Under the pieces are notes generated by a model that had not been told where the DNA came from, searched no databases, and worked only from the letters and a program-made list of their open reading frames with translations. DNA of 64,000 nt. Origin: Candidatus Aerophobetes bacterium Ae_b3a. Lineage in GTDB: Bacteria > Aerophobota > Aerophobia > Aerophobales > AE-B3A. The position numbers were made by a program, and so were the translations under genes. Positions 1 through 64,000 of the stretch are shown here, piece by piece (within the stretch, counting starts at the first letter, position 1; each line of letters starts with the position of its first letter). Location: positions 8,408-72,407 of the forward strand of contig NJBQ01000001.1 of the NCBI GenBank assembly GCA_005223095.1, given 5' to 3'.

Positions 1-1
1 T

Positions 2-412
2 TATGGAAGTTTTCTTGCAAGGGTTTTATCTCTGTTAGAGCAAGCAAAAAGGAAAACAGTAAGACAGGTAAATACTATTATCACATATACCTGTTGGAAA
101 ATTGGGAAACTGGTTGTTGAGGAAGAACAGAGGGGTACTAATAGAGCCCAATATGGTGAATACTTACCCCAAAAGTTTGCAAGAGATCTTACTAAAAGAT
201 TTGGTAAGGGTTTTACAGAGATTAATTCAAGATATATACGTCAGTTCTATCTTACTTATCCAATCCATCACGCACTGCGTGACGAATTAACTCGGACACA
301 TTATAGACTGCTTTTGGGAATAAGGGATGCAGAAGCGCGTTCCTTTTATGAAATTGAGGCGGTAAACAATAGTTGGCCCAAAGCTCATCTTGCCAAAGAA
401 GAAAGAAAATAG
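2..412 (+). pseudogene. DUF1016 (YhcG-like) protein, N-terminal portion only; enters from the 5' window edge in frame 2 and stops well before where the family's C-terminal PDDEXK nuclease domain would lie
   Basis: Frame-2 translation ...CWKIGKLVVEEEQRGTNRAQYGEYLPQKFARDLTKRFGKGFTEINSRYIRQFYLTYP...THYRLLLGIRDAEARSFYEIEAVNNSW matches the conserved N-terminal block of DUF1016 proteins as I recall it. It has no start codon in the window and was not in the ORF track because it lacks an M. Stop at 410-412. Confidence 0.5.
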
Positions 413-425
413 TAGAGATTAAAAT

Positions 426-1274
426 ATGCAGATTACTCAATTCTTAAATCCCTGTTTACAGAAGAGATTAAATAAGGACGGGATTGAGAAATTTCTGGCT
501 TCTTTGGGTGAGGAAAGATTAAAACAGAAGAAAACCCGGATGGAGAACCTTTTGAAAATTGCTAATCCTGATGAGGCACTTTACAGAGAACTTATGCTTG
601 CTCTCGGGTATAAAAATAATAAAGTCCAGTTTCTGGAATTAGCCATGATTCTACCTTATTCAGAAATTTGCAAGTTGAATGATCAAGGGATAATTGAAAA
701 AGCCCTACTTTATAGAGCGGGTTTTTTAGAATCAAAGGAAGGTTTACCTGAAGATTTTGATTTTTCCTTGAAGATGGAGAAATCAGTATGGCGATATAGG
801 GGAACACGGCCAGCAAATTACCCGGAAAGAAGGATAGAGGATGTCTCGAGATTACTATTATATAGTTTGGAAGATGGATTATGTAGCCTTTTTGAGAGGA
901 AAATTGTGGAGAATTACTCAGAAAAAGTAGACAAAAAAAGAGCGATGAGTTTCTCTCGTGCCATCATACAGACCTTTACAACAACAAAAGCAGTAGGAAA
1001 AACGAGGGCCATGGAAATATGTTTTAATATAATTTTGCCATTCTTTATTGTAGTATTTAAACAGCGAAGAGAAAGTAGATATGCGGATTTTCTCTATAAA
1101 GTCTATAATTTACATCCTCCCCTTGCCAGTAATTCTATTACAAGAACTGTGGAAAAGCAGCTCTTCTGCAATGAGAAAAATAATCCAGGGAGAATTGCCA
1201 CCTCAGCAAGAAGACATATGGGTCTGATACTGTTATATTACAAAAATAAGGGGATTGGAGAAGATAAAGGATGA
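426..1274 (+). CDS. hypothetical protein; weak resemblance to the C-terminal two-thirds of DUF2851-family proteins (possible gene fragment)
   Basis: 282-aa ORF with RBS-like GTAGAGATTAAA upstream. The segments ALYRELMLALGYKNNKVQFLELAMILPY and FNIILPFFIVVF recall conserved blocks of DUF2851 from memory. The family N-terminal region is absent. Confidence 0.35.
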   Translation: MQITQFLNPCLQKRLNKDGIEKFLASLGEERLKQKKTRMENLLKIANPDEALYRELMLALGYKNNKVQFLELAMILPYSEICKLNDQGIIEKALLYRAGFLESKEGLPEDFDFSLKMEKSVWRYRGTRPANYPERRIEDVSRLLLYSLEDGLCSLFERKIVENYSEKVDKKRAMSFSRAIIQTFTTTKAVGKTRAMEICFNIILPFFIVVFKQRRESRYADFLYKVYNLHPPLASNSITRTVEKQLFCNEKNNPGRIATSARRHMGLILLYYKNKGIGEDKG

Positions 1275-1546
1275 ATAAAGGGCTTAAAACGCTATCAAGT
1301 TTAGAGAAATTAGTTGGTTTTGTAGTATCAGAATGCAATCCAGAGAAGATAATTCTGTTTGGTTCTTATGGTACACAAAGAATTACTAAAATCTCTGATA
1401 TAGATCTATTAATTATAAAAGAGACAAACAAGCGGTTTGTAGATAGAGTGGTGGAATTAATGCAACTTATAAGAAGTCAGTTTGGATTCAAATATCCCGT
1501 TGAGCCTCTCGTTTATACGCCGAATGAATTTAGAAGAGCAAAGTAA
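1271..1546 (+). CDS. minimal nucleotidyltransferase (Pol-beta superfamily, MNT-type antitoxin-like)
   Basis: Motif ILFGSYGTQRITKISDIDLLI is the GS...D.D signature of the nucleotidyltransferase fold. 91 aa. Start overlaps the upstream stop by 4 nt (ATGA). Confidence 0.75.
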   Translation: MNKGLKTLSSLEKLVGFVVSECNPEKIILFGSYGTQRITKISDIDLLIIKETNKRFVDRVVELMQLIRSQFGFKYPVEPLVYTPNEFRRAK

Positions 1547-1595
1547 ATTAACAGTTTATTCACTCGAACAGTTCTATTAAAAGGAGTCGTTTTGT

Positions 1596-1673
1596 ATGAG
1601 AAAAAATAAGGCAGCGGCAGAAATTTGGTTTAAAAAAGCAAAAGACCATCTGGCTTTTGCAAGAGCTGGTTGA
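1596..1673 (+). pseudogene. remnant of a HEPN-domain partner gene (25 codons, then a stop)
   Basis: AAGGAG RBS 9 nt upstream. Translation MRKNKAAAEIWFKKAKDHLAFARAG* resembles the conserved N-terminal helix of HEPN proteins (A.EWL.KA..DL..A) that normally follow MNT genes. It is truncated by TGA at 1671. Confidence 0.45.
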
Positions 1674-1750
1674 AAAATAGGGGTCAGGTCTTGATATTTG
1701 AAGTAATAATTCTATCTATTTTGCTAGAATAGTATAATGAGGCAGGAAAA

Positions 1751-2569
1751 ATGCTAAGAGTTGAAGAGGTTGCGAAGCATGAATGGCGGTTTATTTATCC
1801 TCCCAAATACGAGGAATTAATGGATAAATTTGGTGAAGGCATTGAACTGTGGCAAATGGGTCATACTAGAGCGGCGGAGAAGATTCATAAAGAGATTATT
1901 GCCGAATTCCCGGGATTCATTGATGTCTATAATCAGCTGGGTTTACTGTATGAGGAATCAGGCAGGGACAGATTGGCCTTTAAAAGCTGGATAAAAGGCT
2001 ACCAAATAGGAAGACGAACTTTTCCTCATAGTTTTACCCCTGGGAAAGATTTATTGCCGTGGGGATTACTGGACAACCGTCCTTTCTTGAGATGTGTTCA
2101 TGGTCTAGCACTGTGTTTTTTTGATGGAGGAAATCTGGCCAAAGGTATTGAGCTGTTTGATTTTATTATTTCGGTAAATCCTAATGACAATCAAGGAGTA
2201 AGAGCAGTGCTAGTGGAGGGATATTTAAAAACTGGCAATTACCAAGCAGCTGTGGATATGTGTGATAAATACAAAGGTGACATTACGGTTGAGCTTACTT
2301 ACGGAAAACCCTACGCGCTGTTCAAACTAGGCGACAAGGGGAAGGCTACTCTTCTATTGAGGGAGGCTATTGGATTCAGTCCAAAAGTGATTAAAGAGCT
2401 TCTAAAGAAGAGGCATATACAGCCTGAATCTCTTGACCCGGATAGATACACTGTTGGCGGAGATGATGAGGCTTTTTATTATTGGGAAAGAAGCGGAATT
2501 CTATGGGAAGATCCAGAAATGAAGCAATGGCTGATTCAAAATGAAGATAAAGGCAAGCGTCCAAGATGA
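1751..2569 (+). CDS. hypothetical protein with TPR-like helical repeats
   Basis: 272-aa ORF with a TATAAT -10-like box about 15 nt upstream. Repeated amphipathic helix pairs (YNQLGLLYEESGRDRLAFKSWIKGY..., AKGIELFDFIISVNPNDNQG, LKTGNYQAAVDM). No catalytic motif recognised. Confidence 0.45.
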   Translation: MLRVEEVAKHEWRFIYPPKYEELMDKFGEGIELWQMGHTRAAEKIHKEIIAEFPGFIDVYNQLGLLYEESGRDRLAFKSWIKGYQIGRRTFPHSFTPGKDLLPWGLLDNRPFLRCVHGLALCFFDGGNLAKGIELFDFIISVNPNDNQGVRAVLVEGYLKTGNYQAAVDMCDKYKGDITVELTYGKPYALFKLGDKGKATLLLREAIGFSPKVIKELLKKRHIQPESLDPDRYTVGGDDEAFYYWERSGILWEDPEMKQWLIQNEDKGKRPR

Positions 2570-2694
2570 AATCTCTAATTAGAAATAACGATTTTTGAAA
2601 AAATATTTTGCCAACAATCTTTAAAGAAAAAAGGGCTAGAAAGTGAACTTAGGTCTTAATAACATCAAGAAAGATGGATAAGGAGTAATGTACT

Positions 2695-4050
2695 ATGAAG
2701 GAAGAACCTAAGAGAATAGTGCGGTTTCCTGAGAATTTCGTTTGGGGTGCAGCAACGGCTTCCTATCAGATTGAGGGGGCTTACAATGAAGATGGTAAGG
2801 GAGAGTCTATCTGGGACAGATTCAGTAGGACTCCCGCTAAAGTGAAAGATGGTGATAAAGGAGGCGTAGCCTGTGATTTTTACCATCGCTACCAGGATGA
2901 TATTAAATTGATGAAGGCAATCTCTCTTAATGCCTACCGATTTTCTATCGCCTGGTCGCGTATCTTTCCTCAGGGAAAAGGACAGATAAATCAACGCGGT
3001 CTCGATTTTTATGAGCGAGTGGTAGATGAACTCCTTAGTAGCGGCATAGAACCATTTGTCACTCTTTATCATTGGGACCTACCCCAGGCTCTGCAAGAAA
3101 AAGGAGGTTGGGCAAATAGAGACACTATAGGCTATTTCAAAGACTATGCGGAAGAAGTTTCCAAAAAGCTGGGTGATCGTGTCCGCTTTTGGATTACCCA
3201 TAATGAGCCCTGGGTAGTCTCCTTTCTTGGCCATCACTTAGGAATCCATGCCCCGGGAATAAAGAATCTTTCTACAGCTCTCAAAGTCTCCCATCATCTA
3301 CTTCTGTCTCATGCAGAAACAGTAGCCGTTATAAGAGATAATGGTGATGAGAAAACCCAGGTAGGAATTACTCTTAACCTTTCTTCAGTGCATCCAGCCT
3401 CAGAAAGTGAAGAGGATAAGAAGGCAGCAAAGAGATATGATGGCTATCTTAATCGATGGTTTCTAGAGCCTATCTATAAAGGGTCTTATCCTGAGGACAT
3501 GCTCGCTCTATATGGTGATGAAGTCCCTGAAATTCAAGCTCAGGACTTAGAGCGCATATCAACAAAAATAGATTTCCTGGGAGTTAACTATTATACCCGA
3601 ACTGTGGTTAAGGCAGATAAGAAAGAAGCATTTTTAGGCCTCAGCTCAGTTAAGCCTACCGGTGCCGAATATACAGAAATGGACTGGGAGATTTATCCAC
3701 CTGGGATTTACGAGATTTTGAAACGTGTTCACAATGACTATGATGCTCCTGTTATTTACATAACGGAAAATGGGGTTGCCTTTCCTGACAAAATAGACAA
3801 AAATGGTCGGGTGAATGATGAATCACGCATTGAATATCTTAAGGGCCATTTTCTCCAGGCAAACAGAGCAATTGAGGATGGTGTTAAACTTTTTGGGTAT
3901 TTTGTCTGGTCCCTCTTAGATAACTTCGAATGGGCCTACGGATATTCCAAGCGATTTGGTCTTATTTACACGGATTATCCTACTCAGAAGCGGATAATCA
4001 AAGCTAGCGGCTGGTGGTATAGAAAAGTGATAGAGGAGAATGGAGTATAG
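2695..4050 (+). CDS. GH1 family beta-glucosidase
   Basis: N-terminal FVWGAATASYQIEGA, the NEP acid/base region (ITHNEPW) and the ITENG nucleophile motif (YITENGVAF) are hallmark GH1 signatures. 451 aa. Confidence 0.9.
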   Translation: MKEEPKRIVRFPENFVWGAATASYQIEGAYNEDGKGESIWDRFSRTPAKVKDGDKGGVACDFYHRYQDDIKLMKAISLNAYRFSIAWSRIFPQGKGQINQRGLDFYERVVDELLSSGIEPFVTLYHWDLPQALQEKGGWANRDTIGYFKDYAEEVSKKLGDRVRFWITHNEPWVVSFLGHHLGIHAPGIKNLSTALKVSHHLLLSHAETVAVIRDNGDEKTQVGITLNLSSVHPASESEEDKKAAKRYDGYLNRWFLEPIYKGSYPEDMLALYGDEVPEIQAQDLERISTKIDFLGVNYYTRTVVKADKKEAFLGLSSVKPTGAEYTEMDWEIYPPGIYEILKRVHNDYDAPVIYITENGVAFPDKIDKNGRVNDESRIEYLKGHFLQANRAIEDGVKLFGYFVWSLLDNFEWAYGYSKRFGLIYTDYPTQKRIIKASGWWYRKVIEENGV

Positions 4051-4110
4051 AAAATACTAGAAGCTGAAGAGAGTTGGGAATCAAGTTTCCGATGAGAATG
4101 AGAAATTAGA

Positions 4111-5181
4111 ATGAAGATACTACATACAGCAGATATTCATTTAAAGGAATATGAAGATGAGCGATGGGAGGCTCTTCAGGAACTGATTGAGGTTGGAAAG
4201 AAGGAAAGGGTCAAAATTTTTGTAATAAGTGGAGATCTTTTTAATAAAGATATTGATGCTGAAAACTTAAGACCTAAGATACGGAAGCTCTTCTCCCATA
4301 ATGGCTTTCAAATCGTCCTCATCCCGGGAAATCATGATAGTGATTCCTATGGGAGTGGTATGTATTTTGGTGAAGATGCTACTATTTTGACTGATTTAGA
4401 GGATTGCTTTGAATATAAAGGGGTGAGAATATGTGGTATTCCCTTTGAGCCTATAGAAGGAGAGAAAATTATTTATAAACTTCGCTCTTTTTTGAATAAA
4501 TTTACCTCGGATAAAAAGAAGAAAAACATATTACTCTACCATGGGGAACTACTTGATGCATTCTTTTCCCGAAAAGATTTTGGCGATGAGGGAGGGGAAA
4601 GATATATGCCGGTTAAGCTCTCTTACTTTAAAGATTTGAATATTGATTATGTGCTTGCCGGACATTTTCACTCTAATTTCCAGGTAAGGAGACTGGCAAA
4701 GGGGGGATATTTTGTTTATCCGGGTTCTCCTCTTTCGCTAACAAAAAGAGAGACAGGACAGAGAAAGGTTAATATCTTTAAGCTGGGAGGTCCGCCCGGG
4801 GAATATCTTCTTAATACTCCTTATCTAGAAGAAGTGAATATAATATTTGACCCCTTGAAAGACAAAATTCCGCTGCAGATTGTGAAAAAACATCTAGCCA
4901 GTTTTCCGCCTGAGGCAAAAATTATTCTCACCATCAAAGGATATGTTAACAGTAAAGAGATTAAGATGGATGAATCCGAACTGGTAGAAGAAATCAAGAA
5001 GATTGCCTCGAATAGGTGTGTTGAACTCCCTAAATTTGAATTCAAAGACATTCAGATGATACTAGAGGATGAGCTCTTTAAGAAACTCTTGCATAAACTT
5101 GAGCAAGCCGATTATGATGAGAAGAAAAAGAGACAGATGCGTGATATAGCCATTAAAGCAATGTCAGAGGCAAGAGTGTGA
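4111..5181 (+). CDS. SbcD/Mre11-like calcineurin-type metallophosphoesterase (YhaO-like)
   Basis: Phosphoesterase motifs HTADIHL, ISGDLFN and PGNHD in the expected order. Translationally coupled to the downstream Rad50-like gene (GTG at 5178 overlaps its TGA). Confidence 0.7.
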   Translation: MKILHTADIHLKEYEDERWEALQELIEVGKKERVKIFVISGDLFNKDIDAENLRPKIRKLFSHNGFQIVLIPGNHDSDSYGSGMYFGEDATILTDLEDCFEYKGVRICGIPFEPIEGEKIIYKLRSFLNKFTSDKKKKNILLYHGELLDAFFSRKDFGDEGGERYMPVKLSYFKDLNIDYVLAGHFHSNFQVRRLAKGGYFVYPGSPLSLTKRETGQRKVNIFKLGGPPGEYLLNTPYLEEVNIIFDPLKDKIPLQIVKKHLASFPPEAKIILTIKGYVNSKEIKMDESELVEEIKKIASNRCVELPKFEFKDIQMILEDELFKKLLHKLEQADYDEKKKRQMRDIAIKAMSEARV

Positions 5182-7520
5182 AAATAAAGGGATTTTCAAT
5201 AACAAGATACGGTCCTCTGTCTAAGATGGAGCAAATTTCACTGGGCAATTTCAACCTATTCTTTGGCAGGAACGAGGAGGGAAAAACACTAACCATAGAT
5301 GCTTTGGTGAAGATGCTCTTGAGAAAAAACATCAGAGATTTTATCCATATTAATCGAGTAGAAGAGAATCCAGAAGGTTATGTAATCATAGAAAATGAGG
5401 AAAAAGAGGAAGTCAAATTACCCGAAAAAGGGGATTTAACAAAATTGGCTGACCTCACTTCTTCAGAATGCCGTAATATTTTTATCATAAGAAATAGTGA
5501 CCTTTCTATTGCCGCCGAGAGTGAGTTTTATACCAATGTAACCGATCGCCTCACTGGTTTAAAAACAAGACAGATTCTCTCTATAAAGAATAAGCTGCAG
5601 GAATTGGGGAAATTAACCCGAGCAGATAGCACTGCCTCCCTTTCTAATAAGAAAGAATTTGGGAAAATAAAATCTCGTCTTGATAGGGCTGCTGGACTTA
5701 TTGAAAAGACAAGCACTTTAGAAGATGAGGTTAAAGAAGAGGGCTTCGACAGACTGGAAGAGGAGTCTATACGGGTGAAGGAAGAGAAAGACAAAATCAG
5801 GGAAAAAATAGAAGAATTTGAAGAAGCGGGTAAAAGAGAAAAATATGAAAAGGGAAAAGAAGCCCTGAAGGCTCTTAAGCGAGCTTTTAGAAAGAGTAAG
5901 GATTTGGAAGTTTATAACCAGGAGGATAGCCAGTTGTGGAGAGATAATGAGAGAGACATCAAGGCTAATGAAAAAGAAAAAGAGCAGCTTTTAGTTGAGC
6001 TTGATAAAAAGGAGAAGAAATTTCAAAAGACATCTGAAAATTTGAAGCAAAGAGAGCAACAGTTCCATATTTTCAAGGAAAGAAAGAAGGAACTGGATAA
6101 TGAGGTTAAACCAGAGATAAAAAATTATCAGACAAAGAAGGGAGAGTTGGTGCTTAAGGAGACAAAGAATAAATTCCTTACTTTTCTAATGACAGTTTCT
6201 GTAATATTATTGGGGGTCTCTTTGCTGGGAATTATTATTAGACCCGGCTTACTTTTCTATCTATTAGCTATCTTATTTTCAATTTCATTTGTGGTTTCAA
6301 GTATATTTAAACTCCAATTAAAGAAAGAGAAAGGCTCGCTGGCACAATTGTTTGAGAGAATTAAACTAAATCTTTCACGATTTGCTCTAAGGACAAACGA
6401 TATAGAAGGAGTTCTTTTTCATATTCAAAAGTTTGAGGACCAATACGGCAAAAAGGCTGGTGAATTAGAGGAGGTCAGAGGAGAGAAAAAGTTATTACAA
6501 AGCGAGATGGAAAAATTAAAACAAGAGAGAATTACAGAGATAGAAGATAGGATAAAGAGTGCTTACAGAAAAATAGAGGATGTGAAGATAAAGACAAGAG
6601 AGGAATCGCTCCCAAAATATAGCCAAAAACTGAGACTAAAACTGAAGTGTGAGAAGTTAGTCAGGGAGCAGGAAAGCTTTTTGAAAGCTCTTTTAGGAGA
6701 AAAGGGTGAGAGTTTAGAAGAAAACATTTCCCATTGGGATGAAGAGCTCAAAGAGCTGGAGGAGTATAAAGATAGAGCCAGGCATATGAAGTATAATGAG
6801 AAGAGTATTGCAGGATTAAAAGAGAAAGGAAAATTACTTGAGGAGGAGTCGAGGAAAATAGAGAGCACGATGGAGAAGTTCCAGAAGGAATTGGCAGAAA
6901 TAGAAAGAAGAGTGAATGAGATTCTAGGAGGAGAGCTAGAAGAAGATTACTTATATTGCAAGACCTCGGTGGACTTAGAGGCGATTGAAAATAAATTGCA
7001 GGAATCTATAGATGAAAATGAGACTAATAAGGATAATGTTCTTGAAGTTATGAAAATTTTTGAGAAAATAGAAAAGGAGGAAAAGGAGAAAGTCTCTCAG
7101 CTTTTTGGTGAGGAGAGCTCTGTCTCACAGCATTTTAAGGAAATAACCGATGGTCTTTACCAGAAGGTGGTCTTTCAGCAAGAAAGAGGAAAAATCAAGG
7201 TAGAGCGCAAAGATGGATTGATTCTGGATGCAGAAAAGCTATCCGGTGGTGCCTATGACCAATTATACCTTTCTATTCGACTTGCTCTGGGGGAAAAGCT
7301 CTTAAAGAAAAAGAAGGGATTCTTTATTATGGACGACCCTTTTATAAAGGCCAGTCCTGATAGATTAAAAAGACAGATGAAAATGCTGAAGAGAATCTCC
7401 AGTTCGGGATGGCAGATTATCTATTTTACTGCAAAAGGAGAAGTGAAGGAGGCTTTAAAAGAGGATATAGACAGCAGAATGGTTAATTATGTTGAGGTAA
7501 AAAGTTCTCTGAAATTATAG
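5178..7520 (+). CDS. Rad50/SbcC-like ABC-type ATPase with a long coiled coil and a central two-helix membrane hairpin (YhaN/AAA_27-like)
   Basis: N-terminal Walker A FFGRNEEGKTLT, C-terminal signature LSGGAYDQLYLSIRLAL and Walker B-like FFIMDDPF. About 450 aa of K/E-rich heptad sequence in between. The hydrophobic stretch FLTFLMTVSVILLGVSLLGIIIRPGLLFYLLAILFSISFVVSSIF (nt ~6177-6315) interrupts the coiled coil where a Rad50 zinc hook would sit. Confidence 0.65.
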   Translation: MKIKGFSITRYGPLSKMEQISLGNFNLFFGRNEEGKTLTIDALVKMLLRKNIRDFIHINRVEENPEGYVIIENEEKEEVKLPEKGDLTKLADLTSSECRNIFIIRNSDLSIAAESEFYTNVTDRLTGLKTRQILSIKNKLQELGKLTRADSTASLSNKKEFGKIKSRLDRAAGLIEKTSTLEDEVKEEGFDRLEEESIRVKEEKDKIREKIEEFEEAGKREKYEKGKEALKALKRAFRKSKDLEVYNQEDSQLWRDNERDIKANEKEKEQLLVELDKKEKKFQKTSENLKQREQQFHIFKERKKELDNEVKPEIKNYQTKKGELVLKETKNKFLTFLMTVSVILLGVSLLGIIIRPGLLFYLLAILFSISFVVSSIFKLQLKKEKGSLAQLFERIKLNLSRFALRTNDIEGVLFHIQKFEDQYGKKAGELEEVRGEKKLLQSEMEKLKQERITEIEDRIKSAYRKIEDVKIKTREESLPKYSQKLRLKLKCEKLVREQESFLKALLGEKGESLEENISHWDEELKELEEYKDRARHMKYNEKSIAGLKEKGKLLEEESRKIESTMEKFQKELAEIERRVNEILGGELEEDYLYCKTSVDLEAIENKLQESIDENETNKDNVLEVMKIFEKIEKEEKEKVSQLFGEESSVSQHFKEITDGLYQKVVFQQERGKIKVERKDGLILDAEKLSGGAYDQLYLSIRLALGEKLLKKKKGFFIMDDPFIKASPDRLKRQMKMLKRISSSGWQIIYFTAKGEVKEALKEDIDSRMVNYVEVKSSLKL

Positions 7521-7925
7521 TAAACATTTCTGGGTGGCATTATGGTGAGATAGTATAATTTTTTAGATTCTATCATGGACTACAAGACCTTGTTTGAGAT
7601 TTAAGGTCTTCTACATTAGAAAATTTCTTGACTTTTCCTTCTCTTATATCCTTCTCTGTCTCTCTTTCGCCTTTCTGCCATTCCTCAGTCCACCATAATC
7701 GAATGGTTTGACACGCACTGTGTTACGTAACAGACTTAAGGCGGGTTCTTGACACAGCGGTGGTTTCCATTAAAATGAAAACCAGTTCCTCTTAATGGTG
7801 AAAACTTTCTAATTTTCTTAAAAAACAGAATTACTGACAATATTACTTCTTGGGACGGGGTTTTTACCTCTTCCCTGGAAGATAGAAGAACTTACTCAGA
7901 CTTACCGCTGAAGAAAGGATTTCTT

Positions 7926-8861
7926 GTGCCTAAAGGATTTGGTCGAGACATTATCCATCGATGGCAAGGAAATCCCATTATTACAATTGAAGATCTCTCA
8001 TTCCGCTGTATCGACATATGCAATGCGGGTGCTGTGAAAGTAGCTGACCAATATATCCTTTTATTAACAATACAGAATCTTGAAGGACGCTATTCCATGT
8101 ACTGCGCACAAAGTACGGATGGGTATTATTTCGAGGTGGACGATCGACCGTTTTTGTCCCCCTGTCAGGAGAAGCCATTGGCAATCTACGAGGAACGGGG
8201 TGTTCTCGATGGCAGAATTGTCTTGCTGGAAGGGGTGTACTACATCTGTTACGATGCTCTTGGGCGCCACGGCTATCGAGCTGCGCTTGCCCGCACAGAA
8301 GACTTCAGGACCGTTCAGCGTATAGGTGCTGTTTCCGAGCCAGATACCAAAAGTGGCGTGCTATTCCCGAGGAAGATCAAAGGAAAATATGCCCGACTGG
8401 AAAGACCCTGGGAAGGACGCAGTATCTGGGTTAGTTATTCTGAAGATCTAGAATATTGGGGGTGGTCCGAGGTAGTAGCGACCCCGCGAGGTGGCTCTTG
8501 GGACTCCGACCACATAGGCATTGCCACACCCCCAATAGAAATCGATCCCGGGTGGCTTTTCATTTACTATGGCGTTAAACAGACCTCTACCGGACCGCTC
8601 TTTCGCCTTGGAGCAGTAATTCTCGACGCAGAGAACCCCATAGAAATCTTAGGCCGAACAAGTGCTCCCATTCTCTCGCCACGCGAGGATTACGAGCGCA
8701 TAGGAGATGTGTCTAATCTGGTATTTTCGTCTGGAGCAATTATCGAACCGAACGGCGGAGTAAGACTGTACTACGGAGCAGCTAACTCCTGTATATGCCT
8801 GGGTACAACGAAGGTGCAAAACATTGTGCAGGCATGCCTGAAAAGCGAGAAGGAATTCTGA
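7926..8861 (+). CDS. GH130-family glycosidase/phosphorylase (beta-mannoside-acting family), paralog 1
   Basis: GTG start. Blocks RWQGNPII, LLEGVYYICYDA and the five-bladed-propeller pattern with VLFPRKIKGKYARLERP match GH130 (DUF377) conserved regions. Confidence 0.65.
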   Translation: MPKGFGRDIIHRWQGNPIITIEDLSFRCIDICNAGAVKVADQYILLLTIQNLEGRYSMYCAQSTDGYYFEVDDRPFLSPCQEKPLAIYEERGVLDGRIVLLEGVYYICYDALGRHGYRAALARTEDFRTVQRIGAVSEPDTKSGVLFPRKIKGKYARLERPWEGRSIWVSYSEDLEYWGWSEVVATPRGGSWDSDHIGIATPPIEIDPGWLFIYYGVKQTSTGPLFRLGAVILDAENPIEILGRTSAPILSPREDYERIGDVSNLVFSSGAIIEPNGGVRLYYGAANSCICLGTTKVQNIVQACLKSEKEF

Positions 8862-8863
8862 TA

Positions 8864-9793
8864 ATGGAAAGAAAAACTGGGCCAGACATATTTCATCGTT
8901 GGAAAGAAAATCCGGTTCTAACCCTGGAGGACATTCCTTTTCATTGTAATACAGTCTTCAATGGCACTTCCGTCAAATTTGGCGACGAATACCTTCTGCT
9001 CCTGCGAATTGAAGGGCAACAGGGGTATTCCTTTTTTGCACTGGCCAGAAGCCGAGATGGCTTCCATTTTGATGTAGAAGATCGACCAGTCCTTCTTCCT
9101 GCCAAGAGAGGTATCTTTGGAATATATGAAGCACGAGGCATTGAAGATCCTCGGGCAACGTTTATGCAGGGTTCCTACTATATTATGTATACAGCCTATT
9201 CAGGTCATGGGGCTCGAATTGCGCTTGCCAAAACAGATGATTTCTACACATTTGAGCGCATTGCCCTTATCTCTGAGCCAGGGAACAAGGATGGAGTCCT
9301 GTTTCCCGAGAAAATCAACAACCGATATGTGCGCTTAGACAGACCTATTGGTTTAGGTATAGGCAGCATCTGGATTTCCTATTCCAATGACCTATATAGC
9401 TGGGGTCATTCCGAAGTGTTGATCTCTCCACGCCCAGGGTATTGGGATTCTTATCGAGTGGGGGCATCCGTTCCCCCCATTCGCACCAATCGTGGATGGC
9501 TGGAGATCTACCACGGCGTCCAGATGACTCCAGGTGGACCAATTTACCGTGCAGGGACTGTGCTACTCGATCTGAAAGATCCTTCACTGGTAATTGGTCG
9601 CTCTAGCGCGCCTTTACTGGCACCTCGAGAAAATTATGAACGTATTGGCGATGTTGGCAATGTGGTTTTTCCTTGCGGTGCTATTGTTGAATCAGATGGG
9701 GAAGTAAAGATGTATTACGGTGCTGCGGATACCTGTCTTTGTGTTGCCAGCGCAAGGCTAGAAGATATTATAAAGCACACACTGGAAGCATAG
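8864..9793 (+). CDS. GH130-family glycosidase/phosphorylase, paralog 2 (tandem duplicate)
   Basis: Start at MERKTGPD chosen over the upstream ATG because AAGGAA lies 8 nt upstream and this begins right after the paralog-1 stop. Contains RGIEDPRATFMQGSYYIMYTAYSG, the G.EDPR.T hallmark of GH130, and is colinear with paralog 1. Confidence 0.75.
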   Translation: MERKTGPDIFHRWKENPVLTLEDIPFHCNTVFNGTSVKFGDEYLLLLRIEGQQGYSFFALARSRDGFHFDVEDRPVLLPAKRGIFGIYEARGIEDPRATFMQGSYYIMYTAYSGHGARIALAKTDDFYTFERIALISEPGNKDGVLFPEKINNRYVRLDRPIGLGIGSIWISYSNDLYSWGHSEVLISPRPGYWDSYRVGASVPPIRTNRGWLEIYHGVQMTPGGPIYRAGTVLLDLKDPSLVIGRSSAPLLAPRENYERIGDVGNVVFPCGAIVESDGEVKMYYGAADTCLCVASARLEDIIKHTLEA

Positions 9794-9844
9794 AAATCTG
9801 AATATTTACCTACCGAATTGTGGAAAGTAGAAAGGCTAAGCTGA

Positions 9845-12130
9845 TTAGAACGTTATGCTTTGTTGTTGAGCAATTTCGCGAACACGATGAAGTGCCATTA
9901 ACCAGGCAAGGGTAGATTCGGCGCCTTGGTTTTGATTGACTCCTGTAGATTGTAGACTATCCTTGCAGCCACCTGTCCTAAAATCACATACTACTTGATG
10001 AACATCATTGCTGCCAAGAAACCAGTTGAAACACCAGTCAATTCTTTCAATCCATTTCCCTTGCTCTGTTAATAAATATGCTTCATAGCAAGCATCAATG
10101 AAAGCAGGTACTTCAATAGGTTGCTGGTCAAATTGTGCTTTCTTTTCTTCACGCTTAAACCAACCATTATTACCAATCAATGAAAGATGTCCTTCTTCGG
10201 GGTTAGTTTGAATTTTCAGGAGCCATTCCAGAGAATTTAATCCCTGATTATATATATTTCTTTTCTTGAACATTCGTCCGGCAGCCAGGAATGCTTGAGC
10301 TAAGCGGGCATTATCGTAAGTAACAATATTTTCTCCCCACGGCCAATTAGCCGATGCATTATCTGCAAAAAGTTTTGAAAGGCGCCCGGTCAATAAGGTG
10401 CACAAACGTTGAACTTCAAGATCGCCACCAAAGCGCTGAAGATAAGAGAGACATCCGAGAATAGAATAGGCCCAAGCACGAGGTGAAGTAAAAGATTCTA
10501 AGACTGGTAATAATCTATGAAACAATCTGGTAGAAAGTCCCAGAATTGAATGTGTAGGGGAATGAAGGATTGCTATACCTAAACTCCAAAGTGTTCTGCC
10601 ATGGCTATCCTCAGAGCCTACTTGTTCAAGCCAACGTCTATCGTAAGACATAAAATTTCGAATGCAGCCACTATCCTTATCCACAGCATAGTTAAGAAAA
10701 GAAAGATAAACCTGCAACAAAGATAAGACATCTTCCTCTTTGAATAATTTGTAGTTCATAATAGTGACTATTAGAGCCCGAGCATTATCATCAGTGCAGT
10801 AGCCGTGCGAGCGGTCTGGAGTAGTAAATGCTGCATGCTGGAAAATGCCTGTGTCATCGGTTAAGAGTCGAAGGTAATTAAGCTTAATTTCGGATAGAGA
10901 AGGTGGTTCAGCAATCCACTCTCTGGCAGGTGGGTGAGGAGCTGGACGTCTGTATTCCTTGAGCCCGCGCTGAAACGTCTCGATATAGGTGCGAGCTACC
11001 TTTGACCATATCATTTGTCGTCCAAACTGGTAAGCCCGTTTTCGCAAGTAATTTCGCTGCCTTTCATCACTAAGAAGCTCAGCTAGTTGATTAGCCAAAG
11101 CATCTACATCTCCAAACGGCACCAATCTTCCTCTATTATCAGATAGTAATTCTTCAGCATACCAGAAGGGAGTAGAGACAATTGCCTTGCCACAAGCTAC
11201 GGCATAGGCTAATGTTCCCGAAACAATTTGTTCTTTTGATAAATAGGGCGCCAAATAGATATCGGTTGCATTCAGAAAGCCTATAAGCTGTTCCAGGTTA
11301 ACAAAGCGGTTATAAAAAACGACGTGTTTCGTTAATCCTTTCTGTCTAACCAATTTTTCTAAGGAAGCCCTGTATTCTTCTCCCAAGCACCGTTTAACCT
11401 CCGGATGCGTAGCACCAAGTATGATATAGAGCAAATCGGGGAATTCTTGAACTATCAGGGCTATAGCTTCAATGACTATCTCAATCCCCTTGTTGGGGCC
11501 AAGAAGACCAAAAGTTAGTATAACCTGCCGTCCCTTGGCTTGAAACCGGTCCTTGTAATCATTGGAATCGAGAAAAGGTACGTCTGGTGTACCGTGATGA
11601 ATCCTAACAATCTTTTCCCGGGGAACATCATAAACATTTACCAGCAGCTCAATAGCTTTTTGGGCTTGCACTACTACAAATGTAGAGTACGAGGAAACAG
11701 ACTTTAGTACTTCAAGTTGCCCTTTTGTGGGTTCTTTTAAGACAGTGTGAAGAGTACTGACTACCAGTTTCCTTGAATTAGCAAGTAAGTCAAGAATGTA
11801 AGCTCCATCCTTGCCACCAAATATGCCAAATTCGTGTTGCAGAGAAATAACATCTATACTAGAAAGGTTAAGAAAGCTGGCTGCCTCCTGATAATCTCTT
11901 CTATGCTCAGTACGAATTTCAAAGCGAATCTCCCTGGCGTAGTTATAGCCCTGAGAAATATTATTAATTAAGGCAACTACCTGAACCATTCCACTAATGT
12001 GAGACTCTTCTTTCTGAATGCGAGCAATATGGCTGGCTAAGTCCTGCGTAAATGTTCCAATTCCACACCGGCGTGGAGGATATGTGCTCACAAACGATAC
12101 GCTAATAGGCTTTGATAAAGCTTTTTGCAT
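9845..12130 (-). CDS. bifunctional-looking protein: N-terminal GT4 glycosyltransferase domain fused to a C-terminal (alpha/alpha)6-barrel glycoside-hydrolase-like domain
   Basis: N-terminus VSFVSTYPPRRCGIGTFTQDLA plus a later GT-B fold region (ILTFGLLGPNKGIE...GATHPE) typical of GT4. The C-terminal ~350 aa is rich in aromatic/acidic hairpin repeats (WSLGIAILHS...WPWGENIVTYDNARLAQAF) like six-hairpin hydrolases (GH63/GDE-like). Confidence 0.6.
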   Translation of the reverse strand: MQKALSKPISVSFVSTYPPRRCGIGTFTQDLASHIARIQKEESHISGMVQVVALINNISQGYNYAREIRFEIRTEHRRDYQEAASFLNLSSIDVISLQHEFGIFGGKDGAYILDLLANSRKLVVSTLHTVLKEPTKGQLEVLKSVSSYSTFVVVQAQKAIELLVNVYDVPREKIVRIHHGTPDVPFLDSNDYKDRFQAKGRQVILTFGLLGPNKGIEIVIEAIALIVQEFPDLLYIILGATHPEVKRCLGEEYRASLEKLVRQKGLTKHVVFYNRFVNLEQLIGFLNATDIYLAPYLSKEQIVSGTLAYAVACGKAIVSTPFWYAEELLSDNRGRLVPFGDVDALANQLAELLSDERQRNYLRKRAYQFGRQMIWSKVARTYIETFQRGLKEYRRPAPHPPAREWIAEPPSLSEIKLNYLRLLTDDTGIFQHAAFTTPDRSHGYCTDDNARALIVTIMNYKLFKEEDVLSLLQVYLSFLNYAVDKDSGCIRNFMSYDRRWLEQVGSEDSHGRTLWSLGIAILHSPTHSILGLSTRLFHRLLPVLESFTSPRAWAYSILGCLSYLQRFGGDLEVQRLCTLLTGRLSKLFADNASANWPWGENIVTYDNARLAQAFLAAGRMFKKRNIYNQGLNSLEWLLKIQTNPEEGHLSLIGNNGWFKREEKKAQFDQQPIEVPAFIDACYEAYLLTEQGKWIERIDWCFNWFLGSNDVHQVVCDFRTGGCKDSLQSTGVNQNQGAESTLAWLMALHRVREIAQQQSITF

Positions 12131-12509
12131 AATTGTCCTTTTTCAAGACATTTCAGTGGGAAAAATAGGGCTTCGCCGATTCCTTGGGAATTTCAGTCCT
12201 CAACAGCCCAATTGGCAAAGCCGACTCTCGCTCCGCTTGCGCTCGCAATAGCTGAATATTTATCTAATGGCATTTCCCTAGTCATAACTTAAGCCAAATT
12301 TCACCTCTTGTCAATCTGATTTGGAGGTGGACATTCCCCAGGATTTGAGAGGTGTTCTCCCGAGAGTCTGAATTGAAGGGGCATTCTAATCAAGAAATAT
12401 TCTGAGGTCTAAGGATTCTCTGAATATTTGCCGATAATAACAAATAAGAAAGAGTTTCCTTATTCTCGATTGTCCGCAGCATTTCTTCTTATTTTGCTTC
12501 GACAGAATC

Positions 12510-12884
12510 ATTAGTTGAGAGAGATTATTTAGCCTACACCAAACTTGACAAGCATACCTATTTGTCTTATACTACCAAATGATGAAGATAGACAAAGGTG
12601 AGCTTCTAGAGAAGCTAAGTCAGACAAATTTATGGCAAAACTTGTCTGCAGAAGAGGTTAGAGTATATCTGCTTCTCATAATCTGTGCTGATGAAATAAG
12701 TGGAAGGTTCTGATTTTAGTGAAGACTCAGGATATACCCTAATGAAATTTCTTCTGGGTAGAAGCAATCTTCCTACAGCAGGTGACAGTTTATAACTTGA
12801 GTTAAGAAGACGGATAATTTAGGGGTTAAGGAGCTAAAAATGAGGCCGGAGGGAGGTGAGAAGTAGGTAGACCATTAGCTGGGG
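12510..12884 (+). promoter_or_regulatory. conserved promoter-plus-leader element, copy A: TTGACA(12544-12549)-17-TATACT(12567-12572), then a ~300-nt conserved 5' leader for the downstream family-5 SBP operon
   Basis: Near-identical to the reverse complement of 47929-48312, which occupies the same position relative to the second SBP gene. Contains the dyad AGCTTCT-AG-AGAAGCT, the hairpin CAGACAA-N14-TTGTCTG and a purine-rich GGAGGGAGGTGAGAAG block. Confidence 0.6.
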
Positions 12885-12978
12885 CAAAGCTTTGTAAAAG
12901 GGAAGCGTTAAATAATTGAATTTCCTTTTTGTAAGCTTTCAGGGAAAAATGAACTAGGTCAAAAAGGAGGAATATCCA

Positions 12979-14886
12979 ATGAAGAAAAGTTGGCTACTGG
13001 TGAGTTTTATCGTAGGCCTTAGTGTGGTTCTTCTGTCAAGCGTGGCGGCGTTCTCACAGCTTCCGCCGGGCATACCGCGACATGAAACGGTGATGATAGA
13101 TCAAATTTTTAGATACAGCGTTACTAATAACTTCAACCTCTGGACGCCAGGAGCAGGATCTACACCCACCAGACAGGGACTTGTATGCGATACCCTGTGG
13201 TATATAGACCAACAGACGGGTGAGTGGATCAACGCTTTAGCCAAAGAGCCACCCATTTACAGTGAGGATTTTACCAAAATGAGTGTGAAACTGAGGAAAG
13301 GAATCTACTGGAGCGACGGAGTCGAGTTCACGGCCGACGATGTTGTATTTACGGTTAAGAATCTAACCAGTCATCCTGCGATGATGTGGGGCACCGAACT
13401 CGAGCTCTATGTTGAGGATGTTCATAAGGTCGACGATTATACAGTTGTTTTTGAATTGACGAAGCCTTACTCGAGGTTTCACAATGTTTTCACTGCCCGG
13501 TATTACGCCGTCTACATCATGCCAAAACATATCTGGGAGAAAGTAGAAAAGCCTATGGAATTTACCTTTTATCCTCCTGTCTCTTTAGGCCCCTATATTC
13601 TGAAGGATGCAGATTCAGCAGGATACTGGGAACTTTTTGAAAGGAGAGAGGACTGGGAGAGAACAAGCGTTGGAAAAGTTACTGGCATGCCACCAGCACC
13701 AAAATATTTCCTGACTATTTTCTACGGTCCCAGTGAGAAGAAGGTTATGGCTATGTCAAAGCACGAGCTGGACTTGTTTATGAATGTCGATTATGAAGCT
13801 TTCAAGAGTCTCCTGGAAAAAGACTCCTATGCTCGTTCCTGGTACAAGGATTACCCGTGGGCATGGCCTGATGAACTTGATGGCAGACGGTTCGGCTTTA
13901 ACCTTGAGAAATTCCCCTACCATATAAAGGATGTTAGGTGGGCTTTGGCACTGGCCCTGGATATAGTAGATCTACAAACAGAATACCTCGGTGGAGTAAC
14001 TAGAGTTACTCCGATTCCCCAACCTGCAACTCCGTTCCACATGAAAAACTACCACAAGCCTCTGGAACCGTGGCTCAGGGAGTTCAAGATTGAGGCTGAG
14101 GAAGGCGTCTATTTCAAGCCCTACGATGAGACTGTGCCATATCAGATTGCCGAGTGGGCTAAAAAACAAGGATACTCAGTACCCAGCGAACCAGAAGATA
14201 TGAAAGATATGTTTGGTGTTGGATGGTGGAAGCACGCTCCCGACGTATCGGAGAAGCTACTCAAGAAGCATGGCTTCAAGAGGAATGCGCAAGGCAAATG
14301 GTTGCTTCCAGATGGTACTCTCTGGAAATTCAAAATTATAGCTGCACCCGATGAGGTAGATGTCTTTCGACTCGCACTTGGCGCTGTTGACCAGTGGAGA
14401 GAGTTCGGGATAGAGGTAGAGGTTTCGACACTGGAAAGGGATCCTTATTATACCTCTAACTCTCTGGGAGACTTCACTTGTACCTCTGCTTGGGGTGGTG
14501 CTTATACCGCTACGGCCGTACTGGATAAATGGCCGTTCATATACAGCTTCCATTCCAAGTTTTATAGACCAACTGGAGAGAGGTCGGTTTCGACTTTTAC
14601 CAATAGCGAGAGAATAAAATCTGAAGAACTTGACCGACTCATAGATGAGATGGAAAAGTTTCCTCCTAACGATCCGAAAACTCCGGAGCTGGTGAAGGAG
14701 TTTATGAAATTGTGGGTCGAGAATATGTGGTCGATCTGTACCGTTAGCTTCAAGAAATTCGTCACCCAAGATGAGTACTACTGGACTCACTTTCCCACCG
14801 CTGATGATCCATACGGGCAACCCTGCTACTGGTTCATGGGAGGTAGGTTCATACTCCCGCATCTTAAGGCTACGGGAAGAAAGTAG
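12979..14886 (+). CDS. ABC transporter substrate-binding protein, family 5 (DppA/OppA-type), secreted
   Basis: Signal peptide MKKSWLLVSFIVGLSVVLLSSVAAFSQ. 635 aa with family-5 SBP architecture. AGGAGG RBS. Confidence 0.85.
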   Translation: MKKSWLLVSFIVGLSVVLLSSVAAFSQLPPGIPRHETVMIDQIFRYSVTNNFNLWTPGAGSTPTRQGLVCDTLWYIDQQTGEWINALAKEPPIYSEDFTKMSVKLRKGIYWSDGVEFTADDVVFTVKNLTSHPAMMWGTELELYVEDVHKVDDYTVVFELTKPYSRFHNVFTARYYAVYIMPKHIWEKVEKPMEFTFYPPVSLGPYILKDADSAGYWELFERREDWERTSVGKVTGMPPAPKYFLTIFYGPSEKKVMAMSKHELDLFMNVDYEAFKSLLEKDSYARSWYKDYPWAWPDELDGRRFGFNLEKFPYHIKDVRWALALALDIVDLQTEYLGGVTRVTPIPQPATPFHMKNYHKPLEPWLREFKIEAEEGVYFKPYDETVPYQIAEWAKKQGYSVPSEPEDMKDMFGVGWWKHAPDVSEKLLKKHGFKRNAQGKWLLPDGTLWKFKIIAAPDEVDVFRLALGAVDQWREFGIEVEVSTLERDPYYTSNSLGDFTCTSAWGGAYTATAVLDKWPFIYSFHSKFYRPTGERSVSTFTNSERIKSEELDRLIDEMEKFPPNDPKTPELVKEFMKLWVENMWSICTVSFKKFVTQDEYYWTHFPTADDPYGQPCYWFMGGRFILPHLKATGRK

Positions 14887-14899
14887 CCTTAATAATTAT

Positions 14900-14930
14900 C
14901 CCCCCTCCCTCAGGGAGGGGGGATTTCTGT
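14900..14930 (+). terminator. GC-rich hairpin CCCCCCTCCC-tca-GGGAGGGGGG followed by ATTTCTGT (terminator-like; member of the GC-palindrome repeat family)
   Basis: Perfect 10-bp stem directly after the SBP stop codon, with a T-rich tail on the + strand. Confidence 0.45.
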
Positions 14931-14940
14931 AGGATAAAAA

Positions 14941-15945
14941 ATGAGCCTTTTAAGAAGATATATCGTGCCCAGGATAATTCAGTGGCTGATTGTTATTTTC
15001 GTGGGGGTAACTGTAGCCTTCCTAGTGCCGAGGTTTACCCCAACGGATCCTGTTCAGACGACGCTCATGAGGGTAACAGCTTATGGGGCCATAAACCCAG
15101 AAGCTGTAGCGAAGCTAGAAGAGATCTTAAAGGACCTTTATGGTTTAAGAGGAAGTCTTTTCCAACAATATGTTCGGTTCTGGAAGCATCTCCTTAGGGG
15201 CGACCTTGGACCATCCCTTACCATGTTTCCCACCCCGGTGATAGAGGTTATAAGAAACTCATTACCCTGGACTGCTGGATTGTTGATAATTTCTACTATT
15301 ATTGGGTGGACAATCGGTATCATTATCGGAACGTTTACAACCTATTTCTCTGGGAGAAAATGGACCCAGATCTTAGATACTATTCTCATGTGCATCTATC
15401 CCATTCCTTATTACATAATGGCTTTGGTTTTGGTGATTTTATTTGCTTATGTTTTGCCCGTCTTCCCTCTGGTGGGCGGAGTGGGTATAGGCCTGAAGCT
15501 GTCTTTCAGTTGGACATTCGTTGGTAGTGTTCTCAAACACGGCTTTCTTCCTGCGCTCTCTCTCATTATAATTGGCTTAGGATACCGAGTCTTGAGCCAA
15601 AAGGCACTCGTATCAACTGTTGTTGCGAGTGATTATGTCACCTATGCTGAGGCAGCAGCATTGCCCCGGCGCAAAATACTGTTTCAATACGTAATGAGAA
15701 ACACCCTACTTCCTCAGATTACCGACCTTGCCCTCAGCTTAGGCCTTGTTTTCAGCGGGGCCCTTATTACAGAGTATGTTTTCTCTTACCCCGGAATAGG
15801 TCAGGTGCTTTATACTGCTATACTTCAAGGAGACTTTAACCTCATGATGGGAATAACGCTGTTCTCTATTGTTGGAATTGCAACAGCTGCTTTGATAATC
15901 GACCTTCTCTATCCACTTTTTGATCCAAGAGTTAGATACAGGTAA
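14941..15945 (+). CDS. ABC transporter permease (DppB/OppB-type)
   Basis: 334 aa, multiple TM segments. N-terminal MSLLRRYIVPRIIQWLIVIF and the conserved EAA-like loop region are typical of DppB/OppB. Confidence 0.85.
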   Translation: MSLLRRYIVPRIIQWLIVIFVGVTVAFLVPRFTPTDPVQTTLMRVTAYGAINPEAVAKLEEILKDLYGLRGSLFQQYVRFWKHLLRGDLGPSLTMFPTPVIEVIRNSLPWTAGLLIISTIIGWTIGIIIGTFTTYFSGRKWTQILDTILMCIYPIPYYIMALVLVILFAYVLPVFPLVGGVGIGLKLSFSWTFVGSVLKHGFLPALSLIIIGLGYRVLSQKALVSTVVASDYVTYAEAAALPRRKILFQYVMRNTLLPQITDLALSLGLVFSGALITEYVFSYPGIGQVLYTAILQGDFNLMMGITLFSIVGIATAALIIDLLYPLFDPRVRYR

Positions 15946-15955
15946 TTGAGGGAGC

Positions 15956-16828
15956 ATGCTGGTAATACTAAAAATAGTAAAAGACCTTATCAAGCACGAC
16001 AAGAGGTTTTCCGTTGGATTGTTTGTCATCTTAATCGTGCTCTCGCTGGCAATTCTTTCTTTTTTTTCTCCCTATGGCCCAACCGTAAGACGCGTCGTCT
16101 CAAGAAATCTTCTACCTTCCTTTGAACATCCTTTGGGAACAAATTCGCTTGGGCAGGATATTTTTTGGAAATTGACATATGCTATACGGAACTCTCTCAT
16201 CCTTGGTATCCTTGTATCCCTCATCTCCCGAATCATAGCAACAGCTAATGGTTTGTTATCCGGTTATGTAGGGGGGACCACTGACAGAATCCTGTCCACT
16301 ATCACCGGTAGTTTCATTGTAATCCCTCGCCTTCCCATATTAATACTTCTCTCCTTTTCTTTAAGAGAAAGGATGAGTATTCTCACTCTGGTTATTATAC
16401 TGGCAGTCCTTGATTGGGCGTGGCCCTCAAAACGATACAGAGCTCAGGTTCTCAGCCTGAGAGAGAGAGAGTTTACTTACACAGCCGTTTTTTCAGGAAT
16501 GAATACCTTTAAGGTTGTCTTTAAGGAACACTTCCTCTTTCTCATACCATATATGATGGCTGATCTCATAAGTGGATTCTTATGGGCTATAGCCATGGAA
16601 ATTACCTTGTCCATCTTGGGGCTTTCTGCTCTTGCGACACCGACGATTGGGACAATGATCTATTGGGCCAATTACCATCAAGCTTTGCTTAGGGGGGTAT
16701 GGTGGTGGATTTCCCCACCCATAATTATAGCAGTCTTAACGGTCGTGGCATTATACATGCTATCTTCCAGCATCAGCGAGTATCTTGATCCACGAACCAG
16801 GCTTCAGAGAATTGGGGTGAAGGCATAA
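15956..16828 (+). CDS. ABC transporter permease (DppC/OppC-type)
   Basis: 290 aa polytopic membrane protein, second permease of the set. Confidence 0.85.
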   Translation: MLVILKIVKDLIKHDKRFSVGLFVILIVLSLAILSFFSPYGPTVRRVVSRNLLPSFEHPLGTNSLGQDIFWKLTYAIRNSLILGILVSLISRIIATANGLLSGYVGGTTDRILSTITGSFIVIPRLPILILLSFSLRERMSILTLVIILAVLDWAWPSKRYRAQVLSLREREFTYTAVFSGMNTFKVVFKEHFLFLIPYMMADLISGFLWAIAMEITLSILGLSALATPTIGTMIYWANYHQALLRGVWWWISPPIIIAVLTVVALYMLSSSISEYLDPRTRLQRIGVKA

Positions 16829-16832
16829 ACCT

Positions 16833-17822
16833 ATGGCCGTAGTTAAGGTAGAAAAGCTAAAGGCTTACTATGTTACAGGTATTTATGGAGTTAAACGGAC
16901 CATTAAAGCAATTGAAGATCTTTCCCTGGAAATTAACAAGAACGAGATTTTGGGAATTGCCGGAGAATCAGGTTGTGGCAAGACCACGCTCACAAAAGTG
17001 CTCTTTGGCATGATAAAGCCTCCCTTAACGGTTCTTGGCGGGAAGGTGGTCTATAACCTCGGGGATGGAAATGCAGATATTTTATCAATGCCAAGCGACC
17101 AGCTCACGAAGCTAAGGTGGAAGGAGGTCTCTTACATACCTCAGGGGTCCATGAGTGTCCTCAATCCAGTGAGGAGAATAAAGAAGACGTTCCAGGATTT
17201 TATAGGAACTCATCGGAGAATGGAGAAAAAAGAGGACTTTGAGATTCTTGTGAGAAATTATTTAAGAGATCTTGGTTTACCCTTGGGGGTTCTGGCTTCA
17301 TATCCTCACCAACTTTCTGGGGGAATGAGGCAAAGGGTGACAGTAGCCCTGGCCACGATTCTCAAACCCAGGATTATCTTTGCGGATGAACCTTCCACTG
17401 CTTTAGACGTTGTAGTACAAAGAGGTGTTATACAACTTCTTAAGAGAATTCAAAAAGAACAGAAAAGCACTCTTGTACTGGTTACCCATGATATGGCTGT
17501 TCATGCCAACATAGCTGATAGAATTGCTATAATGTACGCTGGTAAAATCATTGAGGAAGCAAAGACCAGTGTCATATTCAAAGGCTCTCTACATCCCTAT
17601 ACAAAATATCTTATAGACTCTCTTCCAAGGATTGGTGACAAAGGATATAGAGTAAGTGTTCCAGGAACTCCTCCTCAACTTAGCAGTCCACCAAAGGGGT
17701 GTAGATTCCACCCCCGATGTCCGAACACTCGGGAAATGTGCAAAGAGAAAGTTCCTCTTTTGGTGGACGTTGGAGATGGACATAAAGTAGCGTGTTCCTG
17801 TATATCAGACGAGAAAATATGA
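16833..17822 (+). CDS. ABC transporter ATP-binding protein (DppD/OppD-type)
   Basis: Walker [10 protein letters not shown], signature LSGGMRQR, Walker B IIFADEPSTALD. C-terminal oligopeptide-type extension with CxxC cysteines. Confidence 0.9.
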   Translation: MAVVKVEKLKAYYVTGIYGVKRTIKAIEDLSLEINKNEILGIAGESGCGKTTLTKVLFGMIKPPLTVLGGKVVYNLGDGNADILSMPSDQLTKLRWKEVSYIPQGSMSVLNPVRRIKKTFQDFIGTHRRMEKKEDFEILVRNYLRDLGLPLGVLASYPHQLSGGMRQRVTVALATILKPRIIFADEPSTALDVVVQRGVIQLLKRIQKEQKSTLVLVTHDMAVHANIADRIAIMYAGKIIEEAKTSVIFKGSLHPYTKYLIDSLPRIGDKGYRVSVPGTPPQLSSPPKGCRFHPRCPNTREMCKEKVPLLVDVGDGHKVACSCISDEKI

Positions 17823-18802
17823 GCAATAACAATAAATTGCTGGCTGTTGAGAATCTGACCAAGATTTTTGCCATAGGTGGTGGATTTTCCAGAGATAAGT
17901 TAGTCGCTGTTAACAGAGCCTGCTTTGAGATAGGATCTGCCAATTCAGAGATATTTACTTTAGCCGGTGAAAGTGGTAGCGGCAAAACAACCCTGGCTAG
18001 GACAATACTTGGCCTTATTGAACCAACTTATGGGAGCATAATTTATAAAGGTAAGGATGTAACAAAGATAAAAGATAAAAAAGAGCGGATGTGGTTTAGG
18101 AAAGAAGTTCAACCGGTCTTTCAGAACCCCTTTGAGACATTTAATCCCCTGAAAAAAGTTGATACATATCTTTATGAGACGATCCTTAATTACGACGTTG
18201 CTAACAAGGGAAGGGATACCGAGCAAGTTCTGAAAAATATTTTGAATTCGGTTGGACTTTCCTTGCAGGAAATTGAAGGGAGATATCCAAATGAACTCTC
18301 AGGTGGTCAACTCCAAAGGACATCCGTAGCAAGAGCACTTATTACTAACCCTTCTCTCCTCATTGCAGATGAACCTGTTTCCATGGTGGATGCTTCACTG
18401 AGAATGTCTATAGTTAATCTACTGAAAAAACTTAAAGAAGAGTACGATGTTAGTGTGATGTACATAACTCACGATCTTGATACCGCTTATTATATAAGTG
18501 ATCGAATAGCTATAATGCTTAGAGGGATCATCGTAGAAATGGGGCCTGTGGAAAAGGTCTTAGTTGATCCTCTGCATTTTTATACCAAGCTCCTTAAAGA
18601 ATCTGTTCCAGAGCCAGACCCGGATAGAAAGTGGAAGGAGGAGATAAAGCTCTCAACGTTCGAAGCCGAGGAATTTGCTAGAGTTGGGTGTAAATTTGCC
18701 GGAAGGTGTCCTTCCGTTATGGATGTCTGCGGAAAGCAGGACCCGGAAGACGTATTGGTGGATGGAAGAGTCATAAAATGCCATTTTTATAAGAAAAAAT
18801 GA
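17819..18802 (+). CDS. ABC transporter ATP-binding protein (DppF/OppF-type)
   Basis: Start at MSNNNK, whose ATG overlaps the upstream TGA as ATGA. Walker A GESGSGKTT, signature LSGGQLQR, Walker B LLIADEPVSMVD. Confidence 0.9.
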   Translation: MSNNNKLLAVENLTKIFAIGGGFSRDKLVAVNRACFEIGSANSEIFTLAGESGSGKTTLARTILGLIEPTYGSIIYKGKDVTKIKDKKERMWFRKEVQPVFQNPFETFNPLKKVDTYLYETILNYDVANKGRDTEQVLKNILNSVGLSLQEIEGRYPNELSGGQLQRTSVARALITNPSLLIADEPVSMVDASLRMSIVNLLKKLKEEYDVSVMYITHDLDTAYYISDRIAIMLRGIIVEMGPVEKVLVDPLHFYTKLLKESVPEPDPDRKWKEEIKLSTFEAEEFARVGCKFAGRCPSVMDVCGKQDPEDVLVDGRVIKCHFYKKK

Positions 18803-18947
18803 GTGCGACTTTGAATAGGCATTTCAAAGAAAATCTGTATTCTTATATTTCGGCTATCTACTTTACGTTTCTCGACGTCCACGCCCATACGAAAAATCAA
18901 AAGAAGAGGCTAGTTTACTAAATAAAAAGACAAAAGGGAGGAGTAAA

Positions 18948-21743
18948 GTGACCTTGCAAGAGAGGAAAGGTGAAAAAACGGTAGGGGGTGTCACAGACCT
19001 ACTCTGTGAATATACCCTGAATCCAGTGGGGATTGATGTAGGCTTGCCTCGGTTTTCCTGGGTACTCAATCATTGGGAACGCGGACAGCTTCAGTCAGCC
19101 TACCAGGTGCTTGTTGCCCGCAAGCGGGAATATTTAGACACCGATAACGGTGATATGTGGGACAGCGGTAAAGCAACCTCAGGGGAGTCAGTAAATGTTC
19201 CATATGCAGGTACTCTTCTAGAGAGTAGAAAAATGTATTACTGGAAGGTACGTGTGTGGGATAAAGATGGAAAGGTAAGTCCCTGGAGTAAGACAGCTAC
19301 ATTTGAGATGGGCCTTTTGAAACCGGATGACTGGGAAGGAAAATGGATTAAGGGAGGAAATCTCCTCCGTAAGGAATTTACTGTTGGTAAGGATATTGAG
19401 CAGGCACGGGCATACATATGTGGATTAGGTTACTACGAGTTGCGCATTAATGGAGAAAAAGTTGGCGACCATGTTCTTGATCCAGGCTGGACAGATTACG
19501 AAAAGAGAGCATTGTATGTTACCTATGATCTGATTAACTATCTTAAAGGGAACGAAAACGCAGTAGGTGTTATGCTAGGTAATGGACGTTATAGCCCACC
19601 AGGCAAGGTATCTAATAAAAGCCTAACGCCCCCACTAAAAAAGTATGGCCACTCACCGGTGCTGATATTACAGATACATATACATTTCACTGATGGCTCC
19701 AGCATAAGGGTTGTAACTGATGAGACTTGGAAAACTGTCCAGGGTCCTATTGTCAGGGATGACATTTATGATGGCGAGACGTATGATGCCAGACTTGAGA
19801 GAGAAGGTTGGGACGCGCCGAACTTTGATGATGCTAATTGGAATTCTGCCACCGTCGTGGATGCCCCTGGTGGAAAGTTAGTCTCCCAGGCGAGCTTTCC
19901 GCCAATTAAGGTGGTAAAAATATTGCAACCTAAGAAAATTACCAATTCAAAGCCGAATGTTTATGTCTATGACTTCGGACAGAATTTCACTGGCTGGGTG
20001 AGGCTCCGTGTGCGTGGTCCAAGAAGCACTCAGATACAACTGAGATATGCTGAATTATTAGATGAGAACGGCATGATTAACACTATACCTAATCGTGGGG
20101 CAAAAGCAACCGATACCTATATCCTGAAAGGAGAAGGAGAAGAAATATACGAGCCACGCTTTACCTACCATGGCTTTCGCTATGTCGAGGCAACTGGTTT
20201 TCCTGGCACACCAATCCTGGAGAGTTTAGAAGGAGGTGTAGTCCACTCAGCGGTAGAGCCTGTTGGTGGCTTTACCTGCTCTAATTCTTTGATCAACAAG
20301 ATTCACCAGAATATCCTCTGGGGACAACTGAGCAATCTCATGAGTATTCCCACCGACTGTCCACAGCGCGATGAGCGCATGGGATGGATGGGTGATGCTC
20401 AACTTGTTGTGGAAGAAGCAATTTACAACTTTGATATGGTCGGCTTTTTTGGGAAATGGACTGGTGATATAGAGGATGCTCAAAAAGAGGACGGCAGCGT
20501 GCCAGATGTTGTGCCACCTTATTGGAGCATTTACCCTGCTGATCCTGTTTGGGGCACAGCTTGCGTGACCATTCCCTGGCATCTATATCTCTATTATGAG
20601 GATAAACACATTCTGGAGCAAAACTATTCTCTTATGAAGAAGTGGGTAGATTTTTTAGGCGCGCAGGCAACTGATTATATTATTACCTATGGTAAATATG
20701 GAGATTGGTGCCCTCCCCGGCATGCTCGTCCAGTGGATACTGCGCTCATACTAACCTCAACCTGGTATTACTTTCATGATGTTATGGTCTTGTCTAAGAT
20801 TGCCCGTATTTTGGGCAACCACGAGGATGCAGAAAAGTATGTCCAGCTCTCTGACAAGATTAAGGAGGCCTTCAACAGGGAGTTTCTACGGGAGGGCTTC
20901 TATTGTGGCGAAAAATATACTGACTTGTATAAGAGGGTGGAAGCTCTTCTACCTGCGGGAACTCCTGAGGATAAGAAAGGGGAAATGATTAAGAAAACGC
21001 TCCCATTATTTGCCCCCAGCGGCCAGACCTCCAATGTGCTCCCTCTTTTCCTGAATATGGTGCCTGAAAACAAGAAAGAGGATGTGTTTGAGAATCTGGT
21101 GCATGATATTGTGGCAACACAGAGCAGTCACCTTAACACAGGGATTGTAGGCACCAAGTATATATTTGATATCTTAACAAAATTTGGACGCACAGATCTT
21201 GCCTATAAGCTAGCAACGCAAACCACCTATCCCAGCTGGGGCTATATGATCAAGGAAGGCGCGACAACCATATGGGAAAGATGGGAATACCTTGCTGATG
21301 TTGGCATGAACTCACACAATCATATAATGTTTGGCACCGTGGATGCCTGGTTCTACAAGGTGTTGGCCGGCATCAGCCTTGATCCTGCTGGCCCTGGTTT
21401 TCAGCGAATCATCATCAAACCCCACCCCGTCGGCGACCTCAAATATGCCAGTGCCTCACTTAAGACCATTAGAGGCATACTATCCTCAAGTTGGACCAGA
21501 CAGGATAGGTCGCTAGTATTAAATATCACTTTGCCTGTCAATTCTCAGGGGAAGGTGAGCATTCCAAAAATGAAGCTGGAAAATGTCGTAATCAAGGAAG
21601 GTAAAACGATAATCTGGGAAAATGGCATATACTTTGAAGGCACAGCGGGTATCACCGTTGGAAGAGAGAATGATGAATGTGTCACATTCGATGTAGGATC
21701 GGGGTCCTACTCTTTTAATTTAACGGGAACTCCCCCTCTGTAA
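18948..21743 (+). CDS. GH78 alpha-L-rhamnosidase
   Basis: GTG start with AGGGAGGAG RBS. N-terminus LLCEYTLNPVGIDVGLPRFSWVL...QSAYQVLVA is the canonical start of bacterial alpha-L-rhamnosidases. 931 aa with the (alpha/alpha)6 catalytic region (MGWMGDAQL...). Confidence 0.85.
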   Translation: MTLQERKGEKTVGGVTDLLCEYTLNPVGIDVGLPRFSWVLNHWERGQLQSAYQVLVARKREYLDTDNGDMWDSGKATSGESVNVPYAGTLLESRKMYYWKVRVWDKDGKVSPWSKTATFEMGLLKPDDWEGKWIKGGNLLRKEFTVGKDIEQARAYICGLGYYELRINGEKVGDHVLDPGWTDYEKRALYVTYDLINYLKGNENAVGVMLGNGRYSPPGKVSNKSLTPPLKKYGHSPVLILQIHIHFTDGSSIRVVTDETWKTVQGPIVRDDIYDGETYDARLEREGWDAPNFDDANWNSATVVDAPGGKLVSQASFPPIKVVKILQPKKITNSKPNVYVYDFGQNFTGWVRLRVRGPRSTQIQLRYAELLDENGMINTIPNRGAKATDTYILKGEGEEIYEPRFTYHGFRYVEATGFPGTPILESLEGGVVHSAVEPVGGFTCSNSLINKIHQNILWGQLSNLMSIPTDCPQRDERMGWMGDAQLVVEEAIYNFDMVGFFGKWTGDIEDAQKEDGSVPDVVPPYWSIYPADPVWGTACVTIPWHLYLYYEDKHILEQNYSLMKKWVDFLGAQATDYIITYGKYGDWCPPRHARPVDTALILTSTWYYFHDVMVLSKIARILGNHEDAEKYVQLSDKIKEAFNREFLREGFYCGEKYTDLYKRVEALLPAGTPEDKKGEMIKKTLPLFAPSGQTSNVLPLFLNMVPENKKEDVFENLVHDIVATQSSHLNTGIVGTKYIFDILTKFGRTDLAYKLATQTTYPSWGYMIKEGATTIWERWEYLADVGMNSHNHIMFGTVDAWFYKVLAGISLDPAGPGFQRIIIKPHPVGDLKYASASLKTIRGILSSSWTRQDRSLVLNITLPVNSQGKVSIPKMKLENVVIKEGKTIIWENGIYFEGTAGITVGRENDECVTFDVGSGSYSFNLTGTPPL

Positions 21744-21913
21744 AGGTGGGGATGAGAGCAATCGTGTCAAGCCATTCGGTTTGGATATCCTGAATAGGGT
21801 TGGACACTCTCAGAATTAAAAAGAACAGAGAAAATTCACCCTTCCACAAGATAGATGAGGATTTTCATAGATGGATCATAGAAATTCCGAATAACGGGAG
21901 ACTAGCCTCACTT

Positions 21914-21946
21914 CCACATTTCCAGAAAGAAATGTGGTGTTTATGG
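21914..21946 (+). terminator. putative intrinsic terminator CCACATTTC-cagaaa-GAAATGTGG then TGTTTATGG
   Basis: 9-bp perfect stem followed by a T-rich tract, in the convergent gap after the rhamnosidase gene. Confidence 0.4.
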
Positions 21947-21998
21947 TAGTTTGCGAGTCCGTTCAGTCACTATATTTAAAGAGTGCCACGTTCTTTAT

Positions 21999-22691
21999 TT
22001 ACCTCTTCTTTTGTAATCTTTCTTGAACTGCTTCGCTTGTTAACTCCCGGATTGCATCAGAAGCAATCCATTTGGCACTTCTTGCATCCATTTTCTGAAT
22101 CTCTTTTGCAGTCTCAATCGCCTTCCTGTTCAAATTGACATTCCGTTTTCCGATATTCCTTAAGGCCCAATTGACTGCCTTTTTAACATAGTTTCTATCG
22201 TCATCCGCTTCCCGTTTTATCACCGGCAGGAGGGCCAAAAACTTTCTGTCCGGCGCTTCCTTGTCGTGCCATGCCAAACAGGCCATCAAGGCAAAGCCAG
22301 CACGCTTTTCAAATTCTTTTTCGCGCTTAGTCCACTCTACTGCTTTCTCCCATGCCATAGGCGTTTTATCAAACAAATTCATACAACACTGATCACATAC
22401 GTCCCACGAGTCAAAATCCTTTATCCAGGCATCCATTTGTTTTTTTGTCACCTGATTTGGGTCGTCAATCATACTGGCAAGTATGCACGCTTCGTGAATA
22501 CCTGAATCCCAAAGCTGTTGAGCAAGGGGGTGATCCCTTCCAATTTCTTTTGCCATTTTCCTTAGGTCGGGAACAGAAACTCCGTAGGTACTTTTTGGAT
22601 TAATACCAAATCGTGCCATACCCTCTACTGCCTTGGGATTAGACAATGTTTTTAGTTTCTTAAGGATGTTCTCATATTGCATTTTTTTCAT
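21999..22691 (-). CDS. DNA alkylation repair enzyme (AlkD/AlkC-like HEAT-repeat DNA glycosylase family)
   Basis: 230 aa all-helical protein with repeated HEAT-like units and conserved W/D/R positions (WDVCDQC..., RNYVKKAVNWALRNIG) typical of the DNA_alkylation family. Confidence 0.65.
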   Translation of the reverse strand: MKKMQYENILKKLKTLSNPKAVEGMARFGINPKSTYGVSVPDLRKMAKEIGRDHPLAQQLWDSGIHEACILASMIDDPNQVTKKQMDAWIKDFDSWDVCDQCCMNLFDKTPMAWEKAVEWTKREKEFEKRAGFALMACLAWHDKEAPDRKFLALLPVIKREADDDRNYVKKAVNWALRNIGKRNVNLNRKAIETAKEIQKMDARSAKWIASDAIRELTSEAVQERLQKKR

Positions 22692-22794
22692 TCTTTCCAG
22701 TGATTCAGGTTCAGTTGGGTAGGGGCCAATTGTATTGTTTAAGCGATATTACCGTTCAGATTTTCTTAATACAGAAGAAAATTGTCTTCAGGTA

Positions 22795-23592
22795 TTATTC
22801 TTTTACTGCTCTGATTAAGCTTTCAGCAAAAACTCCCACTTTTTCAACTAAAGTTTTGCTCCCTTGATGTTTTTCTATTTTCTTGACGATGGCACTCCCC
22901 ACTATTACTGCCTCGGCTAAGGAGGCGGTTTTTCTGGCTTCTGAAGGTGAGGAGATGCCAAATCCTATTCCTACCGGGGTTGAGGTAAGAGAGTGAACCT
23001 TGGTTACTAAATCTCTTAAGTTTTTATCTTCTCTTTTTTCATCACCGGTAATGCCGGTGTAGGCTACACAATAGATAAATCCTTGACTTTTCTGGCAGAC
23101 TAACTTTATTCTATCTTCTGAGCTAACCGGAGTAAGGAGAAGGATAAGAACAAGGTTGTTTTTCTTAGACTCTTTTAGCAAAAAATGAGCCTCTTCTGGA
23201 GGAAGGTCAACGATTATTAATCCATCTACCCCTGCCCCAGATGCTCTTTCTATGAATTCTCTTTCTCCAAATTTGAAAATGGGGTTGTAGTAGCCCATTA
23301 AAACAATGGGAATCTCCGTCTCTTGGCGCAATTCTCCAACCAGGCTCAATATTTTTGGAAGGGAGGTTCCTTTTTCCAATGCTCGCTGGGAGGACTTTTG
23401 AATAACTGGTCCCTCGGCAAGGGGGTCAGAAAAGGGGACTCCCAGCTCGATAATATCAGCCCCTCTTTTTTCCAGTTCAAGAACCAGAGCTTTACTGGTA
23501 GTAAAATCTGGATCTCCCGCTGTAATAAAGGAAATAAAGGCTTTTTTGCCCTCCTTCTTCAATTCCTTAAACTTTTTTTTAATACGATTCAC
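22795..23592 (-). CDS. trpA: tryptophan synthase alpha subunit
   Basis: KKAFISFITAGDPDF...ADIIELGVPFSDPLAEGPVIQ are TrpA active-site blocks. The GTG start at 23590-23592 (VNRIKKKF) with GAGGT 8 nt upstream is preferred over the upstream ATG of the ORF track (to 23709), whose extra 39 residues are not TrpA-like. Confidence 0.8.
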   Translation of the reverse strand: MNRIKKKFKELKKEGKKAFISFITAGDPDFTTSKALVLELEKRGADIIELGVPFSDPLAEGPVIQKSSQRALEKGTSLPKILSLVGELRQETEIPIVLMGYYNPIFKFGEREFIERASGAGVDGLIIVDLPPEEAHFLLKESKKNNLVLILLLTPVSSEDRIKLVCQKSQGFIYCVAYTGITGDEKREDKNLRDLVTKVHSLTSTPVGIGFGISSPSEARKTASLAEAVIVGSAIVKKIEKHQGSKTLVEKVGVFAESLIRAVKE

Positions 23593-23748
23593 TCTTAACC
23601 TCGATTTTAGCGTTAATATCTGGTGTTTTTCATATTTTCCACTATCGTGTTGCCATTGCCAGGCGAAGCCGAAGCAATCCCATGAGATTGCCACGCTTGT
23701 TTTCAGCAAGTTCGCAATGACGGAAAACAGGGATCTATACGCTAAACG

Positions 23749-24942
23749 CTATCCGCTATCTACTATTCCACTTACCTGCTCTACATCCTTATCGCCCCGT
23801 CCAGACAGATTAACCACCACTATCTTATCCTTGTCCAATTCAGGCACCAGTTTGCTTAGATAGGCAATAGCATGGGCACTTTCCAGGGCTGGAATGATTC
23901 CCTCCAGTTCAGATAGAGTTTGAAAAGCTTTCAGCGCCTCCCTGTCATTAACGGTAACATATTTGGCTCTGCCGATTTTTTTAAGATGGGAGTGTTCTGG
24001 TCCAACTCCTGGATAATCCAGGCCAGCAGCCACTGAGTGAGTTAGGCTGATTTGTCCATATTTATCTTGCAGTAGATAGCTTTTTGCTCCATGCAGTATA
24101 CCGATGCTCCCTCGAGCTAGGGTGGCTCCGTGTTTATCTTCTGAAAGATCTAGCCCTCCTGCTTCCACTCCAATTAATTGCACAGCATCTTCCAGAAAAG
24201 GGTAAAAGAGCCCCAGGGAATTACTGCCTCCTCCCACACAGGCTACCAGATAGTCAGGCACTCTTTTCTCTTTGAGCAGAATTTGTTCTTTTGTTTCCTT
24301 GCCTATGACTGATTGAAAATCCCGCACCATCATAGGATAGGGGTGAGGTCCCACTACTGAGCCCAGAACATAATAAGTAGTTCTGACATTGGTTACCCAA
24401 TCTCTAATGGTTTCATTGATTGCATCCTTTAAAGTACAGCTTCCTGAGGAAACAGGAATTACTTCTGCACCTAATAACTCCATTCTAAATACATTAAGTC
24501 GCTGCCGTCTAATATCCTCATCTCCCATATATACTCTACAGGGAAGCCCTAATACAGCGGCAGCCGTAGCTGTGGCTACCCCATGTTGACCAGCTCCAGT
24601 TTCAGCAATAATACGTTTTTTGCCCATTCTTTTAGCTAGAAGTACCTGTCCCAGAGTATTATTGATTTTATGAGCTCCGGTATGGGCCAGGTCTTCTCTT
24701 TTAAGATAAATCTTAGCTCCAGCTAAGCTTTTGGTTAGTCTTTCGGCAAAATAAAGTGGCGTGGGGCGACCAGCATAATCGGCTAAATATTTCTCTAATC
24801 TCTTATGAAAATCTTTATCTTCTTTTGCTTCTGAATAAGCCTCCTCTAATTCTTTCAGAGCAGGCATAAGTGTTTCGGGAACAAATTTTCCTCCGAAGGC
24901 TCCAAAATGTCCTTTTTTATCGGGCAGACTATGATGCTCCAT
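23749..24942 (-). CDS. trpB: tryptophan synthase beta subunit (TrpB1)
   Basis: [16 protein letters not shown], the PLP lysine region HTGAHKINN, and GGGSN. Confidence 0.9.
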
Positions 24943-25561
24943 CCGTTTCTCTCACTATTCTGACGAAATTTTTTAATTTCTTTAGATTCTTTTTTCCTGG
25001 CCTTTCCTCTACTCCACTGCTTACATCTACTCCATAAGGCTCTACTTCACTTATTGCTTCTCTTATATTCTCAGGATTTAATCCACCTGAGAGAATAATA
25101 GGTAATCCAAATTTTTTAATCTCTTTGGCTATATGCCAGTCAAAGGTCTTTCCTGTACCGCCGTAGGCAAAAGGAGAATAGGCATCAAGAAGATAAGCGT
25201 CTATTTTACCCTGGTACTGGGCGGCCTTTTTTAATACGCTTTTATCCTTGATACGAAAAGCTTTAACTATCTTCTGCTTGAATCCCTCACAGTAAGAGGG
25301 AGACTCTTGGCCATGGAATTGCAAAGTAGTCAAACCACAGCTCTCGGTTATCTCTTCTACCTTTTCTCTATCCTCGTTAACAAAGACTCCCACGCTGGAG
25401 ATAAAAGGAGGGAGAAGCTTAATAATTTCCTGAACTATTTCAGGCTTTACTCTTCTGGGGCTGTCAGCAAAAATAAAGCCAAGAGCATCTACTTTTAGAT
25501 CTACTGCCCAGCCAGCATCTTCTTTGTTAGTTATACCACATATTTTGATTTTAATCATCAT
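24929..25561 (-). CDS. trpF: phosphoribosylanthranilate isomerase
   Basis: [11 protein letters not shown]...DALGFIF. 210 aa TIM-barrel PRAI pattern. Overlaps trpB by 14 nt. Confidence 0.85.
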
Positions 25562-25651
25562 ATTGCGTTAATTAACCCCTCACCTTAATCCTCTCCCCCA
25601 AGGGGAGAGGGAATTTCTTTTTTCGAGCAACGAATTTCGATTCACCATTCA

Positions 25652-26500
25652 CTAAATACTATTCACCATTTTAAGCTCTCTCAGTTTTTCTCCCACATTT
25701 TTACTTTTCAATAAGGCCTCTCCTATCAAAAAGGCATCTACTCCTGCTTCTTGGAGCCTGTAGATATCTTTTTTATTGTTAATTCCACTTTCACTGACTA
25801 CTACTCTATCCGAAGGTATCTTCTTTATAAGATTGAAACTCATCTTTAAATCTACTTTAAGATTTTCCAGATTCCTATTATTAATGCCCACAATATCAAC
25901 AGGAAGGTCTTTGATTTTTTGCCACTCTTCCTCAGCGTGAATTTCTACCAGACAGTCTAAATCCATTTGCCAGGCCAAATCTAGATATTCTTTTAACTTT
26001 TCTCTATCTAATATGCGAGCAATTAGGAGTAGAGCATCCGCTCCCCCGGTTCTAGCCTCATAAATTTGATACTCATCCACTATAAACTCTTTTGCCAGAA
26101 TGGGAAGGGAAGAGGCTTTCCTCGCCTTCTCTAAATCTTTAAGCTCTCCCTTAAAGAACTTCTGGTCAGTCAAAATAGATAGAGCTGAGGCGCCATTCTT
26201 CTCATAAATTCTGGCTAGTTCCTCTAAACTAAAATTTTTAATTATAACTCCAGCTGAAGGGGAGGCTCTCTTAATCTCAGCAATAATATTAATCTTTGTT
26301 GCAGAGGAGATAGCTTTCCTGAAGTTCCTGGTGGGAGTAGAAGCGGCTAGCTTCGATTTTAGGGCCGCCAATGGGACTTCTTTTTTTCGCCTGGCAACCT
26401 CTTTAAGCTTATTATTTACTATCTCATCTAAGATCAAAGTCGTTCCCCTCACCCCATCCCTCTCCCCACAGGGGAGAGGGCGCCATTTACCACTCACCAA
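25652..26500 (-). CDS. trpC: indole-3-glycerol phosphate synthase
   Basis: ILDEIVNNKLKEV..., IIAEIKRASPS, VDAFLIGEALLKS are IGPS blocks. Confidence 0.85.
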   Translation of the reverse strand: MVSGKWRPLPCGERDGVRGTTLILDEIVNNKLKEVARRKKEVPLAALKSKLAASTPTRNFRKAISSATKINIIAEIKRASPSAGVIIKNFSLEELARIYEKNGASALSILTDQKFFKGELKDLEKARKASSLPILAKEFIVDEYQIYEARTGGADALLLIARILDREKLKEYLDLAWQMDLDCLVEIHAEEEWQKIKDLPVDIVGINNRNLENLKVDLKMSFNLIKKIPSDRVVVSESGINNKKDIYRLQEAGVDAFLIGEALLKSKNVGEKLRELKMVNSI

Positions 26501-26560
26501 TTAACCAATCACCACTTACCATCTTATTGTTTTTCTCGATGAACTATGGACCATGAACTA

Positions 26561-27571
26561 TCAACTATTAGTAAATTCAACCAGGGATTCCAGTTTCTTA
26601 TTAGCTTTTCCCGAGTCAACGGAGTCTTTGGCTATCTTGATTCCTTCCTTGAAACTTTTGGCTCGTCCTGCTGCTACCAGACAAGCGGCAGTATTGATAA
26701 GAATGATGTCTCTTTTGGCGCCTTTTCCTCCTCTTAAAATGTCTTTAAGAATGCGGGCGTTTTCTTCTCTATCTCCTCCCCTTATCTCCTCTAAAGAAGC
26801 CCTTTGCATGCCAAAGTCTTCTGGTCTAATATAATAAGTTTTTATTTTACCCTCTTTTAGCTCGGTTATTCTTGTTCTTGCCTTAATGCTGATTTCATCA
26901 AGGCCATCTTCTCCCCAGACAACAAAGGCACTTCTCACCCCCAGATTCTTTAATACTCTGGCTAACGGCTCGGTAAGAGAAGAACTATGCACGCCCATAA
27001 GACGCACATTAGCTCTCAGTGGATTAATCAGGGGCCCCAGAATATTAAATACTGTTCTCATTCCCATTTCTTGTCGCGGTGCAAGAGCATATTTCATAGC
27101 CGGATGACAACAAGGAGCAAAAAGAAAACCAATTCCTATTTTTTCCAGGCACTCTTTCACCTTTTCTTTAGATGTAGTTAGCTTTACTCCCAAGGCTTCC
27201 AGAACATCAGCGCTGCCACATTTGCTGGAAAGGGCCCGGTTGCCATGTTTAGCTACGGTTAGCCCTGCTCCTGCTACAACCAAGGCAACCACCGTAGAAA
27301 TGTTAAAAGTATTAAGACTATCGCCTCCGGTTCCGCAGGTGTCCACTAAGGTATCTATCTTTATAGAAAAGGTATCGACTTTCTCCAGCATTGCTCTGGC
27401 AAAACCAGTAATCTCAGCTACTGTCTCTCCCTTCATCCTAAGAGCAGTAAGAAATGAAGCAATCTGAGCGGGAGTAGCTTTTCCTTCCATAATCTCTTTC
27501 ATTACTTGCCTTGCTTCTTCCTCTTGCAGGTTCTTTCTTTCCACCAACATTTTTAAGATGTTTTTCATCAT
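26561..27571 (-). CDS. trpD: anthranilate phosphoribosyltransferase
   Basis: [27 protein letters not shown], the GTGGD motif, and [21 protein letters not shown]. Confidence 0.9.
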
Positions 27572-27616
27572 TTTTTTTCGGTCCTATACGCTAAACGCTA
27601 CCCGCTATACGCTATA

Positions 27617-28219
27617 TTAGCAAGGCAGTTCCCACATTTTGAGGTGAATGCTTTCTTCCAGTTTTAAAAAGTTCTTTAATAATTTCTTACCTGCTTCAGT
27701 CAATATTGATTCCGGGTGGAATTGCATGCCGAAGACAGGATATTCTTTATGTCTTATTCCCATAATTTCTTCTTTCTTGGTCCAGGCAGTTCTGATTAAA
27801 CAATCGGGAAGAGTGCCATTCTTGATTATTAAAGAGTGATAACGGGTAGCCAGGAAAGGATTTTCTGTTCCCTGGTAAATATCCTTACCATAATGATAGA
27901 TTAAAGAGGTTTTCCCGTGCATAAGAATTTTTGCTCTGACAATCTTTGCTCCAAAAACTTCGCCTATACACTGATGTCCCAGGCAGACTCCCAGAATAGG
28001 AATCTGAGAAGCGAAATGCTCCACTACCTGTTCAGAAATGCCGGCATTTTTTGGCTGACCCGGACCAGGAGAAATGACAATTCCCTCTGGCTTTTTTTCT
28101 TCTATTATCCTTAAGCTAATCCTATCATTGCGATAGACCTCTGTTTTCTTTCCCAGTTCCTCCAGATATTGGACCAGATTATAGACAAAGGAATCGTAAT
28201 TATCAATAACCAGAATCAT
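27617..28219 (-). CDS. trpG: anthranilate synthase component II (glutamine amidotransferase)
   Basis: MILVIDNYDSFVYNLVQYL, catalytic GVCLGHQ, and the C-terminal HPES. Overlaps trpE by 4 nt. Confidence 0.85.
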   Translation of the reverse strand: MILVIDNYDSFVYNLVQYLEELGKKTEVYRNDRISLRIIEEKKPEGIVISPGPGQPKNAGISEQVVEHFASQIPILGVCLGHQCIGEVFGAKIVRAKILMHGKTSLIYHYGKDIYQGTENPFLATRYHSLIIKNGTLPDCLIRTAWTKKEEIMGIRHKEYPVFGMQFHPESILTEAGKKLLKNFLKLEESIHLKMWELPC

Positions 28220-29712
28220 TCTATACCTTTCTCGGCTATTTCAATGGCTTTAATCAAAGCACGGGCCTTATTTAGTGTTTCCTCATATTCAGACTCAGGC
28301 TCAGAGTCAGCCACAATACCTGCCCCTGCTTGAATATAAGCAATGTTATCTTTAATGAGGATGGTGCGAATAATGATGCAGGTATCCATATTTCCAGAAA
28401 AGCTAAAGTATCCTAGCGCTCCAGCATAAGGACCCCGGCGGCAAGGTTCAAGCTCTTCGATAATTTCCATTGCTCTTACCTTAGGAGCTCCAGAGACTGT
28501 TCCTGCCGGAAAACAGGCCCTAAGAAGGTCGTATTGGTCCATTCCTTTCCTTAGTTTCCCCTGGACATTGGAAACAAGGTGCATAACATGAGAGTATTTC
28601 TCTACTGAAAATAGCTCTGTTACCTTGACTGTCCCATACTCACAGACTCTTCCCATATCATTGCGTCCCAGGTCCACCAGCATTATATGTTCGGCTCTCT
28701 CCTTAGGATCGATAGATAGTTCCTCAGCCAGGAGTTCATCTTCTGCTCTATCTTTTCCCCGTTTTCTCGTTCCCGCGATAGGTCTATAGGTTATTTCTTC
28801 TTCCTCCATTCTTACCAGAGTCTCGGGGGAGCTTCCCACTATCTCAAAATCTCCACATTTCAGGTAATACATATAAGGAGAAGGATTGAGAGATCTTAAA
28901 GTGCGATAAATGTCAAAAGCAGAAGCGTCCACTTTTCTTTTTAATCTCTGAGATAAGACTACCTGGAAAATGTCCCCTGCCCTGATATATTCTTTGGCTT
29001 TTTTTACCTTAGACTGGAAAATATGAGAGGTGAAGTTAGATTCAATCTTCTCGTTAGCAATTTCTTTCTTTTTTTCTTTTCTCTCACCATGAAGCAAGGA
29101 AGGAGAAGGCTGCCTCAATTTTTTGATCACCCCATCTATTTCATGCTTGGCTTTCTGGTAGGCTATTTGAGGAGATTCCTTTTTCTCTAAAAGGGCGTAA
29201 GAGACTACCTTTATTTTATGACTAAGATGGTCAAAGATAATTAAAGTATGACTGAGCATAAATAGGGAATCGGGAAGGTTTAAATCGTCCTGATTGTTCT
29301 CAGGGATTTCTTCCCAGAAACGGACCATGTCATAACCAACATAACCTACTGCTCCTCCTGAAAAACGAGGAAGTTTTGCTGAATTAACCGTTTTGTAGCC
29401 AGCCATAATCTTTTTTAAGGCATCTAAGGGGTCTTTCTCCACTCTTAGAATTTCACTTTTTCCTTGTCGGATAATTTCTATTCTTTCCCCTTTGCTTTTG
29501 AAAACAAGGACAGGGTCGCTGCCTAAGAAAGAATATCTCCCTAGTTGTTCGCCTTTTTCTACACTTTCTAAAAGATAGGAGAACTTTCCCTTCCCCAGTT
29601 TAATGAAAGCAGAGACAGGAGTTTCTAAGTCAGCCAATATCTCTCGCCAGACAGGGATGAGATTTCCTTTTTTAGATAAGGTTTCAAATTTTCTCTCGTC
29701 CGGATAATACAA
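28216..29712 (-). CDS. trpE: anthranilate synthase component I
   Basis: 498 aa with a chorismate-binding C-terminal domain (GAVGYVGYD..., RGPYAGALGYFSFSGNMDTCIIIRT). Confidence 0.9.
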   Translation of the reverse strand: MYYPDERKFETLSKKGNLIPVWREILADLETPVSAFIKLGKGKFSYLLESVEKGEQLGRYSFLGSDPVLVFKSKGERIEIIRQGKSEILRVEKDPLDALKKIMAGYKTVNSAKLPRFSGGAVGYVGYDMVRFWEEIPENNQDDLNLPDSLFMLSHTLIIFDHLSHKIKVVSYALLEKKESPQIAYQKAKHEIDGVIKKLRQPSPSLLHGERKEKKKEIANEKIESNFTSHIFQSKVKKAKEYIRAGDIFQVVLSQRLKRKVDASAFDIYRTLRSLNPSPYMYYLKCGDFEIVGSSPETLVRMEEEEITYRPIAGTRKRGKDRAEDELLAEELSIDPKERAEHIMLVDLGRNDMGRVCEYGTVKVTELFSVEKYSHVMHLVSNVQGKLRKGMDQYDLLRACFPAGTVSGAPKVRAMEIIEELEPCRRGPYAGALGYFSFSGNMDTCIIIRTILIKDNIAYIQAGAGIVADSEPESEYEETLNKARALIKAIEIAEKGIE

Positions 29713-29880
29713 TAATTTGCCCCCTCACCCTACTCCCCCAAGGGGGGAGAGGGTGTTTTCTTTTCTTGCCAGTGACTAGCAAGTAGTGACAAGCGACGAA
29801 TTTTGAGGAATGTCCTTCGGTACAGATGCAAATTCCTCTGATTCAAGTAGATGTAGCTAGAGAGGAATAATAAGCAGAAC

Positions 29881-31233
29881 CTATACCTCTTCCACTTCAG
29901 GCAAAGATTTAAGCGCCTCCTCAATCTTTTCCTGGGGATAGGCATAATCTTCTAGTTTCCCTCTGAAATAAGTATCATAGGCGCCCAAATCAAAGTAACC
30001 GTGGCCAGAATGATTGAAGACAATTACCGTCCCTGGCTTGGCTTTCTTTGCTTCTTCGATTACCGCTTTGGTAGCATGGGCTGTTTCGGGTGCCGGCAGA
30101 AATCCTTCTGTCTGAGTGAATAGCAACGCCGCATCAAATACCTCTTTTTGATGATAAGCCTGGGCCTCTATTAGCCCCAATTTCAGTAGATGGCAGAGAA
30201 TGGGTGCATCGCCATGATATCTCAGACCTCCCGCATGAATTGGAGGAGGAACAAAAGAGTGTCCCAGAGTAAACATCTTCACCACCGGTCCCGTTCCAGC
30301 GGTATCCCCAAAATCATACCTATATGGGCCTCTAGTGAGGCTGGGACAGGCTGTAGGTTCTACAGCTATGAACCGTATGTTCTCGCCAGCAAGCTTTCTG
30401 GGAAGAAAAGGTAGGAAGAAGCCACTAAAGTTACTTCCTCCTCCTACACAGCCAATCATTATATCTGGCTTCTCTCCTACTTTATCCAGTTGTTTTTCCA
30501 CCTCTAAGCCTACTATGGTCTGATGGAGAAGAACGTGATTTACCACGCTTCCTATTGAGTATTTGGTGTCTTCATGAGTCGCTGCATCTTCTATTGCCTC
30601 GGATATGGCAATTCCCAGACTACCAAGGCAGTCTGGATCTTCTTTGCGGGTTTTCTTGCCGAATTCTGTGCGATTAGAGGGAGAGCGAAACATCTCTGCT
30701 CCCCAGCTTTGAGCTAAGAACCTTCTGTAAGGTTTTTGGTCGTAGCTTATCCCTACCATATAGATAGTGCATTCTAATCCGAACATCCTACATGCAAAAG
30801 CCAAAGCACTTCCCCATTGGCCGGCTCCGGTCTCGGTAGCTAATCTTTTAACCCCTTCTTTCTTGTTATAGTAGGCCTGGGCGACGGCTGTATTTGGTTT
30901 GTGGGAACCTGGCGGGGATAGGGATTCATCTTTATAATATATCTTAGCCGAGGTTCCTATTGCCTCCTCTAACCGATAGGCTCTACGCAGGGGAGTGGGA
31001 CGGTATTGAGTATAGACCTTCAATACTTCCTCAGGTATGTCAATACGGTGCTGGGGAGACATCTCCTGTTCAATACAAGCCATGGGGAAAATTGGCAAAA
31101 GGTCTTCCGGAACCAGAGGCTTTTTAGTGCCAGGGTGCAGTTCCGGGGGTAGGGACCCAGGCAAATCTGGTAAGACATTGTACCATGCTTTTGGTATTTC
31201 TCTTTCTTGTAGTAAGATTTTTTTCTCAGCCAT
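29881..31233 (-). CDS. trpB2: TrpB2-type tryptophan synthase beta-like protein (indole-salvaging paralog)
   Basis: 450 aa with the longer TrpB2-type N-terminus [25 protein letters not shown]. The PLP lysine context GSHKPNTA and GGGSNFSG. First gene of the trp cluster. Confidence 0.8.
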
Positions 31234-31429
31234 ACTCTTTCTCCTTTTCTTTGTTTTTTCTATGTTTTTTTGGAATTCTTAGCTTTCTTCTCTCCCCCCC
31301 CTTCCATTTTTATATCTTATGTTTTGATGCTCAATGCAATAAAAAAACTGCGCTCTAAGCCCAGTTTTCTTAAAAACAACCTCTAACCCAGGCTCGTCTC
31401 ATCTTATCTTGTCTATTCTAATCTGGAAA

Positions 31430-31654
31430 TTACTTGCCAGACTCTACTTTTCCATATTTTGAAAGGATTTCGGCTTTGCCTCTAATCTTTATGGCTGAAA
31501 TATGTTGGGTGAACTGAGAGATCCAAACCTCACCCTTATCTAGTTTTTCCGTATGGTGAACAACTGTTTCTTTGCCTCGCGTTAAGCCAATAATAGTAAC
31601 CCCATTCTCGCAGGCTTTGACTACAATAAGATCAGCTTTTTGTGATTCTTCCAT
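31430..31654 (-). CDS. small hypothetical protein (74 aa); beta-rich, very loosely CsrA/SpoVT-like in pattern
   Basis: ORF with G-rich SD-like upstream sequence. ENGVTIIGLTRGKETVVH alternates hydrophobic and polar residues. No confident family assignment. Confidence 0.3.
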   Translation of the reverse strand: MEESQKADLIVVKACENGVTIIGLTRGKETVVHHTEKLDKGEVWISQFTQHISAIKIRGKAEILSKYGKVESGK

Positions 31655-31806
31655 CTATTCCTCGTATCTCGTTTCCTCTTCCCCAGGGGAAGAGGATTAA
31701 AGTGAGGGGGAATCGAGCAATCAGTATCTAGAACTCAGACCCTTTTCTTTTTCTAAGGTGCGATTCACCATTCACCACTCACCATTCACGAACAACGGGT
31801 CTTAAG

Positions 31807-32202
31807 TTACCTCTTAGGAATCTGATGTCTTGCTCTGGCTCCGGTCAATCCCGGTTTCTTTCTTTCCTTCATCCGGGGGTCCCGGGTTAGGAAACCGGCT
31901 TTTCTCAGGATTCCTTTTAGCTCAGGATTTACCCTCAGAAGAATCCGAGAAAGTCCGAGCCTTATAGCTTCCGCCTGGCCAGTTAAGCCTCCTCCTTTGA
32001 CTTTTACCTCCACATCAAATCTGTCCAGAAAATCTACTTTCTCTAAGGGCTCCTTTATTATTTTGATATAAGTCTTGCGGGGAAAGTAATCATCAATAGT
32101 CCTTTTGTTAACCATCATATTACCCTTGCCCGCCTTCATCCTTACCTGCGCTGTTGCCGTTTTTCTTCTTCCTGTAGCAGCATAACCTTCCATTTTATTC
32201 AT
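31807..32202 (-). CDS. rpsI: 30S ribosomal protein S9
   Basis: GRRKTATAQVRMKAGKG...GGGLTGQAEAIRLGLSRIL...LTRDPRMKERKKPGLTGARARHQIPKR is the universal S9 pattern, with its basic C-terminal tail. Confidence 0.9.
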   Translation of the reverse strand: MNKMEGYAATGRRKTATAQVRMKAGKGNMMVNKRTIDDYFPRKTYIKIIKEPLEKVDFLDRFDVEVKVKGGGLTGQAEAIRLGLSRILLRVNPELKGILRKAGFLTRDPRMKERKKPGLTGARARHQIPKR

Positions 32203-32335
32203 CTCGCTCCTTGTTATGTTAAATTAGTATATGCTGATGTTACCAGAAAATTTAAACTCGTCAAGGATATTTTTGACATACTCAAACTTTTTCGCTAGTG
32301 TGGGAGTAGACTTCTAAAAATATTCTAATGAGGAG

Positions 32336-32542
32336 GTGAGAGAAATGAGACTATGGCTAGCATGGATCCTACTTATCCTGGGACTTGTTGTCCTTATCCC
32401 TACTTCCGTGGGAGGAGACAAGGTAAGTGCATTAGGATACGATGCTCTGTGTAGTTGGAGCCCCTATAGCTCCATCATTCTTTGGATTGGTGCGGGAATT
32501 AATTTCTGGCTGGCTGGCAAAAAGAAAAAGAAGGCGAAATAG
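32336..32542 (+). CDS. small predicted membrane protein (68 aa)
   Basis: GAGGAGGTGAG RBS. Two hydrophobic helices (LWLAWILLILGLVVLI, IILWIGAGINFWLAG) and a lysine-rich tail. Confidence 0.3.
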   Translation: MREMRLWLAWILLILGLVVLIPTSVGGDKVSALGYDALCSWSPYSSIILWIGAGINFWLAGKKKKKAK

Positions 32543-32681
32543 AACTGGATTTACCTGTGCCTTTCAAGGTTTTGTGCGGAAGTAATCAATTCTTTTGTGA
32601 TTAATTAGCTTCTACTGCTTCCGGCTGAAATCCAGGATTTCAGTTATCGTCTCTAATGGTGAAGAATTCAAAAGACTGGTT

Positions 32682-33665
32682 CTAATCTATCGGAGTAGTT
32701 TCTGGAATGAGGTACTTGAAGAACTTTGACTCCAGGGGCACTACAATGAGCGTCTTCTGGGTAAGAGTTTCTCGGTAAGTTTCTAAAGTTTTCAAAAAAT
32801 TGAAGAAGTCAGGGTCTTGCTCATAAGCTTGAGCATAGGTGGCGGTAGCTCTGGCATCTGCCTGTCCTTTTATCTCCTGGGCTTTTCGGTAAGCTTCTGA
32901 CCTTATCTGGGCCAGTTCCTTTTCCATCTCTCCTAAGATTTTAGCTCTCTCACCTTCTCCTTCCGACAAATACCTATTTGATATCCGATTCCTCTCAGCC
33001 TTCATTCTGGAAAAAACAGCATCAGTATTAGCTTTAGGAAGATCAGCCCTGGTGATTCTCACATCTATGATCTCTATTCCATATTGCCTGGTAACAGTAT
33101 CACTCTTTTTGGTGACATCTCTCATAATTTTCTCTCTGCCCGCCTCTATCTTTTCTATCTCTTCTCTTTCTCTTTTTCTCTCTTCTTCCCAGGTTACCTC
33201 GGTAGAGATGATTTCTCTATCAGATGTTCTTATGATTTCCATCATGTTATACTTACCCACCTCTTCCCTGAGCACAGAATAGATAATATCATCAAGTCGC
33301 GCGTAAGCTCCCACCTCGTTTCTGACCGTCTTCAGAAAGAGAAGGGGATCAACTATTCTCCATCGGGCATAGTTGTCAAGGAATATATACTTTTTGTCCT
33401 CAGTAACACATCTTCTGGCAGCAGCATCGTATTCCAGCAGTCGATCCTCAAATCTATTTACCTTCTGGACAAAGGGCTTTTTTATGTAAAGACCTGGTTT
33501 TTTAACTGTTTTTATGGGCCTTCCCAGCTCGGTAATGACTACCTGATTTATTTCATTGACAGTATAAACAGTGGAATTAAGCGTTAAAAGGCCTATTACT
33601 ACAATGATAATTTCCAGCAGCAGGTAATTACTTATTTTGGGAATGATATTTTTTTTAGTAGCCAT
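32682..33665 (-). CDS. hflC: HflC-like SPFH/band-7 membrane protease modulator
   Basis: N-terminal TM, an SPFH domain, and a C-terminal coiled coil rich in E/R/K. Immediately downstream of an HflK-like gene. Confidence 0.7.
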   Translation of the reverse strand: MATKKNIIPKISNYLLLEIIIVVIGLLTLNSTVYTVNEINQVVITELGRPIKTVKKPGLYIKKPFVQKVNRFEDRLLEYDAAARRCVTEDKKYIFLDNYARWRIVDPLLFLKTVRNEVGAYARLDDIIYSVLREEVGKYNMMEIIRTSDREIISTEVTWEEERKREREEIEKIEAGREKIMRDVTKKSDTVTRQYGIEIIDVRITRADLPKANTDAVFSRMKAERNRISNRYLSEGEGERAKILGEMEKELAQIRSEAYRKAQEIKGQADARATATYAQAYEQDPDFFNFLKTLETYRETLTQKTLIVVPLESKFFKYLIPETTPID

Positions 33666-33668
33666 ATC

Positions 33669-34607
33669 TTATCTCTTAGATGATTCCTCTAAACCTTTGT
33701 CTCTCAGATTCAAGAACTTCAAAAATCCTTCCTCAGCCTCTGAGATAACGATTTTTTCAATTTCTGGCAAAATGTTTCGCATTGTCTCTAGATAAAGCCT
33801 ATCTTTGGTTACCTGTTTTGCTTTTTTATATTCCTTTAGTCTTTGCAAGAATCTATTGGCGTCACCTTGAGCATGTTTTGTTCTTTCTACCGCGTATGCT
33901 TCTGCTTGTCTTATTGTTTTTTCTGCCTCACCCCTGGCTTTGGGGATTTCCTGATTATATTTTCCCAAAGCTTCATTGATAAACCGCTCTCTATCTTCTT
34001 TGGCACTGGCAACCCTTTCAAATGCCTCTTTTACCTCGCCGGGAGCATGAACATCTTGCAGTTTTACTGTAACTACATAAATACCACTTTTATATAGGTC
34101 CAGAATTTCCTGCAGTTTATTCGCTGTTACCTCCTGAATTTCTTCTCGTCCCACGGTTAAGGCTTCATCCACACCTCTATCTCCGATGGTTTGTCTCATG
34201 GCCGCCTCGGCAGCATTCTTTATGGTTTTTTTGACGTTTCTAACATTGAAAAGATAATCTCTGGCATCCTTGATTCTATATTGAACAATAAACCAGAGGT
34301 CAACTATGTTTATATCTCCTGTCAGCATTAAAGCTTCTTCTTCAATAGATTCATAAACGGCAGGGGGACCTGTGCTTATAGTTCTATAGCCAATTTCCAT
34401 CTTTTGAACCTTGGCTACTTGGGGCTTGTCTATTCTCTCCACCGGCCAGGGTATATGGTAATATATCCCCGGGCCTCTAGAAGCATAATATCTTCCCCAA
34501 CGTCGGACTATCCCTTCTTGTTCCGGGTGGACAATATAAATACCTGAGAGAACCCACAGGACTATAACAACTATGACTATTACCAATCCTATTCTTTTAC
34601 GATTCAT
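33669..34607 (-). CDS. hflK: HflK-like SPFH/band-7 protein
   Basis: MNRKRIGLVIVIVVIVLWVLSGIYIVHPEQEGIVRRWGRY is the typical HflK start. SPFH core and a coiled-coil tail. Confidence 0.7.
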   Translation of the reverse strand: MNRKRIGLVIVIVVIVLWVLSGIYIVHPEQEGIVRRWGRYYASRGPGIYYHIPWPVERIDKPQVAKVQKMEIGYRTISTGPPAVYESIEEEALMLTGDINIVDLWFIVQYRIKDARDYLFNVRNVKKTIKNAAEAAMRQTIGDRGVDEALTVGREEIQEVTANKLQEILDLYKSGIYVVTVKLQDVHAPGEVKEAFERVASAKEDRERFINEALGKYNQEIPKARGEAEKTIRQAEAYAVERTKHAQGDANRFLQRLKEYKKAKQVTKDRLYLETMRNILPEIEKIVISEAEEGFLKFLNLRDKGLEESSKR

Positions 34608-34664
34608 ACTTTCCCCTCACCCTTCCCTCTCCCCAGAGAGGAGAGGGCATACGATATACGAGTA

Positions 34665-36632
34665 TCATTTCATTATACCATAAGTGGTGAATATTCTCAA
34701 GACCTCGTTGGGTAATTCAGCTAAGCGGTCCCTTTTTATAATAACATAATCATCTATGAGAAATTTGGCACATTCTTCGTGCTCGGCTCCAATAACAAAC
34801 AGAAAAGGAAGAATTCCATCTTCTTGCAAGCTCTTGAAGCTCTCTCTTACATCCTGGGGAGTATCTGGCTCTCCATCAGTAATGATACAAAACCCCTTGG
34901 GCATGCCTTCAACCTCCCTCAGATTATCAGAAATGTATTTTATAGCATTGACCATCAAGGTACCTCCGTAAGGAGATAGGGACATTATTCTTCCTCTGTT
35001 TTCTTCACCATAATTTTCTTTAAAGTCTTTTATTGTATAGACTGTATCCTTATAATTCATTATTTCTCTGAATAAGATTCCCCCCGAATGGAAAGCAAAA
35101 ATGCCGAAAGGATAACCAGAATAGTTCAATGCCTCACCCTGTATCAATAAAGCATCCTTAATATAATCAATTATTCTATATCCAAATCCAAAAGCAGTAG
35201 AAGAACTTATATCTGCTAAAATAGCCCAGGCTGCCTTTTTTTTAATTCTGGCTCTCTTGCGGAACATCTTTTTATTTGGTCTTACCCCGGTAGCCTCATA
35301 TTCTAATTCTGCCTGGACGTATTCTCCTATGTTAATTTCCTCGCCGGCTCTAGCTTTCTTTTTTCCTCTATATCTTTCCTCTAATCTTTTAAAATAGCTC
35401 TCAATGGCTCTAATTTCTCCATTATATTTTTCTATTGTCTTATGAGCTTTCTCAATGTCGCTGCGGGAGCCCTGGGGTATGGCTATATTCACCCCTGGAC
35501 TTGGCTTGGGTACTATCTTTCTAAAATAACCACTGCCTATCCAATAGCTGAGCTTATCTTTTTCTGAAGCGGAGTCTATTTTCTGTTTCTCTTTCTCTTT
35601 CTGTCTTTTTCCCCTTCTATCTTGCTTTTCGCTCTCTTTTTCTTTCTTAAATCGAGGTTCTCTCTCTTTGTGTTCGCCTGGAATTGATTCCTCTGGCTGA
35701 TTTTTTTTTGCTTTTTTCTTTGGACTTATCTTTTTTTGCTGCTCTTTTTTGGCTGATGAAGCTTTTCTTTCTTTTCTATCCTGAACTGAAGGGTGCTTTT
35801 TACCCTCTTCCCTCCCTTCCCTTGGTTTTACAGAACCCTTATATTTCTTGGGAAGACCTGGACTCATCCTACTATGGCCCCTGCCAGCAAAGGGAGGAAG
35901 TTGTCTCATAGGCTGCTTGATATCAAAATTTTCCTTGAATTTGACATATATTTTTTCTGTTGCTTCTAAAGAGACATGAATATCCTTATTTTCTGCACTT
36001 CGCGCTATACTTACACATTCATTTAAGAGATTATTGTACTGAGGAGGAACCTCATCAATAGTCTCATCAAGCAAAGTCTTTTGCAGAAAAAATTCCCTGA
36101 AAGCACTTAACCCCTTTTTCTTTTTCATTAAGTATTTGGGACTGGGTCTTCTATTAAGATAGATACGTTTTTCTTTCTCCTTAGAAAAACGCGCCAGTCC
36201 AGGTAGCTCTCCCCTGGCTTTACGGTCTATTCTATTATCTTCCACTATATTAAAGATTTCATGGGCCAGGGTAGGATTCTCCTTAAATTTTTCCCTTAAG
36301 AAAAAGTCCTCCAGGAATCGATTTATCGATTTAGGGTCGTATTCTTTATCAGGATGGAACTCTTGATTTAGTTTGATAAATTCCTTTATATGGTCTGATT
36401 CGTGCCTTACGGCACTGGCAATCATAATTTCATTATCAGGATCAGTAAGAGCAAGCTTAAACTGAGTGGGTAGGTGTATCTTTTCTCCGTCAGTATAAAT
36501 AGCCGGACCAGAAATGAGAGGGAGAAAGGTTTTCTTATCAAAAACGAGCCGGTGTCTTTCACTAGCTCCATCCTCTATTCTAAAGTCTATAACCCTTTTT
36601 AACTCTGGTTCTATCTTTTGGCAGAGAGCCAT
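34665..36632 (-). CDS. large protein with a C-terminal von Willebrand factor A domain (CbbO/NorD-like partner of a MoxR-type ATPase); N-terminal region carries an HExxH motif; central K/E-rich low-complexity linker
   Basis: C-terminal vWA with MIDAS-like ILADISSST (DxSxS) and CIITDGEPD. N-terminal SAVRHESDHIKEF (HExxH). Residues ~260-340 are lysine/glutamate repeats (KKEQQKKISPKKKAKKNQPEE...). Confidence 0.6.
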   Translation of the reverse strand: MALCQKIEPELKRVIDFRIEDGASERHRLVFDKKTFLPLISGPAIYTDGEKIHLPTQFKLALTDPDNEIMIASAVRHESDHIKEFIKLNQEFHPDKEYDPKSINRFLEDFFLREKFKENPTLAHEIFNIVEDNRIDRKARGELPGLARFSKEKEKRIYLNRRPSPKYLMKKKKGLSAFREFFLQKTLLDETIDEVPPQYNNLLNECVSIARSAENKDIHVSLEATEKIYVKFKENFDIKQPMRQLPPFAGRGHSRMSPGLPKKYKGSVKPREGREEGKKHPSVQDRKERKASSAKKEQQKKISPKKKAKKNQPEESIPGEHKEREPRFKKEKESEKQDRRGKRQKEKEKQKIDSASEKDKLSYWIGSGYFRKIVPKPSPGVNIAIPQGSRSDIEKAHKTIEKYNGEIRAIESYFKRLEERYRGKKKARAGEEINIGEYVQAELEYEATGVRPNKKMFRKRARIKKKAAWAILADISSSTAFGFGYRIIDYIKDALLIQGEALNYSGYPFGIFAFHSGGILFREIMNYKDTVYTIKDFKENYGEENRGRIMSLSPYGGTLMVNAIKYISDNLREVEGMPKGFCIITDGEPDTPQDVRESFKSLQEDGILPFLFVIGAEHEECAKFLIDDYVIIKRDRLAELPNEVLRIFTTYGIMK

Positions 36633-36641
36633 CTTAAATCC

Positions 36642-38081
36642 TCAACCTTTTATTCTCTTATTAACCCTTTCCATCAATTTCTTGTATAATGTCTGGTCAC
36701 TTTCATAGGTTGACTTGGGATTAAGCATATACACCTCTATCAGCTTTCTTAGCGACTGTTTGCTGGCTAAAGATGCCTGGCAAACCTCCACCGCTCCCCT
36801 TAAACCCATATCTTTCTTGTAGCTGGCCAGAATATTTCTGAAATCAAAAATAAGTTCGGTGATGAGAGTAGCCATTTTCTCATCCAGTCCCGCTGCTCTT
36901 GACATAAGTATATCAATGGTACCCTCTTTGTCAGGATAAATCAATTTAATCTGAGCCCATCTTTCTAAGAAGGCATCACTCAGTTCAATAGGTGTATATC
37001 TGGAATCCAGATTACCCGAGGAAATCATTTTGAAATTGTCTGCTCCTTCAATAACCTCAAAACCATATTGAGACTGAATAGTTAGCTTTTTATCGTCCAG
37101 GACACCGTGTAGGCCATAGAGGACGCCTGGATCCACCGGACCTATTTCCTCAAAATAGAAGATACCATTATGAACCATAGCCAGACTCAAAGCGCCGGGT
37201 GCCTTTATAGGTTTAGGGTCGGCCGGAACCCAGGAGCCTATTATATCATCCATGCTCGTTTCTCTATTGCCTGTGGGAGCCATATAAAAAGGTATATTAT
37301 TTATATGAGCATACCATTTAATCATAGTGCTCTTGCCACATCCAGTAGGACCATTTAGTAAAATAGGTTTTCCCTTGTCCGCCAGTTCACAAAATGTCTC
37401 CCATTCACCTTGTTGATCTATATACTCTATAGCTTCCTTCACTCTATTCACAGGATAGTGCGAAAGAATAAAATTACTATATTTTCCTTCTTCTATATCC
37501 TCTACCCCTTCTAAGGATTCGATAGATTTAGTTTTTTTATTCTTTAGAACATCTAATAATTTATCCAGAACAACCAAAGAAAGAAAGTCAGTATGAGCAA
37601 ACTCTGGCTCAAGTTCCAGAAGGCCTCTGATTTTCTTTTTCCGGCGGAAAAGATAATAATTTCCTATCACTATATTTCTTTTTATATCATATCCCTTAAA
37701 AAAACCATTCTTTTCTAGCCTTTCTCTGCGTCTTTTACCCAGGTCATTCTTATTAATGGTGATTATTTCATAGTTGTTAGAAGGAGATTTAAGAATAGCT
37801 CTCTTTTTATCTTTAAAGGAGAGAAGTGTGGTTTTATTTTGGCTGATGGTTCTTAAGTGGTAATCTTCTAAAGGATAATTTTCTGCTATCCAGGCTCCTA
37901 ATTTACCTATCCTTTTGCGAGTTGTCCCTTCAATCAAACTTATATTGTAATAGACAGGAAGATAGATTTCTCTTTGCAGGGGAACAAAATCTACTTTTAT
38001 TATCTTCCCGGGTATAACAGGCGTGAGCAAAGCACTTTCCTGCTCTTTATCTTTCTTGAATTCCACTATGTATCTGTTCAT
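36642..38081 (-). CDS. AAA+ ATPase of the MoxR/CbbQ/GvpN (AAA_5-like) type with a ~225-aa N-terminal extension
   Basis: Walker A LLNGPTGCGKST, Walker B-like GIFYFEEIG, then an arginine-rich sensor region. The extension begins MNRYIVEF.... Overlaps the upstream gene by 4 nt. Confidence 0.65.
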   Translation of the reverse strand: MNRYIVEFKKDKEQESALLTPVIPGKIIKVDFVPLQREIYLPVYYNISLIEGTTRKRIGKLGAWIAENYPLEDYHLRTISQNKTTLLSFKDKKRAILKSPSNNYEIITINKNDLGKRRRERLEKNGFFKGYDIKRNIVIGNYYLFRRKKKIRGLLELEPEFAHTDFLSLVVLDKLLDVLKNKKTKSIESLEGVEDIEEGKYSNFILSHYPVNRVKEAIEYIDQQGEWETFCELADKGKPILLNGPTGCGKSTMIKWYAHINNIPFYMAPTGNRETSMDDIIGSWVPADPKPIKAPGALSLAMVHNGIFYFEEIGPVDPGVLYGLHGVLDDKKLTIQSQYGFEVIEGADNFKMISSGNLDSRYTPIELSDAFLERWAQIKLIYPDKEGTIDILMSRAAGLDEKMATLITELIFDFRNILASYKKDMGLRGAVEVCQASLASKQSLRKLIEVYMLNPKSTYESDQTLYKKLMERVNKRIKG

Positions 38082-39052
38082 TTATCTTTCTCTTCTTTAT
38101 CCTCTTTTCCCCAGATTCTATCGAAGTCCGCCTCTTCTCCTGTTTTCTGTGGTTCTTCTATCTCCATACGCCATATATCCATATCTTCTTCTTTGGGCTC
38201 TGTTCCATTAATAATATAATTAGAAAAGGCAAATGAGTTCTGGTAGGTTCCTCTGTATCCAATAATAATGGCCTTAAGATTCTCAGATTTTTCAAAGGAT
38301 TGAGCTATTGGCTCCCACTCTCTGGATAGTCTTTTTTCTTCTTGCAGGAGGCGTTGGCTTAAATAAGATTTTCTTTCTACCTTGGGTGTCTTATTAAATT
38401 CTTCCTCTATCTTTTTCAGCTTGATACTCTTCTTTTTAAAGTAAGCTAACAATCCTTTATCCAGGGATAGATATTTACGGAAAAAGCGTCTTTCGGCAGG
38501 ATAAGCACCTATCTGAAAGAAAGGAGAGGTAAATTTACCTAGGTCAGCTAGCCAGGGAACTATCACTCCACAAATAACATCGCCAAAAACGAAATAGAAC
38601 CCCCCCAGCACCGCAGTGATTTTAGGAGTGGAGTAAGTACTGGCGATAACTGCCCATCCAATTATTTCTGTTAAGATACCATATTTCATAGCTCGCTCAA
38701 TAGCATACTTTCTTAATTTTTGTACTTCTTCTTGTTGAACAGGATTAATTTTTATTCTACCACCTCTAAATTCCTTTTCAAAACCATTGGTCAAATATCG
38801 GATGAAGTCTTCCTTTCTATTTCTGATGTTTATTTCAAGAAGATATTTTATCCTTTCAGTCAGAACTTTAAAGTGTTGGTAGCTTCTTTCCCTATCCTGG
38901 TATTCAATCAGTACTATAGCATTACAATCACTGTCATTTCCATAGATTCTTGATTGAAGCTCGAGCTGATTTCTTACTTCGAAGAATCTGCCATCCAGAT
39001 ATACTCCAATCCCTTTACCTAACTCATCATCAAGCTCTTTTATTCTCATCAC
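38078..39052 (-). CDS. hypothetical membrane protein (two central TM helices), part of the AAA+/vWA operon
   Basis: 324 aa. Hydrophobic pair GILTEIIGWAVIASTYSTPKITAVLGGFYFVFGDVICGVIVPWLADL. Acidic C-terminus. 4-nt overlaps on both sides. Confidence 0.4.
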   Translation of the reverse strand: MMRIKELDDELGKGIGVYLDGRFFEVRNQLELQSRIYGNDSDCNAIVLIEYQDRERSYQHFKVLTERIKYLLEINIRNRKEDFIRYLTNGFEKEFRGGRIKINPVQQEEVQKLRKYAIERAMKYGILTEIIGWAVIASTYSTPKITAVLGGFYFVFGDVICGVIVPWLADLGKFTSPFFQIGAYPAERRFFRKYLSLDKGLLAYFKKKSIKLKKIEEEFNKTPKVERKSYLSQRLLQEEKRLSREWEPIAQSFEKSENLKAIIIGYRGTYQNSFAFSNYIINGTEPKEEDMDIWRMEIEEPQKTGEEADFDRIWGKEDKEEKDK

Positions 39053-39603
39053 TGAGCACCGATAAATATCCTGATAAATTCTTGTTCAAAGACTCTTCTA
39101 GAAATGGCCAGGGGAATAAAGCGGAGAAGTTCTTCTATGCCAGTTGATATTTTTGTCTTTACCCGCATAAGAGTTGATATGTTTCTGCCTTTCTTAAAAC
39201 AGTAAATTCTTCCTTTTATCTCTCTGTCATCAAACACATAGGAATGAGTTAATCCTGACTTTTCTAGCTTTTCCCCCGCCTTTTTTTGTTCCTGAAGTAT
39301 TGTTTCCTCCTTGGATAGCTTAGCAAAGGAGAGATAAAGACCATCAATCCGTAGTCTCCCTTCCTTTTCCAAATAGGCAATTTCCTCTCTTTTGTTGTCA
39401 TATACCTTGATGCCACTCCTGGCAGGATAAAATGTCTCCAGGTAGCCTTTTATTCCTTGCGGAGTCTTTACTTCCAGCACTAGAGGTAGCTTCTTTTCTT
39501 TTAGGATAAAGTCGCCATCTATATAACCCAGCAGTCTGCTATCTTTCTCTATCTTTAGTAGGTGCGTTCTATTTTGGTTGGTTCTAATGATATATCGGTT
39601 CAT
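39049..39603 (-). CDS. hypothetical protein (184 aa), first gene of the AAA+/vWA operon
   Basis: Starts MNRYII, sharing the MNRYI start with the AAA+ protein's N-terminal extension. No recognisable catalytic motif. Confidence 0.4.
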   Translation of the reverse strand: MNRYIIRTNQNRTHLLKIEKDSRLLGYIDGDFILKEKKLPLVLEVKTPQGIKGYLETFYPARSGIKVYDNKREEIAYLEKEGRLRIDGLYLSFAKLSKEETILQEQKKAGEKLEKSGLTHSYVFDDREIKGRIYCFKKGRNISTLMRVKTKISTGIEELLRFIPLAISRRVFEQEFIRIFIGAQ

Positions 39604-39689
39604 TAAATCGTCGCCATTCTCGTATTGCGTCGTGCGTGATGCGTATTGCGCAATATGAAATACGAAAAGCGTAAATATTCACCGAACGA

Positions 39690-39790
39690 CGTCATTGCGA
39701 GCGCAAGCGAAGCAATCTCATTCTTCATCAGAGATTGCCACGTCGTCCTGAAGGCTTTCAGGACTCCTCGCAATGACAGAAAGAAACGTA
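39690..39790 (+). repeat. multi-hairpin intergenic repeat element (module F), full copy: outer arms GTCATTGCGAG/CTCGCAATGAC enclosing hairpins GCAATCTCAT..AGAGATTGC and GTCCTGAA-ggct-TTCAGGAC
   Basis: Nested inverted repeats read directly from the sequence. A homologous copy lies at 23628-23730, with partial copies at 12222-12252 and 59375-59410 in reverse orientation. Confidence 0.55.
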
Positions 39791-40112
39791 TTTCACTGAG
39801 CATTTACCGAAAAGCGAACAAAGTGAAGCAATCTCAATGAGGTATTGGATATTCAATGTTCTTTTTGGTGTGAAGACTATTTTTCTGTCGCTCAGTCTTG
39901 TATTAGGGGAAAGTTGTTCAGTGTAGGGAATGGCCAGTCCTGTTTTCTACATAACTCTTAGGCTAAAAGGCGCGCATACTGTTTCTTTGCTTCTTTTTTC
40001 TCAGCCCCTCTTCTTTTAGGTTATTTTATTATTTTGTGAACACTCTACATTCATTATATACATTATAACGGCATTGTAAAGGGGAGAAAACGAATCTTTT
40101 AAAATTTACAAA

Positions 40113-41435
40113 CTACCAAAAATGTTTAAATTGAGGCAGTTGGTTTTTGTTTGCCTCAAACATCTCCTTTACCATCTTCTCTATTTCGGCCAGGCTTAAA
40201 ACAGCAGAGGTTAAAGGATCAAAACAGATTGAATGAAATATCATTCTCGGATCACCACTAATAGCACCATCCACTGCCAGCTCTTCGCATCTAGCACTGA
40301 TATTATTGAGAATAGCCAGTTGTGGCGGTAGCGAACCTACATGAATAGGACTAAATCCACGCTTGGAGGTAATTACTGGCACTTCAACACAGCAGCCTTC
40401 TGGAAGATTATCTATAAGACCAAAGTTTCTCACATTTCCATTAAATTCATACAGGGTTCCATCTCCAATTGTGGCATTGAAAATGTTTGCTGCATACTCT
40501 TTGCCTCTTTTTAGGTCTATTGATGGTTCTTCAAGCCATTTCTTTATTTCAGATTTCCAGGTATGCTCTCTTTTCAGGTATTCTTTCAGGATAAAGGCAT
40601 ATTCTCCCGGATTCCAGCCAGTACTATGCCTGCAATATTTCTCTATCAGGTCAGCTCTTTTTCTAAACCAGGCATTGTATTCCGAGTTATGGCCACTGGA
40701 TTCCGTAGCATAATAATCCAGATGGAGAAACATCTCATTTCTTACCTGCTCTTCATTGTAAATCTCAGGTCTCTTAACAGCTTCTTTAATAAGAGGGTAG
40801 ACATCTTTACCATTCCTTTTGAACTCCAGAAACCAAGCCTGATGATTTATCCCGGCACAAAGATAGGTAATCTCTTCCATAGGAGCACCTATCCACTTGG
40901 CCAGCATCTCGGCTGTACCCTGGACGCTGTGGCAAAGACCGGTTACTTTGACTTTGCTCTCACTTTGCATGGCACGACAAAGCATAGCCATAGGGTTTGT
41001 ATAGTTTAGGAAAATAGCCTCAGGGCAGTAATGCTCTATGTCTTTACATATGTCAAGCATTACTGGTATTGTTCTCAAGGCCCTGAAAATTCCAGCCGGG
41101 CCCCTGGTATCGCCAACATTTATATCCACTCCATACTTTTTGGGGATTTCTATATCTGACCGCCATACCTGAACCCCGCCCACAAGGATGGTGCAAACCA
41201 CTCCATCTGCTCCCTTGAGCGCCTCAACTCTATCTTTGGTAGCAAGCACCTTTGCTGGGTAATTTCCCGCAGCGATTATTTTCTCTATTGCTTTTTTCGC
41301 GAAGAAAAGGCGTTCCTCATTGATATCCATAAGCGCTACCGTACTGCCCTCAAGTGCGGGGAAAGTGAGAATATCCCTCACCAATCTTCTGGTGAATTCA
41401 AAGCTCCCTGCTCCTATAAAAGCAATTTTTGGCAT
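40113..41435 (-). CDS. GH4 family NAD+/Mn2+-dependent glycosidase (alpha-glucosidase/alpha-galactosidase type)
   Basis: [18 protein letters not shown] (Rossmann GAGS start), the CHSV region ([10 protein letters not shown]), and ~440 aa, typical of GH4. Confidence 0.85.
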
Positions 41436-41463
41436 ATAAAACTCCTTTCTTATCTCAGTATTA

Positions 41464-42462
41464 TTAAGCGTAGAGCCAACATTTGACCTGATGTCCTTTT
41501 TCTACTTCAATTACGGGAGGTTCCTCTTCAGATTGACAAATTTTTTTAATCTCCAAGCATCGGGGAGCGAAAAGGCAACCCCGGAGAATGGATAAAGGAT
41601 CAGGAACTGTTCCCTTAATCATGGCCAGTCTTTCTCCCTTTCCTACAATAGAGGGTATAGATTTTAATAAGGCCTGTAGATAAGGGTGCATGGGATGGTG
41701 GAAGAGGTCGTGAGCACTGGCGTATTCCATAATTTTTCCTAAATACATTACCGCTACATTATCGGATGTCTCGGCGATAACTCCCAGGTTGTGAGTTATC
41801 ATCATAATAGCCATACCAAATTCTTGTTGAAGCTCTTTCATTAGCTCTAATACCTGGGCCTGGACAGTTACGTCTAAAGCGGTAGTAGGCTCATCAGCGA
41901 TAAGAAGATTAGGATGGCAGGAAAGAGCCATAGCGATTATAGCCCTCTGACGCATACCCCCGCTCAGTTGATGAGGATAATCATCGACCCTTTGAGCCGG
42001 ATCAGAGATTCCTACCCGATCCAGCATCTTGATAGCGTGCTCTTTAGCCTCCTTCTTGGTTACCTTTTGATGGACCATGATGGATTCAATTATTTGATCT
42101 CCGATGGTATAGACCGGATTCAGGGAAATCATGGGTTCCTGAAAGATCATGGCTATTTCTCCCCCTCTAATGTTCCTCATCTTGCTTCCCCTTGAATCTA
42201 ACCGGATAAGATCTACACTTTTTTCTTTATTTTCCCCATATAATATCTCTCCCCGGGTTATCCTTCCTGGAGGTGCAGGAATCAATCGCATAATGGAAAG
42301 AGCGGTAACGCTTTTTCCACAGCCGCTTTCGCCTACTACGCCTAAGGTCTCACCCCGACGTATCTTTAAATTAACCCCATCTACTGCTTTGACAATCCCA
42401 TCATCAGTATAGAAATAGGTGCACAACCCTTTTACATTGATTAAACAAGAATTGGTCTCCAA
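41464..42462 (-). CDS. ABC transporter ATP-binding protein (Dpp/Opp D/F family)
   Basis: Walker A GESGCGKS, signature LSGGMRQR, Walker [13 protein letters not shown]. Oligopeptide-type C-terminal extension. Confidence 0.9.
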
Positions 42463-42526
42463 TTTTTTCCTGCCTGATTGTTTTAGGGGTATTTCTTACC
42501 TTGTGAAGCTATTTAGATTATTCTTG

Positions 42527-43549
42527 CTAAAATTGTCTTATTCCTTTTAAGGAAAAATCATCAGCAAAATGACAGGCTACATAATGCTCATCGCCGATAT
42601 CCTCCAGAGGAGGTTCCTCTTGACTACAGATCTTTTTAGCATATCGGCATCTGGGATGGAAAGTGCATCCGGAGGGAGAATTCGCCGGGTTAGGGACATC
42701 CCCTTGCAGAAGAATACGTTCTGGTTTAACATCTGGATCAATGACGGGAACAGCGGACATTAAGGCTTCAGTATAAGGATGCCTCGGTCCTTGGTAAACC
42801 TCCTCCGCTTGGCCCACCTCCATTATCTTTCCCACATACATTACCGCTATGCGGTTGCTAATATGATACACTACGCTCAGGTCATGGGCAATAAAAAGGT
42901 AGGTCAGGTTAAATTGCACCTGGAGGTTCTCCAGCAGGTTAATTACCTGAGCCTGGACTGACACATCAAGAGCTGAAACAGGCTCATCAGCGATAACTAA
43001 TCGGGGATTTAATGCTAAGGCTCGGGCAATTCCTATTCTCTGTCTTTGTCCACCACTGAACTCATGAGGATACCTTCTCATATATCTGGGATTTAGCCCC
43101 ACTATCTTCAAGAGTGTTCTAACCCTGTCCTCTATCTCCTTTCCCTGGGCCACCTTATGGATTATCAAGGGCTCACCCACTATATCCATAACTGTCATTC
43201 GAGGATTTAAAGAAGCATAGGGGTCCTGAAAGATCATCCTCATCTCTCTTCTCAGGCTCTTTATCTCCCTGTCTTCTAATTTGGTTATATCTAATTTTTT
43301 CCCTTTGCCCGTCTTAAACCAGACCTCTCCATCTGTAGGCTCTATCAACCTCAGGATGCTTCTTCCAAGCGTGGTTTTCCCACAGCCACTTTCTCCCACC
43401 AGCCCAAGAGTTTCCCCCTGGCGAATAAAAAGATCAACTCTATCAACTGCCTTGACGTAGCCTACAACTCGTCGAAAGACTCCCCTGGTTATGGGAAAGT
43501 ATTTCTTGAGATTTTTTACCTCAAGCAATATCTCGTTCTGCTTGTCCAC
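42527..43549 (-). CDS. ABC transporter ATP-binding protein (Dpp/Opp D/F family)
   Basis: Walker [10 protein letters not shown], signature FSGGQRQR, Walker [13 protein letters not shown]. Confidence 0.9.
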
Positions 43550-43572
43550 CTCTCACCTCATATGATCTGTTA

Positions 43573-44718
43573 TCATCGGCGTGAGTAAGGATCAGCCGCA
43601 TCCCTTAAGCCATCCCCCAAGAAGTTAAAGCCCAGAACGGTAATTACAATAAATGCGCCCGGAATTGCAATCCAGAGATGTCTTCCCATGGTTTGCAGGT
43701 TTTGAGCTTCTTGCAAGAGGACTCCCCAGCTTACCATTGGAGGTTGAAGACCTAATCCCAAAAAGCTTAAGGTACTTTCCGCCAATATCAGCCAGGGGAT
43801 AGTTATGGTAAGTACCACAATAATATGGCTAAGACAATTAGGAATAAGATATTTAAAGATAATTCTGGCATCACTTGCTCCTGCCTCTTTGGCTGATAAA
43901 ACAAACTCCTGCTCACGCAAGGACAACACCTTTCCCCTTACCTCTCTGGCAAGGGGAGTCCAGCTTAACAGCCCAAATAGCATCATTATGGCTATGAAAA
44001 CGTATAAAGATGACCAGGTTGCAGGAATGGCGATACTGAGAGCCATCCATAAGGGTAGTTGAGGGAAAGATTGAAGAAACTCAACTATCCGCTGAAGAAT
44101 CATATCAGTAATACCTCCATAATATGCCGAAATTGTGCCCACCATGCTTCCTATGAAAGCACTGAGGATTGCTCCAAGTAGAGCTATCGATAACGACACT
44201 CTCCCTCCTAACATAATCCTTGCCCAAAGATCCCTGCCATAATTGTCCATTCCGAAAAGATGTATACTACCTCCCTTCGCAACACCAAAGAGATGCAACT
44301 TGCAGGGAATTCCAAAGGGCTTATACTCCCATCCTCTTACCAAAAAATAAATGGGAAATCTTTTGCTTGTGTCCTCCGTATAAATTCTCTTCCAGGTCTG
44401 AGGATCGAGCTCCAGCTTTAAATTATAGACAAATGGTCTTAAGTGGAACTTACCCTTGTCATCGAAAAAATGTATTCTCTGAGGAGGGGAAAAACTTGCA
44501 CGGTGATCGATTTTTAAGGGATTGTAAGGAGAGAAAAAGGGAGCAAAGATAGCTAAAATAGCCATAATAATAACTAAAATAGCACCGATAATAGCAGTTT
44601 TGCTTCTTTTAAATTTTCTCCAAACCAGTTGTATATATGCCTCACCTTTTACAGGCTCCGCAAAGCTGTTTTTTTTTCTTGATCTCTCATTTTTTAATAT
44701 CAAGAATGCCTCAGTCAT
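43573..44718 (-). CDS. ABC transporter permease (DppC/OppC-type) with an extended periplasmic loop
   Basis: 381 aa. N-terminal TM, then a ~100-aa soluble loop, then the conserved permease core. Confidence 0.85.
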   Translation of the reverse strand: MTEAFLILKNERSRKKNSFAEPVKGEAYIQLVWRKFKRSKTAIIGAILVIIMAILAIFAPFFSPYNPLKIDHRASFSPPQRIHFFDDKGKFHLRPFVYNLKLELDPQTWKRIYTEDTSKRFPIYFLVRGWEYKPFGIPCKLHLFGVAKGGSIHLFGMDNYGRDLWARIMLGGRVSLSIALLGAILSAFIGSMVGTISAYYGGITDMILQRIVEFLQSFPQLPLWMALSIAIPATWSSLYVFIAIMMLFGLLSWTPLAREVRGKVLSLREQEFVLSAKEAGASDARIIFKYLIPNCLSHIIVVLTITIPWLILAESTLSFLGLGLQPPMVSWGVLLQEAQNLQTMGRHLWIAIPGAFIVITVLGFNFLGDGLRDAADPYSRR

Positions 44719-45724
44719 ACCTTATTCGGGGATCTATCCAGGCCAGAATGAGATCAGATAATAGATTTCCAATCACTAAAACAACTGTCACCATCAACAG
44801 AAAAGATCCAGCTAAAAGAGTATCCTGAAACACAAGAGCATCGTAAAATGCAGGACCGGTGGTGGGAAGATTTAAGACTATGGCGGTAACCATTGTCCCC
44901 TGTACTATGTAAGGAAGAGCTACTCCTTGATAGGCGATAATGGGATGGAGGGCATTTACCACTGCGTGTTTATAGAGAACAATCCTTTCCTTCAAGCCCT
45001 TGGCACGAGCAGTAATTACATATTGAGATCTGAATACATCTAAAAGGTTTGCTCTCATTACCCGCATATTCCTGGCAACCCCTGCCACCCCTGAGATCAC
45101 TACCGGAATCCAAAAATGCTGAAGAAAATCAACAAATTTTGCCCAATTCCAGGTAGCTAAAACATACTCAGGGGAGCTAAGCCCTCCAACGTGGGGAACG
45201 CGGAACCTAAAAACCAGTAAATACATTATCACCAGGGCAGTAAAGAATTCAGGAAAGGAAAGACCTATAAATGCCAAAAAAGTACTCAAATGGTCTCCCA
45301 AACTGTATTGATGGGTAGCCGAATAAATACCAATTAAAAGCCCTACTAATGTAGAGATCAAATGGGCGGAAAGGGCTATGATCATGGTCCATTTTAATCT
45401 TTCCCAGATCACCTCCTGGGCAGGCTTTCTATATCCAAAGGAATAGCCGAAATCTCCCTTGGTAACGATGTTCTTTATCCAGATTAGATATTGAACAGGC
45501 ATGGATTTATCTAATCCATACGTTTTTCTCATCTCATCAACCATTTTTCTCGATTCCTCCTCACTTAAGCCCGCCTGAGATTTTAGTTGTGACTCTATAG
45601 CAGTCAAAAAATCACCGGGAGGGAGTTGGATTATCACAAAGCAAACAATACTAACAGCGAGCAATAATGGAATGACATAAAGAATTCTTCTGATAATATA
45701 GCTTATCACAGGATGGTTCCCCAT
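44711..45724 (-). CDS. ABC transporter permease (DppB/OppB-type)
   Basis: 337 aa polytopic protein. N-terminal MGNHPVISYIIRRILYVIPLLLAVSIVCFVIIQLPPGDF is typical of DppB/OppB. Confidence 0.85.
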   Translation of the reverse strand: MGNHPVISYIIRRILYVIPLLLAVSIVCFVIIQLPPGDFLTAIESQLKSQAGLSEEESRKMVDEMRKTYGLDKSMPVQYLIWIKNIVTKGDFGYSFGYRKPAQEVIWERLKWTMIIALSAHLISTLVGLLIGIYSATHQYSLGDHLSTFLAFIGLSFPEFFTALVIMYLLVFRFRVPHVGGLSSPEYVLATWNWAKFVDFLQHFWIPVVISGVAGVARNMRVMRANLLDVFRSQYVITARAKGLKERIVLYKHAVVNALHPIIAYQGVALPYIVQGTMVTAIVLNLPTTGPAFYDALVFQDTLLAGSFLLMVTVVLVIGNLLSDLILAWIDPRIRYD

Positions 45725-45790
45725 TTAATTAGGAGGGGGAAGGATATCCTTCCCCCTCCTACATTTCTTTCCTTTGTCCCTTTCCCTTGT

Positions 45791-47851
45791 TTATTTCTCC
45801 TCATAGGTTGGAATTACCCCCGGGAGAAGTTCAGGCTTTTGCTCCTCCTTGGGAACCCAAAGCTGCCATGCACATTGAGCCACATCGAACCATTCATACA
45901 TGTAAGGTGGAGTACCGGGTGGAACGTTCCTCAGTCTATTGGCAATTGCATTACCCACCTGCATCTTATAGAGGCCAATCGTGTAAACGTTTTCAGTCCA
46001 TAAATTTTGAATTTCTGAGAATGTTTCCCTTACCTTTGAACCAGATCTCTCAGTTTTTAGTGAGTTTATCAGATCTCTTAAGCGAGCCTCAAAGGGAAAT
46101 AGGTCTCTTTCCCCCCCTGGTCCAGCCTGGTGCCAGGTAGGAGTAATCTCGGTTACAGGCCCAAGGTCGGTTAATCTTGTCAGGGGAGTAAGACACAACA
46201 CATTATCACGATATATAGGTATCTCAAGTTCTCCACTGTCGGATAGAGCATCGTAAGTTGTGGTCTTGATGACTTTAAGAACAGACTTAATACCAGCTTC
46301 CCTAAGGTAGGGAACTAAGGCCTCTCCTAAGTTCACGGCTGCGGTTTCGTCTTCAACGATATGGATTACAAGGGTTAAATCCTGACCAGCTAATGGAGTA
46401 CCTGTAGCCCACTCCATTATACCATCGCCATCGATGTCCTTAAATCCCAGCTCTGCAAACAAACCTTTTGATTTTTCCAGATCATAAGCATAGGTGACGA
46501 TAGCATCGGGATCATAATATGGAGAAGAGTCAACCAGACTACCTTCATACGGTGCAATTAGAGGTCCTGGGAAAATTGAGTTTGTTATTCCCTCCCGGTT
46601 AATGGCGTAGGATAAAGCTTTTCTAAACCTGGGATCTCTGAATAACTCTCTCATGGCTCGGTCTCTCTCCGTCTTCACCCCTTTGTAAAGTGAAAAATTT
46701 GGCTGCAAACTAAACGAAGCGTTATAACCCACAAATCGAGCCACAAAGTAGGAGTCTGACCTCCGTGCTTCTTCCAGGGCAAAAGAGAAAACCCCCGGTG
46801 TTTCTAGGTTGGTATAATCAATACTTCCGGCTATCACATTTAAGGTTCTGGTTATCCCTCTTCTTCCCTTTTCAATATAAGCCTCGTTAAAATAGGGAAG
46901 TTGTTGTCCTTTCTCATCCACCTTCCAGTAGTAAGGATTTCTCCTGGCCACTATGAATCTTGCCGGTTCGAATTTTACTGGCACCCAAGGACCGAGCGTT
47001 ACCACCGGAAGATCCTCAGGAGGTAGGGAATGAATGAAGCCTTCGTAAGTAGCATCTGGATTGTATTTTGGATGATGCTTTGCTAGAACATGCTTGGGAA
47101 CTGGTGCCAAACCGTAGCGGCCCATGCGGAAAAGAATGTATAGAGGGAAGCCTGCCCCAAAACGCCACCTGATGGTATACTTATCTACCTTTTCCAGTTC
47201 GGTTAATTTTCCGTTTATTGTCCATGCGCCCGCGCCGAGGAAGGAAGGAATATGGGAATCTAAATGGCAGTCGTAATATGTAAACAGGACATCATCAGCC
47301 GTGAATTCCACTCCATCCGACCACTTTGCTCCTTCAAGCAGATGCATGGTAAGGGTCTTGCCATCTTCGGACCATTCCCAACTGGTAGCTAAGTTTGGTA
47401 CAGGTTCAATGGGATTTTTTAGCATCCACATATGGGCGGGTTCCACCAGGCCTTCCCAGACAAGCACCTCGGTGCCCCACCAACCTGATGTTAATCCTGC
47501 TGCCCAGTTCCAGCCCGCGGTTGGAGACCCACAAAAGACCCTCCACTTATCACCATATACCCCTAGGCCGTCACTCATAACCTTAGACTTTATAACCTGG
47601 GGGTTCTTGGGCAATCTCTCCCACACTGGGGGAAGTTCCCCTTTGGCCACTGCCAACTCTAATGCCTCAGGTTCGATATAGTTCGGGAGGGCCTTGTACT
47701 CCATAATGTCACTGATTTCGAACTTGCCTAAAAAGCTCTCCTGAGCGATAGCCACTGCACTAAACGAGGCGATGAACATAAGCGCTATTAATATTGGCAT
47801 AACTCTCTTCATCTTAACCTCCGGAAAAACATATTTTCTTGCGTCATACAT
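45791..47851 (-). CDS. ABC transporter substrate-binding protein, family 5 (DppA/OppA-type), secreted
   Basis: Signal peptide MKRVMPILIALMFIASFSAVAIA. 686 aa. Paralogous to the SBP at 12979 but strongly diverged at the protein level. Confidence 0.85.
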   Translation of the reverse strand: MYDARKYVFPEVKMKRVMPILIALMFIASFSAVAIAQESFLGKFEISDIMEYKALPNYIEPEALELAVAKGELPPVWERLPKNPQVIKSKVMSDGLGVYGDKWRVFCGSPTAGWNWAAGLTSGWWGTEVLVWEGLVEPAHMWMLKNPIEPVPNLATSWEWSEDGKTLTMHLLEGAKWSDGVEFTADDVLFTYYDCHLDSHIPSFLGAGAWTINGKLTELEKVDKYTIRWRFGAGFPLYILFRMGRYGLAPVPKHVLAKHHPKYNPDATYEGFIHSLPPEDLPVVTLGPWVPVKFEPARFIVARRNPYYWKVDEKGQQLPYFNEAYIEKGRRGITRTLNVIAGSIDYTNLETPGVFSFALEEARRSDSYFVARFVGYNASFSLQPNFSLYKGVKTERDRAMRELFRDPRFRKALSYAINREGITNSIFPGPLIAPYEGSLVDSSPYYDPDAIVTYAYDLEKSKGLFAELGFKDIDGDGIMEWATGTPLAGQDLTLVIHIVEDETAAVNLGEALVPYLREAGIKSVLKVIKTTTYDALSDSGELEIPIYRDNVLCLTPLTRLTDLGPVTEITPTWHQAGPGGERDLFPFEARLRDLINSLKTERSGSKVRETFSEIQNLWTENVYTIGLYKMQVGNAIANRLRNVPPGTPPYMYEWFDVAQCAWQLWVPKEEQKPELLPGVIPTYEEK

Positions 47852-47928
47852 TACTCATTTTTCTGTGGAAAGCCCTAAAAACTAGAGAAAGGAATAGATC
47901 CTTCAACATTTCTCTTTTTAGATGCTTT

Positions 47929-48312
47929 CCTCATACCCCAGCTAACGACTTACTTGCTTCTCACCTCCCTCTGGCCTTATTTTTAGCTCTTTAACCCTTA
48001 AATTATCCGTCTTCTTAACTCAAGTTATAAACTGTCTCCTGCGGGAGGTCGAGCCGTCCAGTCTCTCATTATAAGCTTTTCCCCCAGCAGCACCTTTTTT
48101 GGCGTCCCTCTATCCTTCCACTTATTTCATCAGCGCAGATTATGAGAAGCAGATATACTCTAACCTCTTCTGCAGACAAGTTTTGCCATAAATTTGTCTG
48201 ACTTAGCTTCTCTAGAAGCTCACCTTTGTCTATCTTCATCACTTAACAGTATAAGATAAATAGGTATGCTTGTCAAGTCTCGTGTAGGCTAAATAATCTC
48301 TCTCAACTAATT
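47929..48312 (-). promoter_or_regulatory. conserved promoter-plus-leader element, copy B (minus orientation): -35 TTGACA at 48276-48271, 17-nt spacer, -10 TATACT at 48253-48248, then a ~300-nt conserved leader
   Basis: Reverse complement aligns with 12510-12884 at roughly 95% identity in two blocks, separated by a ~75-nt non-homologous central segment. Confidence 0.6.
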
Positions 48313-48454
48313 CCTAACCTTGCCCCCTCCCAGTTTTTAGTATTCCTCTATAAACCCACCTTTAAGAAGCTTTTCCAAGTAAGAGTTCTTCCTTTTTCAG
48401 CAATCTCTTATAGCGAGATTTCAAAAACTGGGGGGCGGCAAGGTAACAGGGGGG

Positions 48455-48482
48455 TTGACTTAGCCCCTGCTTATACTATACT
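48455..48482 (+). promoter_or_regulatory. candidate sigma-70-type promoter TTGACT-16-TATACT facing the family-1 SBP sugar operon (divergent from the copy-B promoter)
   Basis: Hexamers read directly from the sequence. A transcript from here would have a ~690-nt leader, so closer promoters cannot be excluded. Confidence 0.35.
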
Positions 48483-49177
48483 ATATATAGGTATTAAGTT
48501 ACTCGCTCTTAGATGATTACCTGGATTGCCAAAAAATCATCTTTGGTAACAAGGTATTGTTTCATACAAAATCAATATAAGATTCTCCCTTTCTCAAACC
48601 AGAACATAGTACCTCCATATATCACCAGAACCAGAGTTTTGGACCCCACCAGACAATAGACACCGCAGTTCACTTCTCAAAAAGTAGAGTTTACTTCTTT
48701 CTTATTAAGGTCATTGTTGATGATTGATCATAGATGAGACCTGGAAGAACGGATAAACTCCCTTAAGAATTCCAATCTTTGGTGTAATGTTATAGTATCG
48801 CAATTTTGATAATTTCTCTGGATCGTTATCAACCAAACCTCCTCAGGTAATAGCTCAGAAAAACGGGGGGAGCAGGCCGAAGGCCGTTGAGGGGGGATGT
48901 TTCCCCCCTCAATATGTTCATTGGGATATTCCCAATAATATAACTAGGCAAGAGGCAAGCAATAAAACAAATATTACTGAGATATGTCATATAGCATATT
49001 GTGAGAGTTTTAAAGAAACTAGCAAGAATAAAGGGTCTGAGGGGAGGTGAGAAATCGGGTAGGCCAAATCCAGCTTGGATAAAAGAAAGTTCTCAAAGAA
49101 AAAAGGAAAATGTTAGATAATTGCCTTTGTTGATGGGAGCTTTTAGAAAAAGTGAACTTTAAAAAAGGAGTATTAGG

Positions 49178-50458
49178 ATGATTAAGAAATGTGTTCATAT
49201 TGGGGTTATGGTATTAGTATTGACAGGACTGCTTTTTGGCATATCGAACTCCGCATTAGCACAGGAAAAGGTTACCTTAAGAACAATAGGAGGCCCAGAT
49301 CCTCATGGCTATGAGGCTGCCGAGGATAATTTGTTTGAGAAGGTTTCTCCCTGGATCAAAGTGGAAAGAACTACCGTTCCCTATGGAAGAGAGCAACGTC
49401 TGAAACTCATTGCTTCTTTCCGCAGTGCCAGACCGTATGACATGTACATAATTGACTGTGTGGAAGTTTCTGAGTATGCCAATGCTGGCTGGGCTTTGGA
49501 TGTAACAGAGCGGGTCACTCCAGAGATGAAAGAAGGTATTCTCCCATTTGCAGCAGACGGAATGATGTATCAGGGTCGCTGGTATGGTCTGCCTTGGATA
49601 TCTGAATGGAAGTCCTTTGTATATAATGCCCGTATGCTTAAAGAGGCTGGTTTTACAGGCCCTCCAAAGACATGGGATGAATTTGTGGAACAGAGCAAAA
49701 GACTACAGGCGGCTGGAATCGTCGAGAGATACGCAACGGCTTGGTCCTGGGCTCAAAAGGAGTGTTTGATTTGCGATTCTGTAGCGATTATGGCCAGCTT
49801 CGGTGGACAATTCTTTGATGAGGACCTTAATCCTGTGTTTAATAGTCAGGCAGGAGCGGAAGCTTTGCAGTGGATGATAGACTCTATGTACAAGCACAAA
49901 ATCTCTGATCAGGCGTCTCTTACCTTTACTGAGTCAGATGTAGATGCCCTTATGGAGGGAGGAAAAATTGCTTTCGAACTAAGATGGGGACTACCTCTGG
50001 TTATCCTCAACGATCCTAAGGCATCCAAGGTGGTGGATGAATGTAAGATAGGCCTGTTCCCGGCAAAAACTCTTGCTACCTACCCCGGCTACACTGTCTC
50101 TGGACCTATGGGGTGGAGCATCGCTCTTGATTCTCCACATAAAAACGAAGCTTGGGAATACGTGGAGTTTAGGGCTGGATTTGTAGGGGCAAAGAGAAAT
50201 GCTATCAAATACGGTGTATTTCCTGGTTGGATTTCTCTATATGAAGACCCTTCTGTAACCGATGCTATTCCTGGGCTAGATGTAATGCTAGAGTCTGGAA
50301 AACAGGTTGTGAACAGGCCGCGAGTCCCCTGGTATTACAAATTTTCTGATGCTCTCCAGTTGGAGTTACACAAAGCCATGACTCGGGCTAAAAGTCCGGA
50401 AAATGCACTTGACGATGCAGTAACTGAAACTCTAAAGATAAAGAGAGAGGCGGAATAG
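49178..50458 (+). CDS. ABC transporter substrate-binding protein, family 1 (sugar-binding), secreted
   Basis: Signal peptide MIKKCVHIGVMVLVLTGLLFGISNSALAQEK. 426 aa, typical size and composition for MalE/UgpB-type sugar binders. AAGGAG RBS. Confidence 0.8.
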   Translation: MIKKCVHIGVMVLVLTGLLFGISNSALAQEKVTLRTIGGPDPHGYEAAEDNLFEKVSPWIKVERTTVPYGREQRLKLIASFRSARPYDMYIIDCVEVSEYANAGWALDVTERVTPEMKEGILPFAADGMMYQGRWYGLPWISEWKSFVYNARMLKEAGFTGPPKTWDEFVEQSKRLQAAGIVERYATAWSWAQKECLICDSVAIMASFGGQFFDEDLNPVFNSQAGAEALQWMIDSMYKHKISDQASLTFTESDVDALMEGGKIAFELRWGLPLVILNDPKASKVVDECKIGLFPAKTLATYPGYTVSGPMGWSIALDSPHKNEAWEYVEFRAGFVGAKRNAIKYGVFPGWISLYEDPSVTDAIPGLDVMLESGKQVVNRPRVPWYYKFSDALQLELHKAMTRAKSPENALDDAVTETLKIKREAE

Positions 50459-50512
50459 GAATAGGAAGGGGTCCCGCTCTACAGGGGCCCCTTCTTTCTT
50501 AAAATCGTATAA

Positions 50513-51385
50513 ATGCAAAAAAAACAAATCGGTATTCTTCTCTGCCTACCTAGTTTTATAATAATCTTCTTTGTGCTGGGTTATCCTTTAGGTTATTCAA
50601 TTTACATAAGCTTTCTGAAAATGAACATTGCCTCATCCCTTCGCGGACCGGAATTTGTCGGCCTGACAAATTATGTGAATGCTTTATACGATATTAAACT
50701 GTGGGCAGCTATCGGTCGCACAGCATACATCACTGTTTGGGATGTGCTTGTAGGTACCAGTCTAGGTTTGCTTATGGCTCTTCTTCTCAATACAATGCTT
50801 AAGGGGCGAGGGATCCTTCGGGCAATTGTTCTCTTCCCCTTTATACTTCCCCCCGTGGTTAACGGACTGATTTGGAAGTGGGTATATAATCCAAACTACG
50901 GGTTTCTAAACGGCTTTTTGTATCAAATTGGAATAATTCGCAACTATCAGTCCTGGCTCTCCCAACCTTGGACTGCCCTGCATATGATCATTTTGGCAAA
51001 CCTGTGGCAGGGAACTGCTTTTGCTTATATCCTTTATCTAGGGGGTCTACAGTCCATCCCTCTTCAACTCTACGACGCAGCAAAAATAGACGGAGCCTCT
51101 CGCTACCAGACATTAATCCGGATTACTCTTCCGCTGCTTCTGCCTATCACTCTCGTCATTGTGGTTCTTAAAACTATCCTCACTTTTAAACTGTTTGATC
51201 TTATCTACGTTCTTACGGGAGGAGGACCGGCCAATTCCACTCAGGTAATTACTTATTATATTTACAAGAAAAGCTTTGACTTTCTGGAATTTGGAGGAGC
51301 AGCTGCGCTCTCCTATATTTTGACCTTACTCCTTCTTGTCTTCGTGTATGTTTACTATAAGCTTTTACAAAAAGACGTATATTGA
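50513..51385 (+). CDS. carbohydrate ABC transporter permease (MalF/UgpA-type)
   Basis: 290 aa with six TM segments and the EAA loop region (AAKIDGASRYQTLIRITLPLL). Confidence 0.85.
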   Translation: MQKKQIGILLCLPSFIIIFFVLGYPLGYSIYISFLKMNIASSLRGPEFVGLTNYVNALYDIKLWAAIGRTAYITVWDVLVGTSLGLLMALLLNTMLKGRGILRAIVLFPFILPPVVNGLIWKWVYNPNYGFLNGFLYQIGIIRNYQSWLSQPWTALHMIILANLWQGTAFAYILYLGGLQSIPLQLYDAAKIDGASRYQTLIRITLPLLLPITLVIVVLKTILTFKLFDLIYVLTGGGPANSTQVITYYIYKKSFDFLEFGGAAALSYILTLLLLVFVYVYYKLLQKDVY

Positions 51386-51403
51386 GATTTTAAAAGGCGC
51401 ATC

Positions 51404-52249
51404 GTGAGCAAAAAATCTTTTAGATACATAATTTTTGTAGGTGTGGTCTTTCTTCTTTTGTGGACTCTTGCTCCCCTTTACGTAGTTTTCATATCCAGTA
51501 TTACTCCTGACAAAGATCTGCTAAATGTGCCTCCTAAGTGGATTCCCACGCCAGATTTGAGTAATTATGCCTACGCACTCACGAGTGGAGAAGAGGGAGG
51601 GACAGCTTGGCTGTTTAGAAAAAGTCTTGTAAACAGTTTCATAGTTGCAGCCGGTGTAACTGTGTTTTGTCTGTTTATAGGAGGACTTGCTGGATACGCT
51701 TTCTCCAGATTTGCTCTGCCTTTCAAGGATAAACTTTTATTTTTGGTTCTTTTCACCCAAATGCTCCCGGTAATTACGGTAGTTATTCCCCTTTATTTGA
51801 TTTTTTCTACCTTTCGTATGTTGGACAGACTCATTACTCTGGTCATTGTCTACTCTTCCTTCACTCTCCCTTTGGTTATCTGGCTGCTGAAAGGATTTTT
51901 TGATACTATTCCCGCTGATTTAGAGGAGGCGGCAATGGTTGATGGCTCCACCTTATTAGGAGCCTTCTTTAGAATAGTAGTTCCCCTCTCTATACCAGGT
52001 GTGATTGCCACGGGGGGCCTGGCCTTTCTGGCAGCTTGGAATGAGTTTATGATTGTCCTTGTGTTCACTAGCACCGCAGCCTCTAAGACGATGCCTGTAG
52101 CAATAGCTGAGTTCATAGGAAGATTCAGGGTGGACTATGGACTTATGTGTTCAGTAGGGATAATTGCTTCTCTTCTTCCTGTGGCCCTTGCCCTTGTGTT
52201 CCAGAAATACTTAGTTCAGGGTCTATCAGCCGGGGGAGTAAAAGGCTGA
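51404..52249 (+). CDS. carbohydrate ABC transporter permease (MalG/UgpE-type)
   Basis: 281 aa. EAA motif region EEAAMVDGSTLLGAFFRIVVPLS. Confidence 0.85.
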   Translation: MSKKSFRYIIFVGVVFLLLWTLAPLYVVFISSITPDKDLLNVPPKWIPTPDLSNYAYALTSGEEGGTAWLFRKSLVNSFIVAAGVTVFCLFIGGLAGYAFSRFALPFKDKLLFLVLFTQMLPVITVVIPLYLIFSTFRMLDRLITLVIVYSSFTLPLVIWLLKGFFDTIPADLEEAAMVDGSTLLGAFFRIVVPLSIPGVIATGGLAFLAAWNEFMIVLVFTSTAASKTMPVAIAEFIGRFRVDYGLMCSVGIIASLLPVALALVFQKYLVQGLSAGGVKG

Positions 52250-52393
52250 ATATATTTGTAATGGTCAATACTCCGCAGACAGAAAGGAGGCTCTAAAGGA
52301 AGTAGAATTTTTAATTCTTTCTATTGTTGTAGATCGAAAGAGAAGAAAGCATCGCAAGTATGCCAAAAGAAAATGAAAGGAGAAGGTTAAGAG

Positions 52394-53761
52394 ATGAAAA
52401 AACTTAAAGTTGTCCTTATTGGAGCAGGGAGTGCCTCTTTTGGACGAGGTACTATTGCTGATTTGATGGCTACGGAGGAATTAAAAGAATCTGAATTAAC
52501 AATAAGTCTTGTTGATATAGATAAAAAGGCATTAGATAGAATGTATCGACTGGCTAATCTTCTCAAAGAACGGTACAGTTCTAAGGCTAAAATTGAAGTT
52601 AAAACTGAGAGGGAAAAGGTGCTTCCAGGCGCAAACTATGTTATTGTATCTGTCGCCCAGAAACGATGGCAATTATGGGAGAAAGATTTTTATATACCGG
52701 TTAGTTATGGTTTTCCACACATATTTGGAGAAAATGGAGGCCCTGGTGCAGCTTTTCATACCTTGCGAAGTTTGCACCTTATGATTCCTATATGCAAGGA
52801 TATGGAAAAACTTTGTCCCGAGGCACTTCTTATTAACTTTACCAACCCGGAGAGTAGAGTCTGTCTGGGTGTTAGTAAGCTTACGAGCATTCGATCGGTA
52901 GGACTTTGCCATGGTGCTTTTGAGACTTTAGATGCAATAAGCCGGATATTGGAGAAACCGAAAGCGGATATTGATCTAACCATCGGTGGAATTAATCACT
53001 TTCATTGGGTACTTCAGATACATAGTCGGTCTGATGGAAAAGATCTTTATCCGGAATTTCATCAAAGAATGAAAGAATCGGACTGGGGTCTAGATCGTCT
53101 TACTCGGTGCATGTACGAGCTATTTGGCTTCTTTACTTATCCTGCCGCAAGCCATATTGGAGAATATGTATCTTTTGCTTATAATATATGCGGTCCGGTT
53201 TTTTTGAAGTGGGGCCTGGGAGAAGTATCCCAAAGAATAGGAGCTAAAGCCTCTGAATATGTCTATACAGTCGAGGGCAAGCCCGGCCAGCCCAGTTATC
53301 ACCTCTGGTCAGAGGAAGAGGCGGATAAAATCCAGCGAGTAGTAGAAGGTAAAGAACCTCTTACGGAGGAACTTGCTCAACCAAGTAGAGAATTAGCCGC
53401 TCCTATCATTTGTGATATTGAATTTGACCACAAGAAAAAGGAACTCTCAGTAAATGTACCTAATGAGAACTTAGCCATTTCCAATTTGCCAGAGGATGCC
53501 ATCGTGGAAGTTCCTGCTCAGGTAGATGCTGAAGGTATTCACCCTATTAAAGTTGGACCACTCCCTGAAGTACTTGCAGCAATATGCCGCAACCAAATTT
53601 CCATTCAAAACTTGTTAGTGGAGGCCTACCGACAAAGGTCTAAGAAGCTCTTACTTCACGCACTGATTCTTGAACCGATAGTAGACAGCGTAGATCGAGC
53701 CAAAAAGATGATGGAGCATTTGCTAAAGCTAGAGGCTGATTATCTACCTGAACTTCATTAG
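52394..53761 (+). CDS. GH4 family NAD+/Mn2+-dependent glycosidase
   Basis: MKKLKVVLIGAGSASFGRG Rossmann start and the GLCHG region. 455 aa. Paralog of the gene at 40113-41435. Confidence 0.85.
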   Translation: MKKLKVVLIGAGSASFGRGTIADLMATEELKESELTISLVDIDKKALDRMYRLANLLKERYSSKAKIEVKTEREKVLPGANYVIVSVAQKRWQLWEKDFYIPVSYGFPHIFGENGGPGAAFHTLRSLHLMIPICKDMEKLCPEALLINFTNPESRVCLGVSKLTSIRSVGLCHGAFETLDAISRILEKPKADIDLTIGGINHFHWVLQIHSRSDGKDLYPEFHQRMKESDWGLDRLTRCMYELFGFFTYPAASHIGEYVSFAYNICGPVFLKWGLGEVSQRIGAKASEYVYTVEGKPGQPSYHLWSEEEADKIQRVVEGKEPLTEELAQPSRELAAPIICDIEFDHKKKELSVNVPNENLAISNLPEDAIVEVPAQVDAEGIHPIKVGPLPEVLAAICRNQISIQNLLVEAYRQRSKKLLLHALILEPIVDSVDRAKKMMEHLLKLEADYLPELH

Positions 53762-54117
53762 TAACAAGGTTAAAAGGGATTATCACGTGTAGAAAAAAAT
53801 ACTACTTTTCAAAATGGAGACTAAGATTTCTGTTTCCCATCCAGGGAACATTAATTTTTTCCAAAGAGGAGACCCAATTCATTAGCATAGGATTAAATGA
53901 CCTTTTCTTAAATTCGATCCTGACTTCATCACCAGTTATTTCACCTGCAGCCCTACCCTCAACAAAGGCACGATAGGTGGTTTTGGCTTTGGAATTTTTA
54001 AATAGTTTGAATTTGCTTAATAGAATCTTATTCCAAGTTCGGTGAGTCTATCCAGGTTCTCATGAGTTGTCAATTTAGAATCAAAGACCAGATATTCGGG
54101 TAAGAGCTTTTTGTCAA

Positions 54118-55479
54118 TTATAAGATGTAGCGAGAAAGGTCTTCGCTCTCCACAATATTCTTGAGTCTCTCTTGCACATATTTAGCAGTAATAGTGAAAG
54201 ACCTCTTCCTTATATTAGCAGCCTTGAAGCTGATATCTTCTAGAAGCTTCTCCATAATGGTGTATAATCTTCTTGCTCCAATATCTTCTGTTCGTTCGTT
54301 CACCAAAAAAGCCAAAAGGGCGATTTCTTTGATAGAGCTATCCTTAAAAATAAGGTTTATTCCTTCTGTTTCTATCAGAGCTTGATATTGTTTAATCAAG
54401 GCATTTTTGGGTTCAGTCAAAATTTTTTCAAAATCGTTTTGGGTGAGTCTGTCCAGTTCTACCCGAATGGGGAATCTACCCTGCATTTCAGGAATCAAAT
54501 CAGAAGGAGAAGCAGAGTGGAAAGCTCCCGCTGCTATGAAGAGAATGTGGTCTGTCTTAATAGGTCCATATCTAGTAGCTACGGTAGTTCCTTCCACTAT
54601 TGGCAAAAGGTCTCTTTGCACTCCTTCTCGGGAGACATCTATCTTGTCTACTCCTCCTCCTACAACCTTATCTATTTCATCAACGAATATTATCCCCGAG
54701 TTCTCTACCCGATGAGTAGCGTCTTCAACAACCTTGTCCTTATCTATTAATTTTTGAGCCTCTTGCTCAGTGATGATTTGACGGGCTTCTTTTAGGGGGA
54801 CCTTTCTTTCCTTGGTACGTTTGGGGAGCATGTCTCCCAATAAATCCTGAAAGTTCATTCCCATTTGCTCTGTTCCAGCACTACTAAATATCTCTATCAT
54901 AGGAGTGAGTCTTTCCGTGGCTTTTATCTCAATTAATCTATCCTCTAGTTCCTTATTGTTTAATTTCTCTCTCAGTTTTTCTCTGGTCTTCTTTACCCTT
55001 TCTATTCTTTCCCCTTCTCCGCCTTCCTCTTGCTCCGCTGATGGTAAGGCCTTGGGAAGAGGTGGAAGGAGAATATCCAGAAGTCTTTCCTCAGCCAGTC
55101 TTCTCGCTTTCTTCCTTACTCTCTGTATCATCTCTCCTTGGATTGTGTGCACGGCCATGTTCATCAAATCTCTGACCATAGATTCCACATCTCTACCCAC
55201 ATAACCTACTTCAGTATACTTGCTTGCTTCTATCTTTAGAAAAGGAGCCTGGGCTAGTTGTGCTAATCTTCGCGAAATTTCTGTCTTTCCTACTCCAGTG
55301 GGGCCAATCATAATAATATTCTTAGGGGCTACCTCATCGCGCATCTTAGCAGGCAGCTTCTGACGACGCCATCTATTTCTTAAGGCGATAGCTACAGCAC
55401 GTTTAGCATCATCCTGCCCTATGATATATTTATCTAACTCCCTTACGATGGCGGGAGGAGTAAGTTGCTTTTCTCTCAT
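54118..55479 (-). CDS. hslU: ATP-dependent protease ATPase subunit HslU
   Basis: [34 protein letters not shown], Walker [12 protein letters not shown], and the I-domain insertion. 453 aa. Confidence 0.9.
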
Positions 55480-55499
55480 CGTTTTTCTCCTTCAAGTGC

Positions 55500-55670
55500 C
55501 TCGGACAATTTTCTTCCGTCACCATTCTCGTATCTCGTTGTTCGTATCTCGTATCTAGTGTAACGTATTGCACTATGCTTTTTAAAGCCTTTTTTCGAGA
55601 TACGAGATACTAGATACGATTCACGTTTCTTCAAGGAATGTCCTTCGGCAAACGTATAAGTTCCTAATAC
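55500..55670 (+). repeat. composite intergenic repeat between hslV and hslU: TCACCATTC, CGTATCTCG units as an imperfect long inverted repeat, and a GGAATGTCCTTCGG module
   Basis: The arms CGTATCTCGTATCTAGTG and CGAGATACGAGATACTAGATACG flank a T-rich centre. GGAATGTCCTTCGG also occurs at 29803-29817. CGTATCTCG also occurs at 31673-31683. Confidence 0.5.
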
Positions 55671-55682
55671 TTTAAAAAACGT

Positions 55683-56207
55683 CTATAGTTCCTCAATAGT
55701 TATATTGTCATTTGTATAAATACATATAGAAGCAGTTATATGCATGGCTATTTCTACAATTTTTTTAGGAGGATAATTGGTGTGGTCGGCTAAAGCCTGG
55801 GCTGCTGCTTGAGCATAACCAGCTCCTGAGCCAATGGCTATTACCCTATCGTCGGGTTCAATTACGTCTCCACTTCCCGATATTAATAGAGATTTTTCCT
55901 TATTAACTACAATCATTAGGGCTTCCAGTCTGCGCAGAGTCTTATCCTGTCGCCAGTCCTTAGCCAGCTCCAGGGAAGCACGGGGAAGATTTCCCTGGTA
56001 TTGTTCAATTTTCTTTTCAAATTTCTCAAAAAGAGTAAGGGCATCGGCGATGGCGCCGGCAAAGCCAGCTAATACCTTTCCCTTCTGAAGTCTTCTTATC
56101 TTATGTGCTTTGTGTTTCATAATGGTATCTTCAAAAGTTACCTGTCCGTCCCCAGCAATAGCTACATGTTTTTTATCTCTTACCGCTAAAATAGTAGTAG
56201 AACGCAA
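55683..56207 (-). CDS. hslV: ATP-dependent protease subunit HslV
   Basis: [21 protein letters not shown] is the N-terminal threonine protease signature of HslV. 174 aa. Confidence 0.9.
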
Positions 56208-56219
56208 TCTAAAACCTCC

Positions 56220-57101
56220 TTATGCTCTTGGATGAGCTTTGTCATAGACTTCCTTCAGTCTTTTTATACTCAAATGCGTATAGATTTGAGTAGTGGAGAG
56301 TCTTTCATGACCAAGCAACTCTTGCACCGAACGTATGTCTGCTCCTCGATTTAAGAGATGAGTGGCAAAAGAATGACGTAGGCTATGGGGACCTGAAACC
56401 TTATGAATGTCGGCTAAATCCAGATATCTATTTATTTTTTTTCGCATGAACCTATCCGATAGTCTCTGGCCGGATTTATTTAGAAATAGTGCCCTGACAC
56501 CAGGTTTTGCTTTCTCTCTATGTAATTCCCTATAGGTAGCCAGTGCCTTTAAAGCGTAATTCCCCAGAGGGATTATTCTTTCCTTGTTTCCTTTGCCTTT
56601 AACTTTAACTGTTTCCCCTGCAAAGTCAATATTATCTATATTTAAATCTGCCAACTCGGCTATTCTCATCCCCGTAGCATACAATAGTTCTAGAGCGGCT
56701 TTGTCCCTATAATGAAAGAAATTATTTCCTTTTACTGAGTTTAAGAGCTTTTCTACTTCTTCTTCCTCCAAAAAAGAAGGAATTTTTTTCTCCAGCTTCG
56801 GACCTCGTAGACCAGATAAGACAAAAGAAGAAAGGTATCCTTTTAGATAAAGATAGTGGAAGAAACTTTTCAAGACAGATACCCGGCGGGCCAGAGTAGA
56901 TTTCTGTAAGCTTCTTTTCTGTAGTGAGCTAAGATATTCTCGTACTATGGGATACCCCACTTCTTCTAGCTCTTTTTTTCTTGAAGAGAGAAAGCTGAGA
57001 AAGTCCTTTATATCACTGCTATAACTTTTCACTGTCTGATAAGAGAGATTTCTCTCCTGGGTGAGGTATTGCTGGAATCTATTCAGCCACTCTATCTGCA
57101 T
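56220..57101 (-). CDS. xerC: tyrosine recombinase XerC/XerD family
   Basis: N-terminal SAM-like domain (YLTQERNLSYQTVKSYSSDIKDFLSF). C-terminal catalytic R...HxxR...Y region (HSLRHSFATHLLNRGADIRSVQELLGHERLSTTQIYTH). Located between topA and hslV as in Firmicutes. Confidence 0.85.
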   Translation of the reverse strand: MQIEWLNRFQQYLTQERNLSYQTVKSYSSDIKDFLSFLSSRKKELEEVGYPIVREYLSSLQKRSLQKSTLARRVSVLKSFFHYLYLKGYLSSFVLSGLRGPKLEKKIPSFLEEEEVEKLLNSVKGNNFFHYRDKAALELLYATGMRIAELADLNIDNIDFAGETVKVKGKGNKERIIPLGNYALKALATYRELHREKAKPGVRALFLNKSGQRLSDRFMRKKINRYLDLADIHKVSGPHSLRHSFATHLLNRGADIRSVQELLGHERLSTTQIYTHLSIKRLKEVYDKAHPRA

Positions 57102-59208
57102 CTATTTTTTTTATTATTTTATAAGGAATTTTTTCCAATTTTAGCTCTTCTATTCTATAACCCTTAATCTTTTCCCCACAGCGGGGGCATTTAAAGCCAT
57201 CTTTGTCTCTAAAGAGAAAAGGATTCTGGCAATGAGGACAAATTTCTTTGACGGGTGGCTGTTGAGAGATAAACTTGCATTGAGGAAATTTAGAGCAACC
57301 ATAAAAAATAGCTCCCTTTTTGGATGTCCTCTCCACTATTTCTCCTTTACAATCTGGAGTAGGACACCTTACCCCTGTTTTATTACTTATATCTCTGGTG
57401 TTTTTACATTCCGGGTAATCACAACAAGCCAGGAATGCTCCGTAACGGCCAAACTTTAGAACCATCTTTTTCCCGCACTGCTCACATTTAGTTGAGTTAA
57501 TTTGAAGCCCTTCTTTTTTGACGTTCTTCATTTTCTCTTTAGCTATATCTAAATCCTTATCGAATTGGTGGTAAAAATCACCTATTATGATTATCCATTT
57601 TCTCTTTCCCTCCTCCACCGCATCCAGATCTTCTTCCATCCGGGCAGTAAAACGGGTATCAAGAATATTAGAGAAATTGTCTACCAGGAGGTCATTTACT
57701 ACCTTTGCCAGGAGAGTGGGAATGAGTTTGCCTTTCTGCCATCTCACATAACCCCTTGTTTTGATAGTGACAATGGTAGGGACATAGGTGCTCGGCCTTC
57801 CTATTCCTTTTTCTTCTAAGGCTTTTATCAAAGAGGCTTCCGTATAATGAGAGGGAGGTTGGGTGAAGCGCTGTTCGGAAACAAGTTCTTTCAATTTTAG
57901 AACTTCTCCTTCTTTAATAGGAGGTAGAATTTTCTCTTTTCCACCTCTCTCTTTATAGATACTGATGAATCCAGGAAATTCGATCTTCTTTCCTTCTGCC
58001 TGAAAAAGATACTTTTCACCCTTAATGTTTACTGTAACCGTGCTCAAAATTGCCTTTTTCATCTGAGAGGCAAGAAATCTTCGCCAGATTAGTTCGTATA
58101 GCTTAAGGTGACGGCTGGGTAGGTATTTTTTCATCTTATCCGGAGTCCGGAAAATACTGGTCGGTCTTATAGCTTCATGGGCATCCTGACTTGATTTTTT
58201 ATTTTTGTAGAAGGGTATCTTAATTGGAATAAACTCTTCTCCTAATTCCTTTCTAAGGTAGTTCCTTGCCTCCAACTGTGCTTCTTTAGCCACTCGCACA
58301 GAATCTGTGCGCATATAGGTAATCAGACCTATTCTCCCCTCTTTTCCTACATCCTGTCCTTCGTAGAGGTTCTGGGCTATCTTCATAGTCTGACTGGTAG
58401 AGAATTTCAGGAGATAACTAGCTGTCTGTTGCAGAGTGCTGGTAATAAATGGTGCATAGGGAGACCTCTCTTTCTTCTCTTTTTTTACCTCTGTTACTCT
58501 ATACCTCTCTTTTTCTATTCTTTCCGCCAGTTCCCTTGCTTCCTTCTCATTTAATATCTTTATTGCCTTATCCTCTACCTTTGATAACTTTGCCTCTAGG
58601 ATAACCTTTCTGCCAGGAGAAGAAAATTTAGCCAGAATAGTCCAATATTCCTTTAAAACAAACTTCTCAATCTCTTTTTCTCGTTCACAAATAAGTCTTA
58701 CTGCTACTGACTGGACTCTTCCGGCGGAAAGTCCTCTCTTCACCTTTTCCCATAGAAGAGGGGAAAGCTTATATCCTACCAGGCGATCCAGTGCTCTTCT
58801 TCCCTGTTGAGCATCGACTTTATTGACATTGATATCGCTGGGACTCTTTATAGCATTTTGCACAGCCTCTTTTGTTATCTGGTTAAAGACTATTCTTCCT
58901 CCTTTGGTGTGCTCAAGCTCCTGGGAAAGATGCCAGGCGATAGCTTCTCCTTCTCTATCTAAATCAGTAGCCAAATAGACCTGTTCCATAGTTTTACTTA
59001 AGTCCCTTAATTTCTTGACGGTCTTTCTTTTGCCAGGAATTATCTGATAGGTAGGTTTAAACTCATTTTCGATATCTATCCCCAGTTTTTTTTTGGGCAG
59101 GTCCTTTATATGTCCATAACAGGATTCAACCTGAAAATTTTTACCCAGAAACTTATTTATGGTCTTAGCCTTTGCGGGAGACTCCACAATAACCAAATTC
59201 TTAGCCAT
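57079..59208 (-). CDS. topA: DNA topoisomerase I
   Basis: TOPRIM start MAKNLVIVESPAKAKTINKFLG, active-site Tyr region, and C-terminal zinc-ribbon repeats (CxxC...CxxC). 709 aa. Confidence 0.9.
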   Translation of the reverse strand: MAKNLVIVESPAKAKTINKFLGKNFQVESCYGHIKDLPKKKLGIDIENEFKPTYQIIPGKRKTVKKLRDLSKTMEQVYLATDLDREGEAIAWHLSQELEHTKGGRIVFNQITKEAVQNAIKSPSDINVNKVDAQQGRRALDRLVGYKLSPLLWEKVKRGLSAGRVQSVAVRLICEREKEIEKFVLKEYWTILAKFSSPGRKVILEAKLSKVEDKAIKILNEKEARELAERIEKERYRVTEVKKEKKERSPYAPFITSTLQQTASYLLKFSTSQTMKIAQNLYEGQDVGKEGRIGLITYMRTDSVRVAKEAQLEARNYLRKELGEEFIPIKIPFYKNKKSSQDAHEAIRPTSIFRTPDKMKKYLPSRHLKLYELIWRRFLASQMKKAILSTVTVNIKGEKYLFQAEGKKIEFPGFISIYKERGGKEKILPPIKEGEVLKLKELVSEQRFTQPPSHYTEASLIKALEEKGIGRPSTYVPTIVTIKTRGYVRWQKGKLIPTLLAKVVNDLLVDNFSNILDTRFTARMEEDLDAVEEGKRKWIIIIGDFYHQFDKDLDIAKEKMKNVKKEGLQINSTKCEQCGKKMVLKFGRYGAFLACCDYPECKNTRDISNKTGVRCPTPDCKGEIVERTSKKGAIFYGCSKFPQCKFISQQPPVKEICPHCQNPFLFRDKDGFKCPRCGEKIKGYRIEELKLEKIPYKIIKKIDADRVAE

Positions 59209-59812
59209 TATACCTCTATTCCTCTATTGTTCTCTGTCTGGTTAGAAAAGACTTCCCCTGCTTGCCCTATTAAAGGCTTTAGCTCTAACCAGACCTATCC
59301 CAATTTTCTAACGGGATTTATGTCGCTCATAAGATATGAGAGTGATAGATTTTGTCAAGTCAACCCGTCTTTAGGTTGCTTCGCTTCGCCTGGCAATGAC
59401 GAAATTGTACTTCTTCAGCGCCTTCTCAATCTCAACCGCACACGGGGTTGATAAGATGAAGATATTCTTCTATAATGTAAATGATTTTTAATTATAATAA
59501 TGAATAGTTAGCCGCATAGGAATTTCAAAAAATTCCGGAAAATGTCAAGAAATTTGTCCTTAACTTAGAAGGCTGGCGATTTACATCGTTGTCGAAGGAT
59601 ATTTTCTGAAGAAGCCTTATAGGAGCTACCTTAACGAGGCTTCGAGTTGAGGATAAAGAAAAATATACTGTCTGAGGAGCAAAGCGACGAGTTCATATTT
59701 TTCCCGAAACGAGAAGCTAAGTAGAAAGAATAAAAGGCTACTATACAGCGACGGAAGAAATTGTCCTGAGGCATATTTAGGGTAATTATAATAAAAAAGA
59801 GGAGGACAAGAT

Positions 59813-61105
59813 ATGATTTCCCGGGAAAGAGTAAAACTTGCTATCAATCACAAAGAAGCCGATAGAATTCCCCTTGATTTGGGAAGTACACTTGTGACAG
59901 GAATACAGGCAAGTATTTATGCTAAACTCAAAAATGCGCTGGGTATATCAAAGGGATTGGTTAAAGTATATGATCCCTTTCAGATGCTTGCAGAAGTTGA
60001 AGATGAGGTCAAGCAATTACTGGGAGTAGATACGTATGGTATCCAATTACCTGTAACATTATTTGGATACAGGAATGAGAATTGGAAAAAATTTAGAATG
60101 TTTGACGGTACAGAGGTTTTAATCTCAGGAAATTTTGAGTATGACCTGCTTGAAAACGGAGATATTGTTCAGTATCCGAAAGGAGACAGGAGTGCTCCTC
60201 CATCCGGAAAGATGCCCAAAGGAGGATATTATTTTGACGTGATAGTAAGGCAGGAGCTAATTGATGAGAGCAAACTCGACCCCAAAGAATGGGTTGAACA
60301 AACATACTCCCTATACACAGATGAAGATCTGGAGTATCTGGAGAAAACCTCTAGATGGTATTATAAGAACACTGACTATTCTCTGGTAGGTAATTTTTGG
60401 GGAGCAGGATTTGGAGATATAGCAACTGTTCCCGGTCCCCATATCCCCTACCCAAAAGGGATTAGAGATGTGGAGGAATGGTATGTGTCAGCGATAACAA
60501 GGAAACAGTATATAAAAGAGATATTTCAATATCAGCTTGAGCTTCAGATGAAGAATCTCAAGATGTATAGGGAGGCAGTTCAGGATCGGATAGACATAAT
60601 TGTGATGAGCGGTACAGATTTTGGAGCTCAGAACGGCCCTTTTATATCACCAAATCTATACAGAGAGGTTTTTAAACCACTACATAAAGCCATGAATGAT
60701 TGGATTCATGAAAATACAAATTGGAAAACCTTTTTTCATACCTGTGGCTCTATCGTAGATTTTTTAGACGATTTTGTAAGTGCTGGCGTTGATATATTAA
60801 ACCCTGTCCAGATATCCGCAGCCGGGATGGATCCAGATTTTTTAAAGAAAAACTATGGAGATAAATTTGTATTCTGGGGCGGAGGTGTTGATACACAAAA
60901 GACCTTGCCTTTTGGAACCCCTGAAAATATAAAAGAAGAAGTTGAAAATAATATGCTCACATTTGGTAAAGGGGGAGGATTTGTATTTAATACCGTCCAT
61001 AACATACAGCCTAGTGTCCCTATAGACAACCTGGTAACAATGTTTGAAACTGTGCGTGAAAAAGGCACTTATGATTACTTAAAGAAGCAAAGTCTTAAGA
61101 AATAA
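59813..61105 (+). CDS. uroporphyrinogen decarboxylase (URO-D)-superfamily protein (decarboxylase or methyltransferase-like; specificity unclear)
   Basis: AGGAGG RBS. N-terminal RERVKLAINHKEADRIPLDLGS resembles the URO-D/MtaA-family start. 430 aa TIM-barrel-sized protein. Confidence 0.5.
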   Translation: MISRERVKLAINHKEADRIPLDLGSTLVTGIQASIYAKLKNALGISKGLVKVYDPFQMLAEVEDEVKQLLGVDTYGIQLPVTLFGYRNENWKKFRMFDGTEVLISGNFEYDLLENGDIVQYPKGDRSAPPSGKMPKGGYYFDVIVRQELIDESKLDPKEWVEQTYSLYTDEDLEYLEKTSRWYYKNTDYSLVGNFWGAGFGDIATVPGPHIPYPKGIRDVEEWYVSAITRKQYIKEIFQYQLELQMKNLKMYREAVQDRIDIIVMSGTDFGAQNGPFISPNLYREVFKPLHKAMNDWIHENTNWKTFFHTCGSIVDFLDDFVSAGVDILNPVQISAAGMDPDFLKKNYGDKFVFWGGGVDTQKTLPFGTPENIKEEVENNMLTFGKGGGFVFNTVHNIQPSVPIDNLVTMFETVREKGTYDYLKKQSLKK

Positions 61106-61120
61106 GTGGTCAGTTCTTGC

Positions 61121-62362
61121 TTATATTCTATCCAAATCTGCTTCTACTTCTGTTTCCTCTCCTGCATAAATATACAAGTATTGTACGTAGGCTCGGTAAT
61201 ATTCTTTTATTATCACTACCTCATGCCAGCCCTCCTCTATATTAGTTATAGTCAAAGGAGTGGTTCCTCCTTCTATTCCATTCAAGAACACTCTGGCGTA
61301 GCGAGGTGAGGATGTGACGTAGAGAGAACCTGTCATTGGTTCGAGCTGGGCAAATACCTGGGCGGTTATATTTTGCTTCACCCGAACAGTGGAGTACCAA
61401 TCATAGTAGCCATCTTTACTTATTCTAATCTGGTATTCACCTACTTTTAAATTACTGATAGTAAGAGGAGTTCTCCCCCGGTAGGCACCAGCGAGATAAA
61501 CCTTAGCATTGGAGGGAGTAGAGTTTATATAAATTGAGCCTGTTCTAGGAACAGGTTCAAGTCGAGCAAATACATAAGTAGTACTACTTCCTTTTACCTG
61601 AACCGTTTCTGAGTAATTATAATAGTCTTTTTTAGTAACTTTGATAGTGTGCTTGCCCACTTTGACATTGCTAAGAGTGATGGGTGTTTTCCCACGGTAG
61701 GCACCATCGAGATAGACCTCGGCATAAGATGGGGTGGAAGTAACTTTAATTTTTCCGTATTGGGGGACTACTTTGCTGATGACATTGAAAGTGCAACTAG
61801 CCCCAGCCCGATTGGGTTGTGGAATAATTTTTATTTGCTCGTTGAACTTAGTGGCAAAGCCTTCCTCTGACCTGCTGATAACAGGGTATCTTTCTTCTGG
61901 ATGCTCATCATGGTATCTCCGGATTTCCTCATCAGAGAAAAACCACCAGGGGCTAGTAGTGGCAGTAGCTCTGATTATCGCTTTTCCCAGAGGACGAGTA
62001 ACCTCGAAGCGGAACTTGTCACTGGCAGAGGGAATAGCATGAACCTTGTTAGCCTCAAAAAAGTTATTTTTCCGATAACGATTGGGAAGGAGAAGTCTTA
62101 TCCTGCCACCTGACCTCTGCTCAAAAAGGGTTAGATAACAGTCCTTATTGGACTTGAAATATATAGTTATGTCTTCTCCTACCGTATAGCTCTTCCCACA
62201 TCCTTTGTCTATCCATACTTCAATCCTGAAATCCGGTACTGGTCTAATGGTTATTTTCCCGGATTGGGGTTTTGTTTCTTTCTGGGCCAGGACAGGCGAA
62301 AAAATATTTCCTAATAACACTATTCCTATGATTGCTCCCAATAAAAACTTTTTATTTTTCAT
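61121..62362 (-). CDS. secreted protein with an N-terminal DUF4384-like region and three tandem PEGA domains
   Basis: Signal peptide MKNKKFLLGAIIGIVLLGNIFSPVLA. Three ~70-aa repeats of the form S.P.A.VYL.G.YRG.TP.T..N.KVG.H.I...K.GY, which is the PEGA pattern. Confidence 0.65.
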   Translation of the reverse strand: MKNKKFLLGAIIGIVLLGNIFSPVLAQKETKPQSGKITIRPVPDFRIEVWIDKGCGKSYTVGEDITIYFKSNKDCYLTLFEQRSGGRIRLLLPNRYRKNNFFEANKVHAIPSASDKFRFEVTRPLGKAIIRATATTSPWWFFSDEEIRRYHDEHPEERYPVISRSEEGFATKFNEQIKIIPQPNRAGASCTFNVISKVVPQYGKIKVTSTPSYAEVYLDGAYRGKTPITLSNVKVGKHTIKVTKKDYYNYSETVQVKGSSTTYVFARLEPVPRTGSIYINSTPSNAKVYLAGAYRGRTPLTISNLKVGEYQIRISKDGYYDWYSTVRVKQNITAQVFAQLEPMTGSLYVTSSPRYARVFLNGIEGGTTPLTITNIEEGWHEVVIIKEYYRAYVQYLYIYAGEETEVEADLDRI

Positions 62363-62602
62363 GATTTTCTCCTTTCCAAACTAATGAAATTATTTCCTCT
62401 CTCATATATTTAGACTCAGAAAAGGAAGAAATGTTCCCTTTTTACTGAGGAATCTTTCTTAACAAAGATTAATTTGCCTATAGATTAACATAATTCTTGG
62501 CAGAAAGCAAATACTCGCTAGCTTCTAGAAAGGGATTGATGTTGACAAATAGCCTCCCTTGTGTAAAATAGATGGAAAACAGTTAATCAGAGTGAATTCA
62601 TT

Positions 62603-64000
62603 ATGACAGAGCAGACAAGATTGGTGGAAGAGAAGCTGGTAAAGGAAAGAAAAGATAAGCTTCAATTCTGGATAGAGAAAGAGGGGAATCCTTATCTGGC
62701 AAATTTTACTCCTCGCCATTCTGCCCAATGGATAAAGGATAACTATGAGGAGATAAAGCCAGGAGAAGAAACAGATACAGAGGTATGGATAGCAGGAAGG
62801 ATTATTACTTTGCGGGCTCATGGGAAAACGAGTTTTGCCGATATAAAAGACGAGAAGGGCAGAATTCAGGTTTATGCCAGGAAAGATGTGCTGGGTGAGA
62901 AATATACTCTCTTCCGGAAACTGGACCTGGGGGATATAATTGGGATAAAAGGTAAGGTCTTTAAGACAAGAACGGGTGAGGTAACCGTGCAAATTCTCCA
63001 ATTTTCTCTTCTGGCCAAGTCTCTTCGTTCTCTTCCAGAGAAGTGGCATGGACTACAGGATATAGAACTTCGCTACCGAAAACGCTACCTGGACCTATTA
63101 TCTAACCCTGAGGTGAAGACAGTCTTTTTACAGCGCGGACTAATAGTAAGATTAATAAGGGATTTTCTAAATCAAAGGGGATTTCTAGAAGTAGAAACTC
63201 CTATGATGCAGCCTATTGCTGGAGGGGCTACAGCCAGGCCCTTCAAAACTCATCATCAAGCTCTAAAACAGGACTTCTATCTACGCATTGCTCCCGAACT
63301 TTATCTTAAGAAATTGGTGGTGGGAGGGCTGGAAAAGGTCTATGAGCTAAATAGAAATTTCAGAAATGAAGGAATGGACAGATTCCACAACCCTGAATTC
63401 ACTATGCTGGAGGTCTATTCTGCTTATAGCGATTACACAAGAATGATGACTTTCACAGAGGAACTCATCTGTGAGATAGCAAAGAAGGCAAAAGGAACTC
63501 TAAAAATAGATTACCAGGGAAAGAAAATTAATCTTTCCCCTCCCTGGAAAAGGATAACCTTCAAGGATGCGCTTAAAGAGATAGGAGGGGTTGAGGTTGA
63601 TTATGATGATGAAAAAGAACTAAGAAAAGTAGCTAGGGAGTCTGGCTTAGAAGTAGAGGGGTTAAGAAACGAGCAGATAATGGAGCATCTCCTGGACAAA
63701 CATGTCGTTCCTGAGTTAATTCAACCCACATTCATATTTGATTACCCTTCTTCTACTTCTCCCCTGGCTAAGAGAAAAAAGGATAATCCCTCTTTAATAG
63801 AAAGGTTCGAAATATTTGTAGGAGGAGAGGAGCTAGGTAATGCTTACTCAGAATTAAATGACCCCCTTGAACAAAGAGAGCGATTATTAGAGGTGAAAAC
63901 AAGAGAAAACTCATTGGATGAGGATTTTTTGGAGGCATTGGAGTATGGGATGCCTCCTACCTCTGGTTTGGGGATAGGAATAGACCGAATGGTTATGCTT
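62603..64000 (+). CDS. lysS: lysine--tRNA ligase, class II (3' partial; runs off the window)
   Basis: Anticodon-binding OB-fold region (VWIAGRIITLRAHGKTSFADIKDEKGRIQVY). Class II motifs FRNEGMDRFHNPEFTMLE (motif 2) and GLGIGIDRMVML (motif 3). Absent from the ORF track because no stop falls within the window. Confidence 0.9.
   Translation, partial: MTEQTRLVEEKLVKERKDKLQFWIEKEGNPYLANFTPRHSAQWIKDNYEEIKPGEETDTEVWIAGRIITLRAHGKTSFADIKDEKGRIQVYARKDVLGEKYTLFRKLDLGDIIGIKGKVFKTRTGEVTVQILQFSLLAKSLRSLPEKWHGLQDIELRYRKRYLDLLSNPEVKTVFLQRGLIVRLIRDFLNQRGFLEVETPMMQPIAGGATARPFKTHHQALKQDFYLRIAPELYLKKLVVGGLEKVYELNRNFRNEGMDRFHNPEFTMLEVYSAYSDYTRMMTFTEELICEIAKKAKGTLKIDYQGKKINLSPPWKRITFKDALKEIGGVEVDYDDEKELRKVARESGLEVEGLRNEQIMEHLLDKHVVPELIQPTFIFDYPSSTSPLAKRKKDNPSLIERFEIFVGGEELGNAYSELNDPLEQRERLLEVKTRENSLDEDFLEALEYGMPPTSGLGIGIDRMVML

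Follow-up and report, generated by a model that had tools for sequence, protein, structure and literature searches.

The leader that precedes three solute-binding-protein (SBP) genes of the window, the whole 64,000-nucleotide stretch of DNA analysed here, is a member of an undescribed family of predicted structured RNAs, found almost only in Candidatus Aerophobetes. A census combining a pattern scan with a covariance model, carried out over genomes and sediment metagenomes, gave at least 124 copies, distributed over the metagenomes and 14 species-level genomes; almost all of these genomes carry the label Candidatus Aerophobetes. Its strand-specific placement, the covariation of its helices and their tolerance of G-U pairs argue for an element that acts at the RNA level, one of the options raised in the preliminary description of this DNA, and the reading of the element as a cis-acting structured 5′ leader RNA is well supported by these predictions. 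As to its function, we favour a leader with a decoy Shine-Dalgarno (SD) sequence, resembling the STAB-SD of Bacillus thuringiensis, which would stabilise or enhance SBP messages. We put the probability of this reading at about 0.45, and its main rival is a global regulatory RNA.

Three copies in the window and their relatives

The features of the window on which the analysis rests are as follows.

12510-12795, plus strand: region 5′ of copy A, with an inverted duplicate at 48049-48311; context, outside the RNA family; holds a predicted sigma-70-type promoter TTGACA-17-TATACT (12545-12573), a 44-aa ORF and remnants of a LacI-family gene
12827-12956, plus strand: leader copy A, whole model match (cmsearch 88.0 bits, E = 6e-22)
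12832-12837, plus strand: copy A, 5′ strand of P0, AGCTAA, pairing with 12875-12880 (RNAalifold; compensatory A-U to G-C change in relatives)
12844-12847, plus strand: copy A, 5′ strand of P1, GGCC, pairing with GACC at 12870-12873 with one C-A mismatch (fold)
12848-12869, plus strand: copy A, purine-rich P1 loop with the putative decoy SD core GGGAGGTGAGAA at 12851-12862 (sequence)
12875-12880, plus strand: copy A, 3′ strand of P0, TTAGCT (RNAalifold)
12886-12940, plus strand: copy A, long hairpin P2, AAAGCTTT..AAAAGGGAA / TTTCCTTTTT..AAGCTTT (predicted minimum-free-energy fold; covariation)
12941-12956, plus strand: copy A, conserved A-rich tail CAGGGAAAAATGAACTA (alignments)
12966-12981, plus strand: real SD of SBP gene A, GGAGG at 12966-12970, with ATG at 12979 (sequence)
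12979-14886, plus strand: SBP gene A (SBP_bac_5), heading an ABC operon that ends in a GH78 rhamnosidase (Pfam)
14898-14924, plus strand: GC-rich hairpin directly 3′ of SBP gene A (-28.6 kcal/mol, z = -5.1; also found by a terminator scan)
45730-45761, minus strand: 14-bp GC-rich hairpin directly 3′ of SBP gene B (-32.9 kcal/mol, z = -5.9)
45791-47812, minus strand: SBP gene B (SBP_bac_5), GGAGG at 47818-47822, heading an ABC operon that ends in a GH4 glycosidase
47851-47993, minus strand: leader copy B, whole model match (cmsearch 88.6 bits, E = 4e-22)
47867-47930, minus strand: copy B, hairpin P2 (predicted fold)
47973-47976 / 47947-47950 and 47983-47988 / 47940-47945, minus strand: copy B, arms of P1 and of P0, respectively (mapped structure)
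47951-47972, minus strand: copy B, P1 loop with the putative decoy SD core at 47958-47969 (sequence, mapped structure)
49016-49159, plus strand: leader copy C, whole model match, divergent subtype (cmsearch 38.7 bits, E = 4e-8)
49034-49037 / 49062-49065 and 49021-49027 / 49069-49075, plus strand: copy C, arms of P1 and of P0, respectively (mapped structure)
49038-49061, plus strand: copy C, P1 loop with the putative decoy SD core at 49042-49053 (sequence, mapped structure)
49085-49144, plus strand: copy C, hairpin P2, AAAGTTCTC..AAAAAAGG / CCTTTGTT..GGGAGCTTT (predicted fold)
49178-50458, plus strand: SBP gene C (SBP_bac_1), real SD AGGAG at 49166-49170, heading an ABC operon with a GH4 glycosidase
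50459-50498, plus strand: GC-rich hairpin and T-rich tail directly 3′ of SBP gene C (-25.7 kcal/mol, z = -6.3)

The preliminary description had noticed a purine-rich block of about 45 nt before the three SBP genes, and the block is indeed present at each of them. The similarity of the three copies extends well beyond it, nearly to the real ribosome-binding site. The 12-mer GGGAGGTGAGAA has exactly three matches in the 64 kb, at 12851-12862 (+), 47958-47969 (-) and 49042-49053 (+), all in sense orientation and 128-157 nt 5′ of an SBP start codon. When up to one mismatch is allowed, 0.4 matches are expected in the window, and three were reached in 1 of 100 shuffles. Likewise, three of the only five matches to GGAGGTGA in the window are copies A, B and C. 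The covariance model, which was built from relatives, recovers all three copies with the scores given above, and in the whole window it returned no further match below E = 0.07. The weakest-scoring match of the window (63799-63902) lies inside a probable lysyl-tRNA-synthetase coding region and was excluded from the family, as was a match at locus L009 (6675-6811) that overlaps the 3′ end of an SBP gene; both score far under the true copies.

Some positions given earlier need adjustment. The block of copy B, formerly placed at 47929-47965, is on the minus strand, where the conserved block spans 47936-47993, and the true start of SBP gene B is the ATG at 47812 rather than the start of the longest ORF. 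The interval of 75-145 nt to the start codon holds for the cores of copy A (128 nt) and copy C (136 nt), but not for that of copy B (157 nt). Copies A and B are not independent, because both lie inside an inverted duplication of 375 nt (12510-12884 versus 47936-48311) whose segments are 96% and 88% identical. The ORF of 44 or 57 aa upstream of A and B had no Pfam match. The divergent subtype of copy C also occurs at the ortholog locus L008, and at L032 and L049.

Beyond the window, the genome scan yielded 28 true loci in the 14 species-level genomes, with at most five per genome, and two chance matches. The metagenome scan gave more than 120 pattern matches, and among the matches listed the model recognised 93 copies in 80 loci, some of which carry two or three. 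All 124 copies are in sense orientation, and no antisense or intragenic copy occurs among the family members. The distinct downstream genes encode SBPs of six families in 67 of 92 cases (73%), so that the element is far from common irrespective of gene function; they include sugar, oligopeptide, amino-acid, TRAP and TTT binding proteins, along with some catabolic enzymes. A sugar regulon, as first suggested, is therefore too narrow a description. The element is also kept in orthologous operons of relatives: orthologs of SBP gene C with 89%, 70% and 69% protein identity retain it, and an ortholog at 57% identity, outside the lineage, has lost it. A phage or other mobile origin was considered and rejected, as two scans of viral contigs with the core patterns gave only chance matches, which fell in coding sequence or were genuine ribosome-binding sites with an ATG behind them.

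Leader architecture, covariation and transcript context

The full leader is about 140 nt long and is predicted to consist of a helix P0 (AGCUAA/UUAGCU) that encloses a second helix P1 (GGCC/GGCC), followed by the long hairpin P2 and the A-rich tail. The purine-rich motif is the loop of P1, 22-24 nt in size. While P2 and the A-rich tail are found in about 80% of the copies, a short form of about 75-95 nt, represented by 26 of the 124 copies (~22%), keeps P0 and P1 and has no P2; the P0/P1 module therefore presumably works alone. All three helices were recovered by RNAalifold from an alignment of six sequences. A plain MAFFT alignment of 20 sequences gave P1 alone, because P2 is misaligned in it, and P2 appears in the single-sequence minimum-free-energy fold of nearly every copy.

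The helices are maintained by compensatory changes. Among 77 distinct sequences, 90.8% of the cells pair, and 21 of the 32 base pairs show compensatory changes. Double-change cells number 95, against 37 +/- 6 in shuffled data; none of 500 shuffles was as high, and slid controls gave 20-63. A set of 32 sequences agrees with the larger one in its covariation. The pairs include 383 G-U and 106 A-C combinations, and this 3.6-fold excess points to the sense strand as the one that folds. Long-range pairing of the 5′ flank with the 3′ tail was also considered and rejected, as the duplex energies of matched and mismatched partners were nearly the same (-9.4 versus -9.0 kcal/mol, permutation p = 0.10).

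With respect to the gene, the element ends upstream of the start codon, at a median distance of about 27 nt, and the gene has a strong SD site of its own. Between the element and this real SD the spacing is anything from about -8 to over 300 nt, and the sequence of the linker varies too; the median distance from core to start codon is 136 nt. In some copies the best sigma-70-like promoters predict transcription to begin about 10-30 nt upstream of P0, the score threshold being met by 27% of the upstream regions versus 16% of shuffles. Some leaders begin only 20-60 nt past an upstream gene on the same strand, e.g., a LacI-family gene. Such leaders may sit inside longer transcripts, an arrangement compatible with processing of the cry3A type. 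At the other end of the gene, a predicted hairpin below -20 kcal/mol is found within 80 nt of the stop codon in 58% of 96 leader-associated genes versus 2 of 44 other genes of the window.

The putative decoy Shine-Dalgarno loop and competing explanations

The loop core RGGRGGUGA is complementary to the anti-SD tail of 16S rRNA, and GGGAGGUGA is common to all three window copies. The preliminary description had seen in this core an SD sequence remote from any start codon, and the family bears this out: 84 of 92 distinct loops, copy A included, have no ATG, GTG or TTG 4-10 nt past GGAGG in a sequence-level test. The invariance of GGGAGGTG is partly imposed by the search pattern, and the number of intact loops free of that pattern is 15. 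These come from 17 copies that were found by the model only, two of which have no loop (L114 and L091, one degenerate tandem copy in two metagenomes); GG[A/G]GGUGA is kept in 14 of the other 15. Where the core varies, A or G stands exactly opposite a predicted U of the 16S partner. The real downstream SD sites of the leader genes are of the AAAGGAG type, and therefore the canonical anti-SD is probably in use. The predicted probability of being unpaired is only moderate for the decoy SD (mean 0.61), close to that of the real SD (0.56), and does not discriminate between them. Two candidate coding functions were set aside. An upstream mini-ORF (GUG, 2-3 codons, UAG/UAA) is in frame in 74 of 111 loops, which is an enrichment but an inconsistent one, and its GUG overlaps the SD and leaves no usable spacing. 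The ATG of the conserved tail (AAAATGAAC) is not preceded by an SD, and neither the frame nor the length of a leader peptide starting there is conserved.

The ability of the loop to pair, together with the absence of a start codon in most copies, leads us to infer that the loop serves as a decoy (standby) site where 30S subunits would bind close to the message's 5′ end. A standby site was among the mechanisms originally proposed, and as a reading of the sequence it is still the leading one. The P1 loop would pair with 8-11 nt of the 16S rRNA 3′ tail, and the bound 30S subunit, together with the P0/P1 stem, would shield the message against decay from its 5′ end. A further possible effect is that more ribosomes are at hand locally for the real downstream site. 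In combination with the strong 3′ hairpin, the leader would thus give a long-lived and highly translated binding-protein message, and the permease genes downstream, which appear to be without SD sites, would be weakly translated.

Under the main rival, a global regulatory RNA, the leader would act as a riboswitch or as the place where a trans-acting factor docks, and through it one signal would gate the whole solute-uptake repertoire. Starvation or carbon status is a candidate signal, and candidate factors are a CsrA-like GGA-binding protein, another RNA-binding protein, or a small RNA with an exposed CCUCC-like (UCACCUCCC-like) seed. The helices of the leader covary while its long unpaired stretches are invariant (the A-rich junction, the 22-nt loop, UUAGCUGGG and the tail), a combination typical of ligand- or protein-binding RNAs. 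The distribution is regulon-like as well, with one element before related genes of six SBP families and catabolic enzymes. Each leader contains four GGA sites, in the P1 loop, at both bases of P2 and in the real SD, two of which are base-paired, and P2 and the tail are conserved although a plain stabiliser would leave them without a role. However, no expression platform was found: P2 does not run into a U-tract, and neither the length nor the sequence of the linker to the real SD is constant. Short forms are entirely without P2, and LacI-family or ROK-type regulators adjoin several copies, so that specific transcriptional control is already present. For the version with CsrA, a tblastn search of 1.25 Mb turned up neither CsrA nor Hfq, in a sample too small to be informative, and the loop is an exact complement of the anti-SD, which is more than CsrA needs. 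On balance we consider a global regulatory RNA unlikely, if worth serious attention. Still less likely, in our estimation, is its most far-reaching form, a phylum-specific riboregulator (a starvation or energy riboswitch, or the dock of one master RNA-binding factor) that gates nearly the whole uptake repertoire; its scope would take in ABC, TRAP and TTT binding proteins and the first catabolic enzymes, with the decoy SD loop as the recognition surface, and this extension we likewise doubt.

Three other explanations fit the family poorly. In the anti-anti-SD switch of the preliminary description, the purine block and the real SD would compete for a pyrimidine-rich anti-SD strand and so open or close translation. 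Decoy and real SD do share their purine-rich character, and in full-length copies the strands UUUCUCUUU and GCUUUCC could pair with GGAGG-type sequences, but both minimum-free-energy and consensus folds have these strands already paired, with covariation, to the 5′ strand of P2 rather than to the decoy or the real SD. The 26 copies that keep P0 and P1 have no P2 pyrimidine strand at all, and the spacing to the real SD is variable; hence we give the switch very little credence. The shared operator that had been offered as an alternative, or a promoter module read by one transcription factor or alternative sigma factor, could draw on the conservation of sequence 5′ of P0 in many copies (GAAGTTAGATCTTTGGCAAGGGAAGAGCT), on the palindromic DNA at the base of P2 (GGAAAGCTTTCC) and on AGGTGA and AGGTAG, which resemble a direct repeat 11 nt apart. 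Against such a DNA element stand the sense orientation of 124 of 124 copies, their consistent placement before start codons, the ratio of G-U to A-C pairs (383 versus 106) and the separation of the helix arms by about 37 nt. Moreover, covariation couples one arm of a helix to the other across about 37-100 nt instead of preserving each as a palindrome of its own, as can be seen at L045 (GAAAGCCTC/GAGGCTTTC) and in copy C (AAAGTTCTC/GGGAGCTTT). The spacing of TGGCAAGGGAAGAGCT fits the GG-N10-GC of sigma-54, but a sigma-54 promoter (TGGCA-N-GCT) was rejected: its -12 GC would fall inside the covarying P0, a start within P1 would destroy P0, copies A and B lack the GG and have TAGGG in place of TGGCA, and predicted sigma-70-type promoters lie further upstream. 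A DNA element thus appears highly improbable. Almost as improbable is a selfish or passive repeat, i.e., a promoter/leader cassette or MITE-like unit copied by recombination, whose purine loop has no dedicated function. The element is multi-copy with 70-90% identity among the copies of one genome, it is a frequent site of contig breaks (L033, L008, L029 and L112), the homology of copy B to close relatives ends exactly at its 5′ edge, and the DNA upstream of copy B has been replaced by a copy of the region upstream of A. A passive repeat does not account for helices kept by compensatory base changes, for the strict link to orientation, position and gene class (73% SBP), or for retention at orthologous loci down to 69% protein identity, and neither terminal inverted repeats nor target-site duplications were seen at the copies.

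Relation to known leaders and significance

The closest parallel to a decoy-SD leader is the STAB-SD of cry3A in Bacillus thuringiensis, an SD-like sequence about 125 nt 5′ of the start codon that binds 30S subunits and blocks RNase J1, and at which a transcript from -558 is trimmed to -129 (Agaisse & Lereclus 1996; Mathy et al. 2007; PMC4113751). The Aerophobetes leader resembles it in several respects. In both, an SD sequence fully complementary to the anti-SD lies about 125-135 nt upstream of the start codon, within the 5′ untranslated region; translation does not start at it, here as judged from the letters of the loops; the promoter may be several hundred nt upstream, a strong one being predicted about 300 nt upstream of copies A and B; and the genes concerned are linked to very high expression. 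In contrast to STAB-SD, which is a bare 9-nt sequence, the Aerophobetes SD is set in a hairpin loop whose stems (P0/P1) are conserved and covary, and in most copies another long conserved hairpin and a tail come after it. It also belongs to a family of at least 124 copies tied to one gene class, in an uncultured phylum with periplasmic-type binding proteins rather than in a Firmicute. P0, P2, the conserved apical loop of P2 and the conserved A-rich tail would be superfluous for a simple STAB-SD.

Other systems share parts of this arrangement. According to work attributed to Emory, Bouvet and Belasco (1992), the 5′ UTR of Escherichia coli ompA, about 130 nt long, reportedly combines a 5′ stem-loop with ribosome binding and is said to keep the mRNA for a highly abundant envelope protein from decaying from its 5′ end, in that case through RNase E. 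The Aerophobetes leader is similar in its long 5′ UTR, in a stem-loop near the predicted 5′ end and in the proposed binding of ribosomes; it differs in being multi-copy and in carrying a decoy SD, whereas ompA is a single gene with no decoy SD, and the two have no similarity of sequence or structure. In the standby model of de Smit and van Duin, exemplified by tisB, an accessible upstream 30S site raises initiation downstream. Such sites are usually unstructured stretches beside a structured ribosome-binding site and are not conserved SD sequences. The Aerophobetes leader likewise has a candidate 30S site upstream of the real ribosome-binding site, but folding is not predicted to hide its real SD to any great extent. 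In the malE-malF operon, intercistronic REP hairpins were reportedly found (Newbury and co-workers, 1987) where the binding protein outweighs the membrane components, and the Aerophobetes operons are comparable in that the binding-protein gene comes first and has a strong hairpin 3′ of it. Known cases of differential stabilisation of the cistrons of ABC operons use 3′ hairpins only, and as far as the libraries show we know of no conserved 5′ leader shared across many ABC operons. Structured 5′ UTR RNAs upstream of ABC-transporter genes are represented in Rfam by the msiK and malK motifs and the ykkC subtypes. Unlike these, the present leader has no counterpart there: Rfam 15 gave no match at gathering thresholds in the whole window, and two copies searched up to E = 10 gave only chance-level snoRNA and miRNA matches, none of them relevant.

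Aerophobetes are uncultured and dominant in some deep marine sediments. A new family of predicted structured RNAs with at least 124 examples, which marks the SBP genes of this whole phylum, is of practical as well as mechanistic interest. For genome annotation, the covariance model offers a way to pick out high-priority uptake genes of Aerophobetes, and the leader is a candidate portable expression or stability element. To our knowledge, STAB-SD has been documented only in Firmicutes with RNase J1, and we know of 30S subunits parked on a start-less SD and protecting a message only from single genes of that group. If the decoy-SD leader is indeed a stabiliser, the STAB-SD principle would reach beyond the Firmicutes, as a structured module deployed genome-wide, with the binding-protein cistron enclosed between the 5′ leader and the 3′ hairpin. 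Should the leader instead be a global switch, control of an entire uptake repertoire by a single RNA element would make it a rarity. As a decoy-SD stabiliser, the leader would allow extremely slow-growing, energy-limited cells to keep their nutrient-scavenging messages long-lived.

Leader copies in the window and in related genomes

The window is chromosomal (trp operon, rpsI, hslUV, xerC and topA are present) and shares 99.2% identity over 6 kb with a contig of 'Candidatus Aerophobetes bacterium E44_bin3' (SOJT01). The 64 kb contain the sequence GGGAGGTGAGAA at exactly three places, where 0.4 matches are expected with up to one mismatch, and three of the five occurrences of GGAGGTGA fall at the same sites. 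Each of the three sites lies in sense orientation 5' of an ABC-transporter operon whose first gene encodes a solute-binding protein (SBP). We refer to these leaders as copies A, B and C.

12851-12862, plus strand: GGGAGGTGAGAA of copy A
12979..14886: SBP gene A (SBP_bac_5), first gene of operon A, followed by two permeases, two ATPases and a GH78 rhamnosidase
47958-47969, minus strand: GGGAGGTGAGAA of copy B
47812..45791: SBP gene B (SBP_bac_5), first gene of operon B, followed by two permeases, two ATPases and a GH4 enzyme
49042-49053, plus strand: GGGAGGTGAGAA of copy C
49178..50458: SBP gene C (SBP_bac_1), first gene of operon C, followed by two permeases and a GH4 enzyme
14898-14924, 45730-45761 and 50459-50498: GC-rich hairpins (-26 to -33 kcal/mol) directly 3' of SBP genes A, B and C, respectively

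The three purine-rich blocks of the preliminary description were found as it described them, with two corrections: the block of copy B lies elsewhere than it had placed it, at 47936-47993 of the minus strand, and SBP gene B has its true start at the ATG at 47812, just behind a GGAGG. Copies A and B both lie within a 375-nt inverted duplication (12510-12884 versus 47936-48311; identity 96% and 88%) and are therefore not independent witnesses. Copy C is an independent one, and its likeness to copy A spans the purine block to nearly the real ribosome-binding site.

The motif is kept, downstream blocks included, in operons with SBP gene C orthologs at 89%, 70% and 69% protein identity (L008, L009, L010); an ortholog from another lineage at 57% identity (L011) has a LacI gene in place of the element. 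One genome per species was scanned with the pattern GCTARAAN{2,6}GGYYNRAN{0,1}GGGAGGTGRRAR, for which about one chance match is expected. Of the 30 loci obtained, 28 clearly belong to the family; they come from 14 genomes, none with more than five. The two others (Chloroflexia, Prosthecobacter) are chance matches. The identical pattern found at least 120 stretches in JGI metagenomes. A covariance model of the leader family, R1, was built on six copies and searched in the 80 metagenome loci listed. It gave 96 matches at E <= 0.001, including second and third copies per locus missed by the pattern, and the 93 with E < 1e-6 were kept, the whole analysed set comprising 124 copies. Viral contigs gave chance matches only, and an Rfam search gave no match. 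Some related genomes, L023 among them, are labelled 'uncultured Clostridia'; this label is unreliable for L023, which is 97.8% identical to the window. Five contigs (L033, L008, L029, L112, L053) start or stop within the leader or at its edge, as is expected when assemblers break at a multi-copy repeat, and the number of copies per genome is therefore underestimated.

A covarying sense-strand RNA with an exposed Shine-Dalgarno-like loop

The leader consensus reads aGCTAAAAAtaaGGccagAGGGAGGTGAnaaagnagntAGgccntTAGCtngg..aaaggaaagctttcc..aaagagaaaag-(apical loop gtgttgaaagattaa)-tttctcttt..ggagctttcc-acagaaaaatgaacaatgtc. When six sequences were folded with RNAalifold, three helices emerged: an outer helix P0 (AGCUAA/UUAGCU), an inner hairpin P1 (GGCC/GGCC) closing a purine loop of 22-24 nt, and a long bipartite 3' hairpin P2, which is followed by an A-rich tail. 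P2 appears in nearly all single-sequence folds despite the sequence differences among copies (AAAAGGGAA/UUUCCUUUUU in copy A, GAGGAAG/UUUCCUC in L039, GAAAGCCUC/GAGGCUUUC in L045).

The leader is a conserved, covarying RNA read from the sense strand. Across 77 distinct sequences aligned to the model, 90.8% of the cells are paired, a value that this fitting inflates, and 21 of the 32 pairs show compensatory changes. Double-change cells number 95, against 37 +/- 6 after shuffling (none of 500 shuffles as high) and 20-63 with slid partners; a 32-sequence set concurs. Compensatory changes are also visible in the raw sequences, P0 being GCUAGA/UCUAGC in L008, L021, L032 and L049 for GCUAAA/UUUAGC. 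The excess of G-U over A-C cells (383 versus 106) favours an RNA of the sense strand over a DNA palindrome or an antisense RNA. Short forms, 26 of the 124 copies, keep only P0 and P1 5' of a real ribosome-binding site (e.g., L024, L025), which marks these helices with the purine loop as the core module. In L114 (1921-2462) and L091 (10157-10698), two leaders stand in tandem about 410 nt apart with a 43-codon ORF between them, the second copy having lost the purine loop and kept P2.

Because the search pattern forced GGGAGGTG, unbiased evidence on the loop comes only from the 17 copies that just the model detected. Two of these have lost it, and GG[A/G]GGUGA is kept in 14 of the remaining 15 (as GGGAGGUGA, AAGGAGGUGA or AAGGGGGUGA; the sole exception is GGAGAUGA). 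A and G interchange at exactly the positions that would lie opposite a U of the canonical 16S tail, 3'-UUUCCUCCACU-5', and those opposite C or A are invariant, as anti-Shine-Dalgarno (anti-SD) pairing predicts; up to 11 contiguous pairs can form. The real downstream sites are of the AAAGGAG type, which indicates that the host uses the canonical anti-SD. No start codon lies 4-10 nt 3' of GGAGG in 84 of the 92 distinct loops. The loop exposes a complement of the anti-SD that lacks a start codon.

Genes and signals around the leaders

An ORF with its own Shine-Dalgarno (SD) site follows 112 of the 124 copies, starting at a median of about 27 nt past the model end and 136 nt past the loop core. 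These ORFs form 92 clusters (at least 60% identity), of which 67 (73%) encode extracytoplasmic SBPs by Pfam: SBP_bac_1 (38), SBP_bac_5 (17), Peripla_BP_4 (6), Peripla_BP_6 (4), DctP (1) and TctC (1). Most of the others are catabolic enzymes such as dehydrogenases and isomerases. This range of families means that the leader is linked to binding proteins in general and not, as the preliminary description had it, to sugars alone. It is strongly associated with such genes and also with hairpins 3' of them: of 96 leader-associated genes, 58% have one of less than -20 kcal/mol no more than 80 nt from the stop codon, compared with 2 of 44 other window genes. In the window, the 3' hairpins precede permease genes that lack SD sites.

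On the 5' side, a LacI-family gene on the same strand ends 30-60 nt before the leader in L026, L027, L044 and L050, and remnants of that gene precede copies A and B; the leader thus occurs alongside specific transcriptional regulators. Among sigma-70-like promoters, the best ones (TTGACA-16/17-AATAAT, TTGACC-16-TATATT) place the predicted transcription start 10-30 nt before P0; the signal is weak overall, with 27% of upstream regions at the score threshold versus 16% of shuffles. Copies A and B also have a near-consensus promoter, TTGACA-17-TATACT, about 300 nt upstream. It is carried by the part of the inverted duplication at 12510-12795 / 48049-48311 (96% identity over the main 198-nt arm), together with a 44/57-aa ORF (MMKIDKGELLEKLSQTNLWQNLSAEEVRVYLLLIICADEISGR...) fused to the LacI-family remnants. 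As that gene is intact 5' of the leader in L026 (5942..7036), both SBP_bac_5 operons seem to have lost a local repressor. Operons B and C are separated by a 1.3-kb divergent region with short ORFs only, another promoter-like site (TTGACT-16-TATACT at 48455; region 48455-48860) and a 12-bp G/C hairpin, GTTGAGGGGGGATGTTTCCCCCCTCAAT (48886-48913), about 100 nt 5' of leader C.

Other repeats were seen in the window. Two arrays of five 7-nt units NNUAGCG lie in the trp operon, at 27584-27615 and 23735-23766 (-). One stands between the trpG stop and the start of trpD, which lacks an SD site (UAUAGCG UAUAGCG GGUAGCG UUUAGCG UAUAGGA), and the other where trpB meets trpA. Apart from their 7-nt period, both are reminiscent of the (G/U)AG arrays to which the TRAP attenuation protein binds. 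Repeated, terminator-like hairpins of the CTCCCCCAAGGGGAGAGGG type (25593-25623, 29733-29763) flank both ends of the trp cluster. Heptamer arrays NNNUACG (e.g., AGAUACG AGAUACG AACAACG AGAUACG) lie at 39609-39646 and 55517-55554 (-), directly 5' of the gene 39049..39603 and of hslU (54118..55479), respectively; at hslU, an inverted upstream copy (55595-55620) could pair with the array as a long hairpin.

A possible decoy or standby site and its rivals

We tentatively propose, with a probability of about 0.45, that the leader acts through its SD-like loop. The P1 loop would bind 30S subunits near the mRNA 5' end as a decoy or standby site; with the P0/P1 stem, it would shield the message from 5'-end decay or supply ribosomes to the real site, and the 3' hairpin would bound a stable binding-protein message. 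The decoy-SD mechanism leaves P2, the conserved apical loop and the tail unaccounted for. A global regulatory RNA, either a riboswitch or the partner of a protein or small RNA, is the serious rival, which we consider less likely. The invariance of long unpaired stretches and the regulon-like distribution speak for it, whereas an expression platform is missing, short forms exist and specific regulators adjoin the leaders.

Of the readings offered by the preliminary description, the standby site is retained in our proposal, and the two others fail. An anti-anti-SD switch is contradicted by the short forms and the variable spacing, and a shared DNA operator, like a sigma-54 promoter, by strand specificity, the covariation of helix arms with each other and the G-U excess. 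Covariation and gene-class specificity likewise defeat a selfish repeat. In close relatives (L023, L028, L033), operon B is 97-99% identical to the window, and this homology ends exactly at the 5' edge of leader B (47988-47993), with unrelated DNA beyond; the leader clearly marks a recombination or gene-conversion boundary.

Cis-acting 5' leaders with a start-less SD stabiliser are an already known kind. In the STAB-SD of cry3A (PMC4113751), the SD-like sequence lies at about -125, where it binds 30S subunits and stops RNase J1; trimming of a long transcript that begins at -558 ends there. Copies A and B, with their far-upstream promoter about 300 nt away, match this layout. A full-text literature search for Aerophobetes with an RNA motif found nothing; PMC6469976 gives the ecological background. 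The leader family differs from known start-less-SD stabilisers in that its SD lies in a covarying hairpin loop, that it is present in many copies per genome, and that it is dedicated to the binding-protein genes of an uncultured deep-sediment phylum.
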